In this document: positions 1-64,000 of the stretch, one piece after another
Layout of the letters: each line of letters begins with the position of its first letter
Position numbering within the stretch: position 1 is the first letter of the stretch
From: Naegleria gruberi
Taxonomy: Eukaryota
DNA length: 64,000 nt
Assembly (NCBI GenBank): GCA_000004985.1
Contig: GG738902.1
Strand: one strand, 5' to 3'
Program-made: the position numbers and the translations under genes
The notes under the pieces: generated by a model
Databases searched by the model: none
Seen by the model: only the letters and a program-made list of their open reading frames with translations
What the model was told of the DNA's origin: nothing

Positions 1-984
1 TATGCCAAAACTGAAGTAATTAGTCCAGAGAAAGTGGACGAAAGAAAAGAAAGTTCTGTAATTGTGAAAGGAGCTTCGGGATACAAGTGTATTTTGCCAC
101 CAACCGAAACTAACAAGCAATTTTTCGCTGTTGGTGAGAATTATTATAGTGGCAGTTCGGAAATGTTGAAATTTATTTGTGAATATTTAAAGAGACGAAA
201 CTTGGTGCAAGAAATTATTCCAAAATCAAGAAAGATGATGAAGAGATTAATATACGAAACTCATTTGATGGAAATGGTGGGATTGAGAGATGCAGTGATG
301 AAAAGATATGCCAATTCCTTGATTGATAATCAGATATATTTTGGTGGACCACAAATCAAGAAAAATAGACGATTTGTTATTCGAATCGGATTAATTCGAA
401 AGGCAATTATCGAATATTGCAAAAGAAAACCGCCTTCTTTCATCAACAATTTGGATACACCACTCAGGGCTGCCTTATTTAATATTCGAAATGAATTAAG
501 AGGGGATGCACTTTTTCTATTTATCAATTTACACGATCAACAGATATTGAGAGAAATTTCTAGAGAAATTGTTTCGAATCTGCCACAATATCTTTCTAAT
601 ATTGGAAATTCTTCAGATCTTTCAAAAATGATGAAGGAGAAATTAGCAGAAACAGTTTACAAAATGTTACAACGATATGGAAACAAAGAAATTAGTACTA
701 CAATCTCTCTTGAACTGGTAGCCTCAGTATTATCAGAAAACAAAAAACTTTTCAATAACTATGAAAATTGTTTCACCAATCATTCAACCAGACCAATGCT
801 TGGATGTTTTGGATTTATCAAGAACATGCCAAAACCACTTTACAATGCAATGATTAAGAAATTATTTGAGAGAAGTGGTGAAATCCGGATCCTTTGCCAC
901 AATCACCAAATAAGTGCAAACGCGAAAGAAAAGTTTGAAAAAATGTTTTCATTAAGATTGGATCGATTTCTGAAGAAATTGTAA
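1..984 (+). CDS. Hypothetical protein, 5'-partial. The frame is open to the window start; the ORF track reports 34..984.
   Basis: The long ORF has no in-frame stop back to position 1, and its codon usage matches neighbouring genes. No recognisable domain is visible by eye. Confidence 0.4.
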   Translation, partial: YAKTEVISPEKVDERKESSVIVKGASGYKCILPPTETNKQFFAVGENYYSGSSEMLKFICEYLKRRNLVQEIIPKSRKMMKRLIYETHLMEMVGLRDAVMKRYANSLIDNQIYFGGPQIKKNRRFVIRIGLIRKAIIEYCKRKPPSFINNLDTPLRAALFNIRNELRGDALFLFINLHDQQILREISREIVSNLPQYLSNIGNSSDLSKMMKEKLAETVYKMLQRYGNKEISTTISLELVASVLSENKKLFNNYENCFTNHSTRPMLGCFGFIKNMPKPLYNAMIKKLFERSGEIRILCHNHQISANAKEKFEKMFSLRLDRFLKKL

Positions 985-1212
985 ACTAAAGTTTTTTTAA
1001 ACTATTCACAATAAAACTGATTCAATTGTAGCATTTGAACCAAATACAAGTAAAATGTTAGCTAACATTTGATAAGGTAGGTTCAATTGACTTTGAAACA
1101 TTTGACAGTGCTTCCTTTTCGAATATCAAACAAGCAAATTATTATCAAATCACAGAACTTCACAATATAGAGGATTTTGCTGTTAATAATCAAAATTTGT
1201 ATTGTACAATGG

Positions 1213-2049
1213 TTATTGAACAAATGGTTCAAAACCAAACTGAGTCATTCCCTTGTGCATAATATTTAATTCTATTGTCACCTCTCCTCCAACACTTTCA
1301 GTCCTGGTTACCTCTCTTCCTTCACCTTTACAAACCATTGTCGAGTCGAAATATTCTGGGGCCACTCCCTTTACGGAACCAATCCATTTCTGTATTAAGG
1401 ATGTACTTTGAGGTTTAAACAGTTTAACTTTCAGACTGTGTTTTCCAGCTCCGATTGGTACTTGACACCATCCATATCCGATAATCTTTTGCTTTCCAGT
1501 TCCTTCTTGAACAACAAGACACAACTTTGGCCATCCATAAGGATTTGTACTTCTAAAACAAATCTCCAGAGGGAAATTCCAAATATACTTTGAGTTGAAT
1601 CCTCTTGGCCTCATTGCAACCTGTGTCACACCACTTTCCAAGCTTACTCCTTCTCCAGTTGTTCTTGCAATTTCCCAATCTTGCCCATAAACAAATTGAA
1701 AACTACACGAAATATTCATATTGCCAGGAAATTCTGCATGACTTATTACACCATTCACAATCACATAAAACGATGAAGTGGCATTATTATTTTGAACTGA
1801 TGTATAATTATTATTCATGGTTGTATTATTGAGGGTGATATTTGTTGTATTCAAATTGATGCTATTCATCGGATCAAGATTATTTACACTTGTTGATAAA
1901 ATACTACTCGCTGAGGTTTCTATAATGTTGTTTGCTGCTTCAATATTTTCCGATATTATTGGCTGTTTATTTGGTCTGCCGAGCATACCTGCCGTACTTG
2001 GTCGTGAACTAACACCTGCTGGCTTTGAGCTTGATGGTCTATTGAGCAT
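1213..2049 (-). CDS. B9D1: B9 domain-containing protein 1 (B9D1, MKS/ciliary transition-zone module), with a roughly 100-aa Asn/Ser-rich N-terminal extension.
   Basis: ATG start at 2047-2049. The C-terminal 180 aa align by eye along the whole B9 domain of B9D1 (FVYGQDW, NFPLEICFRSTNPYGWPKL, GYGW..VP...GKH, KGEGREVTRTESVG). Confidence 0.8.
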   Translation of the reverse strand: MLNRPSSSKPAGVSSRPSTAGMLGRPNKQPIISENIEAANNIIETSASSILSTSVNNLDPMNSINLNTTNITLNNTTMNNNYTSVQNNNATSSFYVIVNGVISHAEFPGNMNISCSFQFVYGQDWEIARTTGEGVSLESGVTQVAMRPRGFNSKYIWNFPLEICFRSTNPYGWPKLCLVVQEGTGKQKIIGYGWCQVPIGAGKHSLKVKLFKPQSTSLIQKWIGSVKGVAPEYFDSTMVCKGEGREVTRTESVGGEVTIELNIMHKGMTQFGFEPFVQ

Positions 2050-2471
2050 TTTTTTTAAGGAATTGTTTGGATTTTGTGTAGATTTTTGGCGGGAAAGTCT
2101 AATAATACAACACTCCTCAAACGTTCTCAGATTCTAGTTTGAAGTAAATGGTTATACCTGTTTGTTTTACAGTCAGAAGATTGGATTGTTTGAGAATAGT
2201 TGGGAAACATTGGATTCCATCTGCTGTGAAAGATTCTATAAAAGAAATTAAAGTATATCTTTCAAAAGACGAAGTAACTATTTTAAGGGAAGGCGAGGTT
2301 TACCATTTGTCTAAATAATTATGACAAAGAATGTACGTTGGTTCATATGTACTAAAATGAGCATGCTTTGTGTTTTGAAAATTAGAACCAATTCCATCCA
2401 GTAAATAACAAGTTTGAAACTAAACATTGCAAACAGAGAAAAACAGTAAGGTTAATCCAAATCAAAAAAAA

Positions 2472-3842
2472 ATGTCCGAAAAACAACCTTCATCAAACTC
2501 TTCAAACAACAATAACACAAAGCATGATAGTAATAATAGTAATAATAATAACGACAATGGAATGACCAATAAGATTGGACATAAACAATTCATCTTGGAA
2601 AAACCCATCGATACAATATTTACAACAAGTAATTCTTCATCAAGAAGTTTCATAACACCACTAACACCAGAACAACAGGAAAGGTTGAAAATGATCGATC
2701 CAAAGCAGGCTATGATGTTGTATTTTGTTACAAGTACATTCTTTTCACGTCTGTTTGCTCATCCATTGGACAGAATTTCAACCATTCTCCGAACACAACA
2801 TGTTCTTCCAAATGCGTATGGTACAAGCTTTTATACAAATTTGCCAACAGCAGTATCTTCATCATTGGTACAACCACAGCAACAGGCTCCTTTTAGAGGT
2901 GCCATTGATGCTTTGAAAAAACTTCCAAAGGATAGAACATTGTGGAGAGGATTGGCTCCCGATGTTTATGGGTAGGTTCCATATAAACTATGGATTTTAA
3001 TATTTGGATTAACATTTGGAAATTGGATTTTTATTAATCTGGAAATTTATTATTATGGATTTTTTAATATTTAATTAAATCAATTTGGATTTATTAATAT
3101 TTCGGAAAGTCGCTTATGTGCAAAAGTAGTGGAATTACAATTTGCAGATGAAATTAACAACTTTATTCAACCTTGGATGGGAACTCTTGTAGAACAAGAT
3201 CCAAACGATCCAAGAAAGAAACTTTTAAATACAAAGGTGTTGGCTACCTCTGTAATATCTGGTGCTGTTGCATCCTTCCTTATTTCTTATCCATTCAGTG
3301 TTGTTTCAACAAGAATGCAATCCAATTTAATTCCACTCCATGAAGTGAAATATAATATGGATTGGCAAATGGTGAACAAGACCAACTTTTCCAATGTATG
3401 GCAATCATTTAAATCAATCTATCAATTTGAAGGAATAAGAGGATTCTATACTGGTTTATCAGCTGCTGTATCTGGTCTTGCTGTTTATAGAGGCATCTAT
3501 TTTGCCTTATTCGATTCATTGAGACGATTGGGAATGAGTGACAATTATTCATTGAGTGAGAAATTCTTATATAGTCAAGGTTGTATATTCACTGCTGGTC
3601 TCAGTGCTTATCCTTTCCGTCTCATTGGTGATCGATTGAAAGCTCAAGCTGTCTTTAGAAAATTATACACGGAGGAGGAAACTCAGCTATTCTATAGAGG
3701 AACTTTGGATGCCATGAAAAAGATTTACCAACAAGAGGGAATTAGAGGATATTACAGAGGATTTGTTTTTTCATTGGGCACAAGTTATGCAGGTGCCATC
3801 TTACTAAGCATGTTTGTTGCCCTTGGATCGAGACAATTTTAA
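2472..3842 (+). CDS. Mitochondrial carrier family (SLC25) protein with an Asn/Ser-rich N-terminus. Two exons: 2472..2971 and 3110..3842, with a 138-nt phase-2 GT-AG intron at 2972..3109.
   Basis: The first ATG with an A-rich context is at 2472 (the ORF-track start at 2427 is TTG). Three carrier repeat signatures are present: HPLDRISTILRTQ, YPFSVVSTRMQ and YPFRLIGDRLKAQ. GIRGFYTGLSAAVSGLAVYRGIYFALFD and GIRGYYRGFVFSLGTSYAGAILLSMF are typical odd-helix motifs. Joining the donor GTAGGT (2972) to the acceptor AG (3108-3109) gives WRGLAPDVYGRLCAKVVELQFADE, which fits the carrier consensus after the WRG motif. Confidence 0.7.
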
Positions 3843-3988
3843 CTGTCACCCTTTAGCAAATGTTCCACAAGATCAGTAGATAAATAATAATTAATTGTAC
3901 AAAACAAATTTCATGAATGGATCAACAACAATAACAGTACTGATTAAAATAGTATTAAGGTTAGCAAAAATTTTATTGAGGGAATAAC

Positions 3989-4870
3989 TTATTCAGTCTT
4001 CTTTACATCAGTCTTCTTCCTCTTATAACTTTGAATATAAAAGTTCAAGAACAAGGCCAAGAAGGCAGCAACAGTCAAGTCAACCAAGAAGAATGGATAA
4101 TAATTACCAGCACAAGTTTGGTTATCTCCATACTTGAACCACAACCAAACCTTTGGAACAACCAAATCAAAAACAAATTGAATAATTTGCATTCTGGTAA
4201 TCCATGGCTTGATAACATTCAAACAACCTGGAGTAAAGATTGGAGAATTCTTAACAGTACAAACATAAAAGTAGAAATACATGATAACGTGAACACCAGC
4301 ATTCAAAGTTGAAGGGAACCACATCATTTGTGACTTTTCCAAAATGACATACCAACACAATAATAAGGTAATCATGTGATGGAAGGTATGCAAGAAAGTC
4401 AAACTCTTACACTTGATCATTAAAAAGACAGTATCTAACAATTCATAATATTTGGACAAGTAGAAAATGTACAACCAGAAAGGAACTGCACCCTTTCCCA
4501 TTCTATTAGGAACATCACAAGTTAAGGCAGAGAGTTTTTCCATAAAGCTAGCTTCTGGAATTTCATTAACAACTTCAACAGCTTCACCAACAAATCCCAA
4601 AACCATGATCAAACTCAACACACTGAGGAAAATATTGTGGAATTTAATGAACATTTCCAAGAGTGGATGTTTCATTGGTGTATTATTTCTAACCTTTTTC
4701 ATATACAGTGGAAGTAAATAAAGAGACAATCCATAACCAACAACAGCTGTTGCTGGATAGATCCAGTGAGATATTGGTGCTTCATTGTAAATGTACTTGA
4801 AATCGTGAATGTACTGGGACATTCCTTCACCATTAGGAATGAATTGTAAAAGTCTATCGATGAACACCAT
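3989..4870 (-). CDS. ELO-family fatty acid elongase (3-keto-acyl-CoA synthase) with a C-terminal di-lysine KKTE.
   Basis: All four ELO motifs are present: KYYELLDTV (KxxExxDT), HTFHHM (HxxHH), HVIMYFYFY (HxxMYxYY) and TRMQIIQFV (TxxQxxQ). There are multiple TM helices. The ORF-track start at 4975 is TTG; the first ATG is at 4868-4870 (MVFIDRL...). Confidence 0.85.
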   Translation of the reverse strand: MVFIDRLLQFIPNGEGMSQYIHDFKYIYNEAPISHWIYPATAVVGYGLSLYLLPLYMKKVRNNTPMKHPLLEMFIKFHNIFLSVLSLIMVLGFVGEAVEVVNEIPEASFMEKLSALTCDVPNRMGKGAVPFWLYIFYLSKYYELLDTVFLMIKCKSLTFLHTFHHMITLLLCWYVILEKSQMMWFPSTLNAGVHVIMYFYFYVCTVKNSPIFTPGCLNVIKPWITRMQIIQFVFDLVVPKVWLWFKYGDNQTCAGNYYPFFLVDLTVAAFLALFLNFYIQSYKRKKTDVKKTE

Positions 4871-6028
4871 ACTGATTCGAGATGATGATGAATATAAGAG
4901 TGGGTGTTGAGTGTGTTGGTTTTTTTCAAAAGTTTGAGCATACAGTCTTTGCACCAACCAGCCTTTATGGTTCAAACAACAACAAGATCATCTTCACAGC
5001 CTCATTGGAAATTTTCAATAATTGAAACATCATCAACAAGGTGATGCTTGAAGCTGTTGTTTTTTGATTTTTACTCCAACAACGGATCCTACAAATTGAA
5101 AAGTCCAAAATTGTGCGGTATGAAGCAATTTGTGTTATTAGGAAGTAAATAATATTGATAAGGTGGACGAGAATGGTGGAGGATCATTGATTGAGGATTA
5201 TATGATGATTATTTTAATAATTAATATTGATCATCTTGTGTTGAATATTAATGTCGATTTTGTTGAGGTCTGAAGCCTAATTGAACCGTAATTAAAATGG
5301 ATGTTCACCACGCCTGTTGCCGATCCGATTTGTAATACTAGACAAACTCTTATTAAATAAATAGGCATGACCATCATCAATGCACAATAATAATTTAATA
5401 TACGATCGTCATGATGATGATGATGCAACTTTAACGTTGATGATGATGAGCATGGAAGGATGAAAGTTCTCCTGACGCGTGAATTTCAAAATGTGTATTT
5501 ACTTTTGAAACTTCGTTAATAATAATAACAGAGAATTAAATAGTGGAATATCAACGGTACTATTATAATCTGTTATTGATAATTTATTGTAAGGAAATTG
5601 AATTCAAATTGTAAGGTGGAGCAAATTTTCACACAGTACCAACTTGCTTCCATTATCGGTCTATTTTGATTTTGTCCGTTAGAGTGAAATTCCACCATTT
5701 GGAAAATTTTATTATTTGGGATTGTGAAATTTGACAGTGGTCACAGACCTTTTTTGTGGTTGTATAATAACTAGTAATTTACAGTAATGATAAGGTTGTT
5801 TGACTTTGAGGTGGAGTAAGGATGTCCTTCATGAGTGTCCTTACTTGTCGAACAAGGCATTTCGGTCACAAATGATTTTCAATACCAAGACTGCAAATAT
5901 TACTTGTGAAAATAAGAAAAGGTGATAGATGTGTTTAGCCTAAAGGTTTAGGTCTGAAAACAGATTAGGATAATTTTCTTCAATTCGAATTAAAAAAATA
6001 CCATTGAGATTGACCATCAAACGTCAAT

Positions 6029-7348
6029 ATGACTGAACAACAAACAGTGTTAATTGATGATCTTCAATTAATTTCAAATCAATTTCCATGTGGTGATATT
6101 CTTTGGGAAATTTTATCATTTTGTAATGATTTTACATTTATTGTAATGAATTGTGCACTAGTTTCCAAACAGTGGTACCATGTCATTTTGGAAAGATGTA
6201 AACTCTCATTAACCTGCAATTCGGATCAGAAATTGAAGGGAAAATTTCTTGAAAGAGTTTCAAATTTCACAGTTAAAAAGAATGAAGAAGGAAATTTGTT
6301 TAATTGTCAAATTTTTGAATGTTTGAAGAATTTGACAAGAATTGATATCAGTGATAATGAAATTAGCGATGAAAGGGTTAAGCATTTTGGTAATTTGACT
6401 CATTTGACAAATCTTGTAATTAATTGTAACGACATTGGTGTAGAGGGAGCTAAATGTCTTTGTCAACTGAATCAATTAACAAGGCTTAATATTGGAAACA
6501 ACAGTCTTGAGACTGAAGGTGCTAAATACATTAGTGAACTGAAGAATTTGACCAAACTTGATATCGCTCGCAACTGTATTGGTGATAGAGGTGCTCAATT
6601 TATTACTGAAATGAAACAACTGACTTCTCTAAACCTTAACAGGAATGGAATTGAATATTTAGGAGCAAAATTTATTAGTGAAATGTATCAATTAACGAGT
6701 CTTGATATCAGTAACAATGACATTGGTTCTGAAGGAGCTAAACAAATTAGCAAACTCGACCAATTGACCAAACTATATATTTACGATAATAATATTGGTG
6801 ATGAAGGAGCTATGCACATTAGCGAAATGAAACAACTAACTAATCTCGATATTAGCAGGAATGATATTGACTCAGAAGGTGCCAAATCCATATGTGAACT
6901 CTATCAATTAACAAATCTCAATATTTGTTCGAATTACATTGGTGAAACAGGTGCCAAGCATATCAGTGAAATGAATAATTTGACCATTCTTGAAATTGGC
7001 AGTAATGAAATTGGATCTGAAGGAGCGTATCATATCAGCAGAATGCACCAATTGACTAGGCTCATGATTTTTGCTAATGATATTGGAGAAAAAGGGGCCA
7101 AACATGTTTCTGAGATGAAACAATTAACTAAACTCGATATTTATGATAATAATATTGGTGATGAGGGAACTATACACATTAGCGAAATGAAACAATTAAC
7201 CTACCTCGATGTTTCAGCCAATAATATTGGTCACGAAGGTGCTGAATATATTAGGAAATTGAATCGATTGACATTTCTTAATGTTCACTATAATTCATTC
7301 AGTGATAGTGAATCAGAACTTATAGAAAAGGAGTTAATGAAGGATTAA
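6029..7348 (+). CDS. F-box / RNI-like leucine-rich-repeat protein (about 13 repeats of 24 aa).
   Basis: The N-terminus is F-box-like (DILWEILSFCNDFTFIVMNCALVSKQWYHVI). It is followed by regular repeats of the form L(T)xLxIxxNxIGxEGAKxISEMKQ. Confidence 0.75.
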   Translation: MTEQQTVLIDDLQLISNQFPCGDILWEILSFCNDFTFIVMNCALVSKQWYHVILERCKLSLTCNSDQKLKGKFLERVSNFTVKKNEEGNLFNCQIFECLKNLTRIDISDNEISDERVKHFGNLTHLTNLVINCNDIGVEGAKCLCQLNQLTRLNIGNNSLETEGAKYISELKNLTKLDIARNCIGDRGAQFITEMKQLTSLNLNRNGIEYLGAKFISEMYQLTSLDISNNDIGSEGAKQISKLDQLTKLYIYDNNIGDEGAMHISEMKQLTNLDISRNDIDSEGAKSICELYQLTNLNICSNYIGETGAKHISEMNNLTILEIGSNEIGSEGAYHISRMHQLTRLMIFANDIGEKGAKHVSEMKQLTKLDIYDNNIGDEGTIHISEMKQLTYLDVSANNIGHEGAEYIRKLNRLTFLNVHYNSFSDSESELIEKELMKD

Positions 7349-7564
7349 CATGAATAAAAATTACTAATCTTAATTATTTACGGTAATATTGAACAAAGAT
7401 TGTAAAAGTGTTGTTTAATGTAATTGGAAGGAATGTGGAATTTGAGACGGATTAAGGATAACACCCAAGTCGAAAGTGGTCGCATTCTTTTCCTTTCACT
7501 GAAATTCTTGTTGTCAACTTTTACTGACAAGTGACAGCAACATAATTAAAAAAAATAGCAATAA

Positions 7565-8647
7565 ATGAACAATTACGATGTAAGTTTCGTCTACCAACCA
7601 TCTCATCATCCAACATGATTTCATCATCTCATCCACAGTTCGATTCCATCAACAAGGAAAGCAAAAAACAAGTGTAAGTTCAAATTTGAATCACAAGTCC
7701 AATATAATGTTGAAATAATATTCACAAACAGTGCTTGTCGTATCGTTGTCGGTGTTTGCATCCTTGGTTGCTGTATCTTTGCTGTCATTGCTGCTGTCGT
7801 CTTGGCTGCAGTCTTCTTCCCAAGAAGTCCAAATATTGTTAGTCAGTATGTATATATATATTAGAATCATTCATCATTCTCATCATCATATTTTGTTGTT
7901 GATTGGAATATCATCATCTTTATCGGAATGATATTAGACAATTGTATTTTACTCAATTTTCAGTGGATTTTTGTCCTGCTCAAAGTAAGAGCAATAATTC
8001 GGCATGTTGTGTTGGAAGTTCGTGTACCTTTTCCTATAATAATGCAACATTGGGTATTGCTTCGTATTTTGTGGTGCGAGCTACGAATGGTAACTTGTTT
8101 AATATATCATTGAATGCGTAGGTTTTATGATAATTTGATGATGAAATATTAATTCTTGATGGATGATGATGGTGTGGATTTTATGTATTGATGTGATAAT
8201 TGATGATTTTAGAGTCAAGATTGAAATCATGTATGGATCGGAAGTGATCGGTTCGAGTGCTTCGGAGAGTTATCCTGTTGGTCCACAAACTACTCAAGGT
8301 TTGTACTCATTGAAAATTACTTTATTCCTTAATTAATTAATTAATTCAATTTAAATTTAATAATTTTATTTGAAAATACAAATAATAATGTGGAATGAAA
8401 TGTAGATGTTAATGTACCAATTATATGGAAATCTTCTCTGAGTAGTAATGTAATGAAATCAATCATGTGCCAACTCACAGGTAATAACAATGCCTTACCT
8501 TATACATTCACGTTAAGTATGGGTTCAGTGACTTACTTCCTCAATACATTTGCATTCTCAAGTCAAACAGCAAGTCTTCAAGCTTCCATAGATGTTTGCT
8601 CATCCAATTGTAAAGTACAATACTACTCTTCAATGTGTCCAACCTAA
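7565..8647 (+). CDS. Six-exon gene for a type-II single-pass membrane protein with a LEA_2 / NDR1-HIN1-like (WHy) ectodomain (tentative). Exons: 7565..7579, 7639..7673, 7732..7841, 7964..8117, 8210..8306 and 8409..8647.
   Basis: All five introns are GT..AG: GTAAGT at 7580, GTAAGT at 7674, GTCAGT at 7842, GTAGGT at 8118 and GTTTGT at 8307. The exon phases chain without stops to give MNNYD-FDSINKESKKQ-V-ACRIVVGVCILGCCIFAVIAAVVLAAVFFPRSPNIV-MDFCPAQ...LNA-AVKIEIMYGSEVIG...-DVNVPIIW...SSMCPT*. A TM helix followed by FFPRSPNIVMD resembles the LEA_2 start (FRPKDPSFSVD). The 15-nt first exon is followed directly by GTAAGT. Confidence 0.45.
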
Positions 8648-9065
8648 TGATATAGTCATTCACATGTGGACATGAAATTTAATAAAAATTCAAGAAAACA
8701 ATCTTTTTCTCAATGTTGGAATACATGAAAATTAAGAACTTGTAAGTCCCAATTAATGTAAATTCCTTGTCTGATTTGGCGAGATATGTTACAATGGAAA
8801 AATTCATTAAAATTCATCTGCGTCTCACTTTACTGGTCAGAACTTCTCCCGCCAAATCGTAAACGAGTAACCAATCATAACTGTTACGCTTGAAAAATTT
8901 ACTTTAGAAAAAAAAAACTCAATTCTCTCCCCTCTACACTCTTTCAGTTGTTGTTGCAACAAATTTTTATCGTAGTGAGGGTTTTTATATATTTTGTATA
9001 GTTCATCATCCAAATCCAAATCATCATCAACCACCTTACTTACTATATTATTTATTAAATCGAGA

Positions 9066-12000
9066 ATGGGTTGCGGAAATTCAAAATCAACACTCGGTGT
9101 AGTTGAGACCGTCGAAGAAAAACCAAAACAACAAGCCACTGTCAATAACACCACTAATACTACCACTGCTGTCATGACAGGAACACTTGAACCAGAGGCA
9201 CCAAAGAAGAAGGATGGTTTCTGTTACTTCTTTGGTCTTGACAGTCAAACTAAGGAAAACCTCACTGAAGGGAATAAGGATATGAAGGAACTACTTGGAG
9301 GAAAAGGTGCTAACTTGTGCGAAATGTGCAATTTAGGTATTAATGTTCCTCCTGGATTTACTGTTTCTACAGAAGCCTGTGAACACTTTAGCCAGCTTCA
9401 TAACCTTGCTACTTCAGCAGGAGAAGAAGGAGCTGAAAAAAAGAATCTCACTTTACCAGAAAACATTCAAACACAAGTCGACGAATATCTCAAAAAATTG
9501 GAACAAGCAACTGGAAAGAAATTTACCGATTCATATGAAAATGATACAGATAAGGTTCTCTTAATTTCTGTGAGATCAGGAGCTGCCATTTCAATGCCTG
9601 GAATGATGGACACTATTCTTAACCTTGGTATTTGTGACAAGAATATTACTCAACTCGTTAAAAACTTTGGTGGAAATGAAAAATTCGCTTGGGATTCATA
9701 TCGTAGTCTCGTTCAAATGTTCGGTGAAGTTGTCATGTCAGTCAAGCCAGAACATTTCGAAGACAATATCAAAAAGCAAAAGGAAAAGAGAGGTATTACT
9801 CATGATTCTGAATTGAATTTGGAAGAAATTCAACAAATCGTTCAAGATCACAAACTTACTATTTTCGAACAAACTGGAGGTGAAGACTTCCCACAAGATG
9901 TTCGTCAACAATTGTACAGAGCTATTATTGCTGTCTTTAACTCATGGCACAATAAGCGTGCTGTGCAATATAGAAAGATTCACAACATTACTGGTCTTAA
10001 GGGAACTGCTGTAAATATTCAATCCATGGTCTTTGGTAATGTTGATGAACGTTCATGTTCTGGTGTCTGTTTCAGTAGAAATCCTTCAACAGGTGAAAAT
10101 CTATTCTATGGTGAATATATGATTCAAGCACAAGGTGAAGCTATTGTTGCTGGTCAAAGAACTCCAGAAAAGATTGAAACCTTGGCTACTAACTTCCCAG
10201 AATGTAACACTAGTTTGAAGGAAATCAGTACCAAATTGGAAAAGCACTTTAAGGATGTCCAAGATATGGAATTCACAATTGAACAAAATACTCTCTATAT
10301 GTTGCAATGCAGAAATGGTAAAAAGACAATTCAAGCTTCTCTCAAGATTTACTGTGACATGATAGATGAAGGTCTTATCAATGAAAGAGAAGCCATCTCA
10401 AAGATTGATGCTACTCAACTCAACCAAATGCTCCATCCATTCTTGGATGATTCTGAAAAGGCTCATCACGAACCTTTGGCAACTGGTTTACCAGCAAGTC
10501 CTGGTGCTGTAGTTGGTAGAATTGCTTTCACCAGTGAACAAGCCATTAAAATGTCTGAAACCAGAAAGGAAGATGGTGATGTCATCTTGGTCAGAGAACA
10601 AACAAGCACTGAAGATTTGGCTGGTATGCATGCTTCTCAAGGTTTCTTGACTACTAATGGTGGTCTTACTTCTCATGCTGCTGTTGTTTCTCGTCAACAA
10701 GGTAAATGCTGTGTAAGTGGATGTAGCTTGCTTTATGTCACTAGTGAAGAATCTTGTACAATTAATGGAACCCTCTTTAATCAAGGTGATATTATTACTA
10801 TTGATGGTTCAACTGGTAATGTCTACGGTAAGGCTCTCAAGACAACTAGACCAGGTATTTCTCAACCTGACTTTGTCAGAATTATGGATATTGAAAAGAA
10901 GTACAGAACTATGAGTGTCTATGCTAACGCTGATACATCTGTCGATGCTCATAAGGCTGTTGAATTCGGTGCTGAAGGTATTGGATTGTGTAGAACTGAG
11001 CACATGTTCTTTGAAAAGACAAGAATAGTTGACATGAGAAGAATGATTGTTGCCTCCACCACAGAAAAGAGACAAGAAGCTATTAATGTTCTCAAAGATT
11101 ATCAACGTTCTGATTTCCTTTCCCTCTTCCATGCTATGGAAGGAAAGAAGGTCACTATTAGATTGTTAGATCCTCCACTTCACGAATTTTTACCAGAAGA
11201 TCCACAAGAAATTGAAGAATTGGCTTTGGCTCTTGGTGAATCTGTTAAGGATGTTACCCTTACTGTCTCTCAACTCAAGGAAAAGAATCCAATGTTGGGT
11301 CATCGTGGTTGTAGATTGGGTATTACCTTCCCCGAGATTACTCAAATGCAAGTTGAAGCCATTTTTGAAGCTGCTATTGATGCTACTCATAAGGGCGAAG
11401 TTGTTGTTGATATTATGGTTCCATTAGTTCAATCTGTTCAAGAACTTGTCAACCAAAAGGAAATTATTGAAAAAGTTGCTTCATCATTGTTTGCCAAGCA
11501 TGAAGACAGAAAATATCTCATTCATTACAGAGTTGGTTGTATGATTGAAACTCCAAGAGCTGTTTTGATGGCTAAAGAACTTGCTGGTGTTGCTGATTTC
11601 TTCAGTATTGGAAGTAATGACTTGACTCAAATGACCTTTGGTTTCAGTAGAGACGACAGTGGTAAATTCCTTAAATATTATCTCGAACGTGACTTGATTG
11701 AAAATGATCCATTCGAAGTTTTGGATACAGAAGGTGTTGGAAAGATTATTCAACTCACTGTCCAAACTGGTAGAGAAGCAAAGAATGGTTTGACTGTTGG
11801 TTTGTGCGGTGAACATGGTGGTGAATCTCACTCTGTTAAATTCTTGTACCAATGCGGTCTTTCATATGTCAGTTGTTCACCTTATAGAATTCCAATCGCT
11901 AGACTTTCTGCTGCTCAAGAATCTGTCAAGAATTGGAGAAATGTTATTTGTGTTAATGGTGGTCCAGGATCAGGAAAGGGCACACAATGTGCCAAACTTG

Positions 12001-12491
12001 TTGAAAAGTATGGTTTTATCCATTATAGTACAGGTGATTTGTTGAGAGCTGAAGCTGCTAAGGATACAGAACAGGGTAGAATGATCTCGTCATACATTAA
12101 GGAAGGTAAGATTGTGCCTGGTGCTGTTACTCTTGGTTTGTTAAGAAATGCTATTTTGAACCATCCTAAAAAGGATGCTACGTTCTTGATCGATGGCTTC
12201 CCAAGAGAAATGCAACAAGCTGTTGACTTTGAAGCTCATGTCTGTAAATTCAAGTTTGTCCTCTTCTTTGATTGTCCAGAAGAAATTTTGGAACAAAGAT
12301 TGTTAGAAAGAGGTAAGACGAGTGGTAGATCTGATGACAATGCCGAAAGTATTAAGAAGAGATTCAAGACCTATAGCGACCAAACAATGCCAGTTATTGG
12401 ATACTTTAAGAAGACTGATAGAGTCAAGACAATTGATAGTTCAAAGACACAAGAAGAAGTGTTTGCTGAAGTATGCAAATTATTTGATTAA
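9066..12491 (+). CDS. Pyruvate phosphate dikinase (PPDK) fused in frame to a C-terminal adenylate / UMP-CMP (NMP) kinase domain. The N-terminus carries the acylation-type motif MGCGNSKS.
   Basis: The ORF is uninterrupted (1165 aa from 8994; 1142 aa from the in-frame ATG at 9066). PPDK hallmarks: GGKGANLCEM, TGGLTSHAAVVSRQQGKCCVSGC (phospho-His domain), GLCRTEHMFF, FFSIGSNDLTQMTFGFSRDD, GLCGEHGG and the PPDK C-terminus CSPYRIPIARLSAAQ. Without any stop it continues into ICVNGGPGSGKGTQC (P-loop) ... LIDGFPRE ... FVLFFDCPEE ... RGKTSGRSDDN ... KKRFKTY, a complete short-type NMP kinase from about nt 11926 to 12491. Confidence 0.85.
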   Translation: MGCGNSKSTLGVVETVEEKPKQQATVNNTTNTTTAVMTGTLEPEAPKKKDGFCYFFGLDSQTKENLTEGNKDMKELLGGKGANLCEMCNLGINVPPGFTVSTEACEHFSQLHNLATSAGEEGAEKKNLTLPENIQTQVDEYLKKLEQATGKKFTDSYENDTDKVLLISVRSGAAISMPGMMDTILNLGICDKNITQLVKNFGGNEKFAWDSYRSLVQMFGEVVMSVKPEHFEDNIKKQKEKRGITHDSELNLEEIQQIVQDHKLTIFEQTGGEDFPQDVRQQLYRAIIAVFNSWHNKRAVQYRKIHNITGLKGTAVNIQSMVFGNVDERSCSGVCFSRNPSTGENLFYGEYMIQAQGEAIVAGQRTPEKIETLATNFPECNTSLKEISTKLEKHFKDVQDMEFTIEQNTLYMLQCRNGKKTIQASLKIYCDMIDEGLINEREAISKIDATQLNQMLHPFLDDSEKAHHEPLATGLPASPGAVVGRIAFTSEQAIKMSETRKEDGDVILVREQTSTEDLAGMHASQGFLTTNGGLTSHAAVVSRQQGKCCVSGCSLLYVTSEESCTINGTLFNQGDIITIDGSTGNVYGKALKTTRPGISQPDFVRIMDIEKKYRTMSVYANADTSVDAHKAVEFGAEGIGLCRTEHMFFEKTRIVDMRRMIVASTTEKRQEAINVLKDYQRSDFLSLFHAMEGKKVTIRLLDPPLHEFLPEDPQEIEELALALGESVKDVTLTVSQLKEKNPMLGHRGCRLGITFPEITQMQVEAIFEAAIDATHKGEVVVDIMVPLVQSVQELVNQKEIIEKVASSLFAKHEDRKYLIHYRVGCMIETPRAVLMAKELAGVADFFSIGSNDLTQMTFGFSRDDSGKFLKYYLERDLIENDPFEVLDTEGVGKIIQLTVQTGREAKNGLTVGLCGEHGGESHSVKFLYQCGLSYVSCSPYRIPIARLSAAQESVKNWRNVICVNGGPGSGKGTQCAKLVEKYGFIHYSTGDLLRAEAAKDTEQGRMISSYIKEGKIVPGAVTLGLLRNAILNHPKKDATFLIDGFPREMQQAVDFEAHVCKFKFVLFFDCPEEILEQRLLERGKTSGRSDDNAESIKKRFKTYSDQTMPVIGYFKKTDRVKTIDSSKTQEEVFAEVCKLFD

Positions 12492-12514
12492 ATGTAAATA
12501 AATATATAAATATT

Positions 12515-13390
12515 CTAATTTCCATACGTCTCTGCAAACTTTTGAAGTAAATATTGGTAAGCTGTTTTGTTAACAGATTCAATAAAAAACTCCTTGTCTG
12601 GTTGTCCAAAGAATGCAATACTATACCTATCTGATTCATAATTAGACAGGACAACTTGATGAGGAACACTCTTATATTCTTGATCAGTCCATTCTTGCAT
12701 CAAATCTCCACAATTTACAATAATGGCATCTTTAACACAAGGTGCATCAATCATTTCATTAGTGATTCGGTCCAAAACTTTCAAACCACCTGTACTATCC
12801 TGACATAACAATGTTATTGAACCATAGTCAGAGTGAATTCCACATCCATTACTAAATTTTGGAGCACTTGAATCAAGTTTAGGATAATGTAAATATCTCA
12901 AACTATGTTCCATTTCAGAGTGAGCCAGAGCAAAATCATCCGTTTGTTTACTCAATCCTCTCTGTAAATCACCCAATAATTCAATCAATAGACCATGCAA
13001 TTCCAAGAATAGTTTCTTTGAAAATTCCTCAAATCCCTTAACAGAACCATGTTCATCTTCATTAGGAAAATAAACTTTTCCATAATCTACATCCGACTTG
13101 GACATTCGAACATTGTAAGCCTCCTTCAGATCAATGTCCTTTCCATTTAATTTCTCACTATTCGTACTAATGTAACCACTTTCTCCCTTCACTGTATGAA
13201 GTTCTTGTTTCACTTGTTTCGGCAATTCAAAAAACAGTTTTGAAAATTCAAAAGCTTGATCAATTAATGGAATTAATGGATGATCAACAAGATAGAAAAA
13301 TCCGATACTGTTCAGGGCATGTTTAATTTCGTCCAATCTCGTGTCGCTGTTGTATGAAATGATGGGAATTAAAGTTTCGTTTGGTTTCAT
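12515..13390 (-). CDS. 2-oxoglutarate/Fe(II)-dependent dioxygenase family protein.
   Basis: H-x-D...H facial triad (GIHSDYGSITLL; SVPHQVV) and the RxS 2OG-binding motif (DRYSIAFF). The ORF-track start at 13432 is GTG; the first ATG, in an A-rich context, is at 13388-13390. The 3' end lies 23 bp from the PPDK stop (convergent). Confidence 0.7.
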   Translation of the reverse strand: MKPNETLIPIISYNSDTRLDEIKHALNSIGFFYLVDHPLIPLIDQAFEFSKLFFELPKQVKQELHTVKGESGYISTNSEKLNGKDIDLKEAYNVRMSKSDVDYGKVYFPNEDEHGSVKGFEEFSKKLFLELHGLLIELLGDLQRGLSKQTDDFALAHSEMEHSLRYLHYPKLDSSAPKFSNGCGIHSDYGSITLLCQDSTGGLKVLDRITNEMIDAPCVKDAIIVNCGDLMQEWTDQEYKSVPHQVVLSNYESDRYSIAFFGQPDKEFFIESVNKTAYQYLLQKFAETYGN

Positions 13391-13676
13391 TTTTTTGAGT
13401 TTCGTAAGGTAGGTACTTTCCCAAGTCCACACATAACTTGGTTAAAATTCACAGATTTCTTCAATAAATCTTTATTAGAAAGTTCCTTTCCTCAACATTT
13501 TCATCCAATTATTGAAGGGAAGATTTGGCGCCAAAAAATTTCCGGATATTGTAAACTGGTTCTGCTGGTTGCAAAGCATTTTTCCAGCAAAACAAAAGTT
13601 TGTGTTTTCTACCAACTGACAAACCTATTTAAGACGAAACCAATTCGAAACACCACTAAACAAAAACAACAAAAAA

Positions 13677-14900
13677 ATGCCAAAACGTGATTCAGCAAGC
13701 AACAAAGAACAAGTAGTAGAAAACTCAACCGCCACAACTTCAAGACCACCCAACAAGAAACGCAAATCTTCAAGTCAACCAACTTGTGCTGCTTTGGATT
13801 ATTCGATTGAAGAATTGAGAAAACTCATCAATATTACATTATTCACCAGAAGAATGGACAATGATGAGAATGAAAAGAATGCAAAGGATTGGAAACAATG
13901 GAATGAATGCAAAGATGCAGAACTCAATCTATTCGAAAGTAATTCTCGTCTCGTACGAAAGGTTTCTCATATTACGGATTTTGATTTGAGTGAACAATCT
14001 GCTTCTAAAATACGTTTAGGCATTCGAGTTGATAACAAAACAAACATGGATCTGGAAATGCAAGTTTTCATTGATGAAAAAAAGATGAAATCGAGATGTT
14101 GTGAGAGAAATGCCGAAACTTTTATCATTTCCGAAAGGTCAAATCCCCAAACAGTTCATCCATTCATCCTTAAGAAACATGAACAAGCTGAGGACGAAAC
14201 TGAAATTGATAAGGAAGTTCTCAAAAAATTGGGAAGTGTCAAGTTTAAATTTTTCAAAACTAAAGTGACTCGAAAGAATTCCATTTCAATTAATCGTCAT
14301 TTTGAAATCGATAATGAAAATATCAAAATTAAGAGTAGCATGTTGAAGGAAGCTCCAATGTCACTTGGTTTGGGGGAGGGAATCAAGTCAGAGGTTAAAA
14401 GGGGAAGAACGTTAAGTTCATTGAAGGATTTAGTTTTGGAATGTGAAATTAAGTATACTAATCAAATAGGATATTTATTGGAATTGAGGAAGAATGGTAT
14501 TGAATTGGAACCTGCAAATAATAGAGTTCAAGCTACTTCTTCTTCTGCAGATTCAAGTCTTGATGTTATTGAACTATCAGATAGTGAAGAAGAAACTAAT
14601 TTGCCTCCAATTGGAAATTCAACCTCAACTCCATTGTTAAAAGTCTATGAAAATATCACTGAAACGATTCAAGATATTTCTAAAATGGAAGTTGAGGACT
14701 TGTTAAAGTTCATTAAGCGTACAGATGAAAAGTTATTTAATGTAGCCGAAACCCTTTTCAAAGAACATGAAATTAATGGACGTGCCTTTTTGAGTCTCCC
14801 CTCCTCTACAAGCAGTATGCTCGCTTTAGGATTAAAAATTGGATCCCGAGCTAAAATAGAACAAATTATTAAGCAAATTCAACACAATCCACAAAATTGA
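13677..14900 (+). CDS. Basic/NLS-containing protein with a C-terminal SAM (sterile alpha motif)-like domain.
   Basis: The ATG is in an A-rich context. A KKRK NLS-like tract is present. The C-terminal ~65 aa (VEDLLKFIKRTDEKLFNVAETLFKEHEINGRAFLSLPSSTSSMLALGLKIGSRAKIEQIIKQI) fit the SAM pattern. Confidence 0.45.
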   Translation: MPKRDSASNKEQVVENSTATTSRPPNKKRKSSSQPTCAALDYSIEELRKLINITLFTRRMDNDENEKNAKDWKQWNECKDAELNLFESNSRLVRKVSHITDFDLSEQSASKIRLGIRVDNKTNMDLEMQVFIDEKKMKSRCCERNAETFIISERSNPQTVHPFILKKHEQAEDETEIDKEVLKKLGSVKFKFFKTKVTRKNSISINRHFEIDNENIKIKSSMLKEAPMSLGLGEGIKSEVKRGRTLSSLKDLVLECEIKYTNQIGYLLELRKNGIELEPANNRVQATSSSADSSLDVIELSDSEEETNLPPIGNSTSTPLLKVYENITETIQDISKMEVEDLLKFIKRTDEKLFNVAETLFKEHEINGRAFLSLPSSTSSMLALGLKIGSRAKIEQIIKQIQHNPQN

Positions 14901-14918
14901 AAATAAATATATCTATAT

Positions 14919-15959
14919 TTATTCATGCCAAGTTACATTGGGTCTCCATTTGAGGTAGACATTTTGATGATAATCCTGTGAAGCTTGTTGAGATAGCTCA
15001 ACATGTTGATAATCACTCATGAAACTCGTTTGTGCAACTCTTTGAAATGGTTGAATTTTGTTCACACGTTTATGTCTGTACGATGAATGAACACAGGATA
15101 AATAATCCTCCCACATTGCCTTTTCCTTTTCATTGAGTTGAACAGAGTTTGAATTGAGTAGTATTTGAGAGAGTCCATGAATTTGAATTCCTGGTTGATA
15201 ATCAGTATCGTCAAAGAGTGTGCATTCTCTATAATTGAGAATTTGCTGACCATTGAATCCATCATTGTCGAATTTAAAAGGTGTTCCATCATCTCTGAAC
15301 ATGATGAATGTAAATTTGTGATTGAGTGGTGCAATTAAGTCTCGTTTCAACATATTTCCCAATCCCCATCCTTTGAATTTCATTTTCATGAATTGGAGTT
15401 GGCTTATGGTTAGTGATTCTTCTAGAAATGATAGAGGATTTTGGCAGTCTCTCTTTCTAATATTCAATCCGAAACAGAACAGAAATTTGAAATGGAAATG
15501 TTCTTTCCAACTCATTGATTTAATTTCTGGAGAGGCAAACTTTTCCAATATTGATTCGATATCATTCTTTTTTGCTGCTGATGAGCCACATAAATAGTCC
15601 AGTTTATGCAACATTCGGTCAATCTCTGAAAAATCAACAAATTGTTTCGGTGCAGTTGACTGAACTGGTTGTTGTTCATCATCATCAATAGGACGATAAT
15701 AAATCTCCCCTTCAGTGCCATTTCCCAACACTTCTCTATAGTATAGTTTTGCAAATTTTTCACTTTCAATGAATTTCCGCCAACTTTTGCAAACTATTCT
15801 TGGATCGAAAAAGAGGAAAGCAGGTGGAAGAAACAATAAAATTTCATAGAGAATTGGTTCATGATCAAACCAGCAATAGTGCTGGGCAGCAGTATCAACA
15901 ACGCGTTGATAGGTCATTTTTTTTGGAAACTCCTTTCGTCTGATTTTGGTACGAATCAT
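14919..15959 (-). CDS. F-box domain protein.
   Basis: N-terminal F-box-like segment (EPILYEILLFLPPAFLFFDPRIVCKSWRKFIESEKFAKLYY). The stop lies 18 bp from the stop of the SAM gene (convergent). Confidence 0.55.
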   Translation of the reverse strand: MIRTKIRRKEFPKKMTYQRVVDTAAQHYCWFDHEPILYEILLFLPPAFLFFDPRIVCKSWRKFIESEKFAKLYYREVLGNGTEGEIYYRPIDDDEQQPVQSTAPKQFVDFSEIDRMLHKLDYLCGSSAAKKNDIESILEKFASPEIKSMSWKEHFHFKFLFCFGLNIRKRDCQNPLSFLEESLTISQLQFMKMKFKGWGLGNMLKRDLIAPLNHKFTFIMFRDDGTPFKFDNDGFNGQQILNYRECTLFDDTDYQPGIQIHGLSQILLNSNSVQLNEKEKAMWEDYLSCVHSSYRHKRVNKIQPFQRVAQTSFMSDYQHVELSQQASQDYHQNVYLKWRPNVTWHE

Positions 15960-17536
15960 TAAATTAATTGTGTAAAGTTAATTATTTATTAATTATTCAT
16001 CATGTTGAATTTAGTATAATATTGCACATGGTAAAAAAGTGATGAAATTTTCATGTAAGAAACTGACTCGTAGCTCTCTTCTAAAGAGGAAATTTCCCTT
16101 TCTGTATAATTATTCGATTTGATAATTCGTCCTAGAAGGAACTTTCTATTCGAAACAAGTGATCAAAACAAACACCATCTGCAGCTATCGTGCCACCAGT
16201 TCACAACTCAAACTGTCAATTCAACAACTGAAATAACAATCATCCTATCCAACAAGCAACCAATTCACAGCAATAAAAACAAATTCTTCTCCTTTGTGTG
16301 TTAACATATGTGAAAATTATGAATCAATTATATTGACCAAACTCCATTATCAAAGTATCAGATGATATTCAAACCTCTGTGTTTTCATAGTTTTCGTTGT
16401 GTCTTTTGAAAACCATGTTAAACTCTAAAAATAAACACCAAAAAAAAATTGTTATTCACATTTTCACGCGCACTGCTGCTGAACACACAACAATTTTTGA
16501 ATCCCTTTGAGAGTTGTTGAAACTTGCAAGTTGATTTTTGAAAAGTTTGAACACTGTGTGCACTGTTCAGCATATATAGTACCAATATATTGACACATTT
16601 GTTGGTCCGGAAAAATCATTTCATCATTGTATTGATCAATTTTTAGATCATCATCACGGAGAGAGCAAAATATCATATCTCAAGTTGAAAATCATCAACC
16701 AAGTTTGCGTAAGTTTAAGGCTTTTCCAAATCGTGTATATTTATTGATAATCTATGATAATCTGCTTTTTCAAAATCAAATCATATTATAATAATATCAA
16801 ACATATGTTGCTGATGATTAACAACAATAATAATAACAATATTTGAAATTCTACTTATATTTAACCTCTCTATATGTGTGTATTCCTCTATAACGCGGAT
16901 CATATTGTTGTTGTGATGATATATATCTTGTTGTTTGTGTTGTGTGCACAATGTTCTATTTCATACTAAATTGTACTAAATAATCAATTTCTCCTACTTT
17001 CTATCCATACACAATTATTACCTAAACTATATAAATTCAATATATAACCATTATAATAATACTATTTCTACTAATTTTACTACTTTATTATACGAACAAT
17101 ACGAATAATAACAATGGACCACCCGTGAATATTTACCTCATCCTCTCAACTAATATTTGGCTATCAAAAAACATCTAAAATTTCCTCATCATTATCATTT
17201 TAAAAAAAAACGGATCAATCAGAACTTCTCCCTGTCATTCAATAATTTGATAGTTGTTGTTGTTGTTTGAAGATAAAGCTTTTGCTAATAGAATCTCTAG
17301 TTGTATATAGTTAGTTCGTTTCAAGGATTTGTGGATTAACAACACAAAGAACGAGTTGAAAAAACTGTTTTATAGTAATCGTACAGAAGAATTGAATTGT
17401 AACTTGTTGAATATAACAAGAACAATAACATATTCTTACAATATATAATTTATAACAAGAACAACATTTGAGGATCAAATTGTTACTTTGCGAGAATAAC
17501 TTGTTTTTACTACTCTAATTAAAACAAGAGAATATA

Positions 17537-19588
17537 ATGTTGACCAATCATGGAAAATCCGATAATTCATCTTCAGATGTTCTGACGATAGGTAATAATA
17601 ACAACATGTATATCCATTCTGGAGGAGATGATTATTATTTACCTCCATCAGCTGAAAGAGATGACTCTTCAGTTCATTCTGGATCGGAGAGGAATGATTC
17701 ATCCATGTTGGGTAGTATACCTGAAGATATCGATGATGATAATCTTGGTATCAAGGAATATGGAAGTTTTGCACCACAGTCAAAACAAGATTTCTCCTCT
17801 CCAGTATCTTTGAGACCTCCAGTTAGATTCCCTACACCTACTGTCCCTCTGCCACCTTCTCGTCCACCAACTCTCCAATCTCTCTCTAACCCAAGACCTT
17901 CACTCCCACCATCTGTTGCTAATACTACTAATGCAATTTCAACACCATCCCAACAATATCCATCAAGTCCTTCCAATACATTCCAAGAATTCGTATCAGG
18001 TGAAGAATACAAGAGACCTGTTATTCTTTCTCCATATGATGATTCACATTTCCATCTTGTTGATGAAAAGAGCCGAGTTAAACAATCGTCGCCTCCTAAA
18101 AAAGCAACCACTTCAACAAGTACCACATCAAAGACAACCAATTCAAGTACTACTAGTAACAGTATTAATTCTACAAATCATACATCTGCTGCTGTTACTT
18201 CAGTTAAATCATCTAATGGAACAACAACAACATTTGAGCCAAAAAACAATCAAGTAGGTCTAAAGACACTGCTGGCTCAAAAACAACAACAAATGCAACA
18301 ACAAAAAGAAGACAAAATGGAAACTGATGAAAAAACAAAGGAAGATAAGAAGGAAGAAAAGGTCAAGGAAGAAAAGCCTAAAAAAACCACTAAGACATCA
18401 AAGAAAAAATCTAAGAAGGATTCAGATTCAGAATCGGAATATGTGGATGAATCGGAATCAGATGAATCAGATAAAAAACCATCTAAAAAGACTAAAAAGA
18501 AGGAAAAGATTAAGAAACCAACCAAACCAAAAACAACCAAAAAGGAAACTAAAAAAGAGGAAGAGAAAAAGGAAACTAAAAAGGAAACTAAAAAGGAAAC
18601 CAAAAAGGAAACCAGATCAAGTAAGAAGGATATTACTATTCCAAGTCCTAAGCGAACACTAGATCCGAGTGGTTCAGAGAATGAAACCAACGGAGGTGAT
18701 GAGCCAAAATCTAAAAAGAATAAGATTACATCATCAATAATTGATGAACCAATTACTGCTACTATTACTACTAAACCTAGTGTGGAGACAATTAGTGCTC
18801 CTGTTGTAAAAACTACAAGTCAAATTGTTAAAGAGAAATTAGAGGCCAGAAAGTCTCAAACCAGACCAAACGAAGATCCTCCAAAGAAGAAATCTGAAAC
18901 AAAACAAACTCTTGCCAAGAAACAAAAACATACTGCTGATGATAAGATGAAACAAAAGAAGAGTTCAGAGGCAATTTCGTACTATCTGAGAGCAGGTATC
19001 TTGTTTAGTGAAGGTGCTCACTTTTCAAAGGAAGCTTATTTGATTTCATCCAAGGAAAACAAACAAACTTATTTCTTTGATGCAGTCAATTTACTACAAC
19101 AAACTGTTGCCTACTTGAAACAAATTGCTAAAATGGCTCTTCAACATGGTGAAATTCAAAAGGCTGCTCTCACTCATCTGCTGTTATTCACAACTGTGAA
19201 AGTGTGGTTCAAGCTGAAATCAGAAACAATTGTAAAGTATAAGAATTATTTAATGGCAAAAGTTAATGAATTGGGAGGAGCCTCAACAGGCAATAGTCAA
19301 TCAACTTCTCCAGCTGTGACATCCCCTCAATCAGTCTCGACTCCTTCACCAATTCATAGCTCCATGAATGCTACAGAAGGTATTCAGAAAAAGGAAGTGG
19401 AAAAACTTTGTAAAGAATTAGACGTTGTTTCCCAACTTGCTGAACAAGAAGATAATTTAAATCTTCAACTCAAGAACTTTGCTGTATACAGAGAAGATTC
19501 CGAACTAATGATTCGTGTCTATCAGGGAGATCTCATGTTTGTCACAATGTTCATTGAAGAAGAATTGATAAAACTAGATGTGTTTTAA
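17537..19588 (+). CDS. Low-complexity Ser/Thr/Pro- and Lys/Glu-rich protein (acidic SDSESE tracts and 4-5 tandem KKET repeats) with a structured C-terminal domain of unknown function.
   Basis: 683-aa ORF. A 12-nt periodic repeat (aaaaaggaaacy) lies at about 18571-18618. The domain is unidentified. Confidence 0.5.
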   Translation: MLTNHGKSDNSSSDVLTIGNNNNMYIHSGGDDYYLPPSAERDDSSVHSGSERNDSSMLGSIPEDIDDDNLGIKEYGSFAPQSKQDFSSPVSLRPPVRFPTPTVPLPPSRPPTLQSLSNPRPSLPPSVANTTNAISTPSQQYPSSPSNTFQEFVSGEEYKRPVILSPYDDSHFHLVDEKSRVKQSSPPKKATTSTSTTSKTTNSSTTSNSINSTNHTSAAVTSVKSSNGTTTTFEPKNNQVGLKTLLAQKQQQMQQQKEDKMETDEKTKEDKKEEKVKEEKPKKTTKTSKKKSKKDSDSESEYVDESESDESDKKPSKKTKKKEKIKKPTKPKTTKKETKKEEEKKETKKETKKETKKETRSSKKDITIPSPKRTLDPSGSENETNGGDEPKSKKNKITSSIIDEPITATITTKPSVETISAPVVKTTSQIVKEKLEARKSQTRPNEDPPKKKSETKQTLAKKQKHTADDKMKQKKSSEAISYYLRAGILFSEGAHFSKEAYLISSKENKQTYFFDAVNLLQQTVAYLKQIAKMALQHGEIQKAALTHLLLFTTVKVWFKLKSETIVKYKNYLMAKVNELGGASTGNSQSTSPAVTSPQSVSTPSPIHSSMNATEGIQKKEVEKLCKELDVVSQLAEQEDNLNLQLKNFAVYREDSELMIRVYQGDLMFVTMFIEEELIKLDVF

Positions 19589-19705
19589 CAATCCAATAAC
19601 AATACATTCAATAACTTATTTAAATGCAACAATAAATATATAAGATGATTTATTATTATTATGTTGACATTCAATTTAATAATAAATCAAGGTTTGCTTT
19701 CTCTA

Positions 19706-20389
19706 TTAATGAGCTAAACACTTCTCCAAAGTTGGACAATAACTTGGAACCTTGAAAACATCAGCATCTACCTTCTCTGTTTGATCATAATATACAACTT
19801 GCTCATTACCAGTGAATGTAAAAGTATTCACATTCAAAATCCAACATTTTCCACTCTCAATTCGCTCATCATTAAAAACCCAATATTCAGCATCTTGTCC
19901 ATACTTGTTAACAGCTTCAATTCTATTGGCATTATATTGACCAATCTTTCCCTTTGTAATCTTTCCACTCTTTGGAACACAAGATGGTTGCCACTTGCTT
20001 GGATCTGTATTCACTTTCACACATGAACAAATACCTTCGAATGGCACACGATATTCTACACTAATTGTTTCACTAACTTTGAAATCCCACAATGTGAATG
20101 AGTAAACCTTACCAGAGATTGAAAATGAACCGGATTGTCTGATCTTTCCAAGATTGTAATCACCAAAGAAGGAAGAAGAACCTTCAGAAAGAGCCAAAGT
20201 TTGGTTGACATCATTTATGGCCACAATGTTGAAGGATGAGTTGTAGGAGTGGACATTTGGTAAGCAACAATAGTTGTTGTTGCCTTGTTGGTCCATTTGA
20301 CTTTCCAATAGTTTGAAAGAATCGAATGCAGTCAAAAAAGAAACAAGAGTCAAGATGATGAATGAAACAGCAAGAGCTTGTACGTGCAT
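19706..20389 (-). CDS. Secreted protein with an N-terminal signal peptide; possibly ependymin-related (tentative).
   Basis: Hydrophobic N-terminus MHVQALAVSFIILTLVSFLTA, conserved Cys residues, and a C-terminal VFKVPSYCPTLEKC that resembles the ependymin-family C-terminus. The assignment is by eye only. Confidence 0.35.
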   Translation of the reverse strand: MHVQALAVSFIILTLVSFLTAFDSFKLLESQMDQQGNNNYCCLPNVHSYNSSFNIVAINDVNQTLALSEGSSSFFGDYNLGKIRQSGSFSISGKVYSFTLWDFKVSETISVEYRVPFEGICSCVKVNTDPSKWQPSCVPKSGKITKGKIGQYNANRIEAVNKYGQDAEYWVFNDERIESGKCWILNVNTFTFTGNEQVVYYDQTEKVDADVFKVPSYCPTLEKCLAH

Positions 20390-20520
20390 TTTTTTCTAGT
20401 CAACTGAAATATAACGACCACTCCCAATCAGCACAACACACCATCAAATTACAATCTAATAAAATTAGATGAAAGCTCAACAAATAATTTTACAAAACAC
20501 AAAACAATTAATTAAAAAAA

Positions 20521-21105
20521 ATGCCAAAACGTAAAGCTGCTGCCCCATCATCCACACAAACTCTAGAACCGTCATCAAATAAAAAGAAAAAATCGGAAGA
20601 GAAGGTTGAATTGCTGAATAAAATATTGAATGCACTCGAGGAAAATAATGCATTACAAAAAGCCTTGCTCCGACATCTAGGAGGAAAAGTTCCTGCTCTT
20701 CCTTCATCATCAACAGCCAATTCAAATTCAACAAATAGGACTGCAGCAGTTAATTCAGTTTGTGAAAGTAGTGAAAGTAGTGATGAAGATGAAATAGTTA
20801 GTGATGATGTTGCAATATCATCAAAACGTTCGACTATTAAAACAACTTGTCCATGGACAGGTTCAAATCTGCAAGAACCTGTTCAATCTAAGAAATGTAA
20901 ACACGTATATGAAAAGGCAGTGGCTTTCGCAAAATTGAGAACTGGAGGGGGTTATTTTGAATGTCCTATTATTGGTTGTAAGGAATGCAGAATTACTATA
21001 GTAGACCTTGTGGAAAGTCCATCCCTTGCTTTACAAATCAGAAAGGAAATTAAGAGAAAAGAAGAAGAAAAGAGAAAAAAGGCAGAAAGTTCTGAGGATT
21101 GTTGA
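20521..21105 (+). CDS. SP-RING (Nse2/Mms21-like) zinc-finger protein; putative SUMO E3 of the SMC5/6 complex.
   Basis: CPWTGSNLQEPVQSKKCKHVYEKAVAFAKL...ECPIIGCKECRITIVDLVESPSL matches the SP-RING pattern C-P-x-[ST]...C-x-H-x-[FY]...C-P-x-x-G-C. It is preceded by a helical Lys-rich N-terminus. Confidence 0.5.
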   Translation: MPKRKAAAPSSTQTLEPSSNKKKKSEEKVELLNKILNALEENNALQKALLRHLGGKVPALPSSSTANSNSTNRTAAVNSVCESSESSDEDEIVSDDVAISSKRSTIKTTCPWTGSNLQEPVQSKKCKHVYEKAVAFAKLRTGGGYFECPIIGCKECRITIVDLVESPSLALQIRKEIKRKEEEKRKKAESSEDC

Positions 21106-21258
21106 ATTTTAAAATCCACAACCTATATTTTAATTCGTGAAACTGAAAGAAGATTGAGGATTAATTGAGGAATTGGTGAATACAAAATATTTATTCAAGG
21201 GAATTGTGGAATTTTATTTAAAAGGATATTCAACTTGACAATTAGTTTGTGGAATCAT

Positions 21259-22095
21259 TTAATTAAGTTGGGAAGCAAGCATGGTATCTTTCAATTCGAG
21301 GGCCTTTTTCTTATTGAGAGATTTTACCAAATAATTTCCACATACCACCAAGTTATCTAAATCTCTAATCCATTGAGTGTTTCTCAACAGTTGGTACGAG
21401 GAATCAGTGAGTAAATTTCCTTGCAAATTTAACCTCTTGACATGCTCGAATTTGTTTGACTCACAGAGAATTTTCAAACCCTCATCACCAATAAAGGTAT
21501 TCACCAATTCGAGACGTTTCAAATTTACAAGATATGGAGATTGAACGAGTGATTTAACACTTTTAGGACCGAAATCTGGATTATTGTGAATAATTAGAGT
21601 TTCGAGAGTTAAAAGTTTCGAACAATTTGCTAGCATCCCAAACGAGTCTGGACTAATATTCGAGCAAAACAGTTCTAATTCTTTCACATTTGTTAGGAAT
21701 GGGCTTTCAACAAGGGCTACTATTGCCGCATCATCAAAATCCATTCTGCCAAATCTGAGACTTGTGATATTTCTGCACTTTTCTGAATTCAAAAAGTGTT
21801 GCAACACTTCTAACGTTAATCCACTCGAGGACTGAATTTCCAATCTATTGAAATCTTGTGTTAAAAGAAGAGGTAGATGATTCTCTTGATTGATAATTAG
21901 TGAGAGGTCAACTTTAACTTTCTTCTCACAGGAATTTAATTTCTTAATCCTTGGTAAAGAAGGTGGCGATGAAGGACATGATGATGTCGAAGATGAAGCA
22001 ATGGATACGTTATCTGGTTGTGTGGCTTGATCAGTTTCCTTCTTTACACTTTTGTTCAATTTTCTTGGTTTCTTGCTGGTGAGTTGTTTTGGCAT
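21259..22095 (-). CDS. Leucine-rich-repeat (RNI-like) protein with a basic N-terminus.
   Basis: Repeated L..L.L..N.I.D.G..L motifs (NLKRLELVNTFIGDEGLKILC; RLNLQGNLLTDSSYQLL). Confidence 0.55.
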   Translation of the reverse strand: MPKQLTSKKPRKLNKSVKKETDQATQPDNVSIASSSTSSCPSSPPSLPRIKKLNSCEKKVKVDLSLIINQENHLPLLLTQDFNRLEIQSSSGLTLEVLQHFLNSEKCRNITSLRFGRMDFDDAAIVALVESPFLTNVKELELFCSNISPDSFGMLANCSKLLTLETLIIHNNPDFGPKSVKSLVQSPYLVNLKRLELVNTFIGDEGLKILCESNKFEHVKRLNLQGNLLTDSSYQLLRNTQWIRDLDNLVVCGNYLVKSLNKKKALELKDTMLASQLN

Positions 22096-22837
22096 TTTTT
22101 TTATGAGTGGAAAAATTATTTTTAGATTTGAAGTGTTGCTTTTAACAAGCTGCTAACGAAAATTTATGTTTTTTCGAGCTAAACACATCAATCAAAAAAT
22201 TCAATTTGAATAAAACATTGTTTTACAGTTATTTTCAATGTTTCTTTAAACAAGAATATTCTTGTCTATTTGATCTGTTAGTACTATTATGAAATAACTT
22301 AAAATTTAACTCTCGGAACTTCAACATGTCTTCCTAACGAATTCGTGTGGTGAACATTCCGAAACTTTCCTTTACACAAAACAACATGTTATTCAAGACA
22401 GAAAGTTCTTGTATTCCAATGTGTTCTTAAATACATTGCAAAGAAGATTTACATTCATGAGAAGAAAGCAACTACAATGAACGTTGGAAGGATTTCAATG
22501 ATATACAGTTCAATTAAGCTTCAATTAACTTTAAAATAGATTCTAATAACATTGAAAACTATCTTGTAACAAAGATACCCAAATTAGAGTTTGACCTCCA
22601 GGAAATTATTTCCAAACAACTGCAATAATATTGAAAAATGGTTCAAAAGAATCAGATTATAATAATTTTCTCTCTGTTATCCAAGCTTGAGGTGTTTTAA
22701 ATTACTCCTTGCGGCATTTCAACAACTGACCTTGCCTTACAACTCCATCTCCGTCTCCTTCTATCATTCGCATAATTGGCTTCTAAACTGAGTCAAGTCA
22801 ACTATGCCAAAAAAATCCATCAAAAAAAAAATTGAGA

Positions 22838-23464
22838 ATGAACAAACGCTTAACACTTTTATCTTTGTTCTTGCTATGCTTGTTAATAAGCATGTCACTT
22901 GTTCAACATGTCAACTCTTCTCGACCAAACTGTGCTGAGCCTCTCAACACACAAAACTCTGGTTCTTCAGATTCGTTTGGAAGGAAAACTCTTCAAGCAG
23001 CTGATCAAGATGTCAAGTTGTTGAACAATAAAGAGGGCATAACCTCTCTTCTCATTGATAGTATGGCCAGAAATGCAATGGCTCAATTATCTCCAAGTGT
23101 TTTCAATGGTGTTCTAGGCCCAACCAATAAGTACATTCCACTTGTTACATTTGAAGCACATGCAAATGCCAAATGTTATGCATGTCAAGTGGATTGTTTG
23201 AAAAAGTGGAAAGGATTAACGGAGAGAGCTCTTTTCAAATCATGTAAATATAGATATTTCTATTATGGATGTGATAGACCATGTTATGGAAGTCATACTG
23301 CTTCACAGAAGGATACTGCTGATATGATTGCTATTTGTTATGTTAGGAATAATTGCAGATTTGGAAATGTATTGCTTGATTATGCTAAAAAGTATAAGAA
23401 GAAGGCAATGAGTTCTATTGTGTGGGATATTGGAACAGCTGCTCAAAATACTAGAGCTGATTAG
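22838..23464 (+). CDS. Secreted cysteine-rich protein of unknown function.
   Basis: Signal peptide MNKRLTLLSLFLLCLLISMSLVQHVNS and about 10 Cys in the mature part. The ORF-track start at 22832 is TTG; the ATG is at 22838. Confidence 0.45.
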   Translation: MNKRLTLLSLFLLCLLISMSLVQHVNSSRPNCAEPLNTQNSGSSDSFGRKTLQAADQDVKLLNNKEGITSLLIDSMARNAMAQLSPSVFNGVLGPTNKYIPLVTFEAHANAKCYACQVDCLKKWKGLTERALFKSCKYRYFYYGCDRPCYGSHTASQKDTADMIAICYVRNNCRFGNVLLDYAKKYKKKAMSSIVWDIGTAAQNTRAD

Positions 23465-23654
23465 TTTTGATATTCTTTGATTTCGAATAAATAGTTGGAA
23501 ATGAATTTATTCTAATCTCTGTTCTGATACACGAATTATTTCGGTCAAATATTGAGAGTATAGGTGTGATAGTAGTTGATTCTTTTCAAATATTGTTCAT
23601 AATCCTTAAAGAAAATAGGAAACTGTTCCATGTAAAATTGTAATTGTTTCAAAA

Positions 23655-26071
23655 TTACTCAAACTCCCTTGTAAATATTCCAGAAAGATCTTGTTCTGAT
23701 AAAAAGGAACTACTCTCCCAAAATAGTGGATTCTCAAATCCTGTAATACCAACAGACGAGTAGTCTTCTGGTTGAGTAGGTGTAACTTCAATATTCAGTT
23801 GTGTATTTAGTGGAATGTCAATAGGAGTAGGTTGTACACTCACAACACGTCTAACTCTTATCAGAGACAAGTATTGTTCCATGTCTGCAAGAAGGTCCTT
23901 AAAGAAAAGCTCAACAAACTTGTATCGTTTTTTCATCAAATTAAAAGCTCTCATATCCTTCTCAAGAATATCGAAATAATCAATTCCGTTATATCTGAAA
24001 TCTGTACTTTGGCTTGAAATTAGTGTTTTGACAATTTGTAAATGCACATTGGTTGCCTTGGCTACACAGACAAGAGTTTCTATAGGGAAGAGTGGAAACC
24101 AAGCATGTTGCGTTATTTCTGTAATTTCCAAAGCTGCCTTCTCCATAATATCCCTAACAGTTGGATTGTGTGATTTAGATAGAATTGAAATTCTCAGTGA
24201 GTTTGCAATTAGAGTAAATATTGGATCAACTAGTTCTTCATACTCAGGTCCTACAATTCACTTGTTCAGATATTTGTTTTATAATGAAACTTACCATATG
24301 AAAAACATGCAAGAGCAGGACTCTTTGTTGGAGTGTCTATCAATCCTTTGGCCACCTTTTTGATATTCTCCACACACATTTGGACAACACTCCAAATTTC
24401 AAAACAATTTTCACTATTAACTTCTCTAGTCACTACACCGATCCATTCCTCTGGAAATTTATCCATTGTAAAGAAGCTATAAATATCAGGCAATCTTCTG
24501 AGGAATTCTTTCAAGTCCAAACGATTCAAATCATCTCCCAATACATTGTTAAAATAAAATACAAGATTTTCCAAATTTCTCTCACAGTCTGTCATAGTAG
24601 CTCTCTTCTCCTCGCCACTGAGTTGCGTCTTGACATAGTACTGGAGAATTTGCATGTAGAATTTTGCATTTTCGTATCTTCCAACCCAGCCTTCATACGA
24701 GGCCAAATTACCATAAGTTGCTGCAATATGATAGCTTTGAATTTGGTCAAACATTTTAGAAAGTGCCTTTTTGGCTCTTTGAGCTGTCTTTTCTGCTAGC
24801 TCAGCGAGTCCATATCTACATTCACACAATGCTCTCACCGATAAGAAGAGAGGGAACATTTCCTTCTTGTTGCTCTTTTCTCCTTCGATATCATTTGGTG
24901 TTGTAATGTAATTTTCCAATTCTTCCTTGCTCACCAATGGACATCCATCACATGCAATATCAAAATAAAAGTCAATCACATTTCTCTTACTGAGATGACC
25001 AACTTCTTCCACATTATCACTATCGGAATCACTATTTTTTTCTGCAATATTATTGTTGGTGGTTGAATGGTATGGTTTGAATTTTGGATCATTCGAAACT
25101 ACACCATCCTTTGGTTTGAATGAGGTAACTCCTTTCTTTTTCTTTCTCTTCTTTTTTTCCTCAGTTCCCTTGATTGCATTCCTCTTTGATTCTCTATAAA
25201 TACATTCCACAGATCGTTGTGTACATGCTGTACAACATGGCAATTTCTTATCTGTAATATTATGGTGAATTTTAAAATCAACAAATAATAAAATACCTAC
25301 CACTATTAAGGATTTAAAATTAAAATGTTATTTAGATTATTTACATACCATTTTCTATTAAATAGTTAATAATATGAAGATTAAAAACACATACCGATGC
25401 TGCTTTCTACAAGGCTCACAGGCAATTGGAAAGAATTCAGTATTATCGTCTGTTGCAGCTGTTTGATTTGGTGAGCCAGTCTTTTCGTTACCTTCTGAAC
25501 CATTACTACTGCTACTACTCGATTGGCCATTAATAACATTAGTTGATAAATTAATATTTTGATTTGGAATAAATCCTCTATTATTATTTACAAAATTCAA
25601 ATATTCTTGTTGTCTTTGTTGGAAAAGCAATCCGAAACTGTTTGGATTCATTCCTCCCAATAATTGTTGCTGCATTAATATTTGTTGAAGACTTGGATTG
25701 TGATTATTCATCATTAATTGTTGATTTACAGGATTCATTGCAGGTTGTTGATTATTTACAGAAGAAATCGATGGATCTTGAACAGTTTCCCAACCAGAAG
25801 CAGAATTTCCTAAAGACTTTCCGAGTGATGATAAAAATCCACCATTATTTCCACTACTTGTATTATCATTACCTAAATTTGAAAGGAAATTCATTGATGA
25901 TCCACTATTACTATTATTCATCATCATCATATTATTCATCAATACATTATTCATCATCAACTGGTGCTGAGACGTTGCCGAATAGCTTTGATTATTACTA
26001 TTCATTTCAAACGTTTGTTTGGTGTTGTTATTTGTTGGTTCCGAGTTGTCTTGATGATTTAACGGACGCAT
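23655..26071 (-). CDS. Zn(II)2Cys6 zinc-cluster transcription factor, paralog A. It has at least 5 exons, including 6-nt and 2-nt micro-exons inside the Zn-cluster coding region. Poly-Asn/Met N-terminus.
   Basis: Exon 1 runs 26071..25395 and ends ...CEPCRKQH-cg. GT-AG mini-introns (40, 46 and 49 nt) flank the micro-exons AAAATG (25354..25349) and TG (25302..25301). The next exon starts at 25251. Joined, they give C-EP-C-RKQHRK-C-DKKLPC-C-TA-C-TQRSVE-C, a canonical C-x2-C-x6-C-x6-C-x2-C-x6-C. A further GTAAGT intron lies at about 24150-24265. The downstream domains are paralogous to gene B (FPLFPIETLVCVAKATNVHLQIVK..IDYFDILEKD). Confidence 0.65.
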
Positions 26072-26640
26072 TTTTTTCTTTTAGAATTTAAAATTTCCCG
26101 CTACAAAAATGTTAAACACTTCAAAATTGGAATTAAAATTTTGTAATATTGTACCAAATAAATATGTTTAATCAAATTCCATTCTTGTAATTCATATCCT
26201 TTTGTTGTACAGCTTCACCAAGTCAACCAATAGACAATATTTGAACGATTCCACTTATTTTTTTCTATCAGGAAAATGCTTGAACAGAATCCTCAAATAA
26301 TGATGAAGGAATGAGATCATAAATGAGTTTGAAGAATTGTCTTTCCACTCAGTATCATCATGTTATCAATACTGAGATCAACATGCTTAGTAGAGGTGGA
26401 GAATAATAAAATTGAAATACCAGCAGCACTTTGGAGGACCTCCATTCGATTCTTGCTCCAATCGTGCTCTTTTTTGTCTCTTGTTCTCAATTATCAATGT
26501 GCGCTCAATTTCCGACGCAAGAATCAAAAAAAAAAAAGACGTTTTCCGTTCGCTCGTCCGTGATGCTTTAGAAACAAGCAACAGATAACAACACTGTAAA
26601 AAAGAAGAATTTGTGGCGTTTTGAGAAAGAGAAGGAAAGA

Positions 26641-29207
26641 ATGAATTCGTCATCAACATCACCACAACAGGCTCCTCCTCAAGGCTTTGGAAGTTTTCCT
26701 TCCTCCCCTAACAATAACATGTATACACAGCCTCAGCAACAACAATATTCTTCCTATAATAATAGTTTAAATAGTAGTAATAGTACTAATAACAACATGA
26801 TGATGATGAATAGTGTCCACCATCATCAGCCTCTTCCTTCATCTCCTTATAATCAACATCATCATGTGGCATCTCAATCAAACACCTCACAACAGCAACA
26901 GTATTATGATAATAACAATAATTATCAGGAATATAATAGACCACCGAATAATAATAACATGAATCATTCATCATCGATGAATAATGGTACGATGATTTCA
27001 CTTCCTAGTCAAAATTCCTCCTATCAGACGTCACCATCACAATATGGCAACAGTAATAACAATAACTTTATTTATAATATTCCACCACCATCCACACCAC
27101 AGCAACCACCACCTCAACAAAATTATCATAATGGAATGCAAGGAATGAGTAGTAGTTCATATCAATTTGCGAATAGTAATGGAATGCACAATAGAATGAA
27201 TAATCAAAATGTGTCACCACCCATGAATCAACAACAAAATCTCGAATCAAGTCCAGAAGAAAATTCGTCATCACCAAATGCTGAGCAATTGGGAAATTCG
27301 GATTTTCATCCCATCGCCTGTATAAATTGCAGAAAGCAACACAAACAATGGTAAGTTTAGTTATATTTGGAATTAAATCGATAACATTTTATAGTGGTAA
27401 GTATTAAATAAGAGAAATTGATTATTTAATGTTTCGGATATATAATTTAAACCTATCAGATAAGAAATTACCAAGTTGTCAACGATGTATTTCGAAAGGT
27501 ATAACTTGTGAATATAAAACGCCTAGAAGAATGAGATATCCAAATCAGTCGAAACAAAAACAACAGCAACAGTCAACTGAGGAACAGCAACAATCAGAAC
27601 CAAAGAAGAAGAAAAAGAAAACCGACTCGAAAGATAACCTAACACCAAAATCAAACTCTCCTCTCGATCCAGAAAATGTTTGTGCTCCAAATACAACTCT
27701 CACTAGCAGATTCCCTCAAACTCTCTCAAAAAAGAATATTATTGATATTTATTATAGCATGATATGCGATCACTTTATATTTATTGAAAAACCAGTATTG
27801 GAAAAGTATATTCTTTCCAAGAGTAATAGTGAAGATGTGGATGATTCAGAATTACCACTCAAGAAGGAAATGCAGACATTCTTCTTCTCTGTGACAGCAC
27901 TAGTGGAACAACGTATGGGAATGGGAGATTTATCTGAAAAATCAGCAAAGAAGGCTAGAGATTGTCTTTCTAAACTTTTTGATGAAATGAATAACTTTGT
28001 AGTTGCCTGTTCGTATGCAAATTTGGGATCATATGAGATTGGATCAGGACGAGTCAAACTATCCAGGTTCTATTTCCATAATGCCAAGTTTTACTTTGAA
28101 AGTTTGGACGATTCTGAAAAGTCAAGGTTATCAGAGCATGAAAAGGCTCTCCAAAAATACTTGACATCAGTGGAAATTGTAAATGCAGATAATGATCTAG
28201 GAATTTCAGCCATGATACATGACATGCCAAAAGTTTTTCATTTCACCACAGGACATCACTTACCTCAAGAAATTGTTAAAGCAACTCAACAAGAGGTCAG
28301 TCCTTCGAATTGTTTGGACTATCTCAAGATTGTGGAAATGATTGCCTCGTACTTGAACAAGTATTTCAGAGGTATGGCCACTAAAACTAGAGGAGAAAAG
28401 GAAATGGAAATGTATGACAAGGGTAGTAATCTCTGCCAAGGTTTACTAATGAACGGATTACGTGTAGGTGTCTTGACTAAGGCAGGGTATGGCAAGGATC
28501 TTATTGAAGAGTCTTCTTTGAGAATTACGTATGCGTCCGAGAGTGAATTTTTTCCATTCCTTCCTGTTATTGTAATTCCACACGTTGCTCTCGCTGCCCG
28601 TATTCACTTACAAATTGTAAAAAAGATTGAAAATGGTACCAGACAAAATCATCAGAAAGGGCTCACTTTCCAAAATACCGTTGGACCTATTGATTATTTT
28701 GATATTCTGGCAAAAGATTACAGATCACTCATTATTCTCTCTAAAAGATTTAAGAGAGTGTCGGTATGTTACGGTTCTCTCCTTGATGAAATTAAAGAGA
28801 TTTTAGGTAGGAGAGTTGAAGCTCAGCAAAACAACGACACCACCTCGACAAATAACTCTAATACTGTTACTACCCCAATTGCAGATGATGCACTCTTACA
28901 GCCACTTTCCTTAGACTCTTCCAGCCTGCCTCCACTGTCCTTCCTTCTAGGTTCTATGAATGATAATCCTTCACTACCTCAATCTTCAAGCTCTCAAAAA
29001 TCAACCCTTGATGGATATGCTTCCAACAATTTACAACAAAGCATTTTCAATTCAATAATTCAATCTCCAATCAAATCACCCTCACAACAACAAGAGTTGT
29101 ACTTTGCTGATCCATTCTTTACACACGAAGATTTACAACAAATATTTTCTCCACATACGTATGGCGATTTTGAGGATGTATCAGAATATAGTTTTAATGT
29201 GAAATAA
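26641..29207 (+). CDS. Zn(II)2Cys6 zinc-cluster transcription factor, paralog B. It is divergent (head to head) with A. Exons: 26641..27350, a micro-exon at 27395..27396 (TG), and 27459..29207.
   Basis: Exon 1 ends CINCRKQHKQ-tg|GTAAGT. The unit TAG|TG|GTAAGT is conserved with gene A. Exon 3 starts at ATAAG after CCTATCAG. Joined, they give C-IN-C-RKQHKQ-C-DKKLPS-C-QR-C-ISKGIT-C. The middle and C-terminal regions align with A and C. The ORF-track start at 26611 is TTG; the ATG is at 26641. Confidence 0.65.
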
Positions 29208-29555
29208 ATTAGTTCCTTTCCCATATAATATCTCTATTGTTCTTCCACGTATTTGGCTACATATTCAGGATAGCATGGCAATCTATCTCCTAGCATAACG
29301 TGGTGATTACCAGTTTGAGTTTCAGCTGTTGGTTCAAAGACTGGTTCCAAAGGCTTTTCCACAAATACTTCGTGATCTTTCTTAACTGGTAATTCTTCCT
29401 TCTTTTCTTCAACAACTGGTGTTTCTGTAATTGTTTCTTCCTTCTTTTCTTCAACTGGTGCTTCTACAACTTGAGTAGTTTCCACAGAAATTGGTGGTAC
29501 TTGTTCAATTGAACAAATAAATGGAATTGTTTCTTGAATTAACTTTTTACAATTT

Positions 29556-31460
29556 TCAACTTGATAATTCAATCAGGTAAATTCCAATTTGAACTTTTTT
29601 AGGAATAAATTGTTGTAATTCAACAGTTTCGTTTCCAAGGCTCTCCATGATTTTTCTTAATAATTCATAAATTTCAATAATTTCACTTAATTCATCCTTA
29701 TTTAACAATTGAATGTCAGTTAAATATTCTTGATTCAAATATGTTTTGATAAATTCATCCAATACTATTAACTTCTCTTCCAATTCTTGAATATATTTGG
29801 TCAATTTCATTAAAAAATTCTCCGATTTAATGCTTTCTACCATACAAGTCATGTTTAACTTTAGTTCATCAACTTGTGAACTTTCTTGTTCAAGTTTCAA
29901 TTCATTAGCATGTTCAAAACAATTCTTTAACTTTTCACAAATTTCCAAATATTCTTTTTGAAATTCATTTTCTAATACAGTACATAAAACCTTAATTGCA
30001 TTGATTTGTGAATTGGATTGAGTTTCTTCTTGTCTTTCAATATTTGTTTCTTGTGTTTCGTCTTGTTCTTTAATATTTTCGTCTTGTTTTTCGAGAGTTT
30101 CTTGATTTTCATCATGTTTTTCCTCTTGTTGTTCGAGAGTTTCTTGGTTTTCATCATGTTTTTCAAGTGGTTCTTGTTTTTCAAGAATTTCTTTCTTAAT
30201 TTTATCTTTTTCAACTTTTTCATTCAATTCCTTCTTAATTTTGGAAATTTCCTTTCCGTTGACTTTCCATAAATTGTTAATTTTAATATTTGGTGATTGA
30301 AGTAATAATTTAACAATTTCTAAACGTCCTTTTTCACATGCAATATGTAATGGAGACTAATAAATATTTAAAAATGTTGTAATTATTATTACTTACTTCC
30401 TATTATGGTAATGTTTAAAATAAGTATTAAATACAAACCATCTAAATAATAATGTAAAATATTTTAAATATTTAATTCTTACATGCTACGAGGAAATAAT
30501 TAATAAATTAATTATTAATTTACATACTTCCTAAAATAGATAAATAATTTAATTGGTTAATTACTCACTTTCTAATAACAAAGTTGGCAAATTAATTTCA
30601 ATATTTAATAATACTAACTTCCTATTAAAAAAATTAATATTAAATATTAAAAATACTAACAATCTAAAAAAATGTAAATATTTAAAATTGTTTAAAAACT
30701 TACAACTCTCTAAAACAAATATACACGTAATTTAATTAGTAGAGACTTACTTGCTAATAAAAATATTAATTTAAGATTATATTACTTAAATTACATACTT
30801 CCTAATAAGGAACTTGTTCATAAATAAAGAATTTAATACTTACTCCCTAATAATATTAACATTAAATAGTTATAAGTGAAATACTAACTTTCTAATAAAT
30901 TATTTTATAAATAACTAAGTATTAAATACTTACATGCTAATAAAATGCTAATTTAATACAAAATTACCAAATTTAGAATACTTACATACTAAAAATAGTA
31001 TTATTTTTATATTTTTTAATATTAAATTACTTACAGTCTGAAAATATTATTATTACAATGCTAGCAACACTTACAAACTAATAGCATTAAATATAAATAA
31101 TTAATTATTCAATTCCTTACATACTAATTAATTATTTAGTATTTTACAATATTTCCTTAAATACTTACTTTCTACAATCATACCCATTTAGATCTTATTA
31201 AACAATTGATATTCTACTCACATACTACTCAATTTTAAATATTTATAATGTTAATATTAAATAGTACTTACTCCCTTATTCACATCAAGTCCTCCACAAT
31301 TCAACAATAACTTGACAATTTCCAAATGTCCCCTCTCACAAGCCATGTACAACAATGTCTTATTCCGATCAGATTCATTTACCTTCGTTGGCTTGAAATA
31401 CTTTTTAAACTCGGCAACGTTTCCACTATTTGCAGCATCTACAAGATGAGGAGAGAGCAT
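29556..31460 (-). CDS. Ankyrin-repeat protein with a long Glu/Lys-rich coiled-coil C-terminus. The first coding exon is 31460..31272, the last is 30356..29556, and about 915 bp of intron between them carries the tandem splice-site array.
   Basis: The ATG is in an A-rich context. Exon 1 is MLSPHLVDAANSG...TLLYMACERGHLEIVKLLLNCGGLDVNKG|GTAAGT, an ANK repeat ending in phase 0. The last exon is TTAG|SPLHIACEKGRLEIVKLLLQSPNIKIN..., the second ANK repeat entering in phase 0, followed by an E/K-rich helical region. The downstream ORF 29234..29572 (-1 frame; PVEEKKEE repeats) may be a continuation across a frameshift or an unrecognised intron. Confidence 0.6.
30380..31240 (-). repeat. Tandem array of about 20 diverged ~45-bp units, each carrying (on the minus strand) a 3' splice site YTAG, then 3 nt (6 nt in one unit), then a consensus 5' splice site GTAAGT / GTATGT / GTGAGT.
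   Basis: On the plus strand the recurring core is aaTACTTAC-NNN-CTAATAA. On the minus strand the units read TAATAG|GAA|GTAAGT, CGTAG|CAT|GTAAGA, TTTTAG|GAA|GTATGT, TTAG|AAA|GTGAGT and so on. All inter-signal spacers are multiples of 3 and none is a stop codon. Confidence 0.7.
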
Positions 31461-31611
31461 TTTGATGTTTGGTGTTGTTTTGTTTTTTTTGAATGAAATT
31501 TTCTTTTTATCACCATATTAAGGCCTTAATGAAAGTTCATTATGGTTTGGGAACTTGTAATTTCTAGAAGTTGCGTTTGGAGTTTAATTAGAATGTTTAA
31601 AAATTGAAGTA

Positions 31612-33585
31612 TTAATCAGAATCACCAGAATATGATTCATAATCATCGGTTGAAATCATTTCTTGTTCGCGTGGTAAACCATTAATGTAATCGGCATAAT
31701 CTACTCGCAAATATTTGACTAAATGGAAAAATTGAGATCGTAGCATGGTGTTACCTTGAACGAACTCTCGTGCTTCGATTTCTACACTATTACAGTTAAT
31801 TTCTAGTAAACGGATAGCTAGCTCAATTATTCCTGTTTGTATCAGGGCAAGATTCCTCTTATTTTCAATGTCAAAATTAAGAACTTTCAGTGTTTTAGTT
31901 TTGGCTAAAGTAAAGTTGACTGCCTTATCAATATCCAATAGAGCTATTAAACCTGCAAAAATGTAAATGGAACGTTTCTCCAACATTGCTCGCATTAAAA
32001 TTTCTACTAGCTTTTCAAGATTAGGTGGCTTAATTCCTTTCACAATATAGTCACAAACTAAATTGATGAGGCAGTTATTATTTAGTGGAATCCAAGAGTT
32101 TTTGATAGCCAAGCTATAAATAAATTCCATATTTGATACCGCATTGCTTATAGGTTCAATAGCGTCATACATTTGATATGAAACAAGTACTCTTGCTGGT
32201 CCAGTTAGTTCATTATTTGATCTGAAATAGAAGAGTAATAAATCCGAAATGACTTTCCTTATGTTATCATCCAAAAGTTGTTTCTCTGAAAGCAGTTGGT
32301 GTATGCGTAAACATAGAACCAATCGACCAGCCATTGTTTCTGGAAGTACGGTTTTCCAAGTTATAAATCCAGGTATTAAAGATTTAACAGCTAGCACCAT
32401 CCTTTCCGTCATTCCTAATATTATTAAAATGGTTTCTATGAATTTGAAATACTCAGATTCAAGTGGATATTTTACAATATTAGAAATTATACTTGTCAAT
32501 TCGTCATCCTTAATCATCTTGTTAGTTAATTCCATTGTAGCACACAAAAAATTAAGAAATGGTTCAACATCCTCAGGTGTTTCCACTTTAAATTCAATCG
32601 TACCGTTGTAAATTACTTCCAAACATGACTGATCGAGCATAATTTGGTCCAAATGATATGGTAAACCTAGTAATAAAATTTTTCTAATGGAATATGGAGC
32701 ATTTTCGAGAATCTCTTTGATATAGAAATTTCCGAATGTTTCATCGCTGAAAAGGGCACATTTCATGGCTATTTCTCGTAAATCTAACAACTCTGTAGCA
32801 TCCCCAATAATTCTAAAATAATGTGCAATGAATGCACTAAATTTGAGTTTTTCAACAACTTTCAAAGCTTTTCTTAATCTTTGATTGTGTTCTTCATTTC
32901 GTTCCAAATCACTAATAGCATCAAACTCTTGATTTAGAAAAGCAAATGTTGGAAACGGACAACTATGAGCATAGATTCGGAGTATGTCTATTAAATTCTC
33001 ATCTGGTTCTACGTCAATTCTTTCATATAATAGTTGGAATAAGTTTTGCAACATTGGTTCATTTTTGGTTGTACGAACAATTCTAAGGTCTGCATACTTT
33101 GAAAGTAATTTTTTTTCTCTTGTTGTCCATTTTGGACACATTGCCTTGTCATTCCAATATTTTTCATTATAATGTGACAAGAAATCAATTAACTTGATGT
33201 AAAAAACATGAGAAAGAGTAGCACCTTCAGTATTCATACACGCCCAGACAGCATGAAAATACCAATACGGTACCACATGTTCATACTTAGTATTTGGAAA
33301 CAGAAAATTGTCCCTTGTCTCCTTATAGTCATCCAAAAATCGATAAACCAACTGGCCAGCACCACCAAGGTTGATCACTTTAAATAAATTTGTAATATCA
33401 TCATCGTCACTCCAAGAAATTTCCGTAAATGTTTCTTCATCTTCCATCATGTCATTTTGAACAATATCACACAACAGTTCATAGCTTGTGTAAATGTCTC
33501 CCCCAGGCAGCTCATCGGACAGTTGTGACTTGTGCAAATGTTCCTTCAGAGCATCACGGTTAGGTCCATCACGAAGTTTGAACAT
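31612..33585 (-). CDS. Hypothetical protein (657 aa), predominantly helical, with an acidic C-terminal tail.
   Basis: Long ORF with an ATG start and neighbour-like codon usage. No recognisable domain. Confidence 0.5.
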   Translation of the reverse strand: MFKLRDGPNRDALKEHLHKSQLSDELPGGDIYTSYELLCDIVQNDMMEDEETFTEISWSDDDDITNLFKVINLGGAGQLVYRFLDDYKETRDNFLFPNTKYEHVVPYWYFHAVWACMNTEGATLSHVFYIKLIDFLSHYNEKYWNDKAMCPKWTTREKKLLSKYADLRIVRTTKNEPMLQNLFQLLYERIDVEPDENLIDILRIYAHSCPFPTFAFLNQEFDAISDLERNEEHNQRLRKALKVVEKLKFSAFIAHYFRIIGDATELLDLREIAMKCALFSDETFGNFYIKEILENAPYSIRKILLLGLPYHLDQIMLDQSCLEVIYNGTIEFKVETPEDVEPFLNFLCATMELTNKMIKDDELTSIISNIVKYPLESEYFKFIETILIILGMTERMVLAVKSLIPGFITWKTVLPETMAGRLVLCLRIHQLLSEKQLLDDNIRKVISDLLLFYFRSNNELTGPARVLVSYQMYDAIEPISNAVSNMEFIYSLAIKNSWIPLNNNCLINLVCDYIVKGIKPPNLEKLVEILMRAMLEKRSIYIFAGLIALLDIDKAVNFTLAKTKTLKVLNFDIENKRNLALIQTGIIELAIRLLEINCNSVEIEAREFVQGNTMLRSQFFHLVKYLRVDYADYINGLPREQEMISTDDYESYSGDSD

Positions 33586-34241
33586 TTTTTTTCTTATTAA
33601 AATTAGTTAAATATTATTAAATAAATAAGTTTGGAGCTATTTGGTTTTTTGGTGACAATATAATGTTACGCCACCGAAGCTCCAACTCAGAAAAATTTTC
33701 AAAATTCAAAGTAAAATTGTGTTTGTGTTATTAGAGTGTTAATAATTAAATACTGTCGGTTTCAATCCCTTATCGTTTACGCAGACTTTTTATTGATGGT
33801 GCGATTTTATTATTGGTAAACAACTCAAGCAGGAACTATTCTAATCATTCAAAAAATTATTCATATTGGTGTGGGTGTAATTAAGTTGGGGGGGCTACGT
33901 GCAGTTAAGAACAACTAGATCTGATGCTCTATTCAGTCTGTGTAATGTTACTTTTGGTTGCAACGAAGGAATGGAATTTTCTAATTATTTTGAATGTATC
34001 TGTCTAGAATCCAAAGTGAAACCTTTTCCAAGATTAAATAAAACAACTTTGGATTATTTAATAACAATTATTCCTTCGTCCCAATTAATATCAATCTCAA
34101 AAAGAGGAAAATCCAATGTATTACTGTATATCATCAAGTTGTGTCAATCATCCCACCTTTATTTATTGAGATAATCAGCTGGCTTCCAGTTTTTCTAAAA
34201 TGCACTAATATGGCAATGCTTATTTTGACTTTTCAAAAAAA

Positions 34242-34643
34242 ATGACCAAAAATTGTAAAAGAAAAGGAGTTATTATTGATGAATTAACGTATGAAGGATC
34301 ATCAAAACCAAAGGATTTCTGTTGTGTTTGTAAATCCAAACATGATACAGTTATTTGGAAGAAGGGTTCCTTTACACTCACTCCTTTAGCATTAAAGATG
34401 GCTTCACTTATGAAAAATTGTGTCATTGATGGCAATTTATGTGGAAATGTTTGTTGTAATGCAGCGTATGTGGAAATATGTAATTATTACAAGTCTCCAA
34501 TAGGGAAAGGAAAGGCAGATTCACTAAAAACCATCAAGGATCCCATCTGGAAAACTGATAACAAAATTCGAAAACCGAAATTCGAAATTGTTAAATCGCA
34601 AAGAACACTTGTACCAATTTTACTTTACTATTTTATTCAATGA
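34242..34643 (+). CDS. Small Cys-rich hypothetical protein (133 aa).
   Basis: The ORF has an ATG in an A-rich context and about 10 Cys. Weak support. Confidence 0.25.
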   Translation: MTKNCKRKGVIIDELTYEGSSKPKDFCCVCKSKHDTVIWKKGSFTLTPLALKMASLMKNCVIDGNLCGNVCCNAAYVEICNYYKSPIGKGKADSLKTIKDPIWKTDNKIRKPKFEIVKSQRTLVPILLYYFIQ

Positions 34644-34926
34644 ATAAGGGATGAAAAACATTCATTAGAAGAAGATAGATTCCCAGTAATATATTCTCTC
34701 TCTGTACAATTTATTATTTCAATATCTGTCAAGTTAATTGAGATAGAAGGTTTTTCATTAGCTCATACCAAAATAGCTGGAGTTGAACTTCCTTGAAAAA
34801 GAAGTCTGGAAATTCCAGGAAAGAATTTGGAACAAAAATCTTTCCTAGAAAATCCAGAGAAAAATCTTTCCGGCTACATTACCAAAAGGGTCAATCATCT
34901 CTCTACCAGCAGCCAATTCGAATCCT

Positions 34927-37083
34927 TTGACCAAACTATTCAATAATATTGAGGAACAATTTAGTAGTAAACAACTCTCCAAAAGAGAACAACGAAAAAC
35001 ATCTCAACTCAACGTTAATGATCCTAAATTTTGTGAGTTGGATATTGAAATCGTTCTTAAGTGTTTTCCAGAAATTAAACCTGCAAGCTTTATTTTAGAA
35101 ACCATATTACAGGAACAAAATGAGTATCCTCTTGATGTACGTTATATGGTAGCATTAGCAGTGGCCAAATATGATGTTGGAACTCAAAATATTTATGATA
35201 TTGTCAAATTAGTTGGTAATTTGCCAGAGTTTGGTAATTTAAAATTACGCGATGCCATGAATTCTGACACAGTAATAAGATGTATTGTTGAGATTGGATT
35301 ATGTGTTAAAGTTGCACTTTCTTTAATCCTAAGTGAATCTTTGGATTTGTTGTGGTCTTGTGATGAAACAGAGGATCATTATAGAAGATTTCTTGCCATT
35401 ACAGCACATGGAATGTTGAAAGACAAACCCTGGCATTTTGTTCTTGGTTTATCCGAAATTAGTGATCATGCCAGCGTAAATATTGGTTGCAAATCTGGAA
35501 TATTGACACAATTCAATAATCAAAGAAGACTGGATTATAAAGAAACTGATCCTTATGGTGTCACAGTATTGGAAGATTGTATATTTTTGAGTTGTGCTGA
35601 TCATACGGTTGCTTTAGCGGCTAAAAGAGCTCACAAGCAAATGGCAGAGATATGCAAGGAGTTTAAAGTATATGATCCAACAAAAATTCCTCCGTGCTAT
35701 CTTAGTATTATTCATTACATTACTTCCGTGATATCATCTAAGTTCAGAACTACTTCCAAAAACAAATATCTTGCATTCGAAAGTAAGTGGAAATTAAAAA
35801 GTAGACCAATGGTCTGTGTAGATGAAATAAGATATTGCTCAGTTGATATTGTAGCAAACTTGATTGTTGAGAGATTATATTTTTTTAAAAGTATTAGAAG
35901 ATACATCACTGACAAAAAGTTGTATGAGGTATTGATGTTATTGGATAGAAAAGAAATAGTGATGATGTTGTGTGTTAGTTCTTGCATGTGGACATCTCTT
36001 TACTCCAAATATATGAAGAGTGGTTCCATTATTTCCTCTTCCAGTTATTATTTGGAATATTTGGAAAAGCTTACAGCTATCATTTCAAATCCAAATAATT
36101 ATTCCTATATATTGAATGTAACTTTTGAAATAACACCAGAGTTATTTCGGGAATATTATAACTCAACTAAATCCTTAACTTTGAATATTCCTTCACTAAT
36201 ATCAGGTCAAATAGAATATGAAAATAATATCTTGCCACTCAATCAATTTGAAGAGCAAATTGGTAAAAGCCTTGTTCAAAATAGAGCTATAGAACAAGAC
36301 AAAGTTGCAGTTCTGATATTAGAAGAGTCGTCAGAAGATAATATAGAGCATGTAGATATTAGTTGCATTGGTAATGTTCAAGAAAACCTATTTATGAGGT
36401 TCGGTGAAGCAATCATCTCTGGAAATGTTACTTCCTTAGTGGATTATATTACCAAAAATAATTATGCTACAGAAAAGTTGTACTCAGATTTCATTACAGC
36501 AACAAATAGATTGTGTGAAAGAACATTCTCCACTGTGAAATATGCTCTTGATGATAATTCTAGAACCAGAGCACTGGTAATCGAGTCAATAATATTAGTC
36601 AGGCAATTTCCATTAGACTTGAATGTCAGTAGCTTTTCTCCATTATTTGAATTCAAAAAGAAAGCTAGAGTATTGCTAGATTCACAACAAACAAGAAAAG
36701 AGATCGCCTCGGAGAAGGTGGTCATTGAATTAAAACAGGCTGAAGAAGAATCCCAAAAAGTAGCAAAGAAGCACTCTCAACAGTTAGAAGGAGAGTTGAC
36801 AGATCAATTATTGAGAGTATGTGGAATAACATTAGATACCAATCTCAAACCTTATACTAACAAATGGTACGCATTGGTAGTAGATAAAATTAAAAAACAC
36901 TACAATGGAAAGAAGAAGAAGAAATGGAGGAAAACTTTTCGGAAAAAGAGTGATTATGTACAATTTTTGGCACAAATTGCACTTGAAGAGGAGAATAGAT
37001 TGTGGAGAGAAGGGTTGCCATCATCACAGTCTGATTACTCACAACAAAATGCGTTCACAATCGAGGAACCAAGTACACAATGA
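34927..37083 (+). CDS. Hypothetical protein (about 718 aa). The 5' end is uncertain.
   Basis: The ORF is open from 34927 (TTG) but the first in-frame ATG is at 35146. The N-terminal 73 codons look protein-like, so an upstream spliced exon is possible. Confidence 0.45.
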   Translation: MTKLFNNIEEQFSSKQLSKREQRKTSQLNVNDPKFCELDIEIVLKCFPEIKPASFILETILQEQNEYPLDVRYMVALAVAKYDVGTQNIYDIVKLVGNLPEFGNLKLRDAMNSDTVIRCIVEIGLCVKVALSLILSESLDLLWSCDETEDHYRRFLAITAHGMLKDKPWHFVLGLSEISDHASVNIGCKSGILTQFNNQRRLDYKETDPYGVTVLEDCIFLSCADHTVALAAKRAHKQMAEICKEFKVYDPTKIPPCYLSIIHYITSVISSKFRTTSKNKYLAFESKWKLKSRPMVCVDEIRYCSVDIVANLIVERLYFFKSIRRYITDKKLYEVLMLLDRKEIVMMLCVSSCMWTSLYSKYMKSGSIISSSSYYLEYLEKLTAIISNPNNYSYILNVTFEITPELFREYYNSTKSLTLNIPSLISGQIEYENNILPLNQFEEQIGKSLVQNRAIEQDKVAVLILEESSEDNIEHVDISCIGNVQENLFMRFGEAIISGNVTSLVDYITKNNYATEKLYSDFITATNRLCERTFSTVKYALDDNSRTRALVIESIILVRQFPLDLNVSSFSPLFEFKKKARVLLDSQQTRKEIASEKVVIELKQAEEESQKVAKKHSQQLEGELTDQLLRVCGITLDTNLKPYTNKWYALVVDKIKKHYNGKKKKKWRKTFRKKSDYVQFLAQIALEEENRLWREGLPSSQSDYSQQNAFTIEEPSTQ

Positions 37084-37171
37084 TGTTTTTGTTTTTTTTT
37101 AATAAAATTTTACAACAAAAATGCGCACCAATCAAATTACTGGCGTAACATTAGTGACAATACTTTACGTT

Positions 37172-38068
37172 TTATAACAAATCTATTGAAGATACCAGTG
37201 AATTGTACATGAATAAAAACATTTCATCACTCAGTTTGGAGGAATCAGCACCAAATTCACTGAGTGTTTTCAGGGCAATATTGTGTTTGGTTTTGATTAA
37301 TGATGCTGAAAGTTTTACAGAGAGAGGAATTAATATTTCTCTCAGTTTGGCAACATTTGAATCTGAAATATTATTCTTCATCCAATATAATGCAAATTCC
37401 AATAATTTCATCTCACCAAACACAACCTTTTGATCCTGATATTCCTCAATAAAACCAAGCATCATACTCTCATCAAAATAATTAATATACATTGATAACT
37501 TCCAGGAACTTGTAAACTTGGTTTTTAATCTGGTTTCCATCTCTGGGATTGCAAAAGTTTTAGCCAAATAGTACAATTTGAAAAAGTGTTGCACATAATC
37601 ACCATCTACCAACTTGTCAAGAAGAAAGTTTGTCAATTTAGGAATTCCCATCAAAATTGAAAGCCTAATCGCATCAATAACATTATCCAAAGAATGATCG
37701 AGCAAATGGTCCCTCTCCTCTGCTTCGTACAAATAGAGCATTACATATTCAAAAGCCTCTCTATTATACACTTTGAGATCAACTTGAATTGTTTTTGATT
37801 GATTTTCATCGGAGGTGATGATCATTGCATCGGAATGTTCTTCCTTCTTTTCATCATCATGATTAGTTGTTATATTATTATTATTATTACTAGTAATATT
37901 AGAATTATTTGTTGATGATTGTTGCGTTAACTTTTCTAAAAAGTAAAGAGAAGAGACAATTATTGAAGAGTGAGCATAATATTTGATCGGATCAGATAAA
38001 AGTTGTGGAAAGAGTAATACTACGTTATGATCACTTTCATTATTGAATTTCAACTCTTGTGAAGACAT
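37172..38068 (-). CDS. BTB/POZ domain protein.
   Basis: N-terminal BTB-like fold (HNVVLLFPQLLSDPIKYYAHSSIIVSSLYFLEKL ... VDLKVYNREAFEYVMLYLYEAE), followed by a helical BACK-like region. Confidence 0.5.
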   Translation of the reverse strand: MSSQELKFNNESDHNVVLLFPQLLSDPIKYYAHSSIIVSSLYFLEKLTQQSSTNNSNITSNNNNNITTNHDDEKKEEHSDAMIITSDENQSKTIQVDLKVYNREAFEYVMLYLYEAEERDHLLDHSLDNVIDAIRLSILMGIPKLTNFLLDKLVDGDYVQHFFKLYYLAKTFAIPEMETRLKTKFTSSWKLSMYINYFDESMMLGFIEEYQDQKVVFGEMKLLEFALYWMKNNISDSNVAKLREILIPLSVKLSASLIKTKHNIALKTLSEFGADSSKLSDEMFLFMYNSLVSSIDLL

Positions 38069-38154
38069 TTTTTTTAATTAAAATTATTATCCGTATTATT
38101 TTAATAATTAATGAAAATGTTAATTGTAAAGTATTTAAAAATATTTAAAAAAAA

Positions 38155-39675
38155 ATGAGCGGTCAATCTGTGGTGATTACTCTGGTTGATCATCCTCAAC
38201 AGGACCATCAATATTTATTTAATCTTCTCTTTCAAAAGATGCAACACCAAATCAAAGGCTTTGTCCGTTGGTTTGAAAGGCGGGAAAATATTTTAAATGA
38301 AATTCGAGTAAATAATAATAATCGTGATGATGATCATGATGAATATTTCATTCCGAAACCCTTCTCTGTATGGATTGAAAAGGAGGAAAATTTAAAGAAA
38401 GAAATGGGTTTTTTACCAATTGAATTTTCGTTGGATAATGCAAGTCTGGTGGCTTATACGATTGTTGCAACTCTTTTCTCATTGTCGTCCAATATGTTTG
38501 AAATTGTCGTATTCAACAAGAATGAATGTACTAGTGAGAGGAGTGAAGGATTTCTTCTCACGAGCCTACTTTTAGATCAAAATGAGGAGGAGTTTATTGA
38601 AAGTTTTCCCAATGAATTGATTGGTTCGAAAGAATTTATGAAGAAAGCTGTCGAAATGTGTGGAACTATTGTTAGGTGTGAGTGTTTGAATAAGGAGTTT
38701 TTGCAGGATCGTGATTTTGTGTTAAGGGCTGTGAATAATGCACCAATTTCCCTCTTGGAAGAGATTCCACTTCAATATAGAAATGATGATGAGATTGTTT
38801 TTAAGAGTTGTTCATTCATCCCAGCATGGGATGCAGAATTAATGTCAGATCGTTTAAAGAGCGACAAATCTTTCCTTTTAAAGGTGATTGAGAACGATCC
38901 TCCCATCTTTAAGTGTATTAGTCCAGAACTAAAAACCGATACAGATTTCATTATGGAATGCCTTGATAGGGCTGGCACTACGCTATTTGATTACATTCCC
39001 GACTGGATTTTAGAATCAATCGTTAAGGATATCAATATATTGAAATCAGTTTCCTCCAAACGATTTATAAGGGATTATTTTGCACGAGCTGCCTCTAAAT
39101 TCCTCCCCCATGAAGTAATTATTGAACTTTCCAATGACAGAGAGTTTGCCTATCAATGCATTAAGAATCAATCAACAGCTGCTTCATTCTTCTCACCAGA
39201 TATTAGAAAAGAAATAGAATTTATCAAACTATCCAAGAATTTGAACATTGCCCCAGATAAGACAGTATTAGATCGTGAATTCCTGAAAGAAATGTATAGC
39301 TTGGACATTCAAAATTTCCACTACATGCCAGACGAGCTCAAGAATAACAAAACCTTTGTTTTGGAGTTGATGGAAATCAATGGATTAGGTTTGGAATTTC
39401 TCTCTTCTTCCCTAAGAACTGATCATGACATTATCCAACGAGCAATTCAACAAAATGGTTCCTCCCTCAATGTTGCCCTAACTAAAGAAAGACGAAACAA
39501 GAAACTTCAAGAAATGGCAACCGAAACTAGTGGCTATTTCGAATATTTACATGCTGACAACATGAAATTCTGGAAACACTTTAATTTAAGATTGGAGAAG
39601 GAGTACTTTGGATTTGACATTCCCAAACGTTTTTGTTCAGTAGCAGCGTTACACAAAAAGTACCAACTTGATTGA
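38155..39675 (+). CDS. Repeat protein with DUF4116-like repeats (tentative).
   Basis: About 40-aa repeats of the pattern L+xD+xFvLxAVxxnxxxLxYxxxEL+xD (LQDRDFVLRAVNNAPISLLEEIP; LKSDKSFLLKVIENDPPIFKCISPELKTDTDFIMECL; LKNNKTFVLELMEINGLGLEFLSSSLRTDHDIIQRAIQQNGSSL). Confidence 0.45.
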   Translation: MSGQSVVITLVDHPQQDHQYLFNLLFQKMQHQIKGFVRWFERRENILNEIRVNNNNRDDDHDEYFIPKPFSVWIEKEENLKKEMGFLPIEFSLDNASLVAYTIVATLFSLSSNMFEIVVFNKNECTSERSEGFLLTSLLLDQNEEEFIESFPNELIGSKEFMKKAVEMCGTIVRCECLNKEFLQDRDFVLRAVNNAPISLLEEIPLQYRNDDEIVFKSCSFIPAWDAELMSDRLKSDKSFLLKVIENDPPIFKCISPELKTDTDFIMECLDRAGTTLFDYIPDWILESIVKDINILKSVSSKRFIRDYFARAASKFLPHEVIIELSNDREFAYQCIKNQSTAASFFSPDIRKEIEFIKLSKNLNIAPDKTVLDREFLKEMYSLDIQNFHYMPDELKNNKTFVLELMEINGLGLEFLSSSLRTDHDIIQRAIQQNGSSLNVALTKERRNKKLQEMATETSGYFEYLHADNMKFWKHFNLRLEKEYFGFDIPKRFCSVAALHKKYQLD

Positions 39676-39828
39676 ATCATCGAGTACGAAACTTCCTTAC
39701 CAATGCTTATGTGCGAAGATAGAGCTCTATTGATCAGATTCAGTTCCCGTTAAAGACTCAATTATTACTTTTACGTCATTTGTCAGATATCTCTGTTCTC
39801 CCAAGAAATTGAAAAAAAAAACATTCAA

Positions 39829-40911
39829 ATGGAAGAGTGTAACATCATCATTGAACCTTTTGCCTATGGCCTCGATAACAGCTCTGCTTTATCTACAACA
39901 ACTAGAAATGTTCATTATTTTTCTCTGAGCGCCTACGGTGTGACCATGTTGATGGCCATAGCACTGTTATTATTTATGGCAGTGTTACTTGTTAGGAAAG
40001 GTCATTCTATGGTTTCGAACAAAAAGTTGCTGTACCTCTTGACCATCTTTTTGAATATTATTCAGGTTGTGGCCATAATGTCAGGAGTTGGACATTCGGT
40101 GAGCAAGTTGACAAATGCTGCAGAGGTGGTTGGTCAGGCCTTTTTCATGATTCACTACGAGACGATTATTATAACATTATTCTTATCAATTATTTGCCAG
40201 AGTATGACAACAAAGGTTTTCTATACTGTTTATTTTGTTGGAAAGAGAAGAACAAAGCTCCAGACCTTTCTTAAACATTATGCAATTATCAATGCAATTA
40301 TTTGGACTATTTTGGTTTCCTTGTTAGTGATAACAATCTTTTTCACCTTGATGGCATACTACTTTCCTGGTGTGAATCAGGAAATTGCCAAAGATGCTGC
40401 TGTTGATAGGTTTTATGTTGATGCTGCTGTTGGTTGTTTTTACATTATTTCTGTAACTGTCACAGGAAGTGTCAATATTGCTTTGGTTGTTTATCTTATC
40501 AGATCAATCAGGGAGTCAGCTGCTAGATGTGGGCTTAAACCAAGTGAAGAACAGAACACTGCATCTAAAAAATTAATTGCTATCAGTATTAGTCAATTAT
40601 TTCTTGGAATTGGAATGGGATTAACAACATTTTTATTCATTTTAGGATTATTGGATTATATTGCATTTGCAGTTGCAAGTCACTTGCAAAGAATACTGGT
40701 ATTCGTTTATTCTTTGTTGGTAGTTTTCACTTTTGGGCCTCTGGATGATTTGAATAAGCACCTTTCCTCAAATTCTCAACTTAAAACCATTGCTTCTCCA
40801 ACTTCTCCACAAAGAGCAAAAACCAAATCAGAATCACCAGAAACTGAATTGAAAGGATTTGATATTGCATCACCCTCAATCAACCATTCAAATGTTGTTA
40901 GTAGTGTTTAA
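39829..40911 (+). CDS. Seven-transmembrane receptor-like (GPCR-like) membrane protein.
   Basis: Seven hydrophobic helices with loop spacing typical of 7TM receptors, and a Ser/Pro-rich cytoplasmic tail. Confidence 0.5.
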   Translation: MEECNIIIEPFAYGLDNSSALSTTTRNVHYFSLSAYGVTMLMAIALLLFMAVLLVRKGHSMVSNKKLLYLLTIFLNIIQVVAIMSGVGHSVSKLTNAAEVVGQAFFMIHYETIIITLFLSIICQSMTTKVFYTVYFVGKRRTKLQTFLKHYAIINAIIWTILVSLLVITIFFTLMAYYFPGVNQEIAKDAAVDRFYVDAAVGCFYIISVTVTGSVNIALVVYLIRSIRESAARCGLKPSEEQNTASKKLIAISISQLFLGIGMGLTTFLFILGLLDYIAFAVASHLQRILVFVYSLLVVFTFGPLDDLNKHLSSNSQLKTIASPTSPQRAKTKSESPETELKGFDIASPSINHSNVVSSV

Positions 40912-40941
40912 TCAATTTTGGAAACTATGAAACTTCCTTTA

Positions 40942-43900
40942 TTAATCAGCTAATTGCCTATTAGATGGTTTGATTTTAGTGGAAATTTCCCACAAATCTT
41001 CATCTGAATGATGAATAAGACGAGGCAATTCCTCAGTAAAGACGAATTGAAGATAGGCCAATTCTTGGAAGTCATAATTGAGACACAATTGTTGTAGGGA
41101 AGCAACACGCTCCAATGTCTTGAGGAGAATTCTCATCATCTTGTAATTAATTACCTTCTTGTTTGGACTTTTTGGATGGTCTAACAGTGGTTTGTTACCT
41201 TCCTTTGTGAATAAAACTTGACTTTGAAAGCTTCCTAAATATGGAACACATGGTAATTGTTTTTCTGACAAACTGTCATACATGGCAGCAATTTCCTTCG
41301 AATTGATAACCTTCTTTTGACAATCTTCCAATTCTTGATAAAGTTTGTGAACTTCCTTATTGTCTTCATAAAGCTCCTTGATTCTATAGACAGAGGTGGA
41401 TCTGAGAGCTCCTAACAATGCCATAAATCCGAAAAAGTTGTTTTGTTGATAGCATGACTGAGCTGAACACAAGACTTTTGTGAAAACCTTCTTTCTATCT
41501 CTGTCATTTGTTTGAACAAGTACCATTTCGTTCGCCCAATGTTGAACCAGTTTGAAATGCTCTTGCATGAATAGAATATTACTGCTGTACTTTTCTCTAA
41601 TTTCCTTATCCTTGCTTTCAATATAGTAAAATTCGTAAGGTTTGATTTTGAGGAAGAATTTAGCCTCCAATAGAGTAAGTTGATGAGCAATCTCGTTGGA
41701 AGGCCAAGCTACAATATCAAAAGTAATTTTGAACGGATTGGTAATACGTTGAGTAGTAAAGTACAATTCTCTATCGTGATTCCACTTTGACATTGGAATT
41801 TGTGGAGTGGATACCATTTGAAGTGTCAATCCTTTTGGAAGAATGAGTGTCTTGTCTGTTGATTGATCTCCATCTTGTCCAGGGCTTGTAATGTTACAAC
41901 GAGAGCCTGAAGATGCCTGAATGGACAAGACATTCAATAAGAGGGCATTTTGAATCTTGGCAATACTGGAACTGCTACTATCTGACATGTGTTCAATTTC
42001 CCGCATGAAATTAATACTCTTTGCAATACTTAAATTGTTAAAAGCATAAAAACCATCCTTGATTAATCTGGCTGCTGTTCTTTCTAAATTAATCTTGGCA
42101 ATAAACAAATTGTCCTTCTTGGAGGAGTCCATCTTTGATTGTTGATTCAAGTGTTTGTACTTGGAAATGAGAATATCAATAATGTGCTCTGGAGAACTAA
42201 ATAAATTATATGTCAAGTAGAACATTTGAGAAAAGTTTTCAGTATTTTCAATATCATTCTCTGGATTAAATCCTAAAATCTTATTAATGGATGCTTCCAA
42301 TGTTGCTGCCTTGAGAGATTTAGATTCCAAATCGACAATGTAGTCCTCAGGTTCGGCTTCATTAATATTGCTAATGGAAGATGCCTCTATTCTACTCAAA
42401 TATTCACTCAATAAAATATCACTACAGTTAGCACAGTGTGCTCTGAACACATCTGTATCATAGTCCAAGTCGTTTGCATCTGGACAAAAGACCAACAAGC
42501 TGTGAGATTTTTCCATGAACATTAATAAAGCAATGAGTAATCTAAACTTGTTTTCCTTCTTTAAGAATTTCATAGACAAGTCTCTTGAATTACTAATTTC
42601 ATGAACACTGATTCTCTCAGCAAAGTTGGTAATAAGCTCTGTCATGACACTTTTAACCATTATAAAGCAAGTATTACCATCATGTCTTAAAAGTGAGTGA
42701 ATGACTGTGTGTCGAATGAGTTGAATTAGTTTGTATAATAGTGCCTCAACAGTATCATCATCTGCTGCACTATCTGAAACATTTTCCAAAACAGAAATCA
42801 AGTGCTTGGTCATACCTCCTTCCTTTCCTATAAATAAGTTAAAGATTAAATAGACCACAATTTGATAAGATTTGCTAACAAAGTCAAGCTTTTTGGATTG
42901 TTGTTCAGATCTCTCTTTTGAAATACCTCTGAATGAAAGTACAACATTCTTGAAAAACTTTAAAACGTAAAATATAATACTAATGTCATTCAGATCGTTA
43001 GCAAAATAGAGGGTCTTTTTCTTCCACCACTCAATCAAGGTATCTCTATTACAATTTCTCATGGTCCACAACATGATAGTACTCAGAATAATATTAATTT
43101 CGTTGAATTGTTTGAGTTTGAGCAAAAGTTCTTCTCCTTTGGTAAAGAAGTTGTCAACTAATGAATTAAATAAAATTCCAATGACTCGCTCACGTTGTTC
43201 CCTCGATTGATATCTTTCATCATAATCAATCTTGATGAAAAGATCAAGGAAATATTTGGCTGTCTTGAAAATTATCTTTTCATTGCCAGCCTCAATTGAT
43301 TCCAAGAAGAAAGTAATGAGCTTGCTTACGAATGCGTTTTCCTTTCCAGCAGTGTCCAAATCCCAAATAGAGTGATAATCTGTAATAATAGCCAAAGATT
43401 CACTCAATAATCTAGAAGCAGTATCCTTGGAAGTGCATCGATTTACCTTTTTACAATAAAAATCAAAAACACCAGCCGATTCAGAATACCCCAAAAATGG
43501 AATTAAATCTCTGATAAATAGAGCAATATTTCTGTTACAGTAAACTACCAAATTATTGTTAGCTGCATTGTTGGTACCTAACAGTTTTTCCATTCCTTCA
43601 AAAAGTAATTGGATAAGACTCTTTGAAAGTTGAATAAGATCTGCCTCTTCATAATTTTTAACACCTTTGGATTGTGCAACAAGGAGACTCTTAATAGCCA
43701 TATCGAAAATAAACCAAGAATATCTGCATGACTCTGATTCAACACTGATATCGTCTTGTTGCTTTTGCTCCTTGCTATGCATGTAGAGAATGAATAAACT
43801 CAACAATTTGCAATGTAAAGTTTCATAATTAAATACATATTTCACATATCCAGAGAAAAATCTATTACCACGAGAGCTATTTCCACACAAGTCATGGAAG

Positions 43901-46900
43901 TGGTTCATACAAGTTACCAAGGCATCAAATGTTCTCACCTGAAGGTCTGATCTAATCTTCTCATGAGTAGCTATATCCTTGACGAATTGGTCACTATCGG
44001 AATAGTTCAGAATTTCTAGAAGAATATCAAATATCAAGTACATGTATGGCATACACAAGCTGAAATCTATCAATACAATCTTGTTGTATAAGTGATAAAC
44101 AATATATTCTAGAATGGCTGATTTTTGAAGAGATGTACTCTTTGTAAATGCATTATAAGCAGCAAATAATAATTGCAATCTTTCATCGGGTGGTTGAATA
44201 GTAGAGACAAGATTTGCATCAATTTTGAGTTTGGCTTTTTCAGTAAGTTTGTTAGACATCAAGTCCTTCTCACTGGCTGACAAGTAACCAGGATTTAGTT
44301 TTGAATAAATCATCAATGTCTCATTAGTAACACTTTGTCTAATTGCCATATAATTCACAAGTAAATCACCAAATATTGTCTTATCTGCTTCATAGACAGA
44401 ATTCTTTGCTGCCAATGGTAAGAAGGCATAACCAAGAATGTTTCTATTAGAAGAACCGAAATGAGCATTTCTAATATCTAGGGAGTCCATATATTTTTGA
44501 ACTTTACCTTTAGAATCCTCAACATCAATACTGTAGAATGTAAATAACAAGTGATGGCCTGCAGTAATGTTTTCAGAGGTGAGTCCCAACAAGTCAACCT
44601 TAATTTCATCAACAAAGTGTACATTTTTCTTTGTATTGTTGGCGAGACTGGAGAATTGATATCTTTGTAGTTTGTTATTGTATTTTCCAATCAATCGTTT
44701 CAACATTTTGCTCTCAGTATTGGTAGTAGAGATAAAATCTTCTGGAGATGGCTTAGAGAGATCATTTTCTCTTACAGCCACTTCAATTAGTAAATGTTTA
44801 CATGATTTAACTCCTCCCAACCGAGCAAACTTTAAATGAATGTACATCATGTTCTTATAGACCATATTTGGATATCTTGATTTTGTCCAAGGAATTTCTT
44901 CAATAATATCTTCATTCATTTCCTCTTCTAGCATTAAATTGGATTTGTTTCTTCTCTTTTGTGATTCTGTACTTCTACGGTGAGGTGAATCTGGACGGAA
45001 TGGGTCTGTCCTCTCTTCATCCCAGAAATCCAATGAGAATGTATCATCCTCAATGTAACTAGATTGTTTAGTGAGAGTTGAACGAGAGAATGAACTCTTC
45101 CAATCCTTTTCCAATCTCGACTCGATAGTAACTTTACCTTTGATATGGTAAGCTTGAAGTCCGTTGTGTGAACTCTGAGGATCCAAATGTTTCAATAGAG
45201 TGATAATGTTAAATGTTTCAATATTGGCATCCACAATGATTGGATAAAACCTTTCCAAAACAATCTTATTAAAATTCAAATCAATCTTGGTGTCATCAAT
45301 ATTTTCCGAGAAGAAGGATGAGCTCATTGAGTTTGAGGCTGTATTGCTGAAACTATTATTTAAACTTGTACCTTTCTTTTGTGCGAAAAGTTTACAAAAT
45401 CCTAGCAAGAAGGACTGTTCAAAGTGAGCTAAAGTTTTCCTTCTCTCATCATTAGTATTATTCTTCCTGTCCTTTGAAGAACCTCCAAGTTCTTCTGCGG
45501 CCTCTTGTACTGTACTATGGGGAGCAATTCGTCTCACAACAAGAACACAATAAACTTGATCATGTGGATAACTAACATGGAAAGTTTTTTCTTGCACAAT
45601 TGTTGGAGGCATTCTCAAATGTTCTTGTGCAGATGGAGGAAGAGTTGAAAGTTGAGCCTCCGTGAGGAAATTAAAATACCAGTCCTCACTAATCTTCCTC
45701 TCAGTCTTGCAATCATACAACGAAAGGGAGAATGTGAATAATTCTCTCGAATCAACCATCAATGAAAAATCAGACACAGACAGAGTAATAGTAATCTTGC
45801 TCTTGACAGGAAACTCGAGAGATGGCAATGTCCTATGGCACAGAATTAAATCCAAAGGTTTGTACTCATAGTATGGTTTGAGAAGCATCATTAACCTCTC
45901 TTCCAGAATTTCATTCTTGATATTCATGTCAGCAGCTGTTGGAGCACTACTCAAGATTGCATTTCCAAATTTGGCAGACAATCTTCTATTTCCGTTAACT
46001 GAATATGTGAGCTCGTTGATAAATGTAACCATTTCATCATTTAAATTTTCCTTGGTAAGATCCTCCAATTTTCTTTCCTCTGTATTAATATCAATTTCGG
46101 CATAGATATCAGCCGTCTTGATATCATTAATCGATTGAGAAATGCTGACATTAGCAGAAGAAGAATTGCCTTCTCTAGGTGAAGTTTTTGGAGTATTGGA
46201 ATCATCCTGTTGTTGTTTGTTCCAAAATCCTGAAAATCTCATTGAAAGAGTCTTTTGTCTTCTCTCTTGTTTGTCAACTTTTCCAACATCCAATTTTAGA
46301 CTACTCTTATTATTATCATTACTTTCACTCATTAAATCACTTTCACTCTTCTTCTTTTTCAAAGATGACAATGCACCCTTGATTGCCTTTCCAATAGATC
46401 CTTGTCTAGTGAGTCCCTTTCCACTTCCGTTTGCATTTTCCATATAACTGTGAGGTAGTGGACTAGAATCTCCAAATATTGCCTCTTGACTTCTTTCATC
46501 TTCCAATTCTCGAATGGCTGATAAATGTTTCAAGAAGGAATCACCTCTACCTCGTTTAATTGATTGAGATGACAAGGCAATACTAGATAAAGTCTGAGAG
46601 GGAGGAGAAGAAGGTTGTTGTCTGGAAGAAGTGATTGAAAGAGGAGCAACTTGTTGTTCATCATAACCTAGAGGATTCTTACTCCTGAATGGAGGTAATA
46701 TTTGTTTATATTGACAGTCTTCATTCAAATCCCAAACGTATTCAAAATAGCAAGCTCTCGACAGGGCACTATTATGAAATGCATTAGATGTTGGAGAAGT
46801 TGGTGGTATATTTAAACCATTATTTGCTGCAATTGTTGCTGATTGATCAAGAGCAGAGAGTGCTGTTTCCGAATTTGAAGTTCTAATAAGTTGTGAAAGC

Positions 46901-47808
46901 ATTGAATTGTTAGTATTGCTATTATTGCTGTTAGAAGAACGTTTTGGAGTTTGATTGAGAGATGAACTTGTAGAGGAAGGAGGTGTTGGTGAAAAGGAAG
47001 AAAACGAAGGACTCTTCTTGTATGATGATTGTTGAGTTTGTTGCTGAATGGTATTAAGTGATAATGGCCACACATACATCTTTTCAAAGTGTTTCATCAT
47101 TCCGTGTGGAACAGCATGATGTAATCGATACAATATCGAATCATCACTCAGTGGAGCCGATTGTCCCATCATTAATTGTGGAGAGAATACATTAAATTCC
47201 TCATCATTCTCCATCATCACTCCCATAGAATTTAAATTATTATCCTCATCTTCCGTTAGAATGGTCGTACTCGTATTGCTATTATTTGTTTGACTCGATC
47301 GAGTTGCCGAGTTATTGTTGTTATTGTTTTGTTCTTGGGCAGATAAATTATTTGTTGCCGCCACATAAAATTGATTTGCCGTAAATAACGAAGCAGAGGG
47401 AATGATCAAATTGGAGGGAAAATCAAAACTTGTTTGTGGTTTGTGTACTGAAGAGTTTGTTGTTGTTGATGATGAAGATATTGTATTATTGTTAGAATTG
47501 GTGGTCCAAAATTGATGATATAAATTATTAGAGGGGAAGACTTTAGGAGTAACCGATGCTGTTGTTGCTGATGCTGATACTGTTGATGATGAAACATTAT
47601 TCATCATTATTGTATTATTATTTGGAAGGGAGAGAAGTAGACTGGGACATTTGTAGTAGAATGATGGATAGGAACCAGATGGTTTCAATCTGCTATTACA
47701 TTCGACAATGTATGGATACATTGTTTTGTATGAATTGTTATCTATTTGATGTTCATTAGGTGATGATGGTGATATAATGGGTGAACCAATTGTGATGTTT
47801 GGTTGCAT
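40942..47808 (-). CDS. Large (2288 aa) Ras guanine-nucleotide exchange factor: a C-terminal RasGEF (CDC25-homology) domain with an upstream REM-like region, and a long Asn/Ser-rich N-terminal part of unknown function.
   Basis: The C-terminal ~300 aa carry the CDC25 signatures IAHQLTLLEAKFFLKIKPYEF, NNFFGFMALLGALRSTSVYRI and CVPYLGSFQSQVLFTKEGN. The ORF is uninterrupted and starts with ATG. Confidence 0.8.
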   Translation of the reverse strand: MQPNITIGSPIISPSSPNEHQIDNNSYKTMYPYIVECNSRLKPSGSYPSFYYKCPSLLLSLPNNNTIMMNNVSSSTVSASATTASVTPKVFPSNNLYHQFWTTNSNNNTISSSSTTTNSSVHKPQTSFDFPSNLIIPSASLFTANQFYVAATNNLSAQEQNNNNNNSATRSSQTNNSNTSTTILTEDEDNNLNSMGVMMENDEEFNVFSPQLMMGQSAPLSDDSILYRLHHAVPHGMMKHFEKMYVWPLSLNTIQQQTQQSSYKKSPSFSSFSPTPPSSTSSSLNQTPKRSSNSNNSNTNNSMLSQLIRTSNSETALSALDQSATIAANNGLNIPPTSPTSNAFHNSALSRACYFEYVWDLNEDCQYKQILPPFRSKNPLGYDEQQVAPLSITSSRQQPSSPPSQTLSSIALSSQSIKRGRGDSFLKHLSAIRELEDERSQEAIFGDSSPLPHSYMENANGSGKGLTRQGSIGKAIKGALSSLKKKKSESDLMSESNDNNKSSLKLDVGKVDKQERRQKTLSMRFSGFWNKQQQDDSNTPKTSPREGNSSSANVSISQSINDIKTADIYAEIDINTEERKLEDLTKENLNDEMVTFINELTYSVNGNRRLSAKFGNAILSSAPTAADMNIKNEILEERLMMLLKPYYEYKPLDLILCHRTLPSLEFPVKSKITITLSVSDFSLMVDSRELFTFSLSLYDCKTERKISEDWYFNFLTEAQLSTLPPSAQEHLRMPPTIVQEKTFHVSYPHDQVYCVLVVRRIAPHSTVQEAAEELGGSSKDRKNNTNDERRKTLAHFEQSFLLGFCKLFAQKKGTSLNNSFSNTASNSMSSSFFSENIDDTKIDLNFNKIVLERFYPIIVDANIETFNIITLLKHLDPQSSHNGLQAYHIKGKVTIESRLEKDWKSSFSRSTLTKQSSYIEDDTFSLDFWDEERTDPFRPDSPHRRSTESQKRRNKSNLMLEEEMNEDIIEEIPWTKSRYPNMVYKNMMYIHLKFARLGGVKSCKHLLIEVAVRENDLSKPSPEDFISTTNTESKMLKRLIGKYNNKLQRYQFSSLANNTKKNVHFVDEIKVDLLGLTSENITAGHHLLFTFYSIDVEDSKGKVQKYMDSLDIRNAHFGSSNRNILGYAFLPLAAKNSVYEADKTIFGDLLVNYMAIRQSVTNETLMIYSKLNPGYLSASEKDLMSNKLTEKAKLKIDANLVSTIQPPDERLQLLFAAYNAFTKSTSLQKSAILEYIVYHLYNKIVLIDFSLCMPYMYLIFDILLEILNYSDSDQFVKDIATHEKIRSDLQVRTFDALVTCMNHFHDLCGNSSRGNRFFSGYVKYVFNYETLHCKLLSLFILYMHSKEQKQQDDISVESESCRYSWFIFDMAIKSLLVAQSKGVKNYEEADLIQLSKSLIQLLFEGMEKLLGTNNAANNNLVVYCNRNIALFIRDLIPFLGYSESAGVFDFYCKKVNRCTSKDTASRLLSESLAIITDYHSIWDLDTAGKENAFVSKLITFFLESIEAGNEKIIFKTAKYFLDLFIKIDYDERYQSREQRERVIGILFNSLVDNFFTKGEELLLKLKQFNEINIILSTIMLWTMRNCNRDTLIEWWKKKTLYFANDLNDISIIFYVLKFFKNVVLSFRGISKERSEQQSKKLDFVSKSYQIVVYLIFNLFIGKEGGMTKHLISVLENVSDSAADDDTVEALLYKLIQLIRHTVIHSLLRHDGNTCFIMVKSVMTELITNFAERISVHEISNSRDLSMKFLKKENKFRLLIALLMFMEKSHSLLVFCPDANDLDYDTDVFRAHCANCSDILLSEYLSRIEASSISNINEAEPEDYIVDLESKSLKAATLEASINKILGFNPENDIENTENFSQMFYLTYNLFSSPEHIIDILISKYKHLNQQSKMDSSKKDNLFIAKINLERTAARLIKDGFYAFNNLSIAKSINFMREIEHMSDSSSSSIAKIQNALLLNVLSIQASSGSRCNITSPGQDGDQSTDKTLILPKGLTLQMVSTPQIPMSKWNHDRELYFTTQRITNPFKITFDIVAWPSNEIAHQLTLLEAKFFLKIKPYEFYYIESKDKEIREKYSSNILFMQEHFKLVQHWANEMVLVQTNDRDRKKVFTKVLCSAQSCYQQNNFFGFMALLGALRSTSVYRIKELYEDNKEVHKLYQELEDCQKKVINSKEIAAMYDSLSEKQLPCVPYLGSFQSQVLFTKEGNKPLLDHPKSPNKKVINYKMMRILLKTLERVASLQQLCLNYDFQELAYLQFVFTEELPRLIHHSDEDLWEISTKIKPSNRQLAD

Positions 47809-48096
47809 CTCTGGTGTTGGAAAGGAAGTGGTGTTTGCCTTTTTGTTTTGTGGTGAGGAAACTCAAAGCAACAAACCTGTCAAATGTCTGTGAAATTATG
47901 AAATGGCTTTTTGTTCTTTTCATGATGAAGAGAATCATACACTCTAATAAGAAACTTCTCTGTCTTGCGCTGAATGTAACCGTTATGAAATTGAAAAGAT
48001 AATGAAATTTAATAAATATAATAATTAAAAAAAATAGCGCGAATACATTGGTGCATGTTCTTTCGTTTATTTTTATTAGAAACTGATGTGAATTAT

Positions 48097-49782
48097 TTAT
48101 TGTCTTGTTTCAAAGTCAATGAGGTATGGTTCAAAGACTGTTCTAGTAACAATATAAGTTTCTGGAACGGCATCTTGTGCTTCTTCCAGACCTTTAGGTA
48201 CCTTTAGTCTATAATTCTTCAACAAAAAGACAAGAATTAACTTCATCTCCAACAAGGCCATTCTCTTACCAATGCAATCTCTTGGTCCAATCGAGAATGG
48301 AAGAATACCATCACTTCCGAAATCAATATTCAACTCTCCCATAGGTCCTTTTCCATATGTTTCTCCAGTTTCATTCTCACCAACTTCATCAGAAGTAGCA
48401 GCTGCAGTACTTGTACTCTTCTTATCCATGAATCTGTATGGATCAAAGTCATCGTGTCCTTCCTTTGCATAATAATGTTGTGAAAAGTAAGAGATGGTTA
48501 CAGAGGTTCCTTGAGGATAATGAACTCCATTGATGAAATCTCCCTTCTTACTATTGATAACTCTGGCACCACCACCGACTGGTGTCTTGGTTCTGAGTAC
48601 TTCCTTGATGAATGAAGTGAGGAGAGGCAACTTGTTGGTAATGAGTTCAAAGGAAATATCATCAGCATGTTTAATTTCTTGGTCAATTTCTCTGACAACT
48701 TCATCTTGGAATTGTTGATTCTTGGCAAGCATTCTTAACATGAAATTGAGAGAGGCAGAACTTGTCTCGAATCCAGCAAAGAATACTATAAAAATTGCAG
48801 ATAACAATTCATCTCTTGACAATTTTTCATCTTCACTACTGGCAGCTGCTGATGATTTCAATAACAAGGTAAGTAAATCTTCATCATCCTTTTGAATGAA
48901 TTCATTAGAATCCATTTCCTTTTGTTTCTTATCAATCATAGTCAAGGTAGCTACTTTGAATCTTTCCTTGGCATCTCTAAATCTCTTGAAAATTCCAAAT
49001 GGAGCATATTCAAACAGAAACTTTGGCATTACAAAGGTATAGATTAAACCAGTCAACAAGTCAGTAACCCAATCGTGCAATTCATCTCTATACTTGGCTC
49101 CATTATCAAAAATTCCAACATCATAATCAAAGGCAACTCTGTTAATAACATTCAAAGTGATGGATTTAAATTCATTGGTAACATTGACCTTTCTAATAGA
49201 TCCATCTGTTTCACTTCCATAAATTGACTTCCAAAAGTTTAACATTTTCTTAGTTTCTTCCAAAGTAACTCTAAATACATTCTTCAAGTGAGAACTGCTA
49301 CTAAAGATTGGATTAGCCATAGTTCTATGCTTTTTCCAAAGTGGATTTGAAGAATCTGCAGAGAACATGTTTGGTCCAAATAGACCAACTGGTGCCAAAC
49401 TTTCTCCTTTGGAAATTGTCTTGTACTTTTTCACAAGAATTTCCTTGATTAAAGCTTGATCTCTGGCAACAAGAATTTGACAACTGCCACCCATTTGAAC
49501 CTTAACCACTTTGGCATTTGGATTCTTCTTGAATGCTTCCAAAGTACATTCATATTGATTGTGTACGTAAATTCTCTTCTTTACAAGTGCATCTAACACA
49601 GCTGGTAAAAAGCTGACATAACCTGGAGTATCCTTGAATTTAATATAGGTTTTCAAGAAGGAAATGGTATGAAGAATTAGCAAGAGGGCAAATAATCCCA
49701 CAATTACCATCAAGAGATTCCAGATTGATAATTGGAACCATCCCGATGATAGTGATGATACCACTGTTGATGTTGTTTCCAT
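48097..49782 (-). CDS. Cytochrome P450 with an N-terminal membrane anchor and an acidic/Thr-rich insertion before the haem loop.
   Basis: FSIGPRDCIGKRMALLEM (FxxGxRxCxG haem-binding loop), EVLRTKTP (ExxR), AGFETSSASL (I-helix A/G-G-x-E-T-S) and a hydrophobic N-terminus. Confidence 0.85.
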   Translation of the reverse strand: METTSTVVSSLSSGWFQLSIWNLLMVIVGLFALLLILHTISFLKTYIKFKDTPGYVSFLPAVLDALVKKRIYVHNQYECTLEAFKKNPNAKVVKVQMGGSCQILVARDQALIKEILVKKYKTISKGESLAPVGLFGPNMFSADSSNPLWKKHRTMANPIFSSSSHLKNVFRVTLEETKKMLNFWKSIYGSETDGSIRKVNVTNEFKSITLNVINRVAFDYDVGIFDNGAKYRDELHDWVTDLLTGLIYTFVMPKFLFEYAPFGIFKRFRDAKERFKVATLTMIDKKQKEMDSNEFIQKDDEDLLTLLLKSSAAASSEDEKLSRDELLSAIFIVFFAGFETSSASLNFMLRMLAKNQQFQDEVVREIDQEIKHADDISFELITNKLPLLTSFIKEVLRTKTPVGGGARVINSKKGDFINGVHYPQGTSVTISYFSQHYYAKEGHDDFDPYRFMDKKSTSTAAATSDEVGENETGETYGKGPMGELNIDFGSDGILPFSIGPRDCIGKRMALLEMKLILVFLLKNYRLKVPKGLEEAQDAVPETYIVTRTVFEPYLIDFETRQ

Positions 49783-51615
49783 TGTTAATTCTCTCTATTG
49801 ATTCTTTGAGAGAGATTTGTTGTTTTTTTGTGTTGAATTTTAATACTTGATATTGTCCCGACAACTTGAAGATAATAGAAATGCAACAACGTAGTAGCAA
49901 GAGGAATTGCGCATGGCTGCCAAAAAGTTGTAGAGGAGAACAAATGTGGAAGAATGAGCGAATTAGGAACGTTGAACGAATTGATCCTATTGGTTGTTTC
50001 TGTTTCGAGCTGGCGGAATAGGAGTAGGGCTATTGATTTCCTAAAAGAATACATTATCCAAAATTCAATAGCATGATCTGTTGTATTACAGTGCTATTAC
50101 AATGTTTTAATTTGTAAAGAACAGAAATAATATATTGCACTTATTAACGTATGCTGGAAAGTTTTAATTTATGACAATCAATTTTGGGAACCTTCACACA
50201 ATTAAAATAGATTTGGATACCAGTCAACTAGTAACCTATGATAGTCAGGTGTATAAACCTTCATTGATCTGAATGAAGATTGAGTATGAAAAATTGATTC
50301 AATACCGAGAGAAGGAACACTGACTCATTCTTTCAAAGAGAAAGATCCTCTAATAGTAGGCATGTAAGAAGCAACGTTCTTAATTCTCATTCTACCAATT
50401 TGGCTAAAAATTTATCAAGCTTAGTTGTGAGTGTTCGAGTTGATCATTTGGATAGTCAAGATAATCATGACTTCAGTCACAATTGATACTAAGTATCAAA
50501 AAGGAACGCGAACCCAAGAAATGCAACTCGGATACTGGTATCAAAAAAGAATTATGGAAAATTGGATATTTGAAATTTCTGTAAAGCAATGGTTAAAAGT
50601 TGAGAATTTGAGGAAAGGTGCTTAAATGTAATAAAATTCAATAGTCCTAAAATGAAAAAAAATGTTAATCCTGTTCCAATTTCAATACGATGGTTATCAA
50701 ATGTTGTGCAACACTGAATTTAACACCAGTAGCATCATAAAATATTGGATTTGAAATTATGTTAACATGTACTTGAGTTGGTTAATTATCGGTTAGTAGT
50801 TCAAGCTCAACTTTAGAGAAGCAATTGAATTGGTAAACAAGGCACATTTAGGACAATGTTGCAACAAGACGCATAATAACTTCTTGACTCTTGTCCGCTA
50901 AAAAATGGCTCTAAACACTCCTTCACCCTATACTTTGTGTTGAAAGTTCCTCACTGGAATATCAAGGCCTTTGCGGAAACGTTGAACAACTTCCATCCCG
51001 TTCCACGAGGAATTTTAACCACCAAATTGTTTAGATTTTGCACACCTGAAACAATTTGTAGATTGAACGGAACTGCAGAATGCTATTGATTGCTTTTCAA
51101 TTTTGGAAAGGATCTGAAGCTCGTTTGAGCTTTTTCTCCAAGCAGGTATGAAAATTTTTACGGTGGAGATTGATTACCATCTCTACCATTATAGAGCTCG
51201 GTTCCTCTGCTCCCATAGGAAACAATCCAATATCATTGAATCCTCGTGTGGCAGTCTCATCTCAATCAAATCACCAACATGCTGAACAACAAGACTACCT
51301 CACAGCAAATTAGCGGTATGATTTGGTATGGCTCGGACCCCAGTATCGCATACTGAGGTCGACTTTGTATCGCTTGGCATTTTTCTTGCAAGCCATGATT
51401 CAGCTGGCAACACAAAACGGGTGAACTGCATACTATTATTTGTTGTGTATCAAGGACAAGCTTGGAGAACGATACTTCGTCCCCCACTTCTATTTCTGAA
51501 ATCGTGTGAGAAATTGGACGCACTTTTTCTAATTCACCGATAATTAAACTGTATCAAGTCCGCCAAGGATTTTTCAATATCCAATTAGAGACAGTTTACA
51601 ATCTCACAAAAAAAA

Positions 51616-53314
51616 ATGTCCAACAATAATACTGCAGTGCCTCCCTCATCACCGGTAGTTGAGGATGGTGACGACGAATTGAACTTATCTTCCATTTCCT
51701 GTGAATCGTGCAGACGCGCTCACAAACGTTGTGATCGTCTCCTTCCATCGTGTTCTAAATGTCTCTCTAAGAAAATTGAGTGTAATGTAAGAATATTACA
51801 AAAATGATTCAAATATTTAATGCCGATAATTATATATTGACACAATAGTATGTGGAACCTAAAAAAAGAGGAAAGGCCTCCGAAGCATATAAAAAGAATA
51901 AGAAACTAAAACAAGAAAAACCACAAGAGGTTGGACAAATTGTTGATTATTACTTTACATTTGTTAGTGCTGGACATCCAGTGATTTCCAAAGCCATATT
52001 GGAATATTTTATTGTGGAATACTTGTCACAGTTGGAGAATGGAGAGAATGTTGAGTTTAGCCCCAATGAATTTATTCACACACGAGAGGAATTGAATTAT
52101 TTACATTTATTTTTCTTATCTATCAAGTCAATTTATTATCAATTTACTTTTGAACAGCAATCAGCCAGTGAAGTGATGAAATTGTGTGAAAAACGGTTGG
52201 GAAAGTATTTGACACAATCATTTCATTTCTATATTTATGGAACATGTCAATTGATTGCTATTTATTATAGTGGAGTTGGAGATTTTGCAAAGGTTACTTT
52301 TTATGATGCTTTGGTGAATTTCTATATCCATCATTATGTTAAAAACACAGCAGATCAGTTTGAAAAGAACTTGGAAAGAAGAGCAGCTTTTTTTTGCCAA
52401 TACACAGGTGAATTGGAAACTGACGCCGTTTCATCATTTATTGAACGAGTACCTAAAATATTTGAGGTTTCAGTTGATCAAAAGTTGGAAAATTTACTAG
52501 TTCCAGGAGCCTTGGAGTATTTGAGGGTTGCTCCTGTCACCCTTCAAAACTATGAATTTTTCAAGCAGGTACTAGATTTTGTTTTCAAAGTGGTTGAACA
52601 ATTTAGAACGGAATTATGTAAAAAGATGCCAGATTGTATTTCAGATAGGTATATCAAGTATTCTGAGATGTGTAGAAACTTGATCTACTTTGGTTTTCAA
52701 ATGAGGTATTTGGTAAAGTTACCAAGTTTATCGAATGATTTAGAAGAGGTAGCTCTCAAGATTTCATGCCTTACAGAATCCGAATACTTCAAGTAAGTTT
52801 TTATTGGTTTGGAGATTTTCTAAACGAGAGAAATAGATGCTGCTCTGCTGAAATGATTGGAAGTGTGAGAAGTGCTGCAGAACTACATTTGGATATTTGC
52901 AAACAAATAGAAAATGGAATAAGGGAAAACAATTCACCACTTGTGACATCAACAGGAAAAGTGTTGAATATTGACTATTTCTCAATATTGGAAATGGATT
53001 TGAAAGCATTGACGTGTTTGGAAAGGAAATTCAAAAGAGTTTCAACTACCTGTGGAGAAATGATCAAGCAAATTAATATTACATTACAGAACCATTATTC
53101 CAAACAGGCCAATGTACTATCGTCCACTGCCCAAGCACTTAGTTTACCTGCTCTTGTTGTCTCTCATCGAAATACCACTCCACAACTCAACGCCATTACT
53201 GAAGGTGATGATAAATGGATATCCTTGTTGAAATATCTTGAAGCCATCAAGCAAAGAATTGGAAATCAAACAGATGAGGACACCTTTTTAGATTTTGAAC
53301 AACTCCTCAGGTAA
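51616..53314 (+). CDS. Zn(II)2Cys6 zinc-cluster transcription factor, paralog C. Three exons: 51616..51789, 51849..52795 and 52855..53314.
   Basis: The Zn cluster CESCRRAHKRCDRLLPSCSKCLSKKIECN is intact in exon 1, followed by a GTAAGA intron and then a basic region (YVEPKKRGKASEAYKKNKK). A second GTAAGT intron is in phase 2 (ttcaa|gtaagt ... aatag|a). The C-terminal region (LDICKQIENG..NIDYFSILEMD..KRVSTTCG) is paralogous to genes A and B. Confidence 0.65.
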
Positions 53315-53535
53315 AATAAAACAAAATTTGACCAACAGTTGCAACTTCAATTCATTCACAAACAAATCTTCTTAATAATTATGATCCTATGCTAAGCTAA
53401 TATCCTGACCATGACACTGTAAACAGTTTTACAGATTTTTAGAATGAGTACTTCCCTGTCACATAATAGTTGGTCAATTAGTACCTCCTTAATTCAAAAT
53501 TGTGTATATGGCTCATCTGAGTTTGAATGGAAATA

Positions 53536-54756
53536 TTAGATGTGATTAAATAAAATCTCTACATCAGATAATCTTTGTTCTCTACATTTCCAAAATAACC
53601 TCTCCTGCATTTCTCTTTCAAATTGTTCTGGTTTTCTATTGCCATTCAAGAGACAAGGAGAAATGAATGTGTTTTTCGAATTATGATCTAATATTCTCTC
53701 CAATACACTATTCACTTCTTCCATTTCTGTAGTATTCACAATATGAAAGGAATGAATCTTGTTAAATTCCATCTCATTTTCGAAATCCAAATAATGAGAA
53801 ACTATGGAATTAACAACCTTCTTCAGCTCATGCTTATTAATAATGTCTTTAAATTCAGGTCTCATTTTGAAATTTCCCAAATTAATTGAATGTCCTTTTT
53901 GTAATTTCTTAATTAGAATATCTGGTTTTGTAAAGATTACAATTTTCCTTGCTCTTCTTAAAAAATTCGAATTTATCAATTCTCCTAGCAACATTTTCGA
54001 TTCTTGCATCCTCAAAGTTCGTGCGTCCTCAACTGTATATTGATCTAGCTCCGCAAGTGATACCAATAAAATGGCAAGTGATTGACCATTGAAACAATTA
54101 ATCCATTTCTTTCTTTGACTTCTAGATCCTCCCACATTCTTAACAAGAATGTTATTGTATTTGAAATCTCGTACTCCCATTGAACTTGTATAGGATAAAG
54201 CCATAGGAAAGAATTCACTTTTTGATTTAATTCTGGAAATTAATTCTTCTAAATTTTCCAAAATTAGTAAGTTCATTACAATGTTAGGATCTTTGATATT
54301 TTCGGAAATGTTAGGACTGATTGCATTCCATTTAGTTTCGAATGATTCTCTAAAAAATGGAATATTCCAAATATACATCAACAATCCACAATAATCAAAT
54401 TCTGAAATTTGTGAATCATCAATATTTGATTTATCATTCAAATTCTCCAAACATGGTCCGAAACTCTTTGGAATCATGTCGATTATTCTATTCCTTTCAC
54501 TTTCTTCCAAAATAGTCCACAATCTTTTAATCATCAGGGAGCAAACTATTTGTAAATCATGATTAAACTCATCTCGATTCGAATAGTTTCGATTCTTCCT
54601 CAAAATACGTTCAATCATATAATAAAACGTTGAAGTTCCACTATCAGCTGTTCCCAAAATAATCCATTCATCTTCAGTTGATAATAACTGCTCTTGGTGA
54701 ATTGTTATTGTTGACTTTCCGATATCTGGTTTAGTACGTGATGACTTCGAGCCCAT
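53536..54756 (-). CDS. Heterotrimeric G-protein alpha-subunit-like protein with degenerate nucleotide-binding and catalytic motifs (candidate pseudo-GTPase). The N-terminus is MGSKSS (N-myristoylation consensus).
   Basis: Collinear with G-alpha by eye. G1 is ILGTADSGTST where the consensus is GAGESGKST (Lys to Thr). G3 is NVGGSRSQRKKWINCF where the consensus is DVGGQRSERKKWIHCF (Asp to Asn; the catalytic Gln to Ser). G4 is FTKPD where the consensus is NKxD. G5 is IVNTTE where the consensus is TCATDT. Confidence 0.65.
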   Translation of the reverse strand: MGSKSSRTKPDIGKSTITIHQEQLLSTEDEWIILGTADSGTSTFYYMIERILRKNRNYSNRDEFNHDLQIVCSLMIKRLWTILEESERNRIIDMIPKSFGPCLENLNDKSNIDDSQISEFDYCGLLMYIWNIPFFRESFETKWNAISPNISENIKDPNIVMNLLILENLEELISRIKSKSEFFPMALSYTSSMGVRDFKYNNILVKNVGGSRSQRKKWINCFNGQSLAILLVSLAELDQYTVEDARTLRMQESKMLLGELINSNFLRRARKIVIFTKPDILIKKLQKGHSINLGNFKMRPEFKDIINKHELKKVVNSIVSHYLDFENEMEFNKIHSFHIVNTTEMEEVNSVLERILDHNSKNTFISPCLLNGNRKPEQFEREMQERLFWKCREQRLSDVEILFNHI

Positions 54757-54863
54757 TTTTTTAAAGTTATTTGATGGTTACAGTGCGTTCTAGTTCACAT
54801 ACTAGCTAATTTTCACATTTTTACAACAATAAAAAACATTGTCGATCATTTTAATAAAAAAAA

Positions 54864-55200
54864 ATGAGCAAACGAACAAGAATTGCACTGGCCGATTTAT
54901 CCGAAATTAATAACAACAAGAAAAAATTGATCATTTCATGGAACAATTTTCCAATATTTTCGGATGATGTAATTTTTGAAATTGTTTCATTCATTGAAAC
55001 AATTGAAATATCTAAATCTTTCCCATAACTTTATTTATGCAAGAGGAGCAATAGCAATTAGTGACTTGGAGCAATTGACTCATCTTGATTTGGTGTCATC
55101 CAATAGTATTCATGATACTCCACGTTATAAGAAATCATTTAACGAATTTAAACAGTTGAAAACTCTTAATATTTCAATTCAATTTCATCAAAGACGCTAA
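54864..55200 (+). pseudogene. Truncated and frameshifted F-box/LRR gene fragment: an F-box-like N-terminus (54864..55028), then a +1 shift into three LRRs (54976..55200).
   Basis: MSKRTRIALADLSEINNNKKKLIISWNNFPIFSDDVIFEIVSFIETIEISKSFP* overlaps out of frame with LKQLKYLNLSHNFIYARGAIAISDLEQLTHLDL... It resembles the 6029..7348 family but is only about 110 aa and has no continuous frame. Confidence 0.4.
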
Positions 55201-55426
55201 TGAGAATAGCTGAATCGACACAATTCAAATTGGCTAATTCAATTATTTATCGTTATTAATTGGTAGATGTGGATTCTTTTATTGTAAAGTATTTTCAATA
55301 TTCCTTTCAAATCACGATTTCAAAATAACCAAATCATTTTCAATCAATATCTTAAACTATAACCAATCACAGTTGACTTTAATCAATCAAAATCATCAAA
55401 TTCAAAACAGATCAACAACTAAAAAA

Positions 55427-56407
55427 ATGATCAAACTCTCCACTCGTCTCCCCAAAGGATTTCTCTCCACAACCTTCAAAAAAACTTCCAATCCTCATCA
55501 CCGATCATTAATTTCCACTTTAAGAAAATTCACATCATCACCAACAAACGAACGCAAATTTCACAACAACTTGATTTCTCCTCTTCGTTCCTCCAATAAT
55601 AACAAATTACATAATTTCGGAGATGCTGATGAAAATGGTGCTGAAAATGACAAGGTGAGGAACAAGAAAAGAATTGGAGAATTGAATGATCTGTTAGAAT
55701 TTAATCCAAATTTCACAGATGCCTTGATTGAAAGATCAAAATGTTATGAAGGGTTGAGTGAATGGAAACTTGCAAGTGCTGATCTAGAGAAGGTTTTAGA
55801 GATTGAACCAAATAGAGATGATATTGTTTCACATTTGGAACAATTATATTGGTTTTATATACAAAAGGAGAATTACAATGTTAAATTGGCTAATAATTAT
55901 TTGGAAAGAGCATTTGAAATTGTTTCGAATAATGCAGTTCAAGTGCCATTTTCATATTATAGGTCACTTTATTCCATCTGTTATGAATTGGAACAGTTTG
56001 AAAAGGCTATTTCTTATGCAACAAAGGGAATTAAATCGATTGAGTCAACTGGACCAATTGAAATTGGAAGTAAGGAAGCTGATGATTTGGCTGCATTGTT
56101 ATGTAGAAGAGGAAGTGTATTGATTACAAAGTTTAAAATGATTGAACGTGGAAGACAAGATTTAGAACGAGCTCTCTCATTAGCTTCCTCAAAATACGAA
56201 CCTCTAGTTCTCATGTTAGATTCTTTCAAATATTTAAAGAACCACGATCTAGTTATGGAGACGTACAATTTAGTGAAAGAACTCGAAAAGAAGGAGACTA
56301 GAACGGATGAGAAAACCTTATTAGAATATCAAAGGGTTTGGTTAGGATTCAGAGTTGATTTATTTGGGTTGTTTAAGAGATTACTTAGTGAAGATTCATA
56401 TCATTGA
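55427..56407 (+). CDS. TPR-like helical-repeat protein with a basic Ser/Thr-rich N-terminal presequence (possibly organellar). It is the last gene before the subtelomere.
   Basis: The first ATG, in an A-rich context, is at 55427 (the ORF-track start at 55373 is TTG). Paired amphipathic helices with TPR-like spacing. The assignment is by eye. Confidence 0.45.
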   Translation: MIKLSTRLPKGFLSTTFKKTSNPHHRSLISTLRKFTSSPTNERKFHNNLISPLRSSNNNKLHNFGDADENGAENDKVRNKKRIGELNDLLEFNPNFTDALIERSKCYEGLSEWKLASADLEKVLEIEPNRDDIVSHLEQLYWFYIQKENYNVKLANNYLERAFEIVSNNAVQVPFSYYRSLYSICYELEQFEKAISYATKGIKSIESTGPIEIGSKEADDLAALLCRRGSVLITKFKMIERGRQDLERALSLASSKYEPLVLMLDSFKYLKNHDLVMETYNLVKELEKKETRTDEKTLLEYQRVWLGFRVDLFGLFKRLLSEDSYH

Positions 56408-56588
56408 TTATATTTCTTATCATCTATAAATGATGTAAATTTGATGGTTTCATTTCTTATATTGATAGATATATAAAGGTCAGGTCAGAACTAACTTTTG
56501 TATTATGGACTTTGAGAAGTCAAATGTTTGGGACGTGAATCTACTCATTAGATTGAATAGGTATTGCTAATAAAGTAACATTTCATTG

Positions 56589-57780
56589 ATTTATTGATTA
56601 TAACGGTCAAATTGAGTTGAATGGAAGTGATTCTAATGTTGATTCATCGTGGAATGGGTAGTTTCGCCACGAAGTGGTGCAACTACCAACCTTTGTAGAT
56701 TGAATCAGGTTGATTTGCATGCAATATGAAATATCTAGCATTATCAAGAGTGATTATTCACCAATTCAATGATCAATATTCAATAATCGGTTTGATTTCA
56801 ATCAATAGCTTGATCAACAAGCTTTGAATATTAATATTCCAGTAATTAACGGCAGTCTATTTTTAAATTTAATCAAAGACCATATTTAGTAGCTTGACTT
56901 TTATGATCTGGAAACTATCTAGATGTGTTCTATATTGAATAATCTATTTGAAAATGAGATGAATTAACTCTTCTATTGAGTTTTATTGGTATTGGATGCT
57001 ATTACGGTTATAATAATCTACACAGAAATGACTCTTCAAATATAAACTGTACTACAATGTATGAGAAACATAATGGTGGTGGAATTAATCAATAACTCGT
57101 TGAAATGACTGAGATGGAATGTAAACTATGGTCTATTTGTCATGTAATGGTGACTAGACAGTGTCAATTTCATCAAATTATTTCAAACTGATTACAATCA
57201 ATAAAAACCCGTTCTATACATCAAACATGTCATATAGAATGAGTTCCAACATTTAATATTGTGAACTGACTCTGTTGGATACCATCTCTATAAATATAAC
57301 AAGATGAAAAGTGCCAATACTCAATTTCACATGTATGTTACTATGGAGAGTCATCATTATATCATATAGATAGGTAATATTTCAAGTTTCAGTGGAATTG
57401 ACTGTCTAGATATTGAGATGTGTTTACTAAGGTTGATGAAGTGTCACCTTCACTGAATCCTGACATGAATATAACAATTGAACATACTATTCTTGTGTCA
57501 ATAATTCATTATTCAATGATTGTGATATGATGGTAAAATTTAATTTTGGAAATATAATTCTTCCCTATTGACAACCTTAGATGTTCCTTAGTTGACTTGA
57601 AGATATTGAGCCATCAACATGAAACTTTCTCAGATTGTTGTCCTCATCAAGGGAAGTGTATTCATGTTTGACACTTGTATGATGTTTTGTAAATTGACTG
57701 AGATGGTATACATTCTATATGTTGAAATGTGACAATATGATAGATTGTTATTATTATCATACTGAATTCAATTATAACAG
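56589..57780. repeat. Subtelomeric segmental duplicate A1 (about 1.2 kb; roughly 90% identical to A2 at 58549..59600).
   Basis: Direct comparison: ttattgattataacggtcaaattgagttgaatggaagtga ... gttgaaatgtgacaat recurs after the first N gap, with scattered substitutions and one roughly 130-bp indel. Confidence 0.8.
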
Positions 57781-58498
57781 ACTAAAATTGATACCATATA
57801 TACAATAGTGTGATAAAACATATCTGGTTAAGTTACAGGATGATTGGATGTACTTTCACTGAGCTGGAGTGTTCACTAGGATATATATAGTGTTAACATT
57901 AAACATTTACTGATTAATTTTATGAAAGTAGTTTGAAATGTTTCTAAACTATTGTAGATGTATTTAATTGATATATAGACTATGTGGTATCAATTCTAGA
58001 CTTTTTATATGTAAAATGAGTGAGTTGGAGTATAATCTATGATATCATGTCAAATGTCTATAGTAAATTGATAGAGTTGACAACTCGACATCTACTGAAC
58101 CAATATTCATGAAATTGATACCACATACTAATTAGAGTGTCTGCATACCATGATATCAATTTCAGTGAAATTGGAGTTGTTTCTGGACCCTTCAGATTTC
58201 CATCCATTCTCCTGACAAATCACCATGTACTATCTACTGGATACATTTCTTGAAATGAAAACATATAATTTGATGAAAGTACACTTTATTTGAGATGTAG
58301 AACACGATATTATCATTTATTTTGAGATTGGTAACTTTTCCTATAGAGTGTAATCCTTAATTGTCTTAATTGACTAAAAGAGGTCAAGGAGAGATTTCAA
58401 ATCATAAAATAAATTATATTTTCGAGATTTACTATCGATTTCCAATCGATTGATATGTATTTTGTAGATTGACGAAGTGGTTCTCTATTGAAGATTCC

Positions 58499-58548
58499 NN
58501 NNNNNNNNNNNNNNNNNNNNNNNNNNNNNNNNNNNNNNNNNNNNNNNN
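58499..58548. other. Scaffold gap (50 N).
   Basis: Run of N characters. Confidence 0.99.
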
Positions 58549-59600
58549 TTATTGATTATAACGGTCAAATTGAGTTGAATGGAAGTGAATCACATGTTGA
58601 TTCATCGTGGATGGGTAGTTTCGCCACGAAGTGGTGCAACTACCAACCTTTGTAGATTGAATCAGGTTGATTTGAATGCAATATGAATAAGTAACATTAT
58701 CAAGAGTGATTATTCACCAATTCAATGATCAATATTCAATAATCGGTTTGATTTCAATCAATAGCTTGATCAACAAGCTTTGAATTATTATTCCAGTAAT
58801 TAACGGCAGTCTATTTTTAAATTTAATCAAAGACCATATATAGTAGCCAGAAATCACTCTTGAAATATAAACTGTACTACAATGTATGAGAAACATAATG
58901 GTGGTGGAATTAATCAATAACTCGTTGAAATGACTGAGATGGAATGTAAACTATGGTCTATTTGTCATGTAGTGGTGACTAGACAGTGTCAATTTCATCA
59001 AATTATTTCAAACCGATTACATTCAATAAAAAACCGTTCTATACATCAAACATGCCATACAGTATGAGTTTCAATATTTAATATCGTGAACTGACTCTGT
59101 TGGATACCATCTCTATAAATATAACAAGATGAAAAGTGTCAACATTCAATTACACATGCATGTAACTATGAAGAGTCATCATTATATCATCTAGATAGGT
59201 AATATTTCAAGTTTCAGTGGAATTGACTGTCTACATATTGAGATGTGTATACTAAGGCTGAAGAAGTGTCACCTTCACTGATTACTGACATGAATATGAC
59301 AATTGAATATATTATTGTTGCATAAATAATTCATTGTTCAATGATTATGATATGATGGTAAAATTTAATTTTGGAATTAAGATACTTCCCTATTCATTAC
59401 CTTAGATGTTCCTTAGATGACTTGAAGATATTGAGCCATGAATATGAAACTTTCTCAGATTGTTCTCCTCATGAAGGGAAGTGTATTCATATTAGATACT
59501 TGTATTATATTTTGTAAACTGACTGAGATGGTATATAATCTATATGTTGAAATGTGACAATTTGACAGATTGTTATTATTATCATATTGAATTCAATTCT
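58549..59600. repeat. Subtelomeric segmental duplicate A2. It starts at the gap edge and ends at the junction with the gene-fragment/telomere-seed.
   Basis: See A1. The copy diverges from A1 after gaattcaatt. Confidence 0.8.
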
Positions 59601-59603
59601 AGT

Positions 59604-59690
59604 GGGTTTGGTTAGGATTCAGAGTTGATTTATTTGGGTTATTTAAGAGATTACTTAGTGAAGATTTTGGTTTGGGTTTGGGTTTGGGTT
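59604..59690 (+). repeat. A 63-bp duplicate of the 3' end of the TPR gene (a copy of 56335..56397 with 1 mismatch), joined directly to a short interstitial (TTTGGG)4 telomere-repeat block (59666..59690).
   Basis: gggtttggttaggattcagagttgatttatttgggttRtttaagagattacttagtgaagatt is followed by ttggtttgggtttgggtttgggtt. Confidence 0.85.
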
Positions 59691-61016
59691 AGACGAAAAC
59701 CCATCGACGACTAACGAACGGCCAATATTGAGTATCTGAATTTCATATATGTCATTCAAATATAAATAAAAAGCTTATATTGTAACGAAGCAGTCATATC
59801 TCAAAGTAGTTATAGAGATAATCAACTCTGATAAAATAAAAGTTAGGTTTTCCCGGTATTACTCTATGAATATGGAGATCGCCGGTCTGGATTAAATATA
59901 TGTAGTAGATATAAATATGAGTTGACTATATTCGCAAATAAATTTGAAAAATATCATTGCGTTCAAAAATAATAAGGCACTTCCTGAAATATTAAGATAT
60001 TTACCCTAGTAGGTCTAAAATTTCAAAGTTGGGTTGAAATGTAAATTTTAGTATATTGTAGATATATATATGAATAGATGATATTATGAATTAATCATGT
60101 TGAATCGGTGTATTTAATAAGTTACAACATGTCTAAAAATTAACTTTTCAACATTTATTGTACTATAATATGAATGTTATTACAATCATCACTAATCTCA
60201 TATATATGATGTATAATGATGATATTCACATTGTAGAAGTGTTGGAAGTATAATATATGATATCCTTAGTATACTGTACTCATTCTACCTTAATTGACCA
60301 AGATATTGAGCCATACTATGGAAACACTATACCAATTTATTAAACTTGTTAATATTTTAGTAAATATCAAATATAATCATATATAATTGAAATAATTATT
60401 ATTTGATCCATATTCAGACTGTAGGAAGTCTACTTGTGTGAAATTGACAATATCGGTTATTGAAGGATGAATATCTTACATGACTTAATTCCACTCATTG
60501 ATACATGTCTAATTATCGTATTTTATGATATGTAATTGAAATAATTGAAATCTATCATATATTTAGGGAGATAACCAATTAGGATGAGAGTAGGGGAAGT
60601 TACGCTTACTATTTACCAGGTAAACACTTTCAATAGGGACCCATATATTTTATTTGATAATATCGTATATATATGCATTTTATCGACAAATAATTGGTAT
60701 CATGGTTTTATATCCTATATTATCAATTTGGGAAATGTTGCAATGTCTAATCTCAATAGAAATATTGCCATAATACCAATTATTGATTATATATCATGAA
60801 ACTGATATTATTGACTCTAATTGATGTTTATATGAATATATGATTGAAATATTTGATTTTTGACATTTCTTAATGACATGGATAGTTCACTAAGGTAGTG
60901 ACTTTGCCATATGACAACTGTCTAAGATGATATTGAAATCATTCCTAAATTGATATTATGATAGTATTAGATGATTATAACACGATAGTAATGAATTGGA
61001 AGTGATTCTTACCATT

Positions 61017-62068
61017 TATGACATGTAAGAATGTTACCTTTGATCAATTGGACCACTAGCTTGACAGATATCCCATTTATATAGATATTGATTTCTATCA
61101 CTCAGAAACGTTACCAATATCATTTATAAGAGTAGTGGTATGATATTCTATCTTGTTGTACTTCTTGGTATTGACTTGTCATATTGTCATGAGTAGTTGC
61201 TGACATGGTTAAATGACATGAAAAGTGAATGAAGTCCAAATGATATGAAATTGATAAGAACCTCATTATATGATGTTAATAACATATTGTATCAATTTGG
61301 TAATGAATCTCATTGTCCTTAGGGTACTTCCCTATTGAGGTACCTTAATTGACTATCTCAATATTTAATATGTGATATGATATTTATTTCAATTGTATCA
61401 TGTTATATATGTAATTTGAAGCATTTTGATATAAGTTTTGATATTTAAATATGATTTAATAGATATCATATATAGCAACTCTTAGTTTTTCAAAATTGAC
61501 TTTGAGATACTCTAATTGACCATATATATATGACCAATTAATGAAACTAATATCAATCGACTAGATTTTCAATTGTGAACACAATGGTATCAACAGTTAT
61601 ATGATTCATGATAGTTTAAAATTGCGTTGGTCATCTAAGGATAGGTCATTAAGGTTTGAATGAATTGATATGAAATTCAATACCAATTATTGATATACCA
61701 TGATTTATTGATCTATATATGATATTATAATTGAAATATTTTAAAATTAATATCATTTGACTATTTTGACATTCATAATTCTCATGATTACACTCCTGAC
61801 ATGTTGGATGATTTCATATTGTCTTGAAACTGATATACTAGTGTTTGTACACCACTAGTAAGGTACTGTATCAGTTTCATGATGATCTGTATAGTGGATG
61901 TAATTGTCACATCCCTGTAGGTGTCAAGTAGATCAGCCAAGTACCATGTATGATATGGATGATCTTCAAAATCAAATAGATATATTTAATTATCATGTAT
62001 AGATGTATTAGAAGTGAATTGAAGTGGAAAAGATTTCTATCTTCAGTGTTAGTATAGGTCAGTTGACA
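61017..62068. repeat. Subtelomeric duplicate B1 (1052 bp, essentially identical to B2). It is followed immediately by an interstitial telomere array.
   Basis: tatgacatgtaagaatgttacctttgatcaattggacc ... cttcagtgttagtataggtcagttgaca is present twice with the same length. Confidence 0.85.
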
Positions 62069-62212
62069 GGGTTTGGGTTTGGGTTTGGGTTTGGGTTTGG
62101 GTTTGGGTTTGGGTTTGGGTTTGGGTTTGGGTTTGGGTTTGGGTTTGGGTTGGGTTTGGGTTTGGGTTTGGGTTTGGGTTTGGGTTTGGGTTGGGTTTGG
62201 GTTTGGGTTTGG
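62069..62212 (+). repeat. Interstitial (TTTGGG)n telomere-repeat array (about 24 units), running into an N gap.
   Basis: Perfect gggttt hexamers with occasional gggtt variants; the G-rich strand is on the + strand. Confidence 0.9.
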
Positions 62213-62262
62213 NNNNNNNNNNNNNNNNNNNNNNNNNNNNNNNNNNNNNNNNNNNNNNNNNN
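62213..62262. other. Scaffold gap (50 N), with a further single N at 62264.
   Basis: Run of N characters. Confidence 0.99.
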
Positions 62263-62264
62263 TN

Positions 62265-63316
62265 TATGACATGTAAGAATGTTACCTTTGATCAATTGGA
62301 CCACTAGCTTGACAGATATCCCATTTATATAGATATTGATTTCTATCACTCAGAAACGTTACCAATATCATTTATAAGAGTAGTGGTATGATATTCTATC
62401 TTGTTGTACTTCTTGGTATTGACTTGTCATATTGTCATGAGTAGTTGCTGACATGGTTAAATGACATGAAAAGTGAATGAAGTCCAAATGATATGAAATT
62501 GATAAGAACCTCATTATATGATGTTAATAACATATTGTATCAATTTGGTAATGAATCTCATTGTCCTTAGGGTACTTCCCTATTGAGGTACCTTAATTGA
62601 CTATCTCAATATTTAATATGTGATATGATATTTATTTCAATTGTATCATGTTATATATGTAATTTGAAGCATTTTGATATAAGTTTTGATATTTAAATAT
62701 GATTTAATAGATATCATATATAGCAACTCTTAGTTTTTCAAAATTGACTTTGAGATACTCTAATTGACCATATATATATGACCAATTAATGAAACTAATA
62801 TCAATCGACTAGATTTTCAATTGTGAACACAATGGTATCAACAGTTATATGATTCATGATAGTTTAAAATTGCGTTGGTCATCTAAGGATAGGTCATTAA
62901 GGTTTGAATGAATTGATATGAAATTCAATACCAATTATTGATATACCATGATTTATTGATCTATATATGATATTATAATTGAAATATTTTAAAATTAATA
63001 TCATTTGACTATTTTGACATTCATAATTCTCATGATTACACTCCTGACATGTTGGATGATTTCATATTGTCTTGAAACTGATATACTAGTGTTTGTACAC
63101 CACTAGTAAGGTACTGTATCAGTTTCATGATGATCTGTATAGTGGATGTAATTGTCACATCCCTGTAGGTGTCAAGTAGATCAGCCAAGTACCATGTATG
63201 ATATGGATGATCTTCAAAATCAAATAGATATATTTAATTATCATGTATAGATGTATTAGAAGTGAATTGAAGTGGAAAAGATTTCTATCTTCAGTGTTAG
63301 TATAGGTCAGTTGACA
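62265..63316. repeat. Subtelomeric duplicate B2. Unlike B1 it continues into 314 bp of unique AT-rich DNA before the terminal telomere array.
   Basis: See B1. Confidence 0.85.
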
Positions 63317-63630
63317 AGTTGAATAGTAAACATCCTGAAATGATACCAAAGTATTTGAAATTGATATATATTGTTATTAACATGATTTAAAAGGTGATAT
63401 ATTGATTTGAAATGATTTTGAAATGTTTTCATTGATATTCTAATTGTCTAATCTATTATATGAAATTAACTTATATAAGTCATTATAATGATGTAATATT
63501 ATGTTATATTATGATTATATATTCAATTTGGAGTATATTGATATATAATATATTGATTTATAATGAGTATTTATTGAGATAATTAATTAAGAAGAATAAA
63601 AGTCAAAAGGTTGGGTCTGACCTTAGTCGT

Positions 63631-64000
63631 GGGTTTTGGTTTGGGTTTGGGTTTGGGTTTGGGTTTGGGTTTGGGTTGGGTTTGGGTTTGGGTTTGGGTT
63701 TGGGTTTGGGTTTGGGTTTGGGTTTGGGTTTGGGTTTGGGTTTGGGTTTGGGTTTGGGTTTGGGTTTGGGTTTGGGTTTGGGTTTGGGTTTGGGTTTGGG
63801 TGTTTGGGTTTGGGTTTGGGTTTGGGTTTGGGTTTGGGTTTGGGTTTGGGTTTGGGTTTGGGTTGGGTTTGGGTTTGGGTTTGGGTTTGGGTTTGGGTTT
63901 GGGTTTGGGTTTGGGTTTGGGTTTGGGTTTGGGTTTGGGTTTGGGTTTGGGTTTGGGTTTGGGTTTGGGTCCGGGTTTGGGTTTGGGTTTGGGTTTGGGT
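63631..64000 (+). repeat. Terminal telomere array (TTTGGG)n, about 60 units, with the G-rich strand running 5'->3' toward the window end. Variants: GGGTT (one T missing) several times, GGGTGTTTGGG near 63800, and GGGTCCGGGTTT near 63968.
   Basis: Uninterrupted hexamer array to the last base of the window, so this is the right-hand chromosome or contig end. Confidence 0.9.

What the first reader, a model, noticed from the sequence alone, without database searches (positions are those of the whole stretch)
9066..12491. In-frame fusion of pyruvate phosphate dikinase with an adenylate/UMP-CMP-type NMP kinase, plus an N-terminal MGCGNS dual-acylation-like motif
A single uninterrupted ORF encodes a complete PPDK (all three domains, ending at the usual C-terminus ...CSPYRIPIARLSAAQ) and then, after about 12 linker residues, a complete short-type NMP kinase (GGPGSGKGTQC P-loop, LIDGFPR, RGKTSGRSDDN LID). 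In the glycolytic direction PPDK consumes AMP + PPi, and adenylate kinase regenerates AMP from 2 ADP. This is the classical PPDK/AK coupling that yields 2 ATP per PEP in PPi-dependent glycolysis. A physical fusion of the two would be a tidy metabolic module; I do not recognise it as a standard architecture.

If translation starts at the Kozak-like ATG at 9066, the protein also begins MGCGNSKS (Gly2, Cys3, Ser6), the consensus for N-myristoylation plus palmitoylation. That would imply a membrane-anchored PPDK, possibly flagellar or plasma-membrane. The window start is near the upstream end of this locus, so the true 5' end of the locus should be checked.
Basis: partly seen in the sequence, partly recalled or inferred. 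Interest (0 to 1): 0.75.

Follow-up and report, generated by a model that had tools for sequence, protein, structure and literature searches.

The report
Lipid-anchored PPDK fused to nucleotide kinase
The amoeba Naegleria gruberi has one gene that joins a complete pyruvate phosphate dikinase to a complete small nucleotide kinase behind a conserved lipid-anchor signal; the fusion is real, appears confined to Naegleria, and its proposed role as a membrane-bound ATP-recycling unit is untested.

Summary
Window 9066-12491 (+) is one uninterrupted 1141-codon ORF, identical to GenBank EFC39103.1 / XP_002671847.1, "pyruvate phosphate dikinase [Naegleria gruberi]". It encodes, in order:
- the N-terminus MGCGNSKST;
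- a variable leader of about 40 residues;
- a PPDK with all checked catalytic residues;
- an 8-residue junction;
- a short-LID NMP kinase with all checked catalytic residues.

N. fowleri and N. lovaniensis carry the same architecture, with the junction inside a single exon. Both domains are under equally strong purifying selection (dN/dS about 0.035), and the first nine residues are invariant. I found no other PPDK-kinase fusion in the searches I ran.

- The kinase belongs to the UMP-CMP kinase family and is closest to yeast URA6, not AK1. URA6 does phosphorylate AMP. The fused copy has the Thr/Ser and Gln found at two NMP-site positions in AK1, and each Naegleria species keeps a separate Ala-type paralogue.
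- The junction is 8 residues, not 12.

A by-product: the N. fowleri RefSeq model lacks the kinase P-loop only because a 21-nt microexon was skipped.

Best reading, mostly inferred: a dual-acylated, membrane-tethered module that converts PEP + PPi + 2 ADP into pyruvate + 2 ATP + Pi.

The parts
9066..12491 (+). Complete coding sequence of the fusion protein (1141 aa plus TAA stop). Intronless in N. gruberi. Equals GenBank EFC39103.1 / XP_002671847.1 / UniProt D2VVU5.
8976..8978 (+). Nearest in-frame upstream stop (TGA). No ATG in any frame lies between it and 9066.
9066..9092 (+). N-terminal MGCGNSKST: Gly2, Cys3, Ser6, Lys7. Candidate N-myristoylation plus S-palmitoylation signal.
   Evidence: Matches PROSITE-type pattern MG-{EDRKHPFYW}-x2-[STAGCN]-{P}. 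Nine residues are identical in N. gruberi, N. fowleri and N. lovaniensis, with dN = 0 and dS 0.4-0.8.
9093..9215 (+). Variable, low-complexity leader (residues 10-50). Absent from the unfused PPDK paralogues and from prokaryotic PPDKs.
   Evidence: Alignment. For the partition used (residues 10-52), about 21% identity between N. gruberi and N. fowleri/N. lovaniensis, and dN/dS 0.16 to above 0.5.
9216..11918 (+). PPDK moiety (residues 51-951): PPDK_N 9288-10178, PEP-utilizers (swivelling His domain) 10578-10817, PEP-utilizers_C 10878-11921.
   Evidence: Pfam. TIGR01828 scores 1151 bits against a cut-off of 843. Full-length alignment to C. symbiosum PPDK, E about 1e-272.
10674..10676 (+). Catalytic histidine (His537 in GGLTSHAAVV), equivalent to His455 of C. 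symbiosum PPDK.
11805..11807 (+). Cys914 in VGLCGEHGG, equivalent to Cys831 of C. symbiosum PPDK.
11919..11942 (+). Junction ESVKNWRN (residues 952-959). Occupies the position of the normal PPDK C-terminal tail, so no extra linker was added.
   Evidence: In N. fowleri the junction lies inside one exon (ORF L001 6873-9002).
11943..12488 (+). Short-LID NMP kinase domain (residues 960-1141), UMP-CMP kinase family, URA6-like.
   Evidence: Pfam ADK 1.7e-48. TIGR01359 scores 228 bits against a cut-off of 207.6. Best solved relative is yeast uridylate kinase 1UKY at 2.6e-62. Tree.
11958..11984 (+). P-loop GGPGSGKGT.
   Evidence: Conserved in N. lovaniensis. In N. fowleri it is encoded by a skipped 21-nt microexon.
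12030..12032 (+). Thr989 in YSTGDLLR, the NMP-site position equivalent to AK1 Thr39. It is Thr in N. fowleri, Ser in N. lovaniensis, and Ala in 111 of 125 kinase domains of the 120 closest homologues.
12216..12218 (+). Gln1051 in DGFPREMQQ, the position equivalent to AK1 Gln101. Gln in AK1 and URA6, Asn in Dictyostelium and human UMP-CMP kinases.
12309..12341 (+). Short LID segment RGKTSGRSDDN with the catalytic arginines and aspartates.

Best explanation
This is a bifunctional enzyme conserved across three Naegleria species.

**Shown**
- One polypeptide carries a conserved myristoylation/palmitoylation-type N-terminus and a flexible, fast-evolving leader.
- It also carries a PPDK with all checked catalytic residues and, 8 residues after the PPDK core, an NMP kinase of the URA6-like UMP-CMP kinase family with all checked catalytic residues.
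- Both catalytic moieties are under equally strong purifying selection.
- Each Naegleria species also keeps an unfused PPDK and an unfused Ala-type UMP-CMP kinase. The fused pair is therefore an extra, specialised copy.

**Inferred**
- The N-terminal Gly2/Cys3 lipid anchor tethers the protein to a membrane.
- The kinase domain works mainly as an adenylate kinase (2 ADP <-> ATP + AMP). [quoted passage not shown]
- The net glycolytic reaction is PEP + PPi + 2 ADP -> pyruvate + 2 ATP + Pi.
- The fusion probably does not channel AMP. The kinase hangs on the C-terminal PEP/pyruvate domain, far from the N-terminal nucleotide site.
- Its likely benefit is 1:1 stoichiometry and co-delivery of both activities to one place by a single anchor.
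For: **The fusion is real and conserved**
- Single ORF and domain order.
- Identical GenBank model, with orthologues in N. fowleri (74% identity) and N. lovaniensis showing the same architecture.
- The junction lies inside one exon in the intron-containing orthologues.

**Both halves look active and constrained**
- Between N. fowleri and N. lovaniensis, dN/dS is 0.034 for PPDK and 0.037 for the kinase.
- PPDK residues His455, Cys831, Arg561, Arg617, Glu745, Asn768 and Asp769 (C. symbiosum numbering) are conserved.
- The kinase P-loop, LID arginines and DGFPR motif are conserved.

**Lipid-anchor signal**
- The start codon is secure and the motif matches the myristoylation pattern.
- The first nine residues are invariant while the leader diverges.

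**Adenylate kinase reading**
- The closest solved relative, URA6, phosphorylates AMP as well as UMP and CMP (PMC13397275; PMC9018071).
- The fused copies have Thr/Ser at the AK1 Thr39 position. 111 of 125 related domains have Ala there, as do the stand-alone Naegleria paralogues.
- They have Gln at the AK1 Gln101 position.
- A separate Ala-type UMP-CMP kinase exists in all three species.

**Metabolic context**
- Naegleria uses a PPi-dependent, AMP-sensitive phosphofructokinase (cited in PMC7729029).
- PPDK plus adenylate kinase is an accepted adenine-nucleotide-balancing pair inside kinetoplastid glycosomes (PMC4106842; PMC9512073).
Against: - By profile and by tree the kinase is a UMP-CMP kinase, not an AK. 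It scores 228 bits on TIGR01359 and 209 on TIGR01360 (cut-off 284). It is 46% identical to AK1 and 56.5% to URA6.
- Its shift toward AK1 relative to the Ala-type paralogues is small: a score difference of 19-20 bits against 26-32.
- The role of the Thr39-equivalent residue in AMP versus UMP/CMP discrimination is recalled from memory. I could not confirm it in the held literature.
- I obtained no transcript, proteomic, lipidation, localisation or enzymatic data.
- The direction of PPDK flux in Naegleria is unknown. N. gruberi prefers lipids (PMC6205838 title; PMC7729029), which would favour a gluconeogenic role.
- The kinase is tethered to the PPDK domain farthest from the AMP site, so proximity alone gives little kinetic advantage.
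Confidence: 0.45

Rival explanations
1. The kinase domain is a true UMP/CMP kinase and there is no AMP coupling. The fusion places pyrimidine-nucleotide recycling (UMP/CMP -> UDP/CDP) next to a PPi-consuming ATP source at a membrane. One example would be re-phosphorylating UMP or CMP released by glycosyl- and phospholipid-transfer reactions. Alternatively, the fusion only co-regulates two enzymes.
For: - Family assignment: passes TIGR01359 and fails TIGR01360.
- The best PDB hits are uridylate and UMP-CMP kinases.
- The domain nests within a heterolobosean UMP-CMP kinase clade.
- UniRef names the N. lovaniensis fusion 'UMP-CMP kinase'.
Against: - Every Naegleria species examined keeps a separate stand-alone Ala-type UMP-CMP kinase, so the housekeeping function is already covered.
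- The fused copy specifically carries Thr/Ser at the AK1 Thr39 position, a minority state in the family.
- There is no stoichiometric link between the PPDK reaction and UMP/CMP phosphorylation other than ATP.
- URA6-type enzymes accept AMP anyway.
Confidence: 0.25
2. The architecture and adenylate kinase activity are the same, but flux runs gluconeogenically. PPDK makes PEP from pyruvate during growth on lipids or amino acids. The kinase pulls the reaction by removing AMP (AMP + ATP -> 2 ADP).
For: - N. gruberi prefers lipids over glucose (PMC6205838; summarised in PMC7729029).
- PPDK is reversible and is thought to act gluconeogenically in plants (PMC12965863).
- An unfused PPDK paralogue exists that could serve the other direction.
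Against: - Nothing in the sequence indicates direction.
- Naegleria has PPi-dependent PFK, which is typical of PPi-based glycolysis.
- A membrane anchor has no obvious use for bulk gluconeogenesis.
Confidence: 0.15
3. The fusion is an artefact: an assembly or gene-model error, or two genes that are expressed separately.
For: No cDNA evidence was available to me. The only contig carrying the exact protein is the genome scaffold.
Against: - Three independent genome assemblies show the same continuous reading frame across the junction.
- No Met lies between the PPDK core and the P-loop, so a separate kinase cannot be initiated there.
- Both halves show strong purifying selection.
- The four intron positions are shared by N. 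fowleri and N. lovaniensis, and none is at the junction.
Confidence: 0.03

Closest known systems
Canonical stand-alone PPDK (Clostridium symbiosum 1KBL/1DIK; Trypanosoma brucei glycosomal 2X0S; the unfused N. gruberi paralogue EFC45580.1)
   Same: Three-domain order is the same. All checked catalytic residues are conserved. The alignment is full length at E about 1e-272. The fused PPDK is 66% identical to the unfused N. gruberi paralogue.
   Different: The fusion has a leader of about 50 residues with an acylation motif and a C-terminal NMP kinase. There is no PTS1: the C-terminus is ...KLFD, whereas the kinetoplastid enzyme is targeted to glycosomes by PTS1.
Yeast URA6, a bifunctional uridylate/adenylate kinase (PDB 1UKY/1UKZ)
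   Same: It is the best solved relative of the kinase domain (2.6e-62, about 56-63% identity). It shares the short LID and has Gln at the AK1 Gln101 position. URA6 phosphorylates AMP, CMP and UMP.
   Different: URA6 is a free 204-aa protein with Ala in SAGDLLR. The fused domain has Thr (Ser in N. lovaniensis) and is covalently attached to PPDK.
Vertebrate AK1 (PDB 1Z83, 3ADK)
   Same: Short-type fold. It shares the STGDLLR and PRE(V/M)QQ motifs at the NMP site.
   Different: Only 46% identical. The fused domain fails the AK1 equivalog model, at 209 bits against a cut-off of 284.
Glycosomal PPDK plus glycosomal adenylate kinase of kinetoplastids
   Same: Both lineages belong to Discoba (from established knowledge). 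The same two activities are confined together to balance ATP/ADP/AMP (PMC4106842; PMC9512073).
   Different: In kinetoplastids these are two separate proteins, each imported by its own PTS1 into a peroxisome-derived organelle. Here they form one polypeptide with an N-terminal lipid-anchor motif.
Dual-acylated (MGC...) flagellar-membrane and lipid-raft proteins of trypanosomatids, such as calflagins and FCaBP
   Same: N-terminal Gly2 plus a nearby Cys. This is the type of signal treated in the literature found (for example PMC5617996, PMC10939215).
   Different: Those are small calcium-binding proteins. No lipidation or localisation data exist for the Naegleria enzyme, so this is a resemblance only.
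Multi-domain eukaryotic ADK-family fusions (tandem ADK repeats, ADK + NDK + Dpy-30, ADK + guanylate kinase)
   Same: They show that the same UMP-CMP/AK1-like kinase module is often recruited into fusions.
   Different: None of those examined contains PPDK domains.

Membership tests
Pyruvate, phosphate dikinase (TIGR01828; EC 2.7.9.1) | Whole-protein match to the equivalog profile above its curated cut-off | tested here: met
   1151 bits against a cut-off of 843.45, covering profile positions 7-863 of 865.
Pyruvate, phosphate dikinase (TIGR01828; EC 2.7.9.1) | Three domains in order: ATP-grasp nucleotide domain, swivelling phospho-His domain, PEP/pyruvate TIM barrel | tested here: met
   PPDK_N 75-371, PEP-utilizers 505-584, PEP-utilizers_C 605-952.
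Pyruvate, phosphate dikinase (TIGR01828; EC 2.7.9.1) | Catalytic His455, Cys831 and the PEP-site residues Arg561, Arg617, Glu745, Asn768, Asp769 (C. symbiosum numbering) | tested here: met
   All are aligned and identical in the phmmer alignment to C. symbiosum PPDK (positions).
Pyruvate, phosphate dikinase (TIGR01828; EC 2.7.9.1) | [quoted passage not shown] | not testable with these tools
   Needs an assay of the recombinant protein.
UMP-CMP kinase family (TIGR01359) | Profile match above the curated cut-off, and better than to the AK1 model | tested here: met
   228.1 bits (cut-off 207.6) against 209.2 on TIGR01360. The same holds for the N. lovaniensis fused domain, 232.9 against 213.1.
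UMP-CMP kinase family (TIGR01359) | Groups with UMP-CMP kinases rather than AK1 in a tree or by identity | tested here: met
   The NJ tree places it in a Naegleria/Willaertia clade (77% bootstrap) among UMP-CMP kinases. Identity is 56.5% to URA6 and 45.8% to AK1. The tree was rooted on a single AK1 sequence, so this test is limited.
UMP-CMP kinase family (TIGR01359) | Ala at the NMP-site position in S-A-G-D/E-L-L-R, the majority state of the family | tested here: not met
   Thr in N. gruberi and N. fowleri, Ser in N. lovaniensis. Ala occurs in 111 of 125 domains of the 120 closest homologues.
UMP-CMP kinase family (TIGR01359) | Preference for UMP/CMP over AMP as phosphate acceptor | not testable with these tools
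   Needs kinetics. The closest characterised relative, URA6, accepts all three.
Adenylate kinase isoenzyme 1 type (TIGR01360) | Profile match above the curated cut-off | tested here: not met
   209.2 bits against a cut-off of 284.1. Human AK1 scores 321 on the same model.
Adenylate kinase isoenzyme 1 type (TIGR01360) | AMP-site residues Thr39 and Gln101 (AK1 numbering) | tested here: met
   YSTGDLLR and PREMQQ align with AK1 LSTGDLLR and PREVQQ. The functional meaning of Thr39 is recalled from memory, not verified.
N-myristoylated and S-palmitoylated (dual-acylated) proteins | Initiator Met followed by Gly2, a permissive residue at 3, Ser/Thr/small at 6, not Pro at 7, and Cys near Gly2 | tested here: met
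   MGCGNSK matches the pattern in all three species. The start codon is supported by the absence of upstream ATGs and by nearby in-frame stops.
N-myristoylated and S-palmitoylated (dual-acylated) proteins | The motif is conserved beyond the neighbouring sequence | tested here: met
   The first 9 residues are identical with dN = 0. Residues 10-52 are about 21% identical between N. gruberi and N. fowleri/N. lovaniensis.
N-myristoylated and S-palmitoylated (dual-acylated) proteins | Actual lipid attachment and membrane association | not testable with these tools
   Needs metabolic labelling and fractionation.
Flagellar adenylate kinases with Dpy-30/RIIa-type docking domains | Presence of a Dpy-30 or RIIa docking domain | tested here: not met
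   No such Pfam hit in the fusion. The 244-aa stand-alone paralogues have only sub-threshold hits to Tex55/DUF5586 in their N-terminal extension.
Glycosomal/peroxisomal PPDK (kinetoplastid type) | C-terminal PTS1 tripeptide | tested here: not met
   The C-terminus is ...CKLFD. PTS1-bearing PPDK is described for kinetoplastids and diplonemids in PMC9512073.

The most novel reading that the evidence does not exclude
Naegleria, including the brain pathogen N. fowleri, carries a lipid-anchored, self-contained ATP-regenerating machine on the plasma or flagellar membrane. A URA6-derived kinase has been retuned into an adenylate kinase and welded to PPDK. Local ADP and PPi would then be converted, at the expense of PEP, into two ATP per turnover at the site of consumption. 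Kinetoplastids achieve a comparable pairing by importing both enzymes into glycosomes. The enzyme pair has no human counterpart.
Probability: 0.2. Interest if true: 0.65.

Novelty: new variant of a known kind. Interest (0 to 1): 0.5.

Why it matters
- Natural fusions of two enzymes are strong hints of functional coupling. This one would be direct genetic evidence for the long-assumed PPDK/adenylate kinase partnership in PPi-dependent energy metabolism.
- It suggests that part of this metabolism is membrane-localised in Naegleria.
- It is a clean case of a pyrimidine-nucleotide kinase paralogue apparently being retuned at the NMP site.
- Practically, it corrects the N. fowleri RefSeq model, which lacks the kinase P-loop.
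- It points to a parasite-specific bifunctional enzyme, since humans have no PPDK.
- The limits are clear. Both component enzymes are textbook, the gene is already deposited (annotated simply as PPDK), and every functional claim beyond the architecture is still inference.

Tried and rejected
1. **Is the N. fowleri kinase domain dead?** The annotated protein reads VVFVLG|TQCAKL without a P-loop. Rejected. The DNA holds a phase-compatible 21-nt microexon (L001 9075-9095, GAGGTCCTGGTTCAGGAAAAG) flanked by AG and GT that restores GGPGSGKG. The N. lovaniensis model uses the homologous microexon.
2. **Is the fusion's leader homologous to the MGSSCSSTKS leader of the stand-alone Willaertia kinase?** That would imply PPDK was inserted into an acylated kinase gene. 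Not supported: local alignment z-scores against shuffles are -0.1, 2.8 and 1.1.
3. **Is the Willaertia 215-aa MGSSC kinase the specific unfused orthologue of the fused domain?** It shares Thr and the K/RKTD motif. The tree does not resolve this (48% support for a different grouping).
4. **Is the N-terminal extension of the 244-aa stand-alone paralogues an RIIa/Dpy-30 docking domain, which would hint at a flagellar role?** Only sub-threshold Pfam hits were found (Tex55, DUF5586). Dpy-30-bearing relatives also occur in red algae, which lack flagella. I did not use this as evidence.
5. **Search for the fusion elsewhere.**
   - The junction probe against 1.84 billion representatives found only the Naegleria cluster spanning the junction.
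   - Nine ambiguous long hits had no PPDK domains.
   - The metagenome contig scan gave only one unrelated 35% hit.
   - Fusions involving distant PPDKs (below about 45% identity) or long-type Adk could have been missed.
6. **Literature.** Five searches found no mention of the fusion. The three most relevant papers are not in the library, so prior description cannot be excluded. They are Opperdoes et al. 2011 (Int J Parasitol), Fritz-Laylin et al. 2010 (Cell) and Fritz-Laylin & Cande 2010 (J Cell Sci).
7. **Structure prediction.** Not run. The combined MAFFT alignment misplaced the kinase homologues onto the PPDK region. The tool also returns no inter-domain geometry.
8. **Citable source for the AK1 Thr39 specificity role.** None found.

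Full report
**1. Is it there?**

Yes. The ORF listing reports one open frame, 8994(TTG)-12491 on the + strand. The first ATG is at 9066, in the context tcgagaATGG, and gives 1141 codons ending in TAA at 12489-12491. No ATG occurs in any frame in the 200 nt upstream, and an in-frame TGA lies 90 nt upstream. There is no stop or frame shift at the domain junction.

Pfam finds PPDK_N (75-371), PEP-utilizers (505-584), PEP-utilizers_C (605-952) and ADK (964-1117). The PPDK equivalog model TIGR01828 scores 1151 bits against a cut-off of 843.

The window is AT-rich at about 33% GC. The translated protein is 100% identical to GenBank EFC39103.1 / XP_002671847.1 / UniProt D2VVU5, "pyruvate phosphate dikinase [Naegleria gruberi]", with the same start. 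The window is therefore N. gruberi nuclear DNA, and the gene model is already public under the name of its larger half.

**2. Is the fusion real or an assembly or annotation accident?**

It is real. N. fowleri (FDP41_010731, 74% identity) and N. lovaniensis (C9374_010379, 1139 aa) carry the same four-domain architecture in independent assemblies.

I reconstructed both orthologous genes on their genomic loci (L001, L005). Each has four GT..AG introns at the same four positions. None is at the PPDK-kinase junction, which lies inside a 2-kb exon. The N. gruberi copy is intronless.

No methionine lies between the PPDK core and the kinase P-loop, so the kinase cannot be initiated separately.

Nei-Gojobori dN/dS between N. 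fowleri and N. lovaniensis is 0.034 for the PPDK part and 0.037 for the kinase part, with dS about 0.8-1.0. Both halves are equally constrained.

**3. A correction that came out of this.**

The N. fowleri RefSeq protein reads VVFVLG|TQCAKL and lacks the P-loop, which would suggest a dead kinase. The DNA contains a 21-nt microexon (L001 9075-9095) flanked by AG and GT. It is phase-compatible and restores VVFVL-GGPGSGKG-TQC. N. lovaniensis has the homologous microexon, with one synonymous difference, and its annotation includes it. The N. fowleri model simply skipped it; the corrected protein is 1142 aa.

**4. Anatomy.**

- **Residues 1-9.** MGCGNSKST is identical in the three species (dN = 0, dS 0.4-0.8).
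- **Leader.** Residues 10-52, the partition used, are only about 21% identical between N. gruberi and the other two species. dN/dS is 0.16 to above 0.5. The leader is absent from the unfused PPDKs of Naegleria and Willaertia and from prokaryotic PPDKs.
- **PPDK core.** It aligns end to end with Clostridium symbiosum PPDK at E about 1e-272. His455, Cys831, Arg561, Arg617, Glu745, Asn768 and Asp769 are all conserved.
- **Junction.** After ...RIPIARLSAAQ come 8 residues, ESVKNWRN. They occupy the position of the ordinary C-terminal tail of unfused PPDKs (QSILSAQKK). The first kinase strand and P-loop, VICVNGGPGSGKG, follow.
- **Kinase.** It has the P-loop, DGFPR, the short LID RGKTSGRSDDN and the KKRF arginine, all aligned with solved enzymes.

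**5. What kind of kinase?**

By family it is a UMP-CMP kinase, not an AK1.

| Sequence | TIGR01359 UMP-CMP kinase (cut-off 207.6) | TIGR01360 AK1 (cut-off 284.1) |
|---|---|---|
| N. gruberi fused domain | 228 | 209 |
| URA6 orthologue (S. arboricola) | 253 | 208 |
| Dictyostelium UMP-CMP kinase | 290 | 187 |
| Human CMPK1 | 278 | 193 |
| Human AK1 | 201 | 321 |

The best solved relatives are yeast uridylate kinase 1UKY (2.6e-62), Dictyostelium and human UMP-CMP kinases, and only then AK1.

In an NJ tree the three fused domains cluster with stand-alone Naegleria and Willaertia kinases (77% bootstrap) inside the UMP-CMP kinase group. Identity is 56.5% to URA6 and 45.8% to AK1.

It does not dispose of adenylate kinase function, for three reasons:

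- **URA6 accepts AMP.** NCBI names fungal URA6 orthologues "bifunctional uridylate/adenylate kinase". URA6 phosphorylates AMP, CMP and UMP efficiently (PMC13397275; PMC9018071).
- **Two NMP-site positions match AK1.**
  - The fused copies read (Y/L)STGDLLR, or SSGDLLR in N. lovaniensis. They read PREMQQ in N. gruberi and N. fowleri, and PREMHQ in N. lovaniensis.
  - Human AK1 reads LSTGDLLR and PREVQQ.
  - Yeast, Dictyostelium and human UMP-CMP kinases, and the stand-alone Naegleria paralogues, have SAGD(E)LLR.
  - Among the kinase domains of the 120 closest homologues, 111 of 125 have Ala there.
  - That this position (AK1 Thr39) discriminates AMP from pyrimidine NMPs is my recollection of mutagenesis work. 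I could not verify it.
- **A separate paralogue exists.** All three Naegleria species also keep a separate Ala-type paralogue: N. gruberi EFC46925.1 (partial), N. fowleri FDP41_004094 and N. lovaniensis C9374_000605. The fused copy is therefore not needed for housekeeping UMP/CMP phosphorylation.

Willaertia magna has an unfused 215-aa kinase with the same Thr and its own MGSSCSSTKS N-terminus. Its ORF is intact, and the annotated 190-aa model removes 25 codons as a false intron.

**6. Distribution and origin.**

- Among the 120 best full-length hits, only the two Naegleria entries combine PPDK and ADK domains.
- A 267-aa junction probe scored against 1.84 billion representatives found only the Naegleria cluster spanning the junction in one stretch. 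The other top hits are tandem-ADK proteins. Nine ambiguous long ones had no PPDK domain.
- A metagenome scan added nothing.
- In a PPDK tree the fused paralogues form a 100% clade. It is sister to a 100% clade of unfused PPDKs that includes Willaertia. Either the PPDK duplication predates the Naegleria/Willaertia split, or the fused copy evolved faster.
- Fusions built on very distant PPDKs or on long-type Adk could have escaped these searches.

**7. How it most likely works.**

Shown: one polypeptide with two selected domains in which every checked catalytic residue is conserved, a secure start codon, and an invariant Gly2/Cys3/Ser6/Lys7 N-terminus that fits the N-myristoylation pattern.

Inferred:

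- The N-terminus is myristoylated and palmitoylated, and it tethers the enzyme to a membrane through the flexible leader.
[quoted passage not shown] The net reaction is PEP + PPi + 2 ADP -> pyruvate + 2 ATP + Pi.
- The pairing has precedent. In kinetoplastids, glycosomal PPDK and glycosomal adenylate kinase are held to balance adenine nucleotides within one compartment (PMC4106842; PMC9512073).
- Naegleria runs a PPi-dependent, AMP-sensitive phosphofructokinase (cited).
- The kinase is attached to the C-terminal PEP/pyruvate domain rather than to the N-terminal nucleotide domain. I therefore expect the gain to be fixed stoichiometry and co-targeting by a single anchor, not substrate channelling.
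- A flagellar location is possible but has no direct support. Glycolytic enzymes were reported as flagellum-associated in differentiating Naegleria, according to the review read.

**8. Rivals.**

- A genuine UMP/CMP kinase with no AMP coupling (0.25).
- The same module working gluconeogenically in a lipid-preferring organism (0.15).
- An artefact or separately expressed genes (0.03).

Details and refutation criteria are in the structured fields.

**9. Novelty and verdict.**

- Both enzymes are textbook and the gene is deposited.
- The domain combination appears restricted to one genus and is under selection. It carries a conserved targeting signal.
- It is not mentioned in any paper I could search.
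- I class it as a new variant of a known kind, of moderate interest. It is a tidy, testable Rosetta-stone fusion whose biochemical meaning still has to be measured.

Noticed in passing
window 63630-64000 and 62069-62212: The window ends in a hexamer array (TGGGTT)n, 61.8 copies at 96% match, that runs to the last base. An interstitial (GGGTTT)24 lies 1.4 kb inside, and GC skew is +0.52 over 62-64 kb. With the G-rich strand running 5'->3' toward the end, this looks like a telomere of T3G3 type. The PPDK fusion gene lies about 51 kb from it. A 2013 survey stated that no information was available on N. gruberi telomeres (PMC3622300).
   Followed up: partly
L001 9075-9095 (N. fowleri VFQX01000007.1) and L005 9020-9040 (N. 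lovaniensis): A conserved 21-nt microexon encodes GPGSGK of the kinase P-loop. It is skipped in the N. fowleri RefSeq/GenBank model (XP_044567465.1 / KAF0982752.1), so the deposited protein wrongly lacks the P-loop.
   Followed up: yes
L004 8001-8648 (Willaertia magna JBEGDK010000149.1): The annotated 190-aa kinase ABK040_005677 is really an uninterrupted 215-aa ORF; the model removes 25 in-frame codons as an intron. It starts MGSSCSSTKS, another myristoylation/palmitoylation-type N-terminus. It shares the Thr-type NMP site with the fused Naegleria domain.
   Followed up: partly
P0136 (Acrasis kona UMP-CMP kinase, 215 aa): This heterolobosean homologue ends in a hydrophobic stretch, FSFTGFFAFAALLAVQIALTRK, that looks like a tail anchor. 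With the acylation-type N-termini in Naegleria and Willaertia, this suggests the kinase lineage is repeatedly attached to membranes by different means.
   Followed up: no
P0123, P0124, P0462 (244-aa stand-alone kinases of Willaertia, N. lovaniensis, N. fowleri): They carry a conserved N-terminal helical extension of about 55 residues (...DPVQFLIDELQRRDP...). It has only sub-threshold similarity to Tex55 and DUF5586, and may be a docking or dimerisation module.
   Followed up: partly
one search hit list (P0008-P0120): After other heteroloboseans, the closest relatives of the Naegleria PPDKs (about 50-54% identity) are PPDKs from DPANN-type archaea (Woesearchaeota, Nanoarchaeota) and candidate-phyla-radiation bacteria, rather than other eukaryotes. 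This may reflect lateral transfer or database composition.
   Followed up: no
window 6029-7348 (+) and 12515-13432 (-): The upstream neighbour is a 439-aa leucine-rich-repeat protein with 7.5 copies of a 72-nt repeat at 6722-7259. The downstream neighbour is a convergent 2OG-Fe(II) oxygenase (DIOX_N + 2OG-FeII_Oxy) that ends 24 nt after the fusion gene's stop. The neighbours are not syntenic with N. fowleri or N. lovaniensis, where SNAP-domain and ELO/Mito_carr genes flank the fusion gene.
   Followed up: partly
window 8837-9175 (-): A 112-aa antisense ORF overlaps the start and leader of the fusion gene. It is probably a chance ORF in low-complexity sequence.
   Followed up: no

What the first reader, a model, noticed from the sequence alone, without database searches (positions are those of the whole stretch)
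25251..27458. Conserved 2-nt micro-exon (TG) splitting the third Cys codon of the Zn2Cys6 motif in both head-to-head paralogs; paralog A also needs a 6-nt micro-exon
In gene B, exon 1 ends ...CRKQHKQ + tg (27350, donor GTAAGT). The only way to reach DKKLPSCQRCISKGITC in frame with canonical signals is through TAG|TG|GTAAGT (27395..27396) and then CAG|ATAAG (27459). The result is caa tgT Gat aag: the micro-exon supplies the third base of Cys3 and the first base of Asp. The obvious single-intron alternative gives an immediate TGA.

Gene A, on the other strand, has the same TAG|TG|GTAGGT unit (25302..25301) plus an extra TAATAG|AAAATG|GTATGT micro-exon (25354..25349). Only with both included does one get the canonical C-x2-C-x6-C-x6-C-x2-C-x6-C (CEPCRKQHRKCDKKLPCCTACTQRSVEC). 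Two paralogs independently require the same 2-nt exon, flanked by strong splice signals, and both restore a textbook metal-binding motif. This is unlikely by chance. Two-nt exons are at the extreme lower limit reported for spliceosomal splicing.
Basis: partly seen in the sequence, partly recalled or inferred. Interest (0 to 1): 0.8.

Follow-up and report, generated by a model that had tools for sequence, protein, structure and literature searches.

The report
Two-base exon in Naegleria zinc-cluster genes
Two neighbouring Naegleria gruberi transcription-factor genes can only encode their zinc-binding motif if a two-base exon (TG) between two very short introns is spliced in; this is very probably real, but it is a rare example of a known phenomenon rather than a new one.

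Summary
The window is Naegleria gruberi. The sequence observation is correct; the only slip is that exon 3 of gene B starts at 27460, not 27459.

- **Only one splice path works.** Among all canonical splice paths, only the TG path (27395..27396) in gene B reproduces the residues found in the N. fowleri and N. lovaniensis orthologues. The same holds for AAAATG (25354..25349) plus TG (25302..25301) in gene A. These paths also give the best Pfam Zn_clus scores.
- **The signal is not chance.** The signature YAG-TG-GTRNGT occurs exactly twice in 128 kb of both strands, at these two sites.
- **Partly in public annotation.** The public model of gene A (XP_002671912.1) already contains both micro-exons. 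The public model of gene B is truncated and lacks the zinc cluster.
- **Not conserved across the genus.** The A orthologues have no intron here. N. fowleri B has a 12-nt micro-exon and N. lovaniensis B has one intron. That makes five intron positions within 13 nt.
- **No transcript data.** None could be reached with these tools.
- **Precedent exists.** One-nucleotide exons are published for Arabidopsis and Fusarium, so this is a new member of a known kind.
- **Side finding.** The neighbouring ankyrin gene (31271..30357, minus strand) has 20 chained mini-introns separated by 3-nt spacers. It may be the more remarkable locus.

The parts
26641..27350 (+). Gene B exon 1: Q/N-rich N-terminus plus the first half of the Zn2Cys6 cluster (CINCRKQHKQ + tg)
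   Evidence: N. fowleri P0005 has the same architecture.
27351..27394 (+). Gene B mini-intron 1 (44 nt, GTAAGT...TATAG). Candidate branch site gaTAAC lies 10 nt from the 3' end.
   Evidence: No AG in the last 25 nt before the acceptor.
27395..27396 (+). Gene B 2-nt micro-exon TG: third base of the Cys3 codon plus first base of the Asp codon
27397..27459 (+). Gene B mini-intron 2 (63 nt, GTAAGT...ATCAG)
27460..29207 (+). Gene B exon 3: second half of the Zn cluster (at aag... DKKLPSCQRCISKGITC) and the conserved C-terminal domain, up to the stop codon
   Evidence: It is 67-69% identical to N. fowleri B. The public model P0001 starts only at MRYPNQ inside this exon.
25395..26071 (-). Gene A exon 1 (ends ...CEPCRKQH + cg). 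The public model also removes a doubtful 63-nt in-frame intron, 25973..25911.
25355..25394 (-). Gene A mini-intron 1 (40 nt, GTATGT...AATAG)
25349..25354 (-). Gene A 6-nt micro-exon AAAATG (completes Arg, encodes Lys, and supplies the first two bases of Cys3)
25303..25348 (-). Gene A mini-intron 2 (46 nt, GTATGT...AATAG)
25301..25302 (-). Gene A 2-nt micro-exon TG, at the same codon position as in gene B
25252..25300 (-). Gene A mini-intron 3 (49 nt, GTAGGT...TACAG)
24295..25251 (-). Gene A exon carrying the second half of the Zn cluster and the conserved domain
24251..24294 (-). Gene A further mini-intron (44 nt, GTAAGT...TGTAG), of the same size class
23655..24250 (-). Gene A last exon, including the stop codon
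26072..26640 (.). 570-bp spacer between the two divergently transcribed paralogues (presumed shared promoter region; not analysed)

Best explanation
**What it is**
- Genes A and B are two ancient paralogues encoding Gal4-type Zn(II)2Cys6 transcription factors of Naegleria gruberi.
- In both, the codon of the third zinc-binding cysteine is split by two AT-rich mini-introns that lie only two bases apart.
- The mature mRNA must therefore contain a 2-nt exon (TG). Gene A has a third mini-intron that also leaves a 6-nt exon (AAAATG).

**How it probably works (inferred, not shown)**
- Each 40-63-nt intron is recognised on its own by intron definition. Each has a strong GTAAGT, GTATGT or GTAGGT donor, a TAAC-like branch site, and no competing AG in the 25 nt before its acceptor.
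- An acceptor AG and the next donor GT two bases apart cannot both be occupied at once. The neighbouring introns must therefore be removed one after the other, in the manner of recursive splicing but with 2 nt retained.
- Skipping the TG exon gives an immediate stop codon. Skipping the 6-nt exon of A would delete Lys-Cys3 in frame.

**Evolution**
- The arrangement is specific to the N. gruberi lineage.
- Orthologues in other Naegleria have different intron positions or none, so this short stretch has had fast intron turnover.
For: **Shown**
- Splice signals and reading frames are as described.
- The YAG-TG-GTRNGT signature occurs only at these two sites in the window, against 0.24 expected.
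- The productive splice path is unique in both genes.
- That path gives the best PF00172 score, above the gathering cut-off of 21: 44.2 bits for B and 37.2 bits for A. The N. fowleri model that lacks QCDK gets no Zn_clus hit at all.
- A codon-by-codon alignment without gaps matches six genes from three Naegleria species plus a metagenomic relative.
- B is 67-69% identical to its N. fowleri orthologue over 475 aa, including the half-cluster at the very end of exon 1. That conservation only makes sense if exon 1 is joined in frame.
- N. fowleri B has a 12-nt micro-exon at the same place, and two public models include it.
- The flanking introns belong to the same 37-63-nt class as other predicted introns in the window.
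- The last 25 nt of the five flanking introns contain 0 AG dinucleotides against 2.8 expected, P about 0.04.
- Exons of 1 nt, and an engineered 2-nt exon, are spliced in plants (PMC4674806).

**Inferred only**
- Ordered, one-at-a-time splicing by intron definition.
Against: - No cDNA, EST or RNA-seq junction could be examined. Exact look-ups of the spliced products and their fragments found nothing.
- The TG exon is absent from the N. fowleri and N. lovaniensis orthologues.
- The public gene B model does not use it.
- The public gene A model may be a purely computational prediction. It also contains a doubtful 63-nt intron with a weak GTCTCA donor.
- Recognition of splice sites 2 nt apart has never been demonstrated in Naegleria.
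Confidence: 0.82

Rival explanations
1. Mostly unproductive or regulated splicing. The first donor is usually joined to the last acceptor, skipping TG. This gives a premature stop and transcript decay, and the full zinc-cluster protein comes from only a minority of transcripts. In gene A, skipping the 6-nt exon would give a Cys3-less isoform.
For: - Skipping TG gives TGA TAA at once.
- Skipping AAAATG stays in frame and gives CRKQHRDKK, which scores only 21.8 bits for PF00172.
- One N. fowleri public model (P0002) skips the 12-nt exon in frame, while two others include it.
Against: - Every mini-intron has its own strong donor.
- No AG lies in the last 25 nt before each acceptor, so no competing AG sits near the presumed branch site and the proximal AG should be used.
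- Both halves of the cluster are strongly conserved.
- The differing N. fowleri models may simply reflect prediction noise.
Confidence: 0.1
2. The two loci are decaying or non-functional genes, and the apparent micro-exons are coincidental AG/GT pairs inside one larger intron.
For: - The public gene B model lacks the zinc cluster.
- No transcript evidence was found.
Against: - The ORFs are long and intact: 819 aa for B and 745 aa for A.
- Identity to the orthologue is 67-69%.
- The signature occurs only at these two sites, with 0.24 expected per 128 kb. The chance of it falling in both roughly 100-150-nt gaps is about 5e-8.
- The restored sequence equals that of the orthologues.
Confidence: 0.03
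3. A sequence or assembly error, or a non-splicing repair mechanism (RNA editing or ribosomal frameshifting), accounts for the two missing bases.
For: None beyond the oddity of a 2-nt exon.
Against: - The same structure is present in two diverged paralogues whose introns are unrelated in sequence.
- Both have perfect splice signals.
- A nearly identical environmental N. gruberi-like contig agrees with the assembly where the two overlap.
- Gene A would additionally need 6 nt restored.
Confidence: 0.02

Closest known systems
Single-nucleotide exon of Arabidopsis APC11 (Guo & Liu 2015, PMC4674806)
   Same: - A constitutive ultra-short exon flanked by canonical AG and GT.
- It is needed to keep the reading frame and was missed by annotation.
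- That paper also showed that an engineered 2-nt (TT) exon is spliced correctly in Arabidopsis.
   Different: - The plant case was shown by cDNA sequencing and mutagenesis; here the evidence is comparative only.
- The plant exon sits within what had been annotated as a single 422-nt intron. Here the flanking introns are only 40-63 nt.
- The Naegleria exon is present in two paralogues.
One-nucleotide exon of Fusarium CYP621A P450 genes (PMC12940212)
   Same: - A micro-exon inside a highly conserved protein motif.
- It was detected because the motif could not otherwise be assembled.
- It exposed mis-annotation by automatic pipelines.
   Different: - The Fusarium exon is conserved among orthologues and confirmed by SRA reads.
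- The Naegleria TG exon is not shared by orthologues in other species and is not yet confirmed by reads.
2-5-nt internal micro-exons found computationally in Arabidopsis, Drosophila and human (Volfovsky, Haas & Salzberg 2003, as cited in PMC12940212)
   Same: The same size class and the same detection logic.
   Different: - Those were found from cDNA-to-genome alignments.
- In the searched library, no paper pairs Naegleria with the term microexon or micro-exon except in unrelated passages.
12-nt micro-exon CAATGCGATAAG in the N. fowleri orthologue of gene B
   Same: - The same gene and the same four codons (Q-C-D-K) around Cys3.
- It is also flanked by two introns.
   Different: - Both introns are phase 0 and lie 5 nt further out on each side.
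- N. lovaniensis has only the downstream one.
- Common descent of these introns with those of N. gruberi is unresolved.
Recursive (ratchet-point) splicing and fungal stwintrons
   Same: Abutting 3' and 5' splice signals that must be used one after the other.
   Different: - Recursive sites and stwintrons leave no nucleotides in the mRNA.
- Here 2 nt are retained and are essential.
- Each intron has complete signals of its own.

Membership tests
Spliceosomal ultra-short micro-exon (3 nt or less) | Immediately flanked by a canonical acceptor (YAG) upstream and a canonical donor (GTRNGT) downstream | tested here: met
   TAG|TG|GTAAGT in B and TAG|TG|GTAGGT in A.
Spliceosomal ultra-short micro-exon (3 nt or less) | Needed to keep the reading frame and to restore a conserved protein sequence | tested here: met
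   It is the only productive path among 25 (B) and 84 (A) candidates. It also matches the orthologues and gives the best Pfam score.
Spliceosomal ultra-short micro-exon (3 nt or less) | Present in the mature mRNA (cDNA or RNA-seq junctions) | not testable with these tools
   No N. gruberi transcript data are in any collection I could reach. RNA-seq exists at ENA PRJEB23822 (PMC6142364).
Spliceosomal ultra-short micro-exon (3 nt or less) | Conserved in orthologues | tested here: not met
   It is shared by the two N. gruberi paralogues only. N. fowleri B has a 12-nt exon, N. lovaniensis B has one intron, and both A orthologues have none.
Zn(II)2Cys6 binuclear cluster domain (Pfam PF00172) | Six cysteines spaced C-x2-C-x6-C-x5-12-C-x2-C-x6-8-C | tested here: met
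   CINCRKQHKQCDKKLPSCQRCISKGITC (B) and CEPCRKQHRKCDKKLPCCTACTQRSVEC (A).
Zn(II)2Cys6 binuclear cluster domain (Pfam PF00172) | Score above the Pfam gathering threshold (21 bits) over the whole profile | tested here: met
   B scores 38.2-44.2 bits (profile positions 2-37 of 39). A scores 31.6-37.2 bits.
Zn(II)2Cys6 binuclear cluster domain (Pfam PF00172) | Binds two zinc ions and DNA | not testable with these tools
   Needs biochemistry.
Recursive splice site / stwintron | Acceptor and donor abut with no retained nucleotides, or an inner intron interrupts a splice signal of an outer one | tested here: not met
   Two nucleotides lie between the AG and the GT and are needed in the mRNA. Every intron has its own donor and acceptor.
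Introner-like (transposon-derived) introns | Many near-identical intron copies | tested here: inconclusive
   The five flanking introns show no convincing similarity to each other. The 20 ankyrin mini-introns are only marginally more alike than shuffles: 0.058 against -0.004 +/- 0.013. Only 64 kb of the genome was available.

The most novel reading that the evidence does not exclude
N. gruberi may carry a lineage-specific class of AT-rich mini-introns (37-63 nt, GTAAGTAT...TTATTAG). These would have been gained or duplicated at extremely close spacing, leaving exons of 2-6 nt. On this reading, two features come from one process:
- the TG exon in the two zinc-cluster genes;
- the chain of 19 three-base spacers in the neighbouring ankyrin gene.

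If so, Naegleria would be a natural system in which exon length is irrelevant to splice-site pairing. Intron gain, loss or sliding could also be followed at single-nucleotide resolution, since three species show five intron positions within 13 nt.
Probability: 0.3. Interest if true: 0.75.

Novelty: new member of a known kind. Interest (0 to 1): 0.5.

Why it matters
- **Annotation.** It corrects the public model of gene B (XP_002671853.1, N-terminally truncated with no zinc cluster). That adds a full-length Zn2Cys6 factor of 819 aa to the N. gruberi catalogue.
- **Phylogenetic reach.** No earlier report of a 2-nt exon from an excavate turned up in the library searched here. If that holds, it would extend the known range of exon-size-independent splicing.
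- **Evolution.** This short stretch of the gene family has gained, lost or shifted introns repeatedly within one genus. That makes it a good test case for models of intron gain and sliding.
- **Practice.** Gene finders and RNA-seq aligners need micro-exon awareness for this genome.

Tried and rejected
- **Transcript evidence.** Exact look-ups of the public models, of the spliced B (819 aa) and A (745 aa) products, and of the exon-1 and exon-3 ORFs found nothing. They gave no contigs and no transcript-derived sequences.
- **More relatives.** The metagenome scan gave only an intron-less distant relative (L002) and a fungal-type gene (L003). The profile protein search found only N. gruberi, N. 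fowleri and N. lovaniensis.
- **Environmental contig.** A near-identical N. gruberi-like contig (L005) stops about 360 nt short of the micro-exon.
- **Recent gene conversion between A and B.** The introns are not alignable. Exon similarity around the TG (21 of 24 nt) is no higher than to N. fowleri B (20 of 24). This is not supported, but an ancient conversion is not excluded.
- **Single-intron and non-canonical alternatives.** All give a stop codon, or a Trp, or lose Cys3.
- **Scan for further single micro-exons in the window.** Only the B site came out clean.
- **Other scans.** Rfam and tRNA scans found nothing.
- **Literature.** The only papers holding both Naegleria and microexon or micro-exon use the terms in unrelated passages, and none holds both Naegleria and Zn2Cys6. 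The Naegleria-plus-introner hits were not opened.


Full report
**Identity of the window.** The large exon of the plus-strand gene is 100% identical to 'predicted protein [Naegleria gruberi]' (P0001, XP_002671853.1). It is 67% identical to an N. fowleri 'Zn(2)-C6 fungal-type domain-containing protein'. The window is AT-rich (about 33% GC). It ends in a telomere-like (GGGTTT)n array.

**Check of the observation.** I read 24000..29000 and rebuilt both gene models.

Gene B, plus strand:
- Exon 1 is 26641..27350 and ends aaa caa tg.
- Intron 1 is 27351..27394 (GTAAGT...TATAG, 44 nt).
- The micro-exon TG is 27395..27396.
- Intron 2 is 27397..27459 (GTAAGT...ATCAG, 63 nt).
- Exon 3 is 27460..29207.
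- The product is 819 aa and contains CINCRKQHKQCDKKLPSCQRCISKGITC.

Gene A, minus strand:
- Exon 1 is 26071..25395.
- A 40-nt intron follows, then AAAATG (25354..25349).
- A 46-nt intron follows, then TG (25302..25301).
- A 49-nt intron follows, then exon 25251..24295.
- A 44-nt intron follows, then exon 24250..23655.
- The product contains CEPCRKQHRKCDKKLPCCTACTQRSVEC.

The only slip in the finding is that exon 3 of B starts at 27460, not 27459. Joining 27350 directly to 27460 gives caa TGA TAA.

**Is it more than chance?** Four results say yes.
- YAGTGGTRNGT occurs exactly twice on both strands of the window, at the two proposed TG exons. Dinucleotide-preserving shuffles give 0.24 expected.
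- I enumerated every GT/GC..AG path with up to three introns of at least 18 nt. B has 25 in-frame stop-free paths and A has 84.
- Scored against Pfam PF00172 (gathering cut-off 21 bits), the TG model of B reaches 44.2 bits, against 21.9-32.5 for the alternatives tested. The full model of A reaches 37.2 bits, against 21.8 when the 6-nt exon is skipped and 26.2-30.6 for other paths.
- The five flanking introns have no AG in their last 25 nt, against 2.8 expected (P about 0.04).

**Independent comparative evidence.** The gene pair also exists in N. fowleri (L001) and N. lovaniensis (L004), there in tandem rather than head-to-head.
- B is 69% identical to N. fowleri B and about 30% identical to either A. 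The duplication therefore predates the species split.
- The A orthologues encode ...CRKQHRKCSKHLPSC... in one uninterrupted exon. N. lovaniensis A has no intron at all.
- N. fowleri B reads cat aag|GTAAGT..68 nt..AAAAG|caa tgc gat aag|GTTAGT..187 nt..TTCAG|aaa ctc. That is a 12-nt micro-exon encoding QCDK, and two public models include it while a third skips it.
- N. lovaniensis B has only the downstream intron, after gac aag.
- An intron-less metagenomic relative (L002) reads HRKCDKKLPSC.

In the codon alignment, the spliced N. gruberi sequences match all of these without a gap. The half-cluster FHPIACINCRKQHKQ at the very end of N. gruberi exon 1 is conserved with N. fowleri. That only makes sense if exon 1 is joined in frame to DKKLPSC through one Cys codon. 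I regard this as the strongest available argument that the TG exon is used.

**What is already public.**
- The GenBank/JGI model of gene A (P0003, XP_002671912.1) is reproduced exactly by exons 26071..25974, 25910..25395, 25354..25349, 25302..25301, 25251..24295 and 24250..23655.
- Both micro-exons of A are therefore already annotated. I cannot tell whether that model rests on ESTs. Its extra 63-nt intron has a weak GTCTCA donor and looks computational.
- The public gene B model starts at MRYPNQ and has no Zn_clus hit.
- The full 819-aa product is not in the 15-billion-protein collection.
- In the searched library, papers holding both Naegleria and microexon or micro-exon use the terms in unrelated passages, and none holds both Naegleria and Zn2Cys6.

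**Mechanism.** The sequence anatomy is shown; the rest is inferred.
- All five introns are 40-63 nt and very AT-rich. They have GTAAGT, GTATGT or GTAGGT donors and TAG or CAG acceptors.
- By eye, three of them have TAAC-type candidate branch sites 10-28 nt upstream of the acceptor.
- Other predicted introns in the window are of the same class: 44 nt at 24294..24251 and at 52793..52836, and 58 nt at 7674..7731.
- I infer that each mini-intron is paired across itself (intron definition), so exon length does not matter.
- An acceptor AG and the next donor GT two bases apart cannot be bound at the same time. The neighbours must therefore be removed one after the other.
- This resembles recursive splicing, except that 2 nt stay in the mRNA.
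- Experimental precedent exists in plants. The 1-nt exon of APC11 is spliced correctly, and so is an engineered 2-nt replacement (PMC4674806).

**Evolution.** Relative to the Cys3 codon there are five intron positions within 13 nt:
- cg|a in N. gruberi A;
- aag|caa in N. fowleri B;
- tg|t in N. gruberi A and B;
- g|at in N. gruberi A and B;
- aag|aaa in N. fowleri B and N. lovaniensis B.

The shared TG exon of the two N. gruberi paralogues could have three origins:
- It could be ancestral and lost elsewhere. N. lovaniensis A is wholly intron-less, which fits wholesale intron loss.
- It could have spread by an old gene conversion.
- It could be a parallel gain.

The introns of A and B are not alignable. 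Exon similarity around the TG is unremarkable. The data therefore do not decide between these.

**Comparison with what is known.**
- One-nucleotide exons are published for Arabidopsis APC11 (PMC4674806) and Fusarium CYP621A (PMC12940212).
- The latter paper cites Volfovsky et al. 2003 for 2-5-nt exons in Arabidopsis, Drosophila and human.
- A 2-nt exon is therefore rare but not at the absolute limit. This case is a new member of a known kind, from a lineage (Heterolobosea) where none has been described.
- It does not meet the definition of a recursive splice site or a stwintron, because nucleotides are retained. I found no evidence for introner-type repeats.

**Noticed while checking.**
- The neighbouring ankyrin-repeat gene on the minus strand runs from the ATG at 31460 to the stop at 29556. 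It is interrupted between ...DVNKG (31272) and SPLHIACEKG (30356) by 20 consecutive mini-introns.
- These are 37-50 nt long with 16.5% GC. All have intact GT..AG ends, with consensus GTAAGTAT...TTATTAG.
- They are separated by 19 spacers. Eighteen are exactly 3 nt and one is 6 nt. None is a stop codon, and together they encode YKYFTYHKGEQRVIEKEHME.
- The intron bodies differ in length and sequence, while the spacing and all 40 splice signals are intact. That argues for selection on splicing.
- The public model P0010 uses eleven of these tiny exons, nine of them 3 nt long.
- This supports the view that N. gruberi routinely handles micro-exons between mini-introns. It deserves its own study.

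**Verdict.**
It lacks only transcript proof, which public RNA-seq (ENA PRJEB23822, PMC6142364) could supply with the diagnostic k-mers.
- Interest is moderate at 0.5. It is a well-supported curiosity with a useful annotation fix and an interesting pattern of intron turnover. It is partly present in GenBank already and has published precedents.

Noticed in passing
window 31271..30357, minus strand (gene from ATG 31460 to stop 29556): An ankyrin-repeat gene is interrupted by 20 chained mini-introns (37-50 nt, 16.5% GC, all GT..AG). They are separated by 19 spacers: eighteen of exactly 3 nt and one of 6 nt (TAT AAA TAT TTT ACT TAT CAT AAA GGA GAA CAA AGAGTT ATT GAA AAA GAA CAT ATG GAA), none a stop codon. 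The public model P0010 uses 11 of these tiny exons. This is either an array of 3-nt micro-exons, any subset of which stays in frame, or a composite intron. The library search found no description of such an array.
   Followed up: partly
window 63630..64000 and 62069..62212: A telomere-like (GGGTTT)n array of about 62 copies lies at the window end. An interstitial copy of 24 units is followed by an N gap. The flanking sequence 61900..62065 is repeated at about 63148..63315, which suggests a subtelomeric duplication or an assembly join.
   Followed up: no
window 25973..25911, minus strand: The public gene A model removes a 63-nt in-frame 'intron' (weak donor GTCTCA) from the Met/Asn-rich N-terminal region. 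It is probably a prediction artefact. Without it the protein is 745 aa rather than 724 aa.
   Followed up: partly
L001 (N. fowleri) 6706..6972, with proteins P0002, P0004 and P0005: Public N. fowleri models disagree. One skips the 12-nt micro-exon CAATGCGATAAG and so loses Cys3 and the Pfam Zn_clus hit. Two include it. This is either annotation noise or a real exon-skipping isoform.
   Followed up: partly
L001 about 10770..10810: The N. fowleri orthologue of gene A is split into two annotated genes by an apparent frameshift at ...FPYF/PVEIVAC.... It looks like a homopolymer error in the nanopore-based assembly.
   Followed up: no
window 23655..29207 compared with L001 6001..11218 and L004 5117..10133: The two paralogues are head-to-head in N. 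gruberi but in tandem (B then A, same strand) in N. fowleri and N. lovaniensis. One gene has therefore been inverted since the lineages split.
   Followed up: no
L005 (ENA metagenome ERZ929261) compared with window 29234..29572: An environmental contig nearly identical in DNA to the window reads through ...LIYLNYQHQVENCKK.... The window has a stop (LIELSS*) there, followed by a separate ORF (MNYQVENCKK...). The ankyrin gene in the window probably continues to about 29234 through an unrecognised intron or a strain difference.
   Followed up: no
window 6722..7259: There is a 72-nt tandem repeat (7.5 copies, 64% matches) inside a leucine-rich-repeat-like coding region. A TAG|TCA|GTATGT site at 7840..7851 nearby could be another 3-nt exon.
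   Followed up: no

Follow-up and report, generated by a model that had tools for sequence, protein, structure and literature searches.

We consider it fairly probable that NAEGRDRAFT_73162, a G-alpha-like protein of Naegleria gruberi, is an intact and selectively maintained pseudo-GTPase that serves as a nucleotide-independent adaptor or competitor at the membrane. Residues that a G-alpha requires for holding GTP and for splitting it are gone, so a role as an adaptor bound to the membrane is more probable than one as a switch.

The gene and its surroundings

The analyzed window is a stretch of 64,000 nt, and the gene lies on its minus strand (Table 1). In-frame stop codons are found close upstream of its ATG. 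The translation matched N. gruberi XP_002671918.1 (NAEGRDRAFT_73162, D2VVW3) at 100%; the database annotation of this protein is "predicted protein" and nothing more, and a literature search for its accessions found no mention. The 406-codon reading frame sits in DNA with a GC content of 31%. Telomere-like (GGGTTT)n tracts are located about 7.3 kb from the gene. The original prediction had also pointed to a 7TM-like reading frame (39829..40911) and a large RasGEF in the same window. Both are real, and the 7TM-like reading frame had no family match. As the host is a eukaryote, this neighborhood provides no evidence for a functional link.

Table 1. Positions of the gene and of its features within the window. 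Residues are those of NAEGRDRAFT_73162.
Feature	Position	Strand	Residues and remarks	Basis
Complete single-exon CDS of the G-alpha-like protein	53536..54756	(-)	406 aa + stop; ATG start	ORF list
N-myristoylation consensus MGSKSSR	54736..54756	(-)	Gly2, Ser6, no Pro7	Sequence
Degenerate P-loop (G1) GTADSGTST	54628..54654	(-)	35-43	Alignments
All-helical domain between G1 and switch I	54202..54591	(-)	approx. 56-185	Pfam, AlphaFold2, Foldseek, MAFFT
Switch I (G2) equivalent LSYTSSMGV	54172..54198	(-)	187-195	MAFFT with G-alpha-i1
Switch II (G3) NVGGSRSQRKKWINCFNGQ	54082..54138	(-)	207-225	phmmer and MAFFT
G4 FTKPD	53920..53934	(-)	275-279	Alignments
G5 equivalent IVNTTE (canonical FTCATD)	53725..53742	(-)	339-344	Alignments
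C-terminal extension FISPCLL...RLSDVEILFNHI after helix alpha5	53539..53685	(-)	358-406; Pfam match ends at 357

Family membership and fold

NAEGRDRAFT_73162 is a clear G-alpha homolog. It scored 162.8 bits against the Pfam G-alpha profile PF00503 (E = 1.5e-47; gathering cut-off 48.8), with residues 28-357 covering profile positions 21-331 of 333. This near-full coverage bears out the collinearity with heterotrimeric G-alphas that had been proposed. A sequence search of the PDB matched 353 distinct sequences (E <= 0.01), and among the matches listed, 60 out of 60 were G-alpha subunits or G-alpha chimeras. An Arf identity was rejected: the Pfam score was 21.7 bits, below the cut-off of 22.3, and the match was due to the common Ras-like core alone.

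The AlphaFold2 model was of moderate quality (pLDDT 65, pTM 0.59). When it was submitted to Foldseek, about 350 columns were aligned to G-alpha crystal structures (E ~1e-13, TM 0.5-0.6). The helices at residues 61-174 come after strand beta1 and the P-loop and before strand beta2; this moderate-confidence model shows the Ras-like domain and inserted all-helical domain that make up the G-alpha architecture. The helical domain carries an insertion, NAISPNISENIKDPNI, which was subclade-specific in the MAFFT alignment.

State of the nucleotide-binding motifs

To place the motifs, we aligned the protein to G-alpha-q with phmmer and twice, with MAFFT, to human G-alpha-i1, whose numbering is used here for the canonical positions. 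All three alignments were concordant and gave the replacements K46T, R178Y, D200N, Q204S, N269T and A326T. The original prediction had read the P-loop as GTADSGTST (Lys to Thr) and switch II as NVGGSRS (Asp to Asn and the catalytic Gln to Ser), and the three alignments returned the same placement of both. In the P-loop, Lys46 corresponds to Thr41 and G42 to Ala, and Ser47 and Thr48 are kept. Switch I holds a change beyond those predicted, as its arginine finger R178 is Tyr189. In addition, the Mg ligand T181 is conservatively replaced by Ser192 and the RGS-contact residue T182 by Met193, and G183 is kept. The AlphaFold2 confidence was low here (pLDDT <50, residues 177-192). The sequence departs from the consensus of G1 (GxxxxGK[ST]), of switch I (RxxTxGI) and of G3 (DxxGQ). 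Every nucleotide-contacting motif had been described as altered. This needs correcting in that both Mg ligands (S47 as Ser42, T181 as Ser192) and the Lys and Asp of G4 (K270 and D272, as Lys277 and Asp279) remain; Gly210 is also kept.

Among the 93 canonical G-alphas examined, K46, D200 and Q204 are each 100% conserved. At least 90% conservation was found at 38 positions, and NAEGRDRAFT_73162 keeps 25 of them, including the structural and switch II positions. Nine of the 13 losses (G42, K46, Q52, D173, R178, D200, Q204, N269 and A326; D173 is a gap) mostly contact the nucleotide or serve catalysis, or lie within or next to the P-loop and switch I. Here Q52 is replaced by Met, an extra pocket change alongside G42A and A326T. 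The remaining four losses are the mild replacements L37I, L38I, T181S and F250L.

We took the 150 best representatives of a search across 1.84 billion proteins, and among them the lysine was absent from an otherwise well-aligned P-loop only in NAEGRDRAFT_73162, its paralog and P0045, all of N. gruberi. P0143 also lacks it, and its entire P-loop region is unrelated sequence; this is probably a mis-called gene. A pseudoGTPase keeps the GTPase fold and has lost catalytic G-motif residues. NAEGRDRAFT_73162 shows this combination, its losses being K46, R178, D200 and Q204, which supports the candidate pseudo-GTPase call as far as sequence goes.

A heterolobosean clade and the probable order of losses

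On sequence grounds NAEGRDRAFT_73162 is assigned to a divergent clade of heterotrimeric G-alphas specific to Naegleria and Willaertia. It shows all three hallmarks of this clade: F-T-K-P-D at G4, H-I-V-N-T at G5 and a C-terminal FISPCL...LxDI extension. The K-P-D of G4 is invariant across the heterolobosean TKPD clade. The paralog NAEGRDRAFT_70767 (P0002) is 83% identical and retains N-x-GGS, TKPD, VNTT and an identical GTADSGTST. NAEGRDRAFT_75669 (P0003) has GTANSGKST, DVGGA and a Tyr at R178, and the clade member P0004 has intact GxxxxGKS and DVGGQ. In a neighbor-joining tree, the clade, the group of NAEGRDRAFT_73162 (P0001) with P0002 and P0003, and the pair with P0002 each received 100% bootstrap support. 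The clade census is based on the same 150 best representatives, and a search with a subfamily profile gave 4 clade members amid canonical G-alphas. Outside the N. gruberi pair, the protein search found no relative above 44% identity, and no relative was found in two metagenome scans.

This distribution changes the weight of two of the predicted lesions. The changes of NKxD to TKPD (N269 to Thr) and of TCAT to VNTT are present in the alignments as stated. However, they are common to the whole clade, also to members whose P-loop Lys is intact, and thus are not signs of decay. Since they occur as well in relatives such as P0004, where GxxxxGKS and DVGGQ are intact, we do not count them toward a loss of binding; TKPD moreover keeps its Lys and Asp. 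The tree suggests that the hydrolysis machinery was lost first, in an ancestor shared with P0003 (arginine finger to Tyr, Gln to Ser or Ala). In the ancestor of NAEGRDRAFT_73162 and NAEGRDRAFT_70767, the Lys of the P-loop would then have become Thr, and the Asp of DxxG would have become Asn.

Nucleotide binding and hydrolysis

With these replacements a GTPase cycle would be impossible and the protein would be hydrolysis-dead. P-loop NTPases classically become unable to bind phosphate and Mg when the Lys of the P-loop and the Asp of DxxG are lost together, and from K46T and D200N we infer that nucleotide binding has probably been lost. The pocket would most likely be nucleotide-free, or else weakly and statically loaded. 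Some binding is possible because Ser42, Ser192, Gly210, Lys277 and Asp279 are retained.

It is also possible, though we think it unlikely, that the protein is an "always on" G-alpha. Since both catalytic residues are absent, it would be permanently GTP-bound, with the nucleotide held by the P-loop backbone amides and by Ser42, Thr43, Ser192, Gly210, Lys277 and Asp279. It would signal constitutively and be controlled by abundance or localization instead of a nucleotide cycle. Such a state would fit the retention of both Mg ligands and of Lys and Asp at G4, whose K-P-D the clade never varies, and also the identity of the P-loop between the two paralogs. The sister P0003, with an intact P-loop and neither arginine finger nor Gln, has the signature of a GTP-locked form, which implies that a state of this type existed in the lineage. 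TKxD works as G4 in Rac and Cdc42. Moreover, the immunity-related GTPases of the IRGM GMS subgroup, in which the P-loop GKS has become GMS, still bind nucleotide and regulate their canonical GKS relatives. There, too, one subgroup of paralogs has naturally replaced the P-loop Lys, but the IRGM proteins come from another GTPase family and provide an analogy only. Against permanent loading stand the loss of both the P-loop Lys and D200, neither of which varied among the canonical G-alphas, and the further pocket changes G42A, Q52M and A326T.

Selection versus decay

By an indirect protein-level test, NAEGRDRAFT_73162 appears to be under selective maintenance and not a decaying gene. We compared it with its paralog NAEGRDRAFT_70767 in a neutral simulation of protein evolution, which depends on the paralog's annotated protein model. 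The pair differs by 69 replacements in 400 aligned sites, with a mean BLOSUM62 score of +0.54. Under neutrality the mean was -0.40 +/- 0.20, and the observed value was reached in none of the 2000 runs. Neutral drift to this divergence would be expected to produce 5.8 stop codons (P of none = 0.003), and none was observed. A test of rate asymmetry between the paralogs (17 vs 9 unique changes) was not significant (p = 0.12). The C-terminal extension is near-identical in both except for the last few residues, and the switch I segment differs at four of seven positions.

We regard it as improbable that the gene is a young, decaying or unexpressed duplicate, that is, a subtelomeric, lineage-specific copy that is no longer functional but is still free of stops. 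The nearby telomere-like tracts, the divergent switch I and the distance to the best relatives outside the pair (at most 44% identity) would suit such a copy, as would the absence of an exact copy from every other assembly or transcriptome in the collection searched. In contrast, all 406 codons are intact in this DNA of 31% GC, and the paralogs evolve without rate asymmetry. The missing stop codons and the conservative replacements are both hard to obtain under neutrality. Furthermore, 25 of the 38 family-invariant positions are kept and the losses are clustered on the nucleotide pocket rather than placed at random, and the C-terminal extension has hardly changed. Decay of the gene would have undermined the original prediction; instead, the reading frame is intact, its lesions are kept in the paralog and the simulation rejects drift.

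That the protein is a normal GTPase misread through an alignment artefact, with its true motifs elsewhere, can be dismissed: residues 8-16, TKPDIGKST, do contain both a TKPD and a GKST string, but they lack the first Gly and the preceding beta strand of a P-loop, follow directly on the myristoylation site and read IGES in the paralog, a regular-expression scan of the whole protein found no intact GxxxxGK[ST] or DxxGQ, and the motif placement agreed in three independent alignments.

Membrane anchor, partner surfaces and C-terminal extension

NAEGRDRAFT_73162 carries a predicted myristoylation signal. The predicted MGxxxS motif is present as MGSKSSR, which we evaluated with the N-myristoylation motif rule (PROSITE PS00008). 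Basic residues follow it, and a Cys that could be palmitoylated is absent. Across canonical G-alphas the conservation of M1 and G2 is 93-97%, and every clade member that aligns there has Gly2.

It had been proposed that the protein could still bind receptors, G-beta-gamma or effectors. This is partly backed by the switch II face toward G-beta and effectors, where R205, S206, R208, K209, K210, W211, C214 and F215 are kept and the surface RxxxRKKWxxCF is almost canonical. Residues 206-225 are identical to human G-alpha-i1 at 13 of 20 positions, compared with about 20% identity overall. It is less convincing for the two termini. Canonical G-beta-gamma binding requires a long N-terminal helix, whereas only about 28 residues, with Pro10 and Gly13, precede strand beta1, and AlphaFold2 modeled this segment poorly (pLDDT <50, helix only at 16-21). 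G-beta-gamma binding is therefore doubtful. At the other end, the receptor-coupling C-terminus of canonical G-alphas is replaced by a clade-specific extension of about 48 aa, which has no equivalent in canonical G-alphas and in which a helix (378-393) was predicted at low confidence (AlphaFold2).

As a pseudo-GTPase, NAEGRDRAFT_73162 would probably be anchored at the membrane and take part in G-protein signaling as an adaptor or competitor that does not depend on nucleotide. It would hold G-beta-gamma or another ligand of switch II, such as an effector or an RGS-type partner, and would not be switchable by a receptor.

Comparison with known systems

The plant XLG proteins function and bind G-beta-gamma independently of nucleotide (PMC8584482). 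XLG1-3 resemble NAEGRDRAFT_73162 in the degenerate nucleotide-binding motifs of their G-alpha-homologous domain, and their behavior matches, by analogy, the working mode predicted here. However, XLGs are restricted to plants and have a long extension at the N-terminus, which contains a Cys-rich region and NLS/NES. NAEGRDRAFT_73162 has no such extension (its domain starts at residue 28 of 406), and has instead a myristoylation signal and the C-terminal extension. Its sequence places it outside the XLG family and indicates an independent origin within the heterolobosean clade.

The class i pseudoGTPases, such as the pG domains of p190RhoGAP and the psGD of AAGAB, neither bind nor hydrolyze GTP (PMC5593906; PMC12490416). 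They also combine a G-domain fold with missing G-motif residues and serve as protein-protein interaction modules (PMC5593906; PMC12490416). Theirs are small-GTPase-like domains in larger proteins, whereas NAEGRDRAFT_73162 keeps the whole G-alpha architecture and its loss of binding is inferred. If it bound nucleotide weakly, it would belong to another pseudoGTPase class and not to class i.

The G-alpha repertoire comprises 44 members in N. gruberi and 13 in N. fowleri. Deviant catalytic motifs in Naegleria G-alphas have already been recorded, as mentioned in PMC8584482 with reference to Anantharaman et al. 2011. In N. fowleri, hydrolysis by G-alpha-1 is slowed by its unusual P-loop (TAQ) (PMC9283941). 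Five of the six recombinant N. fowleri G-alphas responded to guanine nucleotides, G-alpha-6 responded only to GDP with aluminium fluoride, and none of the six was reported to lack the P-loop Lys (PMC9283941).

Implications

The switch-dead G-alpha suggested by these results adds to the degenerate G-alphas already reported in Naegleria. As the general phenomenon had been noted there before, the gain is incremental rather than conceptual. A broader proposal, which we make tentatively, is that Heterolobosea independently evolved nucleotide-independent G-alpha signaling. NAEGRDRAFT_73162, its paralog and, through a separate loss, NAEGRDRAFT_50404 would be natural empty-pocket G-alphas. Their role would be that of intrinsic dominant negatives, or of scaffolds keeping G-beta-gamma, 7TM-RGS receptors or effectors at the membrane. 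The C-terminal extension would then mark a new class of G-alphas with a different upstream coupling partner.

If biochemically confirmed, this would be the second independent origin of nucleotide-independent G-alphas after the plant XLGs, in a protist whose G-alpha repertoire is among the largest known. The lineage would document a stepwise path in which hydrolysis disappeared first and the P-loop Lys afterwards. Two close paralogs and a sister that keeps the Lys would form a compact system for studying what a G-alpha does after switching ends. The finding would also bear on the wiring of signaling in Naegleria, of which the pathogenic N. fowleri is under study for G-protein drug targets.

Identity of the gene

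The translation of the G-alpha-like gene NAEGRDRAFT_73162 (P0001), which has in-frame stops no more than 50 nt upstream, was 100% identical to XP_002671918.1 (UniProt D2VVW3), annotated only as a "predicted protein". The gene therefore has a single exon. The Pfam G-alpha family PF00503 matched P0001 with E = 1.5e-47 (162.8 bits; cut-off 48.8), residues 28-357 covering profile positions 21-331 of 333. In the PDB, phmmer matched 353 distinct sequences. All of the 60 listed were G-alpha subunits or chimeras, and the best was G-alpha-q (2e-16). The AlphaFold2 model, with an input alignment of 23 sequences, was moderate (pLDDT 65.3, pTM 0.59). It showed Ras-like strands, as expected, with helices inserted at residues 61-174, and Foldseek aligned it to crystal and cryo-EM structures of G-alpha over ~350 columns (E ~1e-13). 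The profile score, the PDB matches and the model search bear out the predicted G-alpha homology.

Features of the window.
Feature	Position	Strand	Details
Local GC dip	30001-32000		0.248 vs ~0.33 elsewhere
Protein with five DUF4116 repeats	38155-39675	plus	506 aa; ordinary neighbour
Possible orphan 7TM ORF	39829-40911	plus	360 aa
DOCK-type C2 + RasGEF ORF	40942-47808	minus	2288 aa; PF14429 at residues 982-1209, PF00617 at 2039-2226 (C-terminal)
Cytochrome P450	48097-49782	minus	561 aa; ordinary neighbour
NAEGRDRAFT_73162	53536-54756	minus	406 codons, ATG start
C-terminal extension of P0001	53539-53685	minus
TKPDIGKST string	54709-54735	minus	P0001 residues 8-16
Telomere-like (GGGTTT)n array	62069-62212		24 copies; run of N after it
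Telomere-like (GGGTTT)n array	63630-64000		~62 copies; extends to window end

Motifs of the nucleotide pocket

Motifs were placed by a phmmer alignment to G-alpha-q and two MAFFT alignments with human G-alpha-i1 (motifs of the reference sequence checked), and their window coordinates were confirmed by translation. The three alignments were concordant and put the altered P-loop, switch II, G4 and G5 where the original prediction had them. Intact motifs did not turn up elsewhere, as a pattern scan of the entire protein found no other GxxxxGK[ST] or DxxGQ. The N-terminus, MGSKSSR, fits the myristoylation consensus. The string TKPDIGKST mimics G4 and the end of the P-loop. We rejected it as a true motif: it lacks the first Gly and the motif context and is not kept in P0002 (NAEGRDRAFT_70767, a close N. 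gruberi paralog), and was judged coincidental from these sequence features.

Motif states (changes in G-alpha-i1 numbering).
Motif	P0001	G-alpha-i1	Changes
P-loop (G1)	GTADSGTST	GAGESGKST	K46 to T; S47, T48 kept
Switch I (G2)	LSYTSSMGV	RTRVKTTGI	R178 to Y; T181 to S; T182 to M
Switch II (G3)	NVGGSRSQRKKWINCF	DVGGQRSERKKWIHCF	D200 to N; Q204 to S
G4	FTKPD	LNKKD	N269 to T; K270, D272 kept
G5	IVNTTE	FTCATD	A326 to T

Rarity and pattern of the losses

Searched in full with HMMER, 1.84 billion representative proteins gave 2742 relatives at E <= 1e-3, only four of them at E <= 1e-30. The best 150 of the 2742 were aligned to G-alpha-i1. Among these, the Lys was missing from a well-aligned P-loop only in P0001, P0002 and P0045 (N. 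gruberi NAEGRDRAFT_50404; P-loop GSGAST, switch II EIGGS). P0143 also lacked it, but this is probably a mis-called gene, with unrelated sequence throughout the P-loop region.

We compared P0001 at 38 positions that are each at least 90% conserved across 93 canonical G-alphas. It retained 25: M1, G2, L39, G40, G45, S47 and T48; W131, P169 and G183; V201, G202, G203, R205, R208, K210, W211 and F215; E236, D237, R242 and E245; and K270, D272 and K277. The 13 changes were L37I, L38I, G42A, K46T, Q52M, D173 (gap), R178Y, T181S, D200N, Q204S, F250L, N269T and A326T. Mild replacements aside, the losses cluster on nucleotide, Mg and catalytic contacts, and the structural core and switch II face are conserved. 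Over that face (residues 206-225), 13 of 20 residues are identical to human G-alpha-i1, against ~20% overall.

A clade with probable stepwise losses

The nearest relatives share FTKPD in G4, HIVNT in G5 and an extension past helix alpha5 (consensus FISPCL...L[TS]D[IV]xI, Cys nearly invariant). These relatives comprise P0003 (the sister protein NAEGRDRAFT_75669) to P0009, P0013, P0016, P0021 and P0045. In P0020, a 270-aa fragment stopping just past FTKPD, only that motif could be checked; P0022 is a looser relative (TKVD, VVNLT, extension present). The members come from N. gruberi, N. lovaniensis (P0013), Willaertia magna (P0022) and environmental assemblies. In the neighbour-joining tree the core clade, (P0001, P0002, P0003) and (P0001, P0002) all had 100% bootstrap support. 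A profile search with the C-terminal half, from G4 onward, returned no sequences, the queries included. The extension takes the place of the canonical receptor-coupling tail, as is common to P0004-P0009, P0013, P0016, P0021 and P0045.

Relatives such as P0004 have VKPD and VNTI alongside a perfect GTSDSGKST and DVGGQRKERRKW. The changes in G4 and G5 are thus ancestral traits of the clade and occur beside a pocket that is canonical in other respects. The substitutions NKxD to TKPD and TCAT to VNTT are real, but they are no evidence for lost binding, as the original prediction had taken them to be. By comparison, Rac and Cdc42 normally carry TKxD as their G4.

Most clade members carry A, S, R, K, V, D, T or Y in place of the catalytic Gln, and in several the Arg finger is substituted. 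In P0003, with P-loop and DVGG intact, R178 is Tyr and Q204 is Ala. We infer from this distribution that hydrolysis was lost first, and that K46 to T and D200 to N followed in the ancestor of P0001 and P0002. The Lys loss in P0045 was phylogenetically independent, so P-loop degeneration occurred more than once among N. gruberi G-alphas.

Selection on the gene

P0002 lies on a different scaffold and is 82.8% identical to P0001 over 400 aligned residues. It retains GTADSGTST, N-x-GGS, TKPD and VNTT, and its C-terminal extension is almost identical except for the last few residues. We simulated neutral mutation of the window CDS to the P0001-P0002 protein divergence (2000 runs, compared at the protein level). 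The neutral mean was 5.8 stop codons (P = 0.003 for none), and none was observed. The mean BLOSUM62 score of replacements was -0.40 +/- 0.20 under neutrality, and the observed +0.54 was attained by none of the 2000 runs. With P0003 as the outgroup, Tajima's relative-rate test showed no asymmetry (17 vs 9 unique changes, p = 0.12), so the window copy is not the faster-decaying paralog. Simulation, rate test and conserved extension together argue for purifying selection on P0001; the gene is not decaying. No exact copy of P0001 was seen in any other assembly of the searched collection.

Genomic neighbourhood

The gene lies ~7.3 kb from the first telomere-like tract and is therefore subtelomeric, which fits a young, lineage-specific family expansion. 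Of the two signalling neighbours predicted earlier, the large RasGEF was recovered through PF00617. Unusually, it combines a module of the Rho-GEF family with a catalytic domain of the Ras-GEF type. The receptor-like ORF does have about seven hydrophobic segments in a Kyte-Doolittle scan, but it matched no Pfam family and may encode an orphan 7TM protein. In a eukaryote, the proximity of these ORFs to the G-alpha gene is not functional evidence.

Proposed mode of action

P0001 keeps the G-alpha fold and has lost the two catalytic residues, the Lys of the P-loop and the Asp of DxxG. By established G-protein biochemistry, absence of R178 and Q204 would essentially abolish hydrolysis, and absence of K46 and D200 would severely weaken phosphate and Mg binding. 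With the corrections for G4 and G5, these losses support the predicted pseudo-GTPase, most likely empty or weakly loaded. A GTP-locked form is the chief rival, since the Mg ligands Ser42 and Ser192 are kept, as are Gly210, Lys277 and Asp279; we consider it unlikely, at about one chance in four.

The RxxxRKKWxxCF surface is where G-alpha meets G-beta, and effectors and RGS proteins make contact there too. Since this surface is conserved, we propose that the pseudo-GTPase would be anchored to the membrane and serve as an adaptor or competitor, independently of nucleotide. Two features point against a canonical heterotrimer: a short pre-beta1 segment that includes Pro and Gly and has low model confidence, and the extension in place of a receptor-inserting tail.

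The plant XLG family would be the best functional analogue in predicted working mode. However, P0001 lacks the defining N-terminal extension of XLGs and has an independent origin, so it is XLG-like in predicted action and not a member. A class i pseudoGTPase, with neither binding nor hydrolysis, is an established concept for small-GTPase-like domains (PMC5593906; PMC12490416). A review (PMC8584482) gives 44 G-alphas for N. gruberi and, citing Anantharaman et al. 2011, mentions Naegleria G-alphas with deviant catalytic motifs. Among the six N. fowleri G-alphas studied by Bosch et al. 2022, one has an unusual TAQ P-loop, and no Lys-less form is described (PMC9283941). P0001 is a new, uncharacterised example of a recognised kind, the catalytically degenerate G-alphas of Naegleria, analogous to the XLGs.

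What the first reader, a model, noticed from the sequence alone, without database searches (positions are those of the whole stretch)
59604..59690. Fragment of the last gene's 3' end fused to a short telomere-repeat seed inside the subtelomere
A 63-bp copy of the 3' end of the TPR gene (56335..56397) reappears 3.2 kb downstream, abutting (TTTGGG)4 and then a GC-richer unique junction (agacgaaaacccatcgacgactaacgaacggcc). The gene 3' end itself contains telomere-like stretches (gggtttgg, tttatttgggtt), which could prime telomerase. The arrangement looks like the footprint of an old chromosome break healed by telomere addition within the gene 3' end, later buried by subtelomeric duplication. Alternatively it is a scaffolding chimera.
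Basis: seen in the sequence. Interest (0 to 1): 0.55.

Follow-up and report, generated by a model that had tools for sequence, protein, structure and literature searches.

The report
Buried telomere seed in Naegleria subtelomere
Near the end of a Naegleria gruberi chromosome, a short run of telomere repeats sits 3.9 kb inside the chromosome next to a re-copied 63-base piece, which is the ordinary kind of scar left when a broken chromosome end is capped by telomerase and later extended again.

Summary
Window 59604-59666 repeats 56334-56396 at 62/63 bases. It runs straight into 26 nt of TTTGGG-type repeat (59665-59690), followed by an unusually CpG-dense unique flank. The window is the right end of a Naegleria gruberi scaffold, and TTTGGG is that species' candidate telomere repeat.

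The seed has the same orientation as the terminal tract and the same odd first unit (TTTTGG). It starts exactly where the other copy continues with unrelated sequence. It lies inside a gap-free contig, so it is not a scaffolding join.

Two points change the story:
- **The 63-mer is not an old gene 3' end.** The TPR gene has lost about 280 C-terminal residues relative to two paralogues. Homology stops 4 nt before the 63-mer, which opens with GGGTTTGG. The gene's own tail therefore begins at a telomere-type junction.
- **The upstream "subtelomeric duplications" are doubtful.** Each follows a 50-N gap and starts inside the homology, so they are probably unmerged alternative contigs. One of them shows a second telomere placed 313 bp short of the other.

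Best reading: repeated end breakage, telomerase healing and re-extension left a short interstitial telomere tract. This is a new member of a known kind and of modest interest. A mirrored 18-nt motif at two telomere borders remains unexplained.

The parts
55427..56407 (+). Last gene on the arm: a 326-aa TPR protein, 3'-truncated relative to its paralogues
   Evidence: It is 100% identical to the NCBI 'predicted protein [Naegleria gruberi]' P0001. It has a TPR_2 match. It aligns with paralogue P0002 residues 26-301, equal to window 55505-56329 only. P0002 (582 aa) and P0004 (622 aa) are collinear over a further ~280 aa that this gene lacks.
56334..56396 (+). E1: proximal copy of the 63-nt element, encoding most of the gene's non-homologous 25-aa tail. 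It opens with the telomeric octamer GGGTTTGG and holds a second one (TTTGGGTT at 56363).
   Evidence: It starts 4 nt after paralogue homology ends.
56591..57776 (+). A1: subtelomeric block, with a 129-nt extra segment (56894-57022) relative to A2
   Evidence: 95.7% identity over 303 nt and 92.2% over 754 nt to A2.
58499..58548 (.). 50-N gap, the boundary between contig 1 and contig 2
58549..59601 (+). A2: second copy of the A block. Its homology to A1 starts at the very first base after the gap.
59602..59603 (+). GT filler between the end of A2 and E2 (up to 5 nt, CTAGT, if the last 3 aligned bases are discounted)
   Evidence: Junction alignment.
59604..59666 (+). E2: distal copy of the 63-nt element (the finding)
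   Evidence: 62/63 identity to E1, E = 7e-26.
59665..59690 (+). Interstitial telomere seed TTTTGG(TTTGGG)3TT. The first TT is shared with E2.
   Evidence: It is 100% identical to 63634-63659, the start of the terminal tract.
59691..59723 (+). CpG-dense flank. Its reverse complement (59693-59714) resembles the terminal subtelomere/telomere junction at 63623-63640.
   Evidence: 5 CpG in 33 nt, one of 3 such loci in the window. Local alignment score 23, P = 0.0005-0.002 against random 42-mers. No match in plasmids, E. coli, prokaryotic genomes, viral contigs or metagenomes.
59691..61016 (+). U: AT-rich unique non-coding DNA distal to the seed
   Evidence: No significant self-similarity. No Pfam hit on its ORFs.
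61017..62068 (+). B1 block
   Evidence: 100% identical to 62265-63316 over 1,052 nt.
62069..62212 (+). Second telomere tract (24 units), running into a 50-N gap. Probably the real end of an alternative, 313-bp shorter chromosome version.
   Evidence: The tract begins where the identical B2 copy continues with unique sequence.
62265..63316 (+). B2 block (start of contig 3). Homology to B1 begins at the first readable base after the gap.
63317..63629 (+). Y: unique terminal subtelomeric DNA
63630..64000 (+). Terminal telomere tract (about 62 units of TTTGGG, first unit TTTTGG)
   Evidence: TTTGGG is reported as the candidate N. gruberi telomere repeat in PMC3622300.

Best explanation
The seed is a short interstitial telomeric sequence in a Naegleria gruberi subtelomere, the scar of a former chromosome end. 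This arm has gone through repeated rounds of terminal breakage or erosion, capping by telomerase, and re-extension with other DNA.

Shown:
1. The last gene is a 3'-truncated TPR paralogue. Its new tail starts at a telomeric octamer (56334).
2. The first 63 nt of that tail (E) occur again 3.27 kb distal, attached at the same octamer to the end of block A2.
3. At ...GAAGATT the second copy switches to telomere repeats, whereas the first continues with unrelated DNA.
4. 3.9 kb of non-coding DNA and the present telomere lie beyond the seed.
5. A second telomere start lies 313 bp proximal to the present one, on otherwise identical sequence.

Inferred:
- A broken or eroded end carrying a few telomere repeats annealed at the GGGTTTGG of E and copied about 55 nt, as a templated, microhomology-primed insertion.
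- Synthesis then aborted, and telomerase extended the ...ATT end. The two telomeric octamers 63 and 34 nt upstream could help recruit it, as in yeast SiRTAs.
- When this new telomere was only about 4 repeats long, it was joined to the distal block U-B-Y, either by end joining to another nearly repeat-free end or by break-induced copying.

The seed has no demonstrated present function. By analogy it could act as a ready-made site for re-healing.
For: - Species and repeat unit.
- Repeat and seed statistics.
- Sharp unique-to-telomere switch with a TT overlap, compared with the reference copy.
- Same orientation as the terminal tract, and 26/26 identity to its base, including the TTTTGG unit that is absent from the other ~85 units.
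- Gene truncation coinciding within 4 nt with both the telomeric octamer and the left edge of the repeat. The octamer is the only forward GGGTTTGG in 59.6 kb.
- Clustering of 2 of the window's 5 telomeric 8-mers inside E.
- An independent alternative telomere addition site on 100% identical sequence at the same end.
- The feature lies inside a gap-free contig.
- The flank is not vector, E. coli or other prokaryotic or viral DNA.
- Precedents: subtelomeric ITSs (PMC6410037); SiRTAs and SiRTA-to-subtelomere translocations (PMC10055226 and PMC12709191).
Against: - No reads, no second assembly and no other N. gruberi chromosome end could be examined. Neither the physical reality of the junctions nor the donor of U-B-Y is verified.
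- The scenario needs at least three events.
- The direction of copying (E1 to E2, or both from a third source) is not established.
- E as a whole is not unusually telomere-like in the whole window (top 1.2% of 63-mers).
- A functional telomere of only 26 nt is implausibly short, so internalisation must have happened at or just after addition. That also fits the repair-insertion rival.
- The order of contigs in the scaffold may be wrong. What lies proximal to A2 in the real chromosome is therefore uncertain.
Confidence: 0.55

Rival explanations
1. One-step insertion during repair of an internal double-strand break (short-ITS or TERC-ITS type). A break between the A2 end and U was repaired by end joining. 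A templated 55-63-nt copy of nearby DNA and a few telomerase-made repeats were inserted as filler, possibly together with a retro-copied piece of telomerase RNA (the CpG-dense flank). The site would never have been a chromosome end.
For: - The tract is very short (4.3 units), typical of short ITSs inserted at break sites (PMC2246262, PMC8537989).
- The templated copy comes from only 3.27 kb away and is bounded by microhomologies (GGGTTTGG on the left, TT on the right).
- The flank 59691-59723 is compositionally foreign and contains AAAACCCA.
- The same ~18-nt motif occurs in mirror orientation at the other telomere border. This is the geometric relation seen between the type A and type B TERC-ITS organisations described in PMC8537989.
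Against: - No empty orthologous locus is available to show a one-step insertion.
- The N. gruberi telomerase RNA is unknown, so the TERC-like claim cannot be tested.
- No Rfam family matches the region.
- The location, 4 kb from a chromosome end that demonstrably has alternative telomere addition sites, favours an end-related origin.
Confidence: 0.2
2. Head-to-head fusion of two critically short chromosome ends. The end E2 plus 4 repeats fused to another end eroded down to about 1.5 repeats, now inverted at the start of U. The fusion product then broke and was healed distally.
For: The minus strand of 59693-59714 reads TTAGTCGTCGATGGGTTTTCGT. This resembles the present subtelomere/telomere junction TTAGTCG-TGGGTTTTGGT at 63623-63640 (score 23, P = 0.0005-0.002). 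A junction-like sequence therefore faces the seed head-on, with 2-5 nt of filler.
Against: - The similarity was noticed post hoc and covers only about 22 nt.
- The best weak matches of U to blocks A and X (60241-60325) are in the same, not the inverted, orientation.
- The model does not explain why the present terminal junction, which would be a de novo healing site, carries the same motif.
- A dicentric intermediate and a further breakage have to be assumed.
Confidence: 0.1
3. Assembly or cloning artefact. A chimeric shotgun clone or a mis-joined read fused a real alternative chromosome end (A2-E2-telomere, sheared inside the repeat tract) to unrelated subtelomeric DNA (U).
For: - This is a Sanger-era draft scaffold.
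- Its last 8 kb show clear assembly trouble: two 50-N gaps, each followed by a contig that starts inside a repeat of the previous contig (A2 at 92-96%, B2 at 100%).
- Coverage and reads are not available.
Against: - The junctions are inside a 3.66-kb gap-free contig.
- A 26-nt repeat is far shorter than a Sanger read and cannot by itself cause a mis-join.
- The flank is not vector or E. coli DNA.
- Even under this rival the E2/telomere junction would be a genuine telomere addition site.
Confidence: 0.12

Closest known systems
Subtelomeric interstitial telomeric sequences: yeast X-(TG1-3)-Y' and tandem Y' junctions, and (TTAGGG)n islands at the borders of human subtelomeric blocks
   Same: It is a short tract of the species' own telomere repeat, in telomere orientation, at the border between subtelomeric blocks and a few kb from the real end. 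A second telomere-like junction (GGGTTTGG at 56334) sits at the border between the last gene and the subtelomere. The review PMC6410037 describes this class.
   Different: It has only 4.3 units. It could not be shown that the blocks on either side are shared among chromosome ends, because no other N. gruberi end was available. The tract is preceded by a 63-nt re-copied segment, which is not a feature of the yeast or human cases.
Chromosome healing by de novo telomere addition at telomere-like sites (yeast SiRTAs), and SiRTA-to-subtelomere translocations
   Same: The TG-rich strand is oriented towards the end. Two telomere-like tracts lie 5' of the addition point, at 63 and 34 nt, comparable to the Stim and Core layout. 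Telomere repeats start at a short T-rich overlap. There is a truncated gene at the centromere-proximal side. PMC10055226 and PMC12709191 describe both the addition and the capture of subtelomeric donor sequence at such sites.
   Different: There is no functional evidence here, such as binding of a Cdc13/CST-type protein or a measured addition frequency. The healed end is no longer terminal. The organism is a heterolobosean with a regular TTTGGG repeat.
Short ITSs and TERC-ITSs inserted at double-strand break repair sites in vertebrates
   Same: A few exact repeats lie between unrelated sequences, with microhomology and filler at the junctions. There is a compositionally odd flank next to the repeats. 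The motif orientation is mirrored between an upstream and a downstream instance (PMC8537989; PMC2246262).
   Different: Those loci are defined by comparison with an empty orthologous locus and by identity of the flank to the known telomerase RNA. Neither comparison is available here. This locus is subtelomeric rather than chromosome-internal.

Membership tests
Interstitial telomeric sequence (short / subtelomeric ITS) | Tandem copies of the species' own telomere repeat | tested here: met
   TTTTGG(TTTGGG)3TT at 59665-59690. The unit equals that of the 371-nt terminal tract and the published candidate N. gruberi repeat.
Interstitial telomeric sequence (short / subtelomeric ITS) | Non-terminal position in the real chromosome | tested here: inconclusive
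   It is inside a gap-free contig with 3.9 kb of distal DNA. No reads or second assembly could be obtained.
Interstitial telomeric sequence (short / subtelomeric ITS) | For the subtelomeric class: lies between subtelomeric blocks, in the same orientation as the terminal tract | tested here: met
   All three tracts carry the G strand on +. The seed separates A2/E2 from U-B-Y.
De novo telomere addition (chromosome healing) footprint | Abrupt switch from unique sequence to telomere repeats at a point where a reference copy continues with other sequence | tested here: met
   E1 continues ...GAAGATT|CATATCATTGA. E2 continues ...GAAGATT|TTGGTTTGGG.
De novo telomere addition (chromosome healing) footprint | Short overlap between the primer end and the repeat register | tested here: met
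   A TT overlap at 59665-59666 is shared by E and the seed.
De novo telomere addition (chromosome healing) footprint | Everything distal is lost, so the tract is terminal | tested here: not met
   3.9 kb of non-telomeric DNA follows. The tract can therefore only be a former end. By contrast, the tract at 62069 meets this feature if contigs 2 and 3 overlap.
De novo telomere addition (chromosome healing) footprint | Dependence on telomerase | not testable with these tools
   Needs genetics or biochemistry.
SiRTA-like site (site of repair-associated telomere addition) | A telomere-like tract 5' of the addition point on the TG-rich strand, oriented towards the nearest end | tested here: met
   GGGTTTGG at position 1 and TTTGGGTT at position 30 of E, with addition at position 63. 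These are 2 of 5 telomeric 8-mers in 59.6 kb.
SiRTA-like site (site of repair-associated telomere addition) | Binding of the single-strand telomere protein, and an elevated addition frequency after a distal break | not testable with these tools
   Experimental criteria (PMC10055226).
TERC-ITS (telomerase-RNA-flanked ITS) | The flank is identical to part of the species' telomerase RNA | not testable with these tools
   The N. gruberi telomerase RNA is not known to me, and there is no Rfam hit in 55000-64000.
TERC-ITS (telomerase-RNA-flanked ITS) | An orthologous empty locus shows a one-step insertion | not testable with these tools
   No related genome was accessible.
Head-to-head telomere fusion junction | A G-strand tract abutting a C-strand tract | tested here: inconclusive
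   Only AAAACCCA (59697-59704) follows the seed, after 6 nt. The inverted junction-like motif has P = 0.0005-0.002 but was found post hoc.

The most novel reading that the evidence does not exclude
The CpG-dense sequence next to the seed (59691-59723) and its mirror-image relative at the base of the terminal telomere (63623-63640) are both fragments retro-copied from the Naegleria telomerase RNA during telomerase-mediated end repair, as in vertebrate TERC-ITSs. On the minus strand the sequence would read 5'-...UUAGUCGUCGAUGGGUUUUCGUCU-AACCCAAACCC...-3', which is a template preceded by its 5' boundary region. That would give the first sequence handle on a heterolobosean telomerase RNA. It would also show that RNA-templated break repair by telomerase exists far outside vertebrates.
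Probability: 0.05. Interest if true: 0.7.

Novelty: new member of a known kind. Interest (0 to 1): 0.3.

Why it matters
My literature searches found nothing on Naegleria telomeres beyond the candidate TTTGGG repeat. This one chromosome end shows three things:
- a gene truncated at a telomere-type junction;
- a buried telomere seed;
- two alternative telomere start points on identical sequence.

Together these suggest that breakage, telomerase healing and re-extension shape Naegleria subtelomeres much as they do in yeast, Plasmodium and humans. This is useful for anyone finishing Naegleria genomes, because the last 8 kb of this scaffold probably stack alternative ends in series. It is also useful for studies of gene birth and loss at chromosome ends, because the TPR gene acquired a new 25-codon tail. 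It does not reveal a new kind of system.

Tried and rejected
- **Other assemblies.** Exact-product look-ups for the G-alpha gene, P0001 and P0002 found nothing. Exact pattern scans for the core of E and for the flank in metagenome, prokaryotic-genome and viral collections also found nothing. No other copy or other N. gruberi end could be compared.
- **Contamination or vector origin of the CpG-dense flank.** No match in plasmids or E. coli genomes. Rejected.
- **Structured RNA, including telomerase RNA.** No Rfam match at E <= 1 in 55000-64000.
- **Coding content of the subtelomere.** The longest ORFs (48-71 aa) have no Pfam match.
- **Leftover of the missing TPR C-terminal half downstream of the gene.** tblastn with the paralogue finds nothing better than E of about 1. 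The loss is a true deletion, not a missed intron or a displaced exon.
- **'E is a decayed telomere tract'.** 28/63 matches to the GGGTTT register is in the top 0.4% of subtelomeric 63-mers. It is only in the top 1.2% of all 63-mers in the window, with about 80 loci as good. Not supported; only the two exact octamers stand out.
- **One-event tandem duplication of E-S-A.** This predicts equal divergence of E and A. Observed values are 1.6% against 4-8% (P = 0.04-0.07), and A1 is followed by X rather than by E. Weakly disfavoured.
- **Fold-back (hairpin) origin of the seed/flank junction.** Only a 6-bp inverted repeat (TGGGTT / AACCCA), and the sequence beyond it is not the reverse complement of the upstream DNA. 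Rejected.
- **The Fritz-Laylin 2010 genome paper.** It is not held in the library, so assembly conventions and heterozygosity could not be checked.

Full report
**Source of the window.** The ORF at 55373-56407 is 100% identical to a 326-aa 'predicted protein [Naegleria gruberi]' on a 305,921-bp contig. The window is gene-dense, about 33% G+C, and ends in about 62 units of TTTGGG. TTTGGG was reported as the candidate telomere repeat of N. gruberi from genome data (PMC3622300). The window is therefore the right end of an N. gruberi draft scaffold. My literature searches found nothing else on Naegleria telomeres or subtelomeres.

**Check of the observation.**
- 56334-56396 and 59604-59666 match at 62 of 63 bases (E = 7e-26). 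The one difference is a synonymous third-position change in the gene copy.
- The distal copy runs into TTTTGG TTTGGG TTTGGG TTTGGG TT (59665-59690).
- A 12-nt telomere pattern with at most 1 mismatch is expected 0.4 times per shuffled window. It occurs only in three tracts (59665, 62069, 63630), all with the G strand on +.
- The next 33 nt carry 5 CpG. Only three loci in the 64 kb are that CpG-dense.
- This flank matches nothing in plasmid, E. coli, prokaryotic, viral or metagenome collections.

**Anatomy of the last 8 kb**:

| Part | Coordinates | Note |
|---|---|---|
| TPR gene | to 56407 | last gene on the arm |
| E1 | 56334-56396 | proximal 63-mer |
| spacer | 56397-56590 | |
| A1 | 56591-57776 | |
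| X | 57777-58498 | unique |
| gap | 58499-58548 | 50 N |
| A2 | 58549-59601 | 92-96% identical to A1 |
| GT | 59602-59603 | filler |
| E2 | 59604-59666 | distal 63-mer |
| seed | 59665-59690 | telomere repeats |
| U | 59691-61016 | unique |
| B1 | 61017-62068 | |
| telomere tract | 62069-62212 | 24 units |
| gap | 62213-62262 | 50 N |
| B2 | 62265-63316 | 100% identical to B1 |
| Y | 63317-63629 | unique |
| terminal tract | 63630-64000 | about 62 units |

No ORF in the subtelomere has a Pfam match, and no Rfam family matches.

**Assembly state.** Both gaps are exactly 50 N. In both cases the contig after the gap starts, from its first base, inside sequence already present 1.2-2 kb upstream in the previous contig. 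That is what unmerged overlapping contigs laid in series look like; this reading is my inference.

For B the two versions are identical over 1,052 nt and then differ only in where the telomere starts. One version reads ...GTTGACA|GGGTTTGGG. The other reads ...GTTGACA|AGTTGAATAG, followed by 313 nt and then the telomere. This is most simply two versions of one chromosome end, one of them truncated and re-capped.

A1 and A2 (4-8% divergent) would then be diverged alleles or paralogous ends rather than a tandem duplication.

The seed itself is 1,055 and 2,522 nt away from the two gaps, so it is not a scaffolding join. A 26-nt repeat is also too short to mislead an overlap assembler working with Sanger reads (inference).

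**The 63-mer is not an old gene end.**
- The closest paralogue, P0002 (582 aa, 60% identity), aligns with the window gene only over residues 26-301, which is window 55505-56329.
- P0002 continues for 281 residues. A third N. gruberi paralogue, P0004 (622 aa), is collinear with P0002 over both halves.
- The long form is therefore ancestral, and the window gene has lost its C-terminal half. No trace of the missing half lies downstream.
- The gene's remaining 25 codons (QRVWLGFRVDLFGLFKRLLSEDSYH) are unrelated to the paralogues.
- E1 begins 4 nt after homology ends, with GGGTTTGG, the only forward copy of that octamer in 59.6 kb.
- E1 also holds TTTGGGTT. Together these are 2 of the 5 exact telomeric 8-mers found in that sequence on both strands.

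Three boundaries therefore coincide at 56330-56334: the end of paralogue homology, the start of a telomeric octamer, and the left edge of the repeat. The 'native' copy is itself attached at a telomere-type junction. Both copies of E are preceded by unrelated DNA (truncated gene; end of A2) and begin at the same octamer.

**The right edge.** E1 continues ...GAAGATT|CATATCATTGA. E2 continues ...GAAGATT|TTGGTTTGGGTTTGGG. This is the classical sequence signature of telomere addition onto a non-telomeric 3' end with a 2-nt overlap.

The 26-nt seed is identical to the first 26 nt of the terminal tract, including the variant TTTTGG first unit. That unit occurs nowhere else in about 85 units. This suggests either a bias of the first telomerase round or common descent of the two tract bases. 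I cannot tell which.

**Age.** E1 and E2 differ at 1.6%, against 4.3-7.7% for the neighbouring A blocks (P = 0.04-0.07). The re-copying of E looks younger than the A1/A2 split. This weakly argues against a single duplication of E plus A, and against 'old'.

**Most likely mechanism.** The steps below are inferred unless marked shown.
1. This arm has repeatedly lost its tip.
2. One event truncated the TPR gene (shown). The junction retains a telomeric octamer (shown).
3. A later broken or eroded end, at the end of an A block and carrying a few telomere repeats, annealed at the GGGTTTGG of E. It copied about 55 nt as a templated, microhomology-primed insertion.
4. Synthesis aborted, and telomerase extended the ...ATT end (junction shown).
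5. [quoted passage not shown] There, a TG-rich tract 5' of the addition point recruits telomerase after resection (PMC10055226).
6. While still about 4 units long, the new tract was joined to U-B-Y. This happened either by copying from another subtelomere, as described for such sites in yeast (PMC12709191), or by end joining.
7. The alternative telomere at 62069 shows that re-capping is still happening at this end (shown, if contigs 2 and 3 overlap).

The result belongs to the known class of subtelomeric interstitial telomeric sequences (PMC6410037).

**An unexplained detail.** The reverse complement of 59693-59714 (TTAGTCGTCGATGGGTTTTCGT) resembles the present subtelomere/telomere junction at 63623-63640 (TTAGTCG-TGGGTTTTGGT). 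The local alignment score is 23, with P = 0.0005-0.002 against random 42-mers. I noticed it post hoc. A junction-like motif therefore faces the seed head-on.

This fits three ideas, none of which I could test:
- a head-to-head fusion with another end eroded to about 1.5 repeats;
- retro-copied telomerase RNA fragments, whose upstream and downstream forms are mirror images in vertebrates (PMC8537989);
- terminal inverted repeats of a 3.9-kb block.

Against the fusion idea, the best weak matches of U to blocks A and X are co-oriented. The model also does not explain why the present terminal junction has the same motif.

**Rivals.**
- One-step insertion at an internal break (short ITS or TERC-ITS type): 0.2.
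- Head-to-head fusion: 0.1.
- Chimeric clone or mis-join: 0.12.
- Best explanation (former end, healed and re-extended): 0.55.

Even under the chimera rival, the E2/telomere junction would be a genuine addition site.

**Verdict.** The decisive test is to map existing long reads of N. gruberi (PMC12695648) across 55000-64000 and to search all other chromosome ends for E and for the junction motif.

Noticed in passing
window 55427-56407 (breakpoint 56329-56334): The last gene is a 3'-truncated TPR paralogue. Two N. gruberi paralogues (582 and 622 aa) have about 280 more C-terminal residues. The window gene instead has a 25-codon unrelated tail that begins at a telomeric octamer.
   Followed up: yes
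window 61017-63316, with the tract at 62069-62212 and the gap at 62213-62262: Two 1,052-nt blocks are 100% identical, separated by a 24-unit telomere tract and a 50-N gap. This is most simply two versions of the same chromosome end, with telomeres starting 313 bp apart, stacked in series by the scaffolder.
   Followed up: partly
window 59693-59714 (minus strand) and 63623-63640: A mirrored ~18-nt motif, TTAGTCG(TCGA)TGGGTTTT(C/G)GT, lies next to the seed and next to the terminal tract. P = 0.0005-0.002 against random 42-mers, noticed post hoc and unexplained.
   Followed up: partly
window 59691-59890: There is a CpG-rich patch (9 CpG per 200 nt against a window mean of 2.6, and 5 in the first 33 nt) in an otherwise CpG-poor, AT-rich non-coding subtelomere. 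It has no match in any searched collection.
   Followed up: partly
window 59665-59670 and 63634-63639: Both the seed and the terminal tract begin with the variant unit TTTTGG, which is absent from all other ~85 units. Other rare variants (TTGGG, GGGTGTTTGGG, TCCGGG) are scattered in the long tracts.
   Followed up: partly
window 57103, 57692, 58014, 58928, 59517: A 27-nt motif (AAATGACTGAGATGGAATGTAAACTAT and variants) recurs at 589- and 322-nt spacings. A CCTTAATTGAC...GATATTGAGCCAT motif recurs in A, X, U and B. The subtelomere appears to be built from an old, decayed repeat family.
   Followed up: no
window 56894-57022: A 129-nt segment is present in A1 and absent from A2 (an insertion or a deletion).
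   Followed up: no
window 58489-58497: Contig 1 ends with TGAAGATTC, the same 9-mer that spans the right edge of E1 (56389-56397). This is possibly chance.
   Followed up: no
window 6722-7259: A 72-nt (24-aa) tandem repeat of 7.5 copies lies inside an ORF and encodes leucine-rich-repeat-like units (IGDEGAKHISEMKQLTNLDI...).
   Followed up: no
window 30001-32000: This is the lowest-GC stretch of the window (24.8% against about 33%).
   Followed up: no
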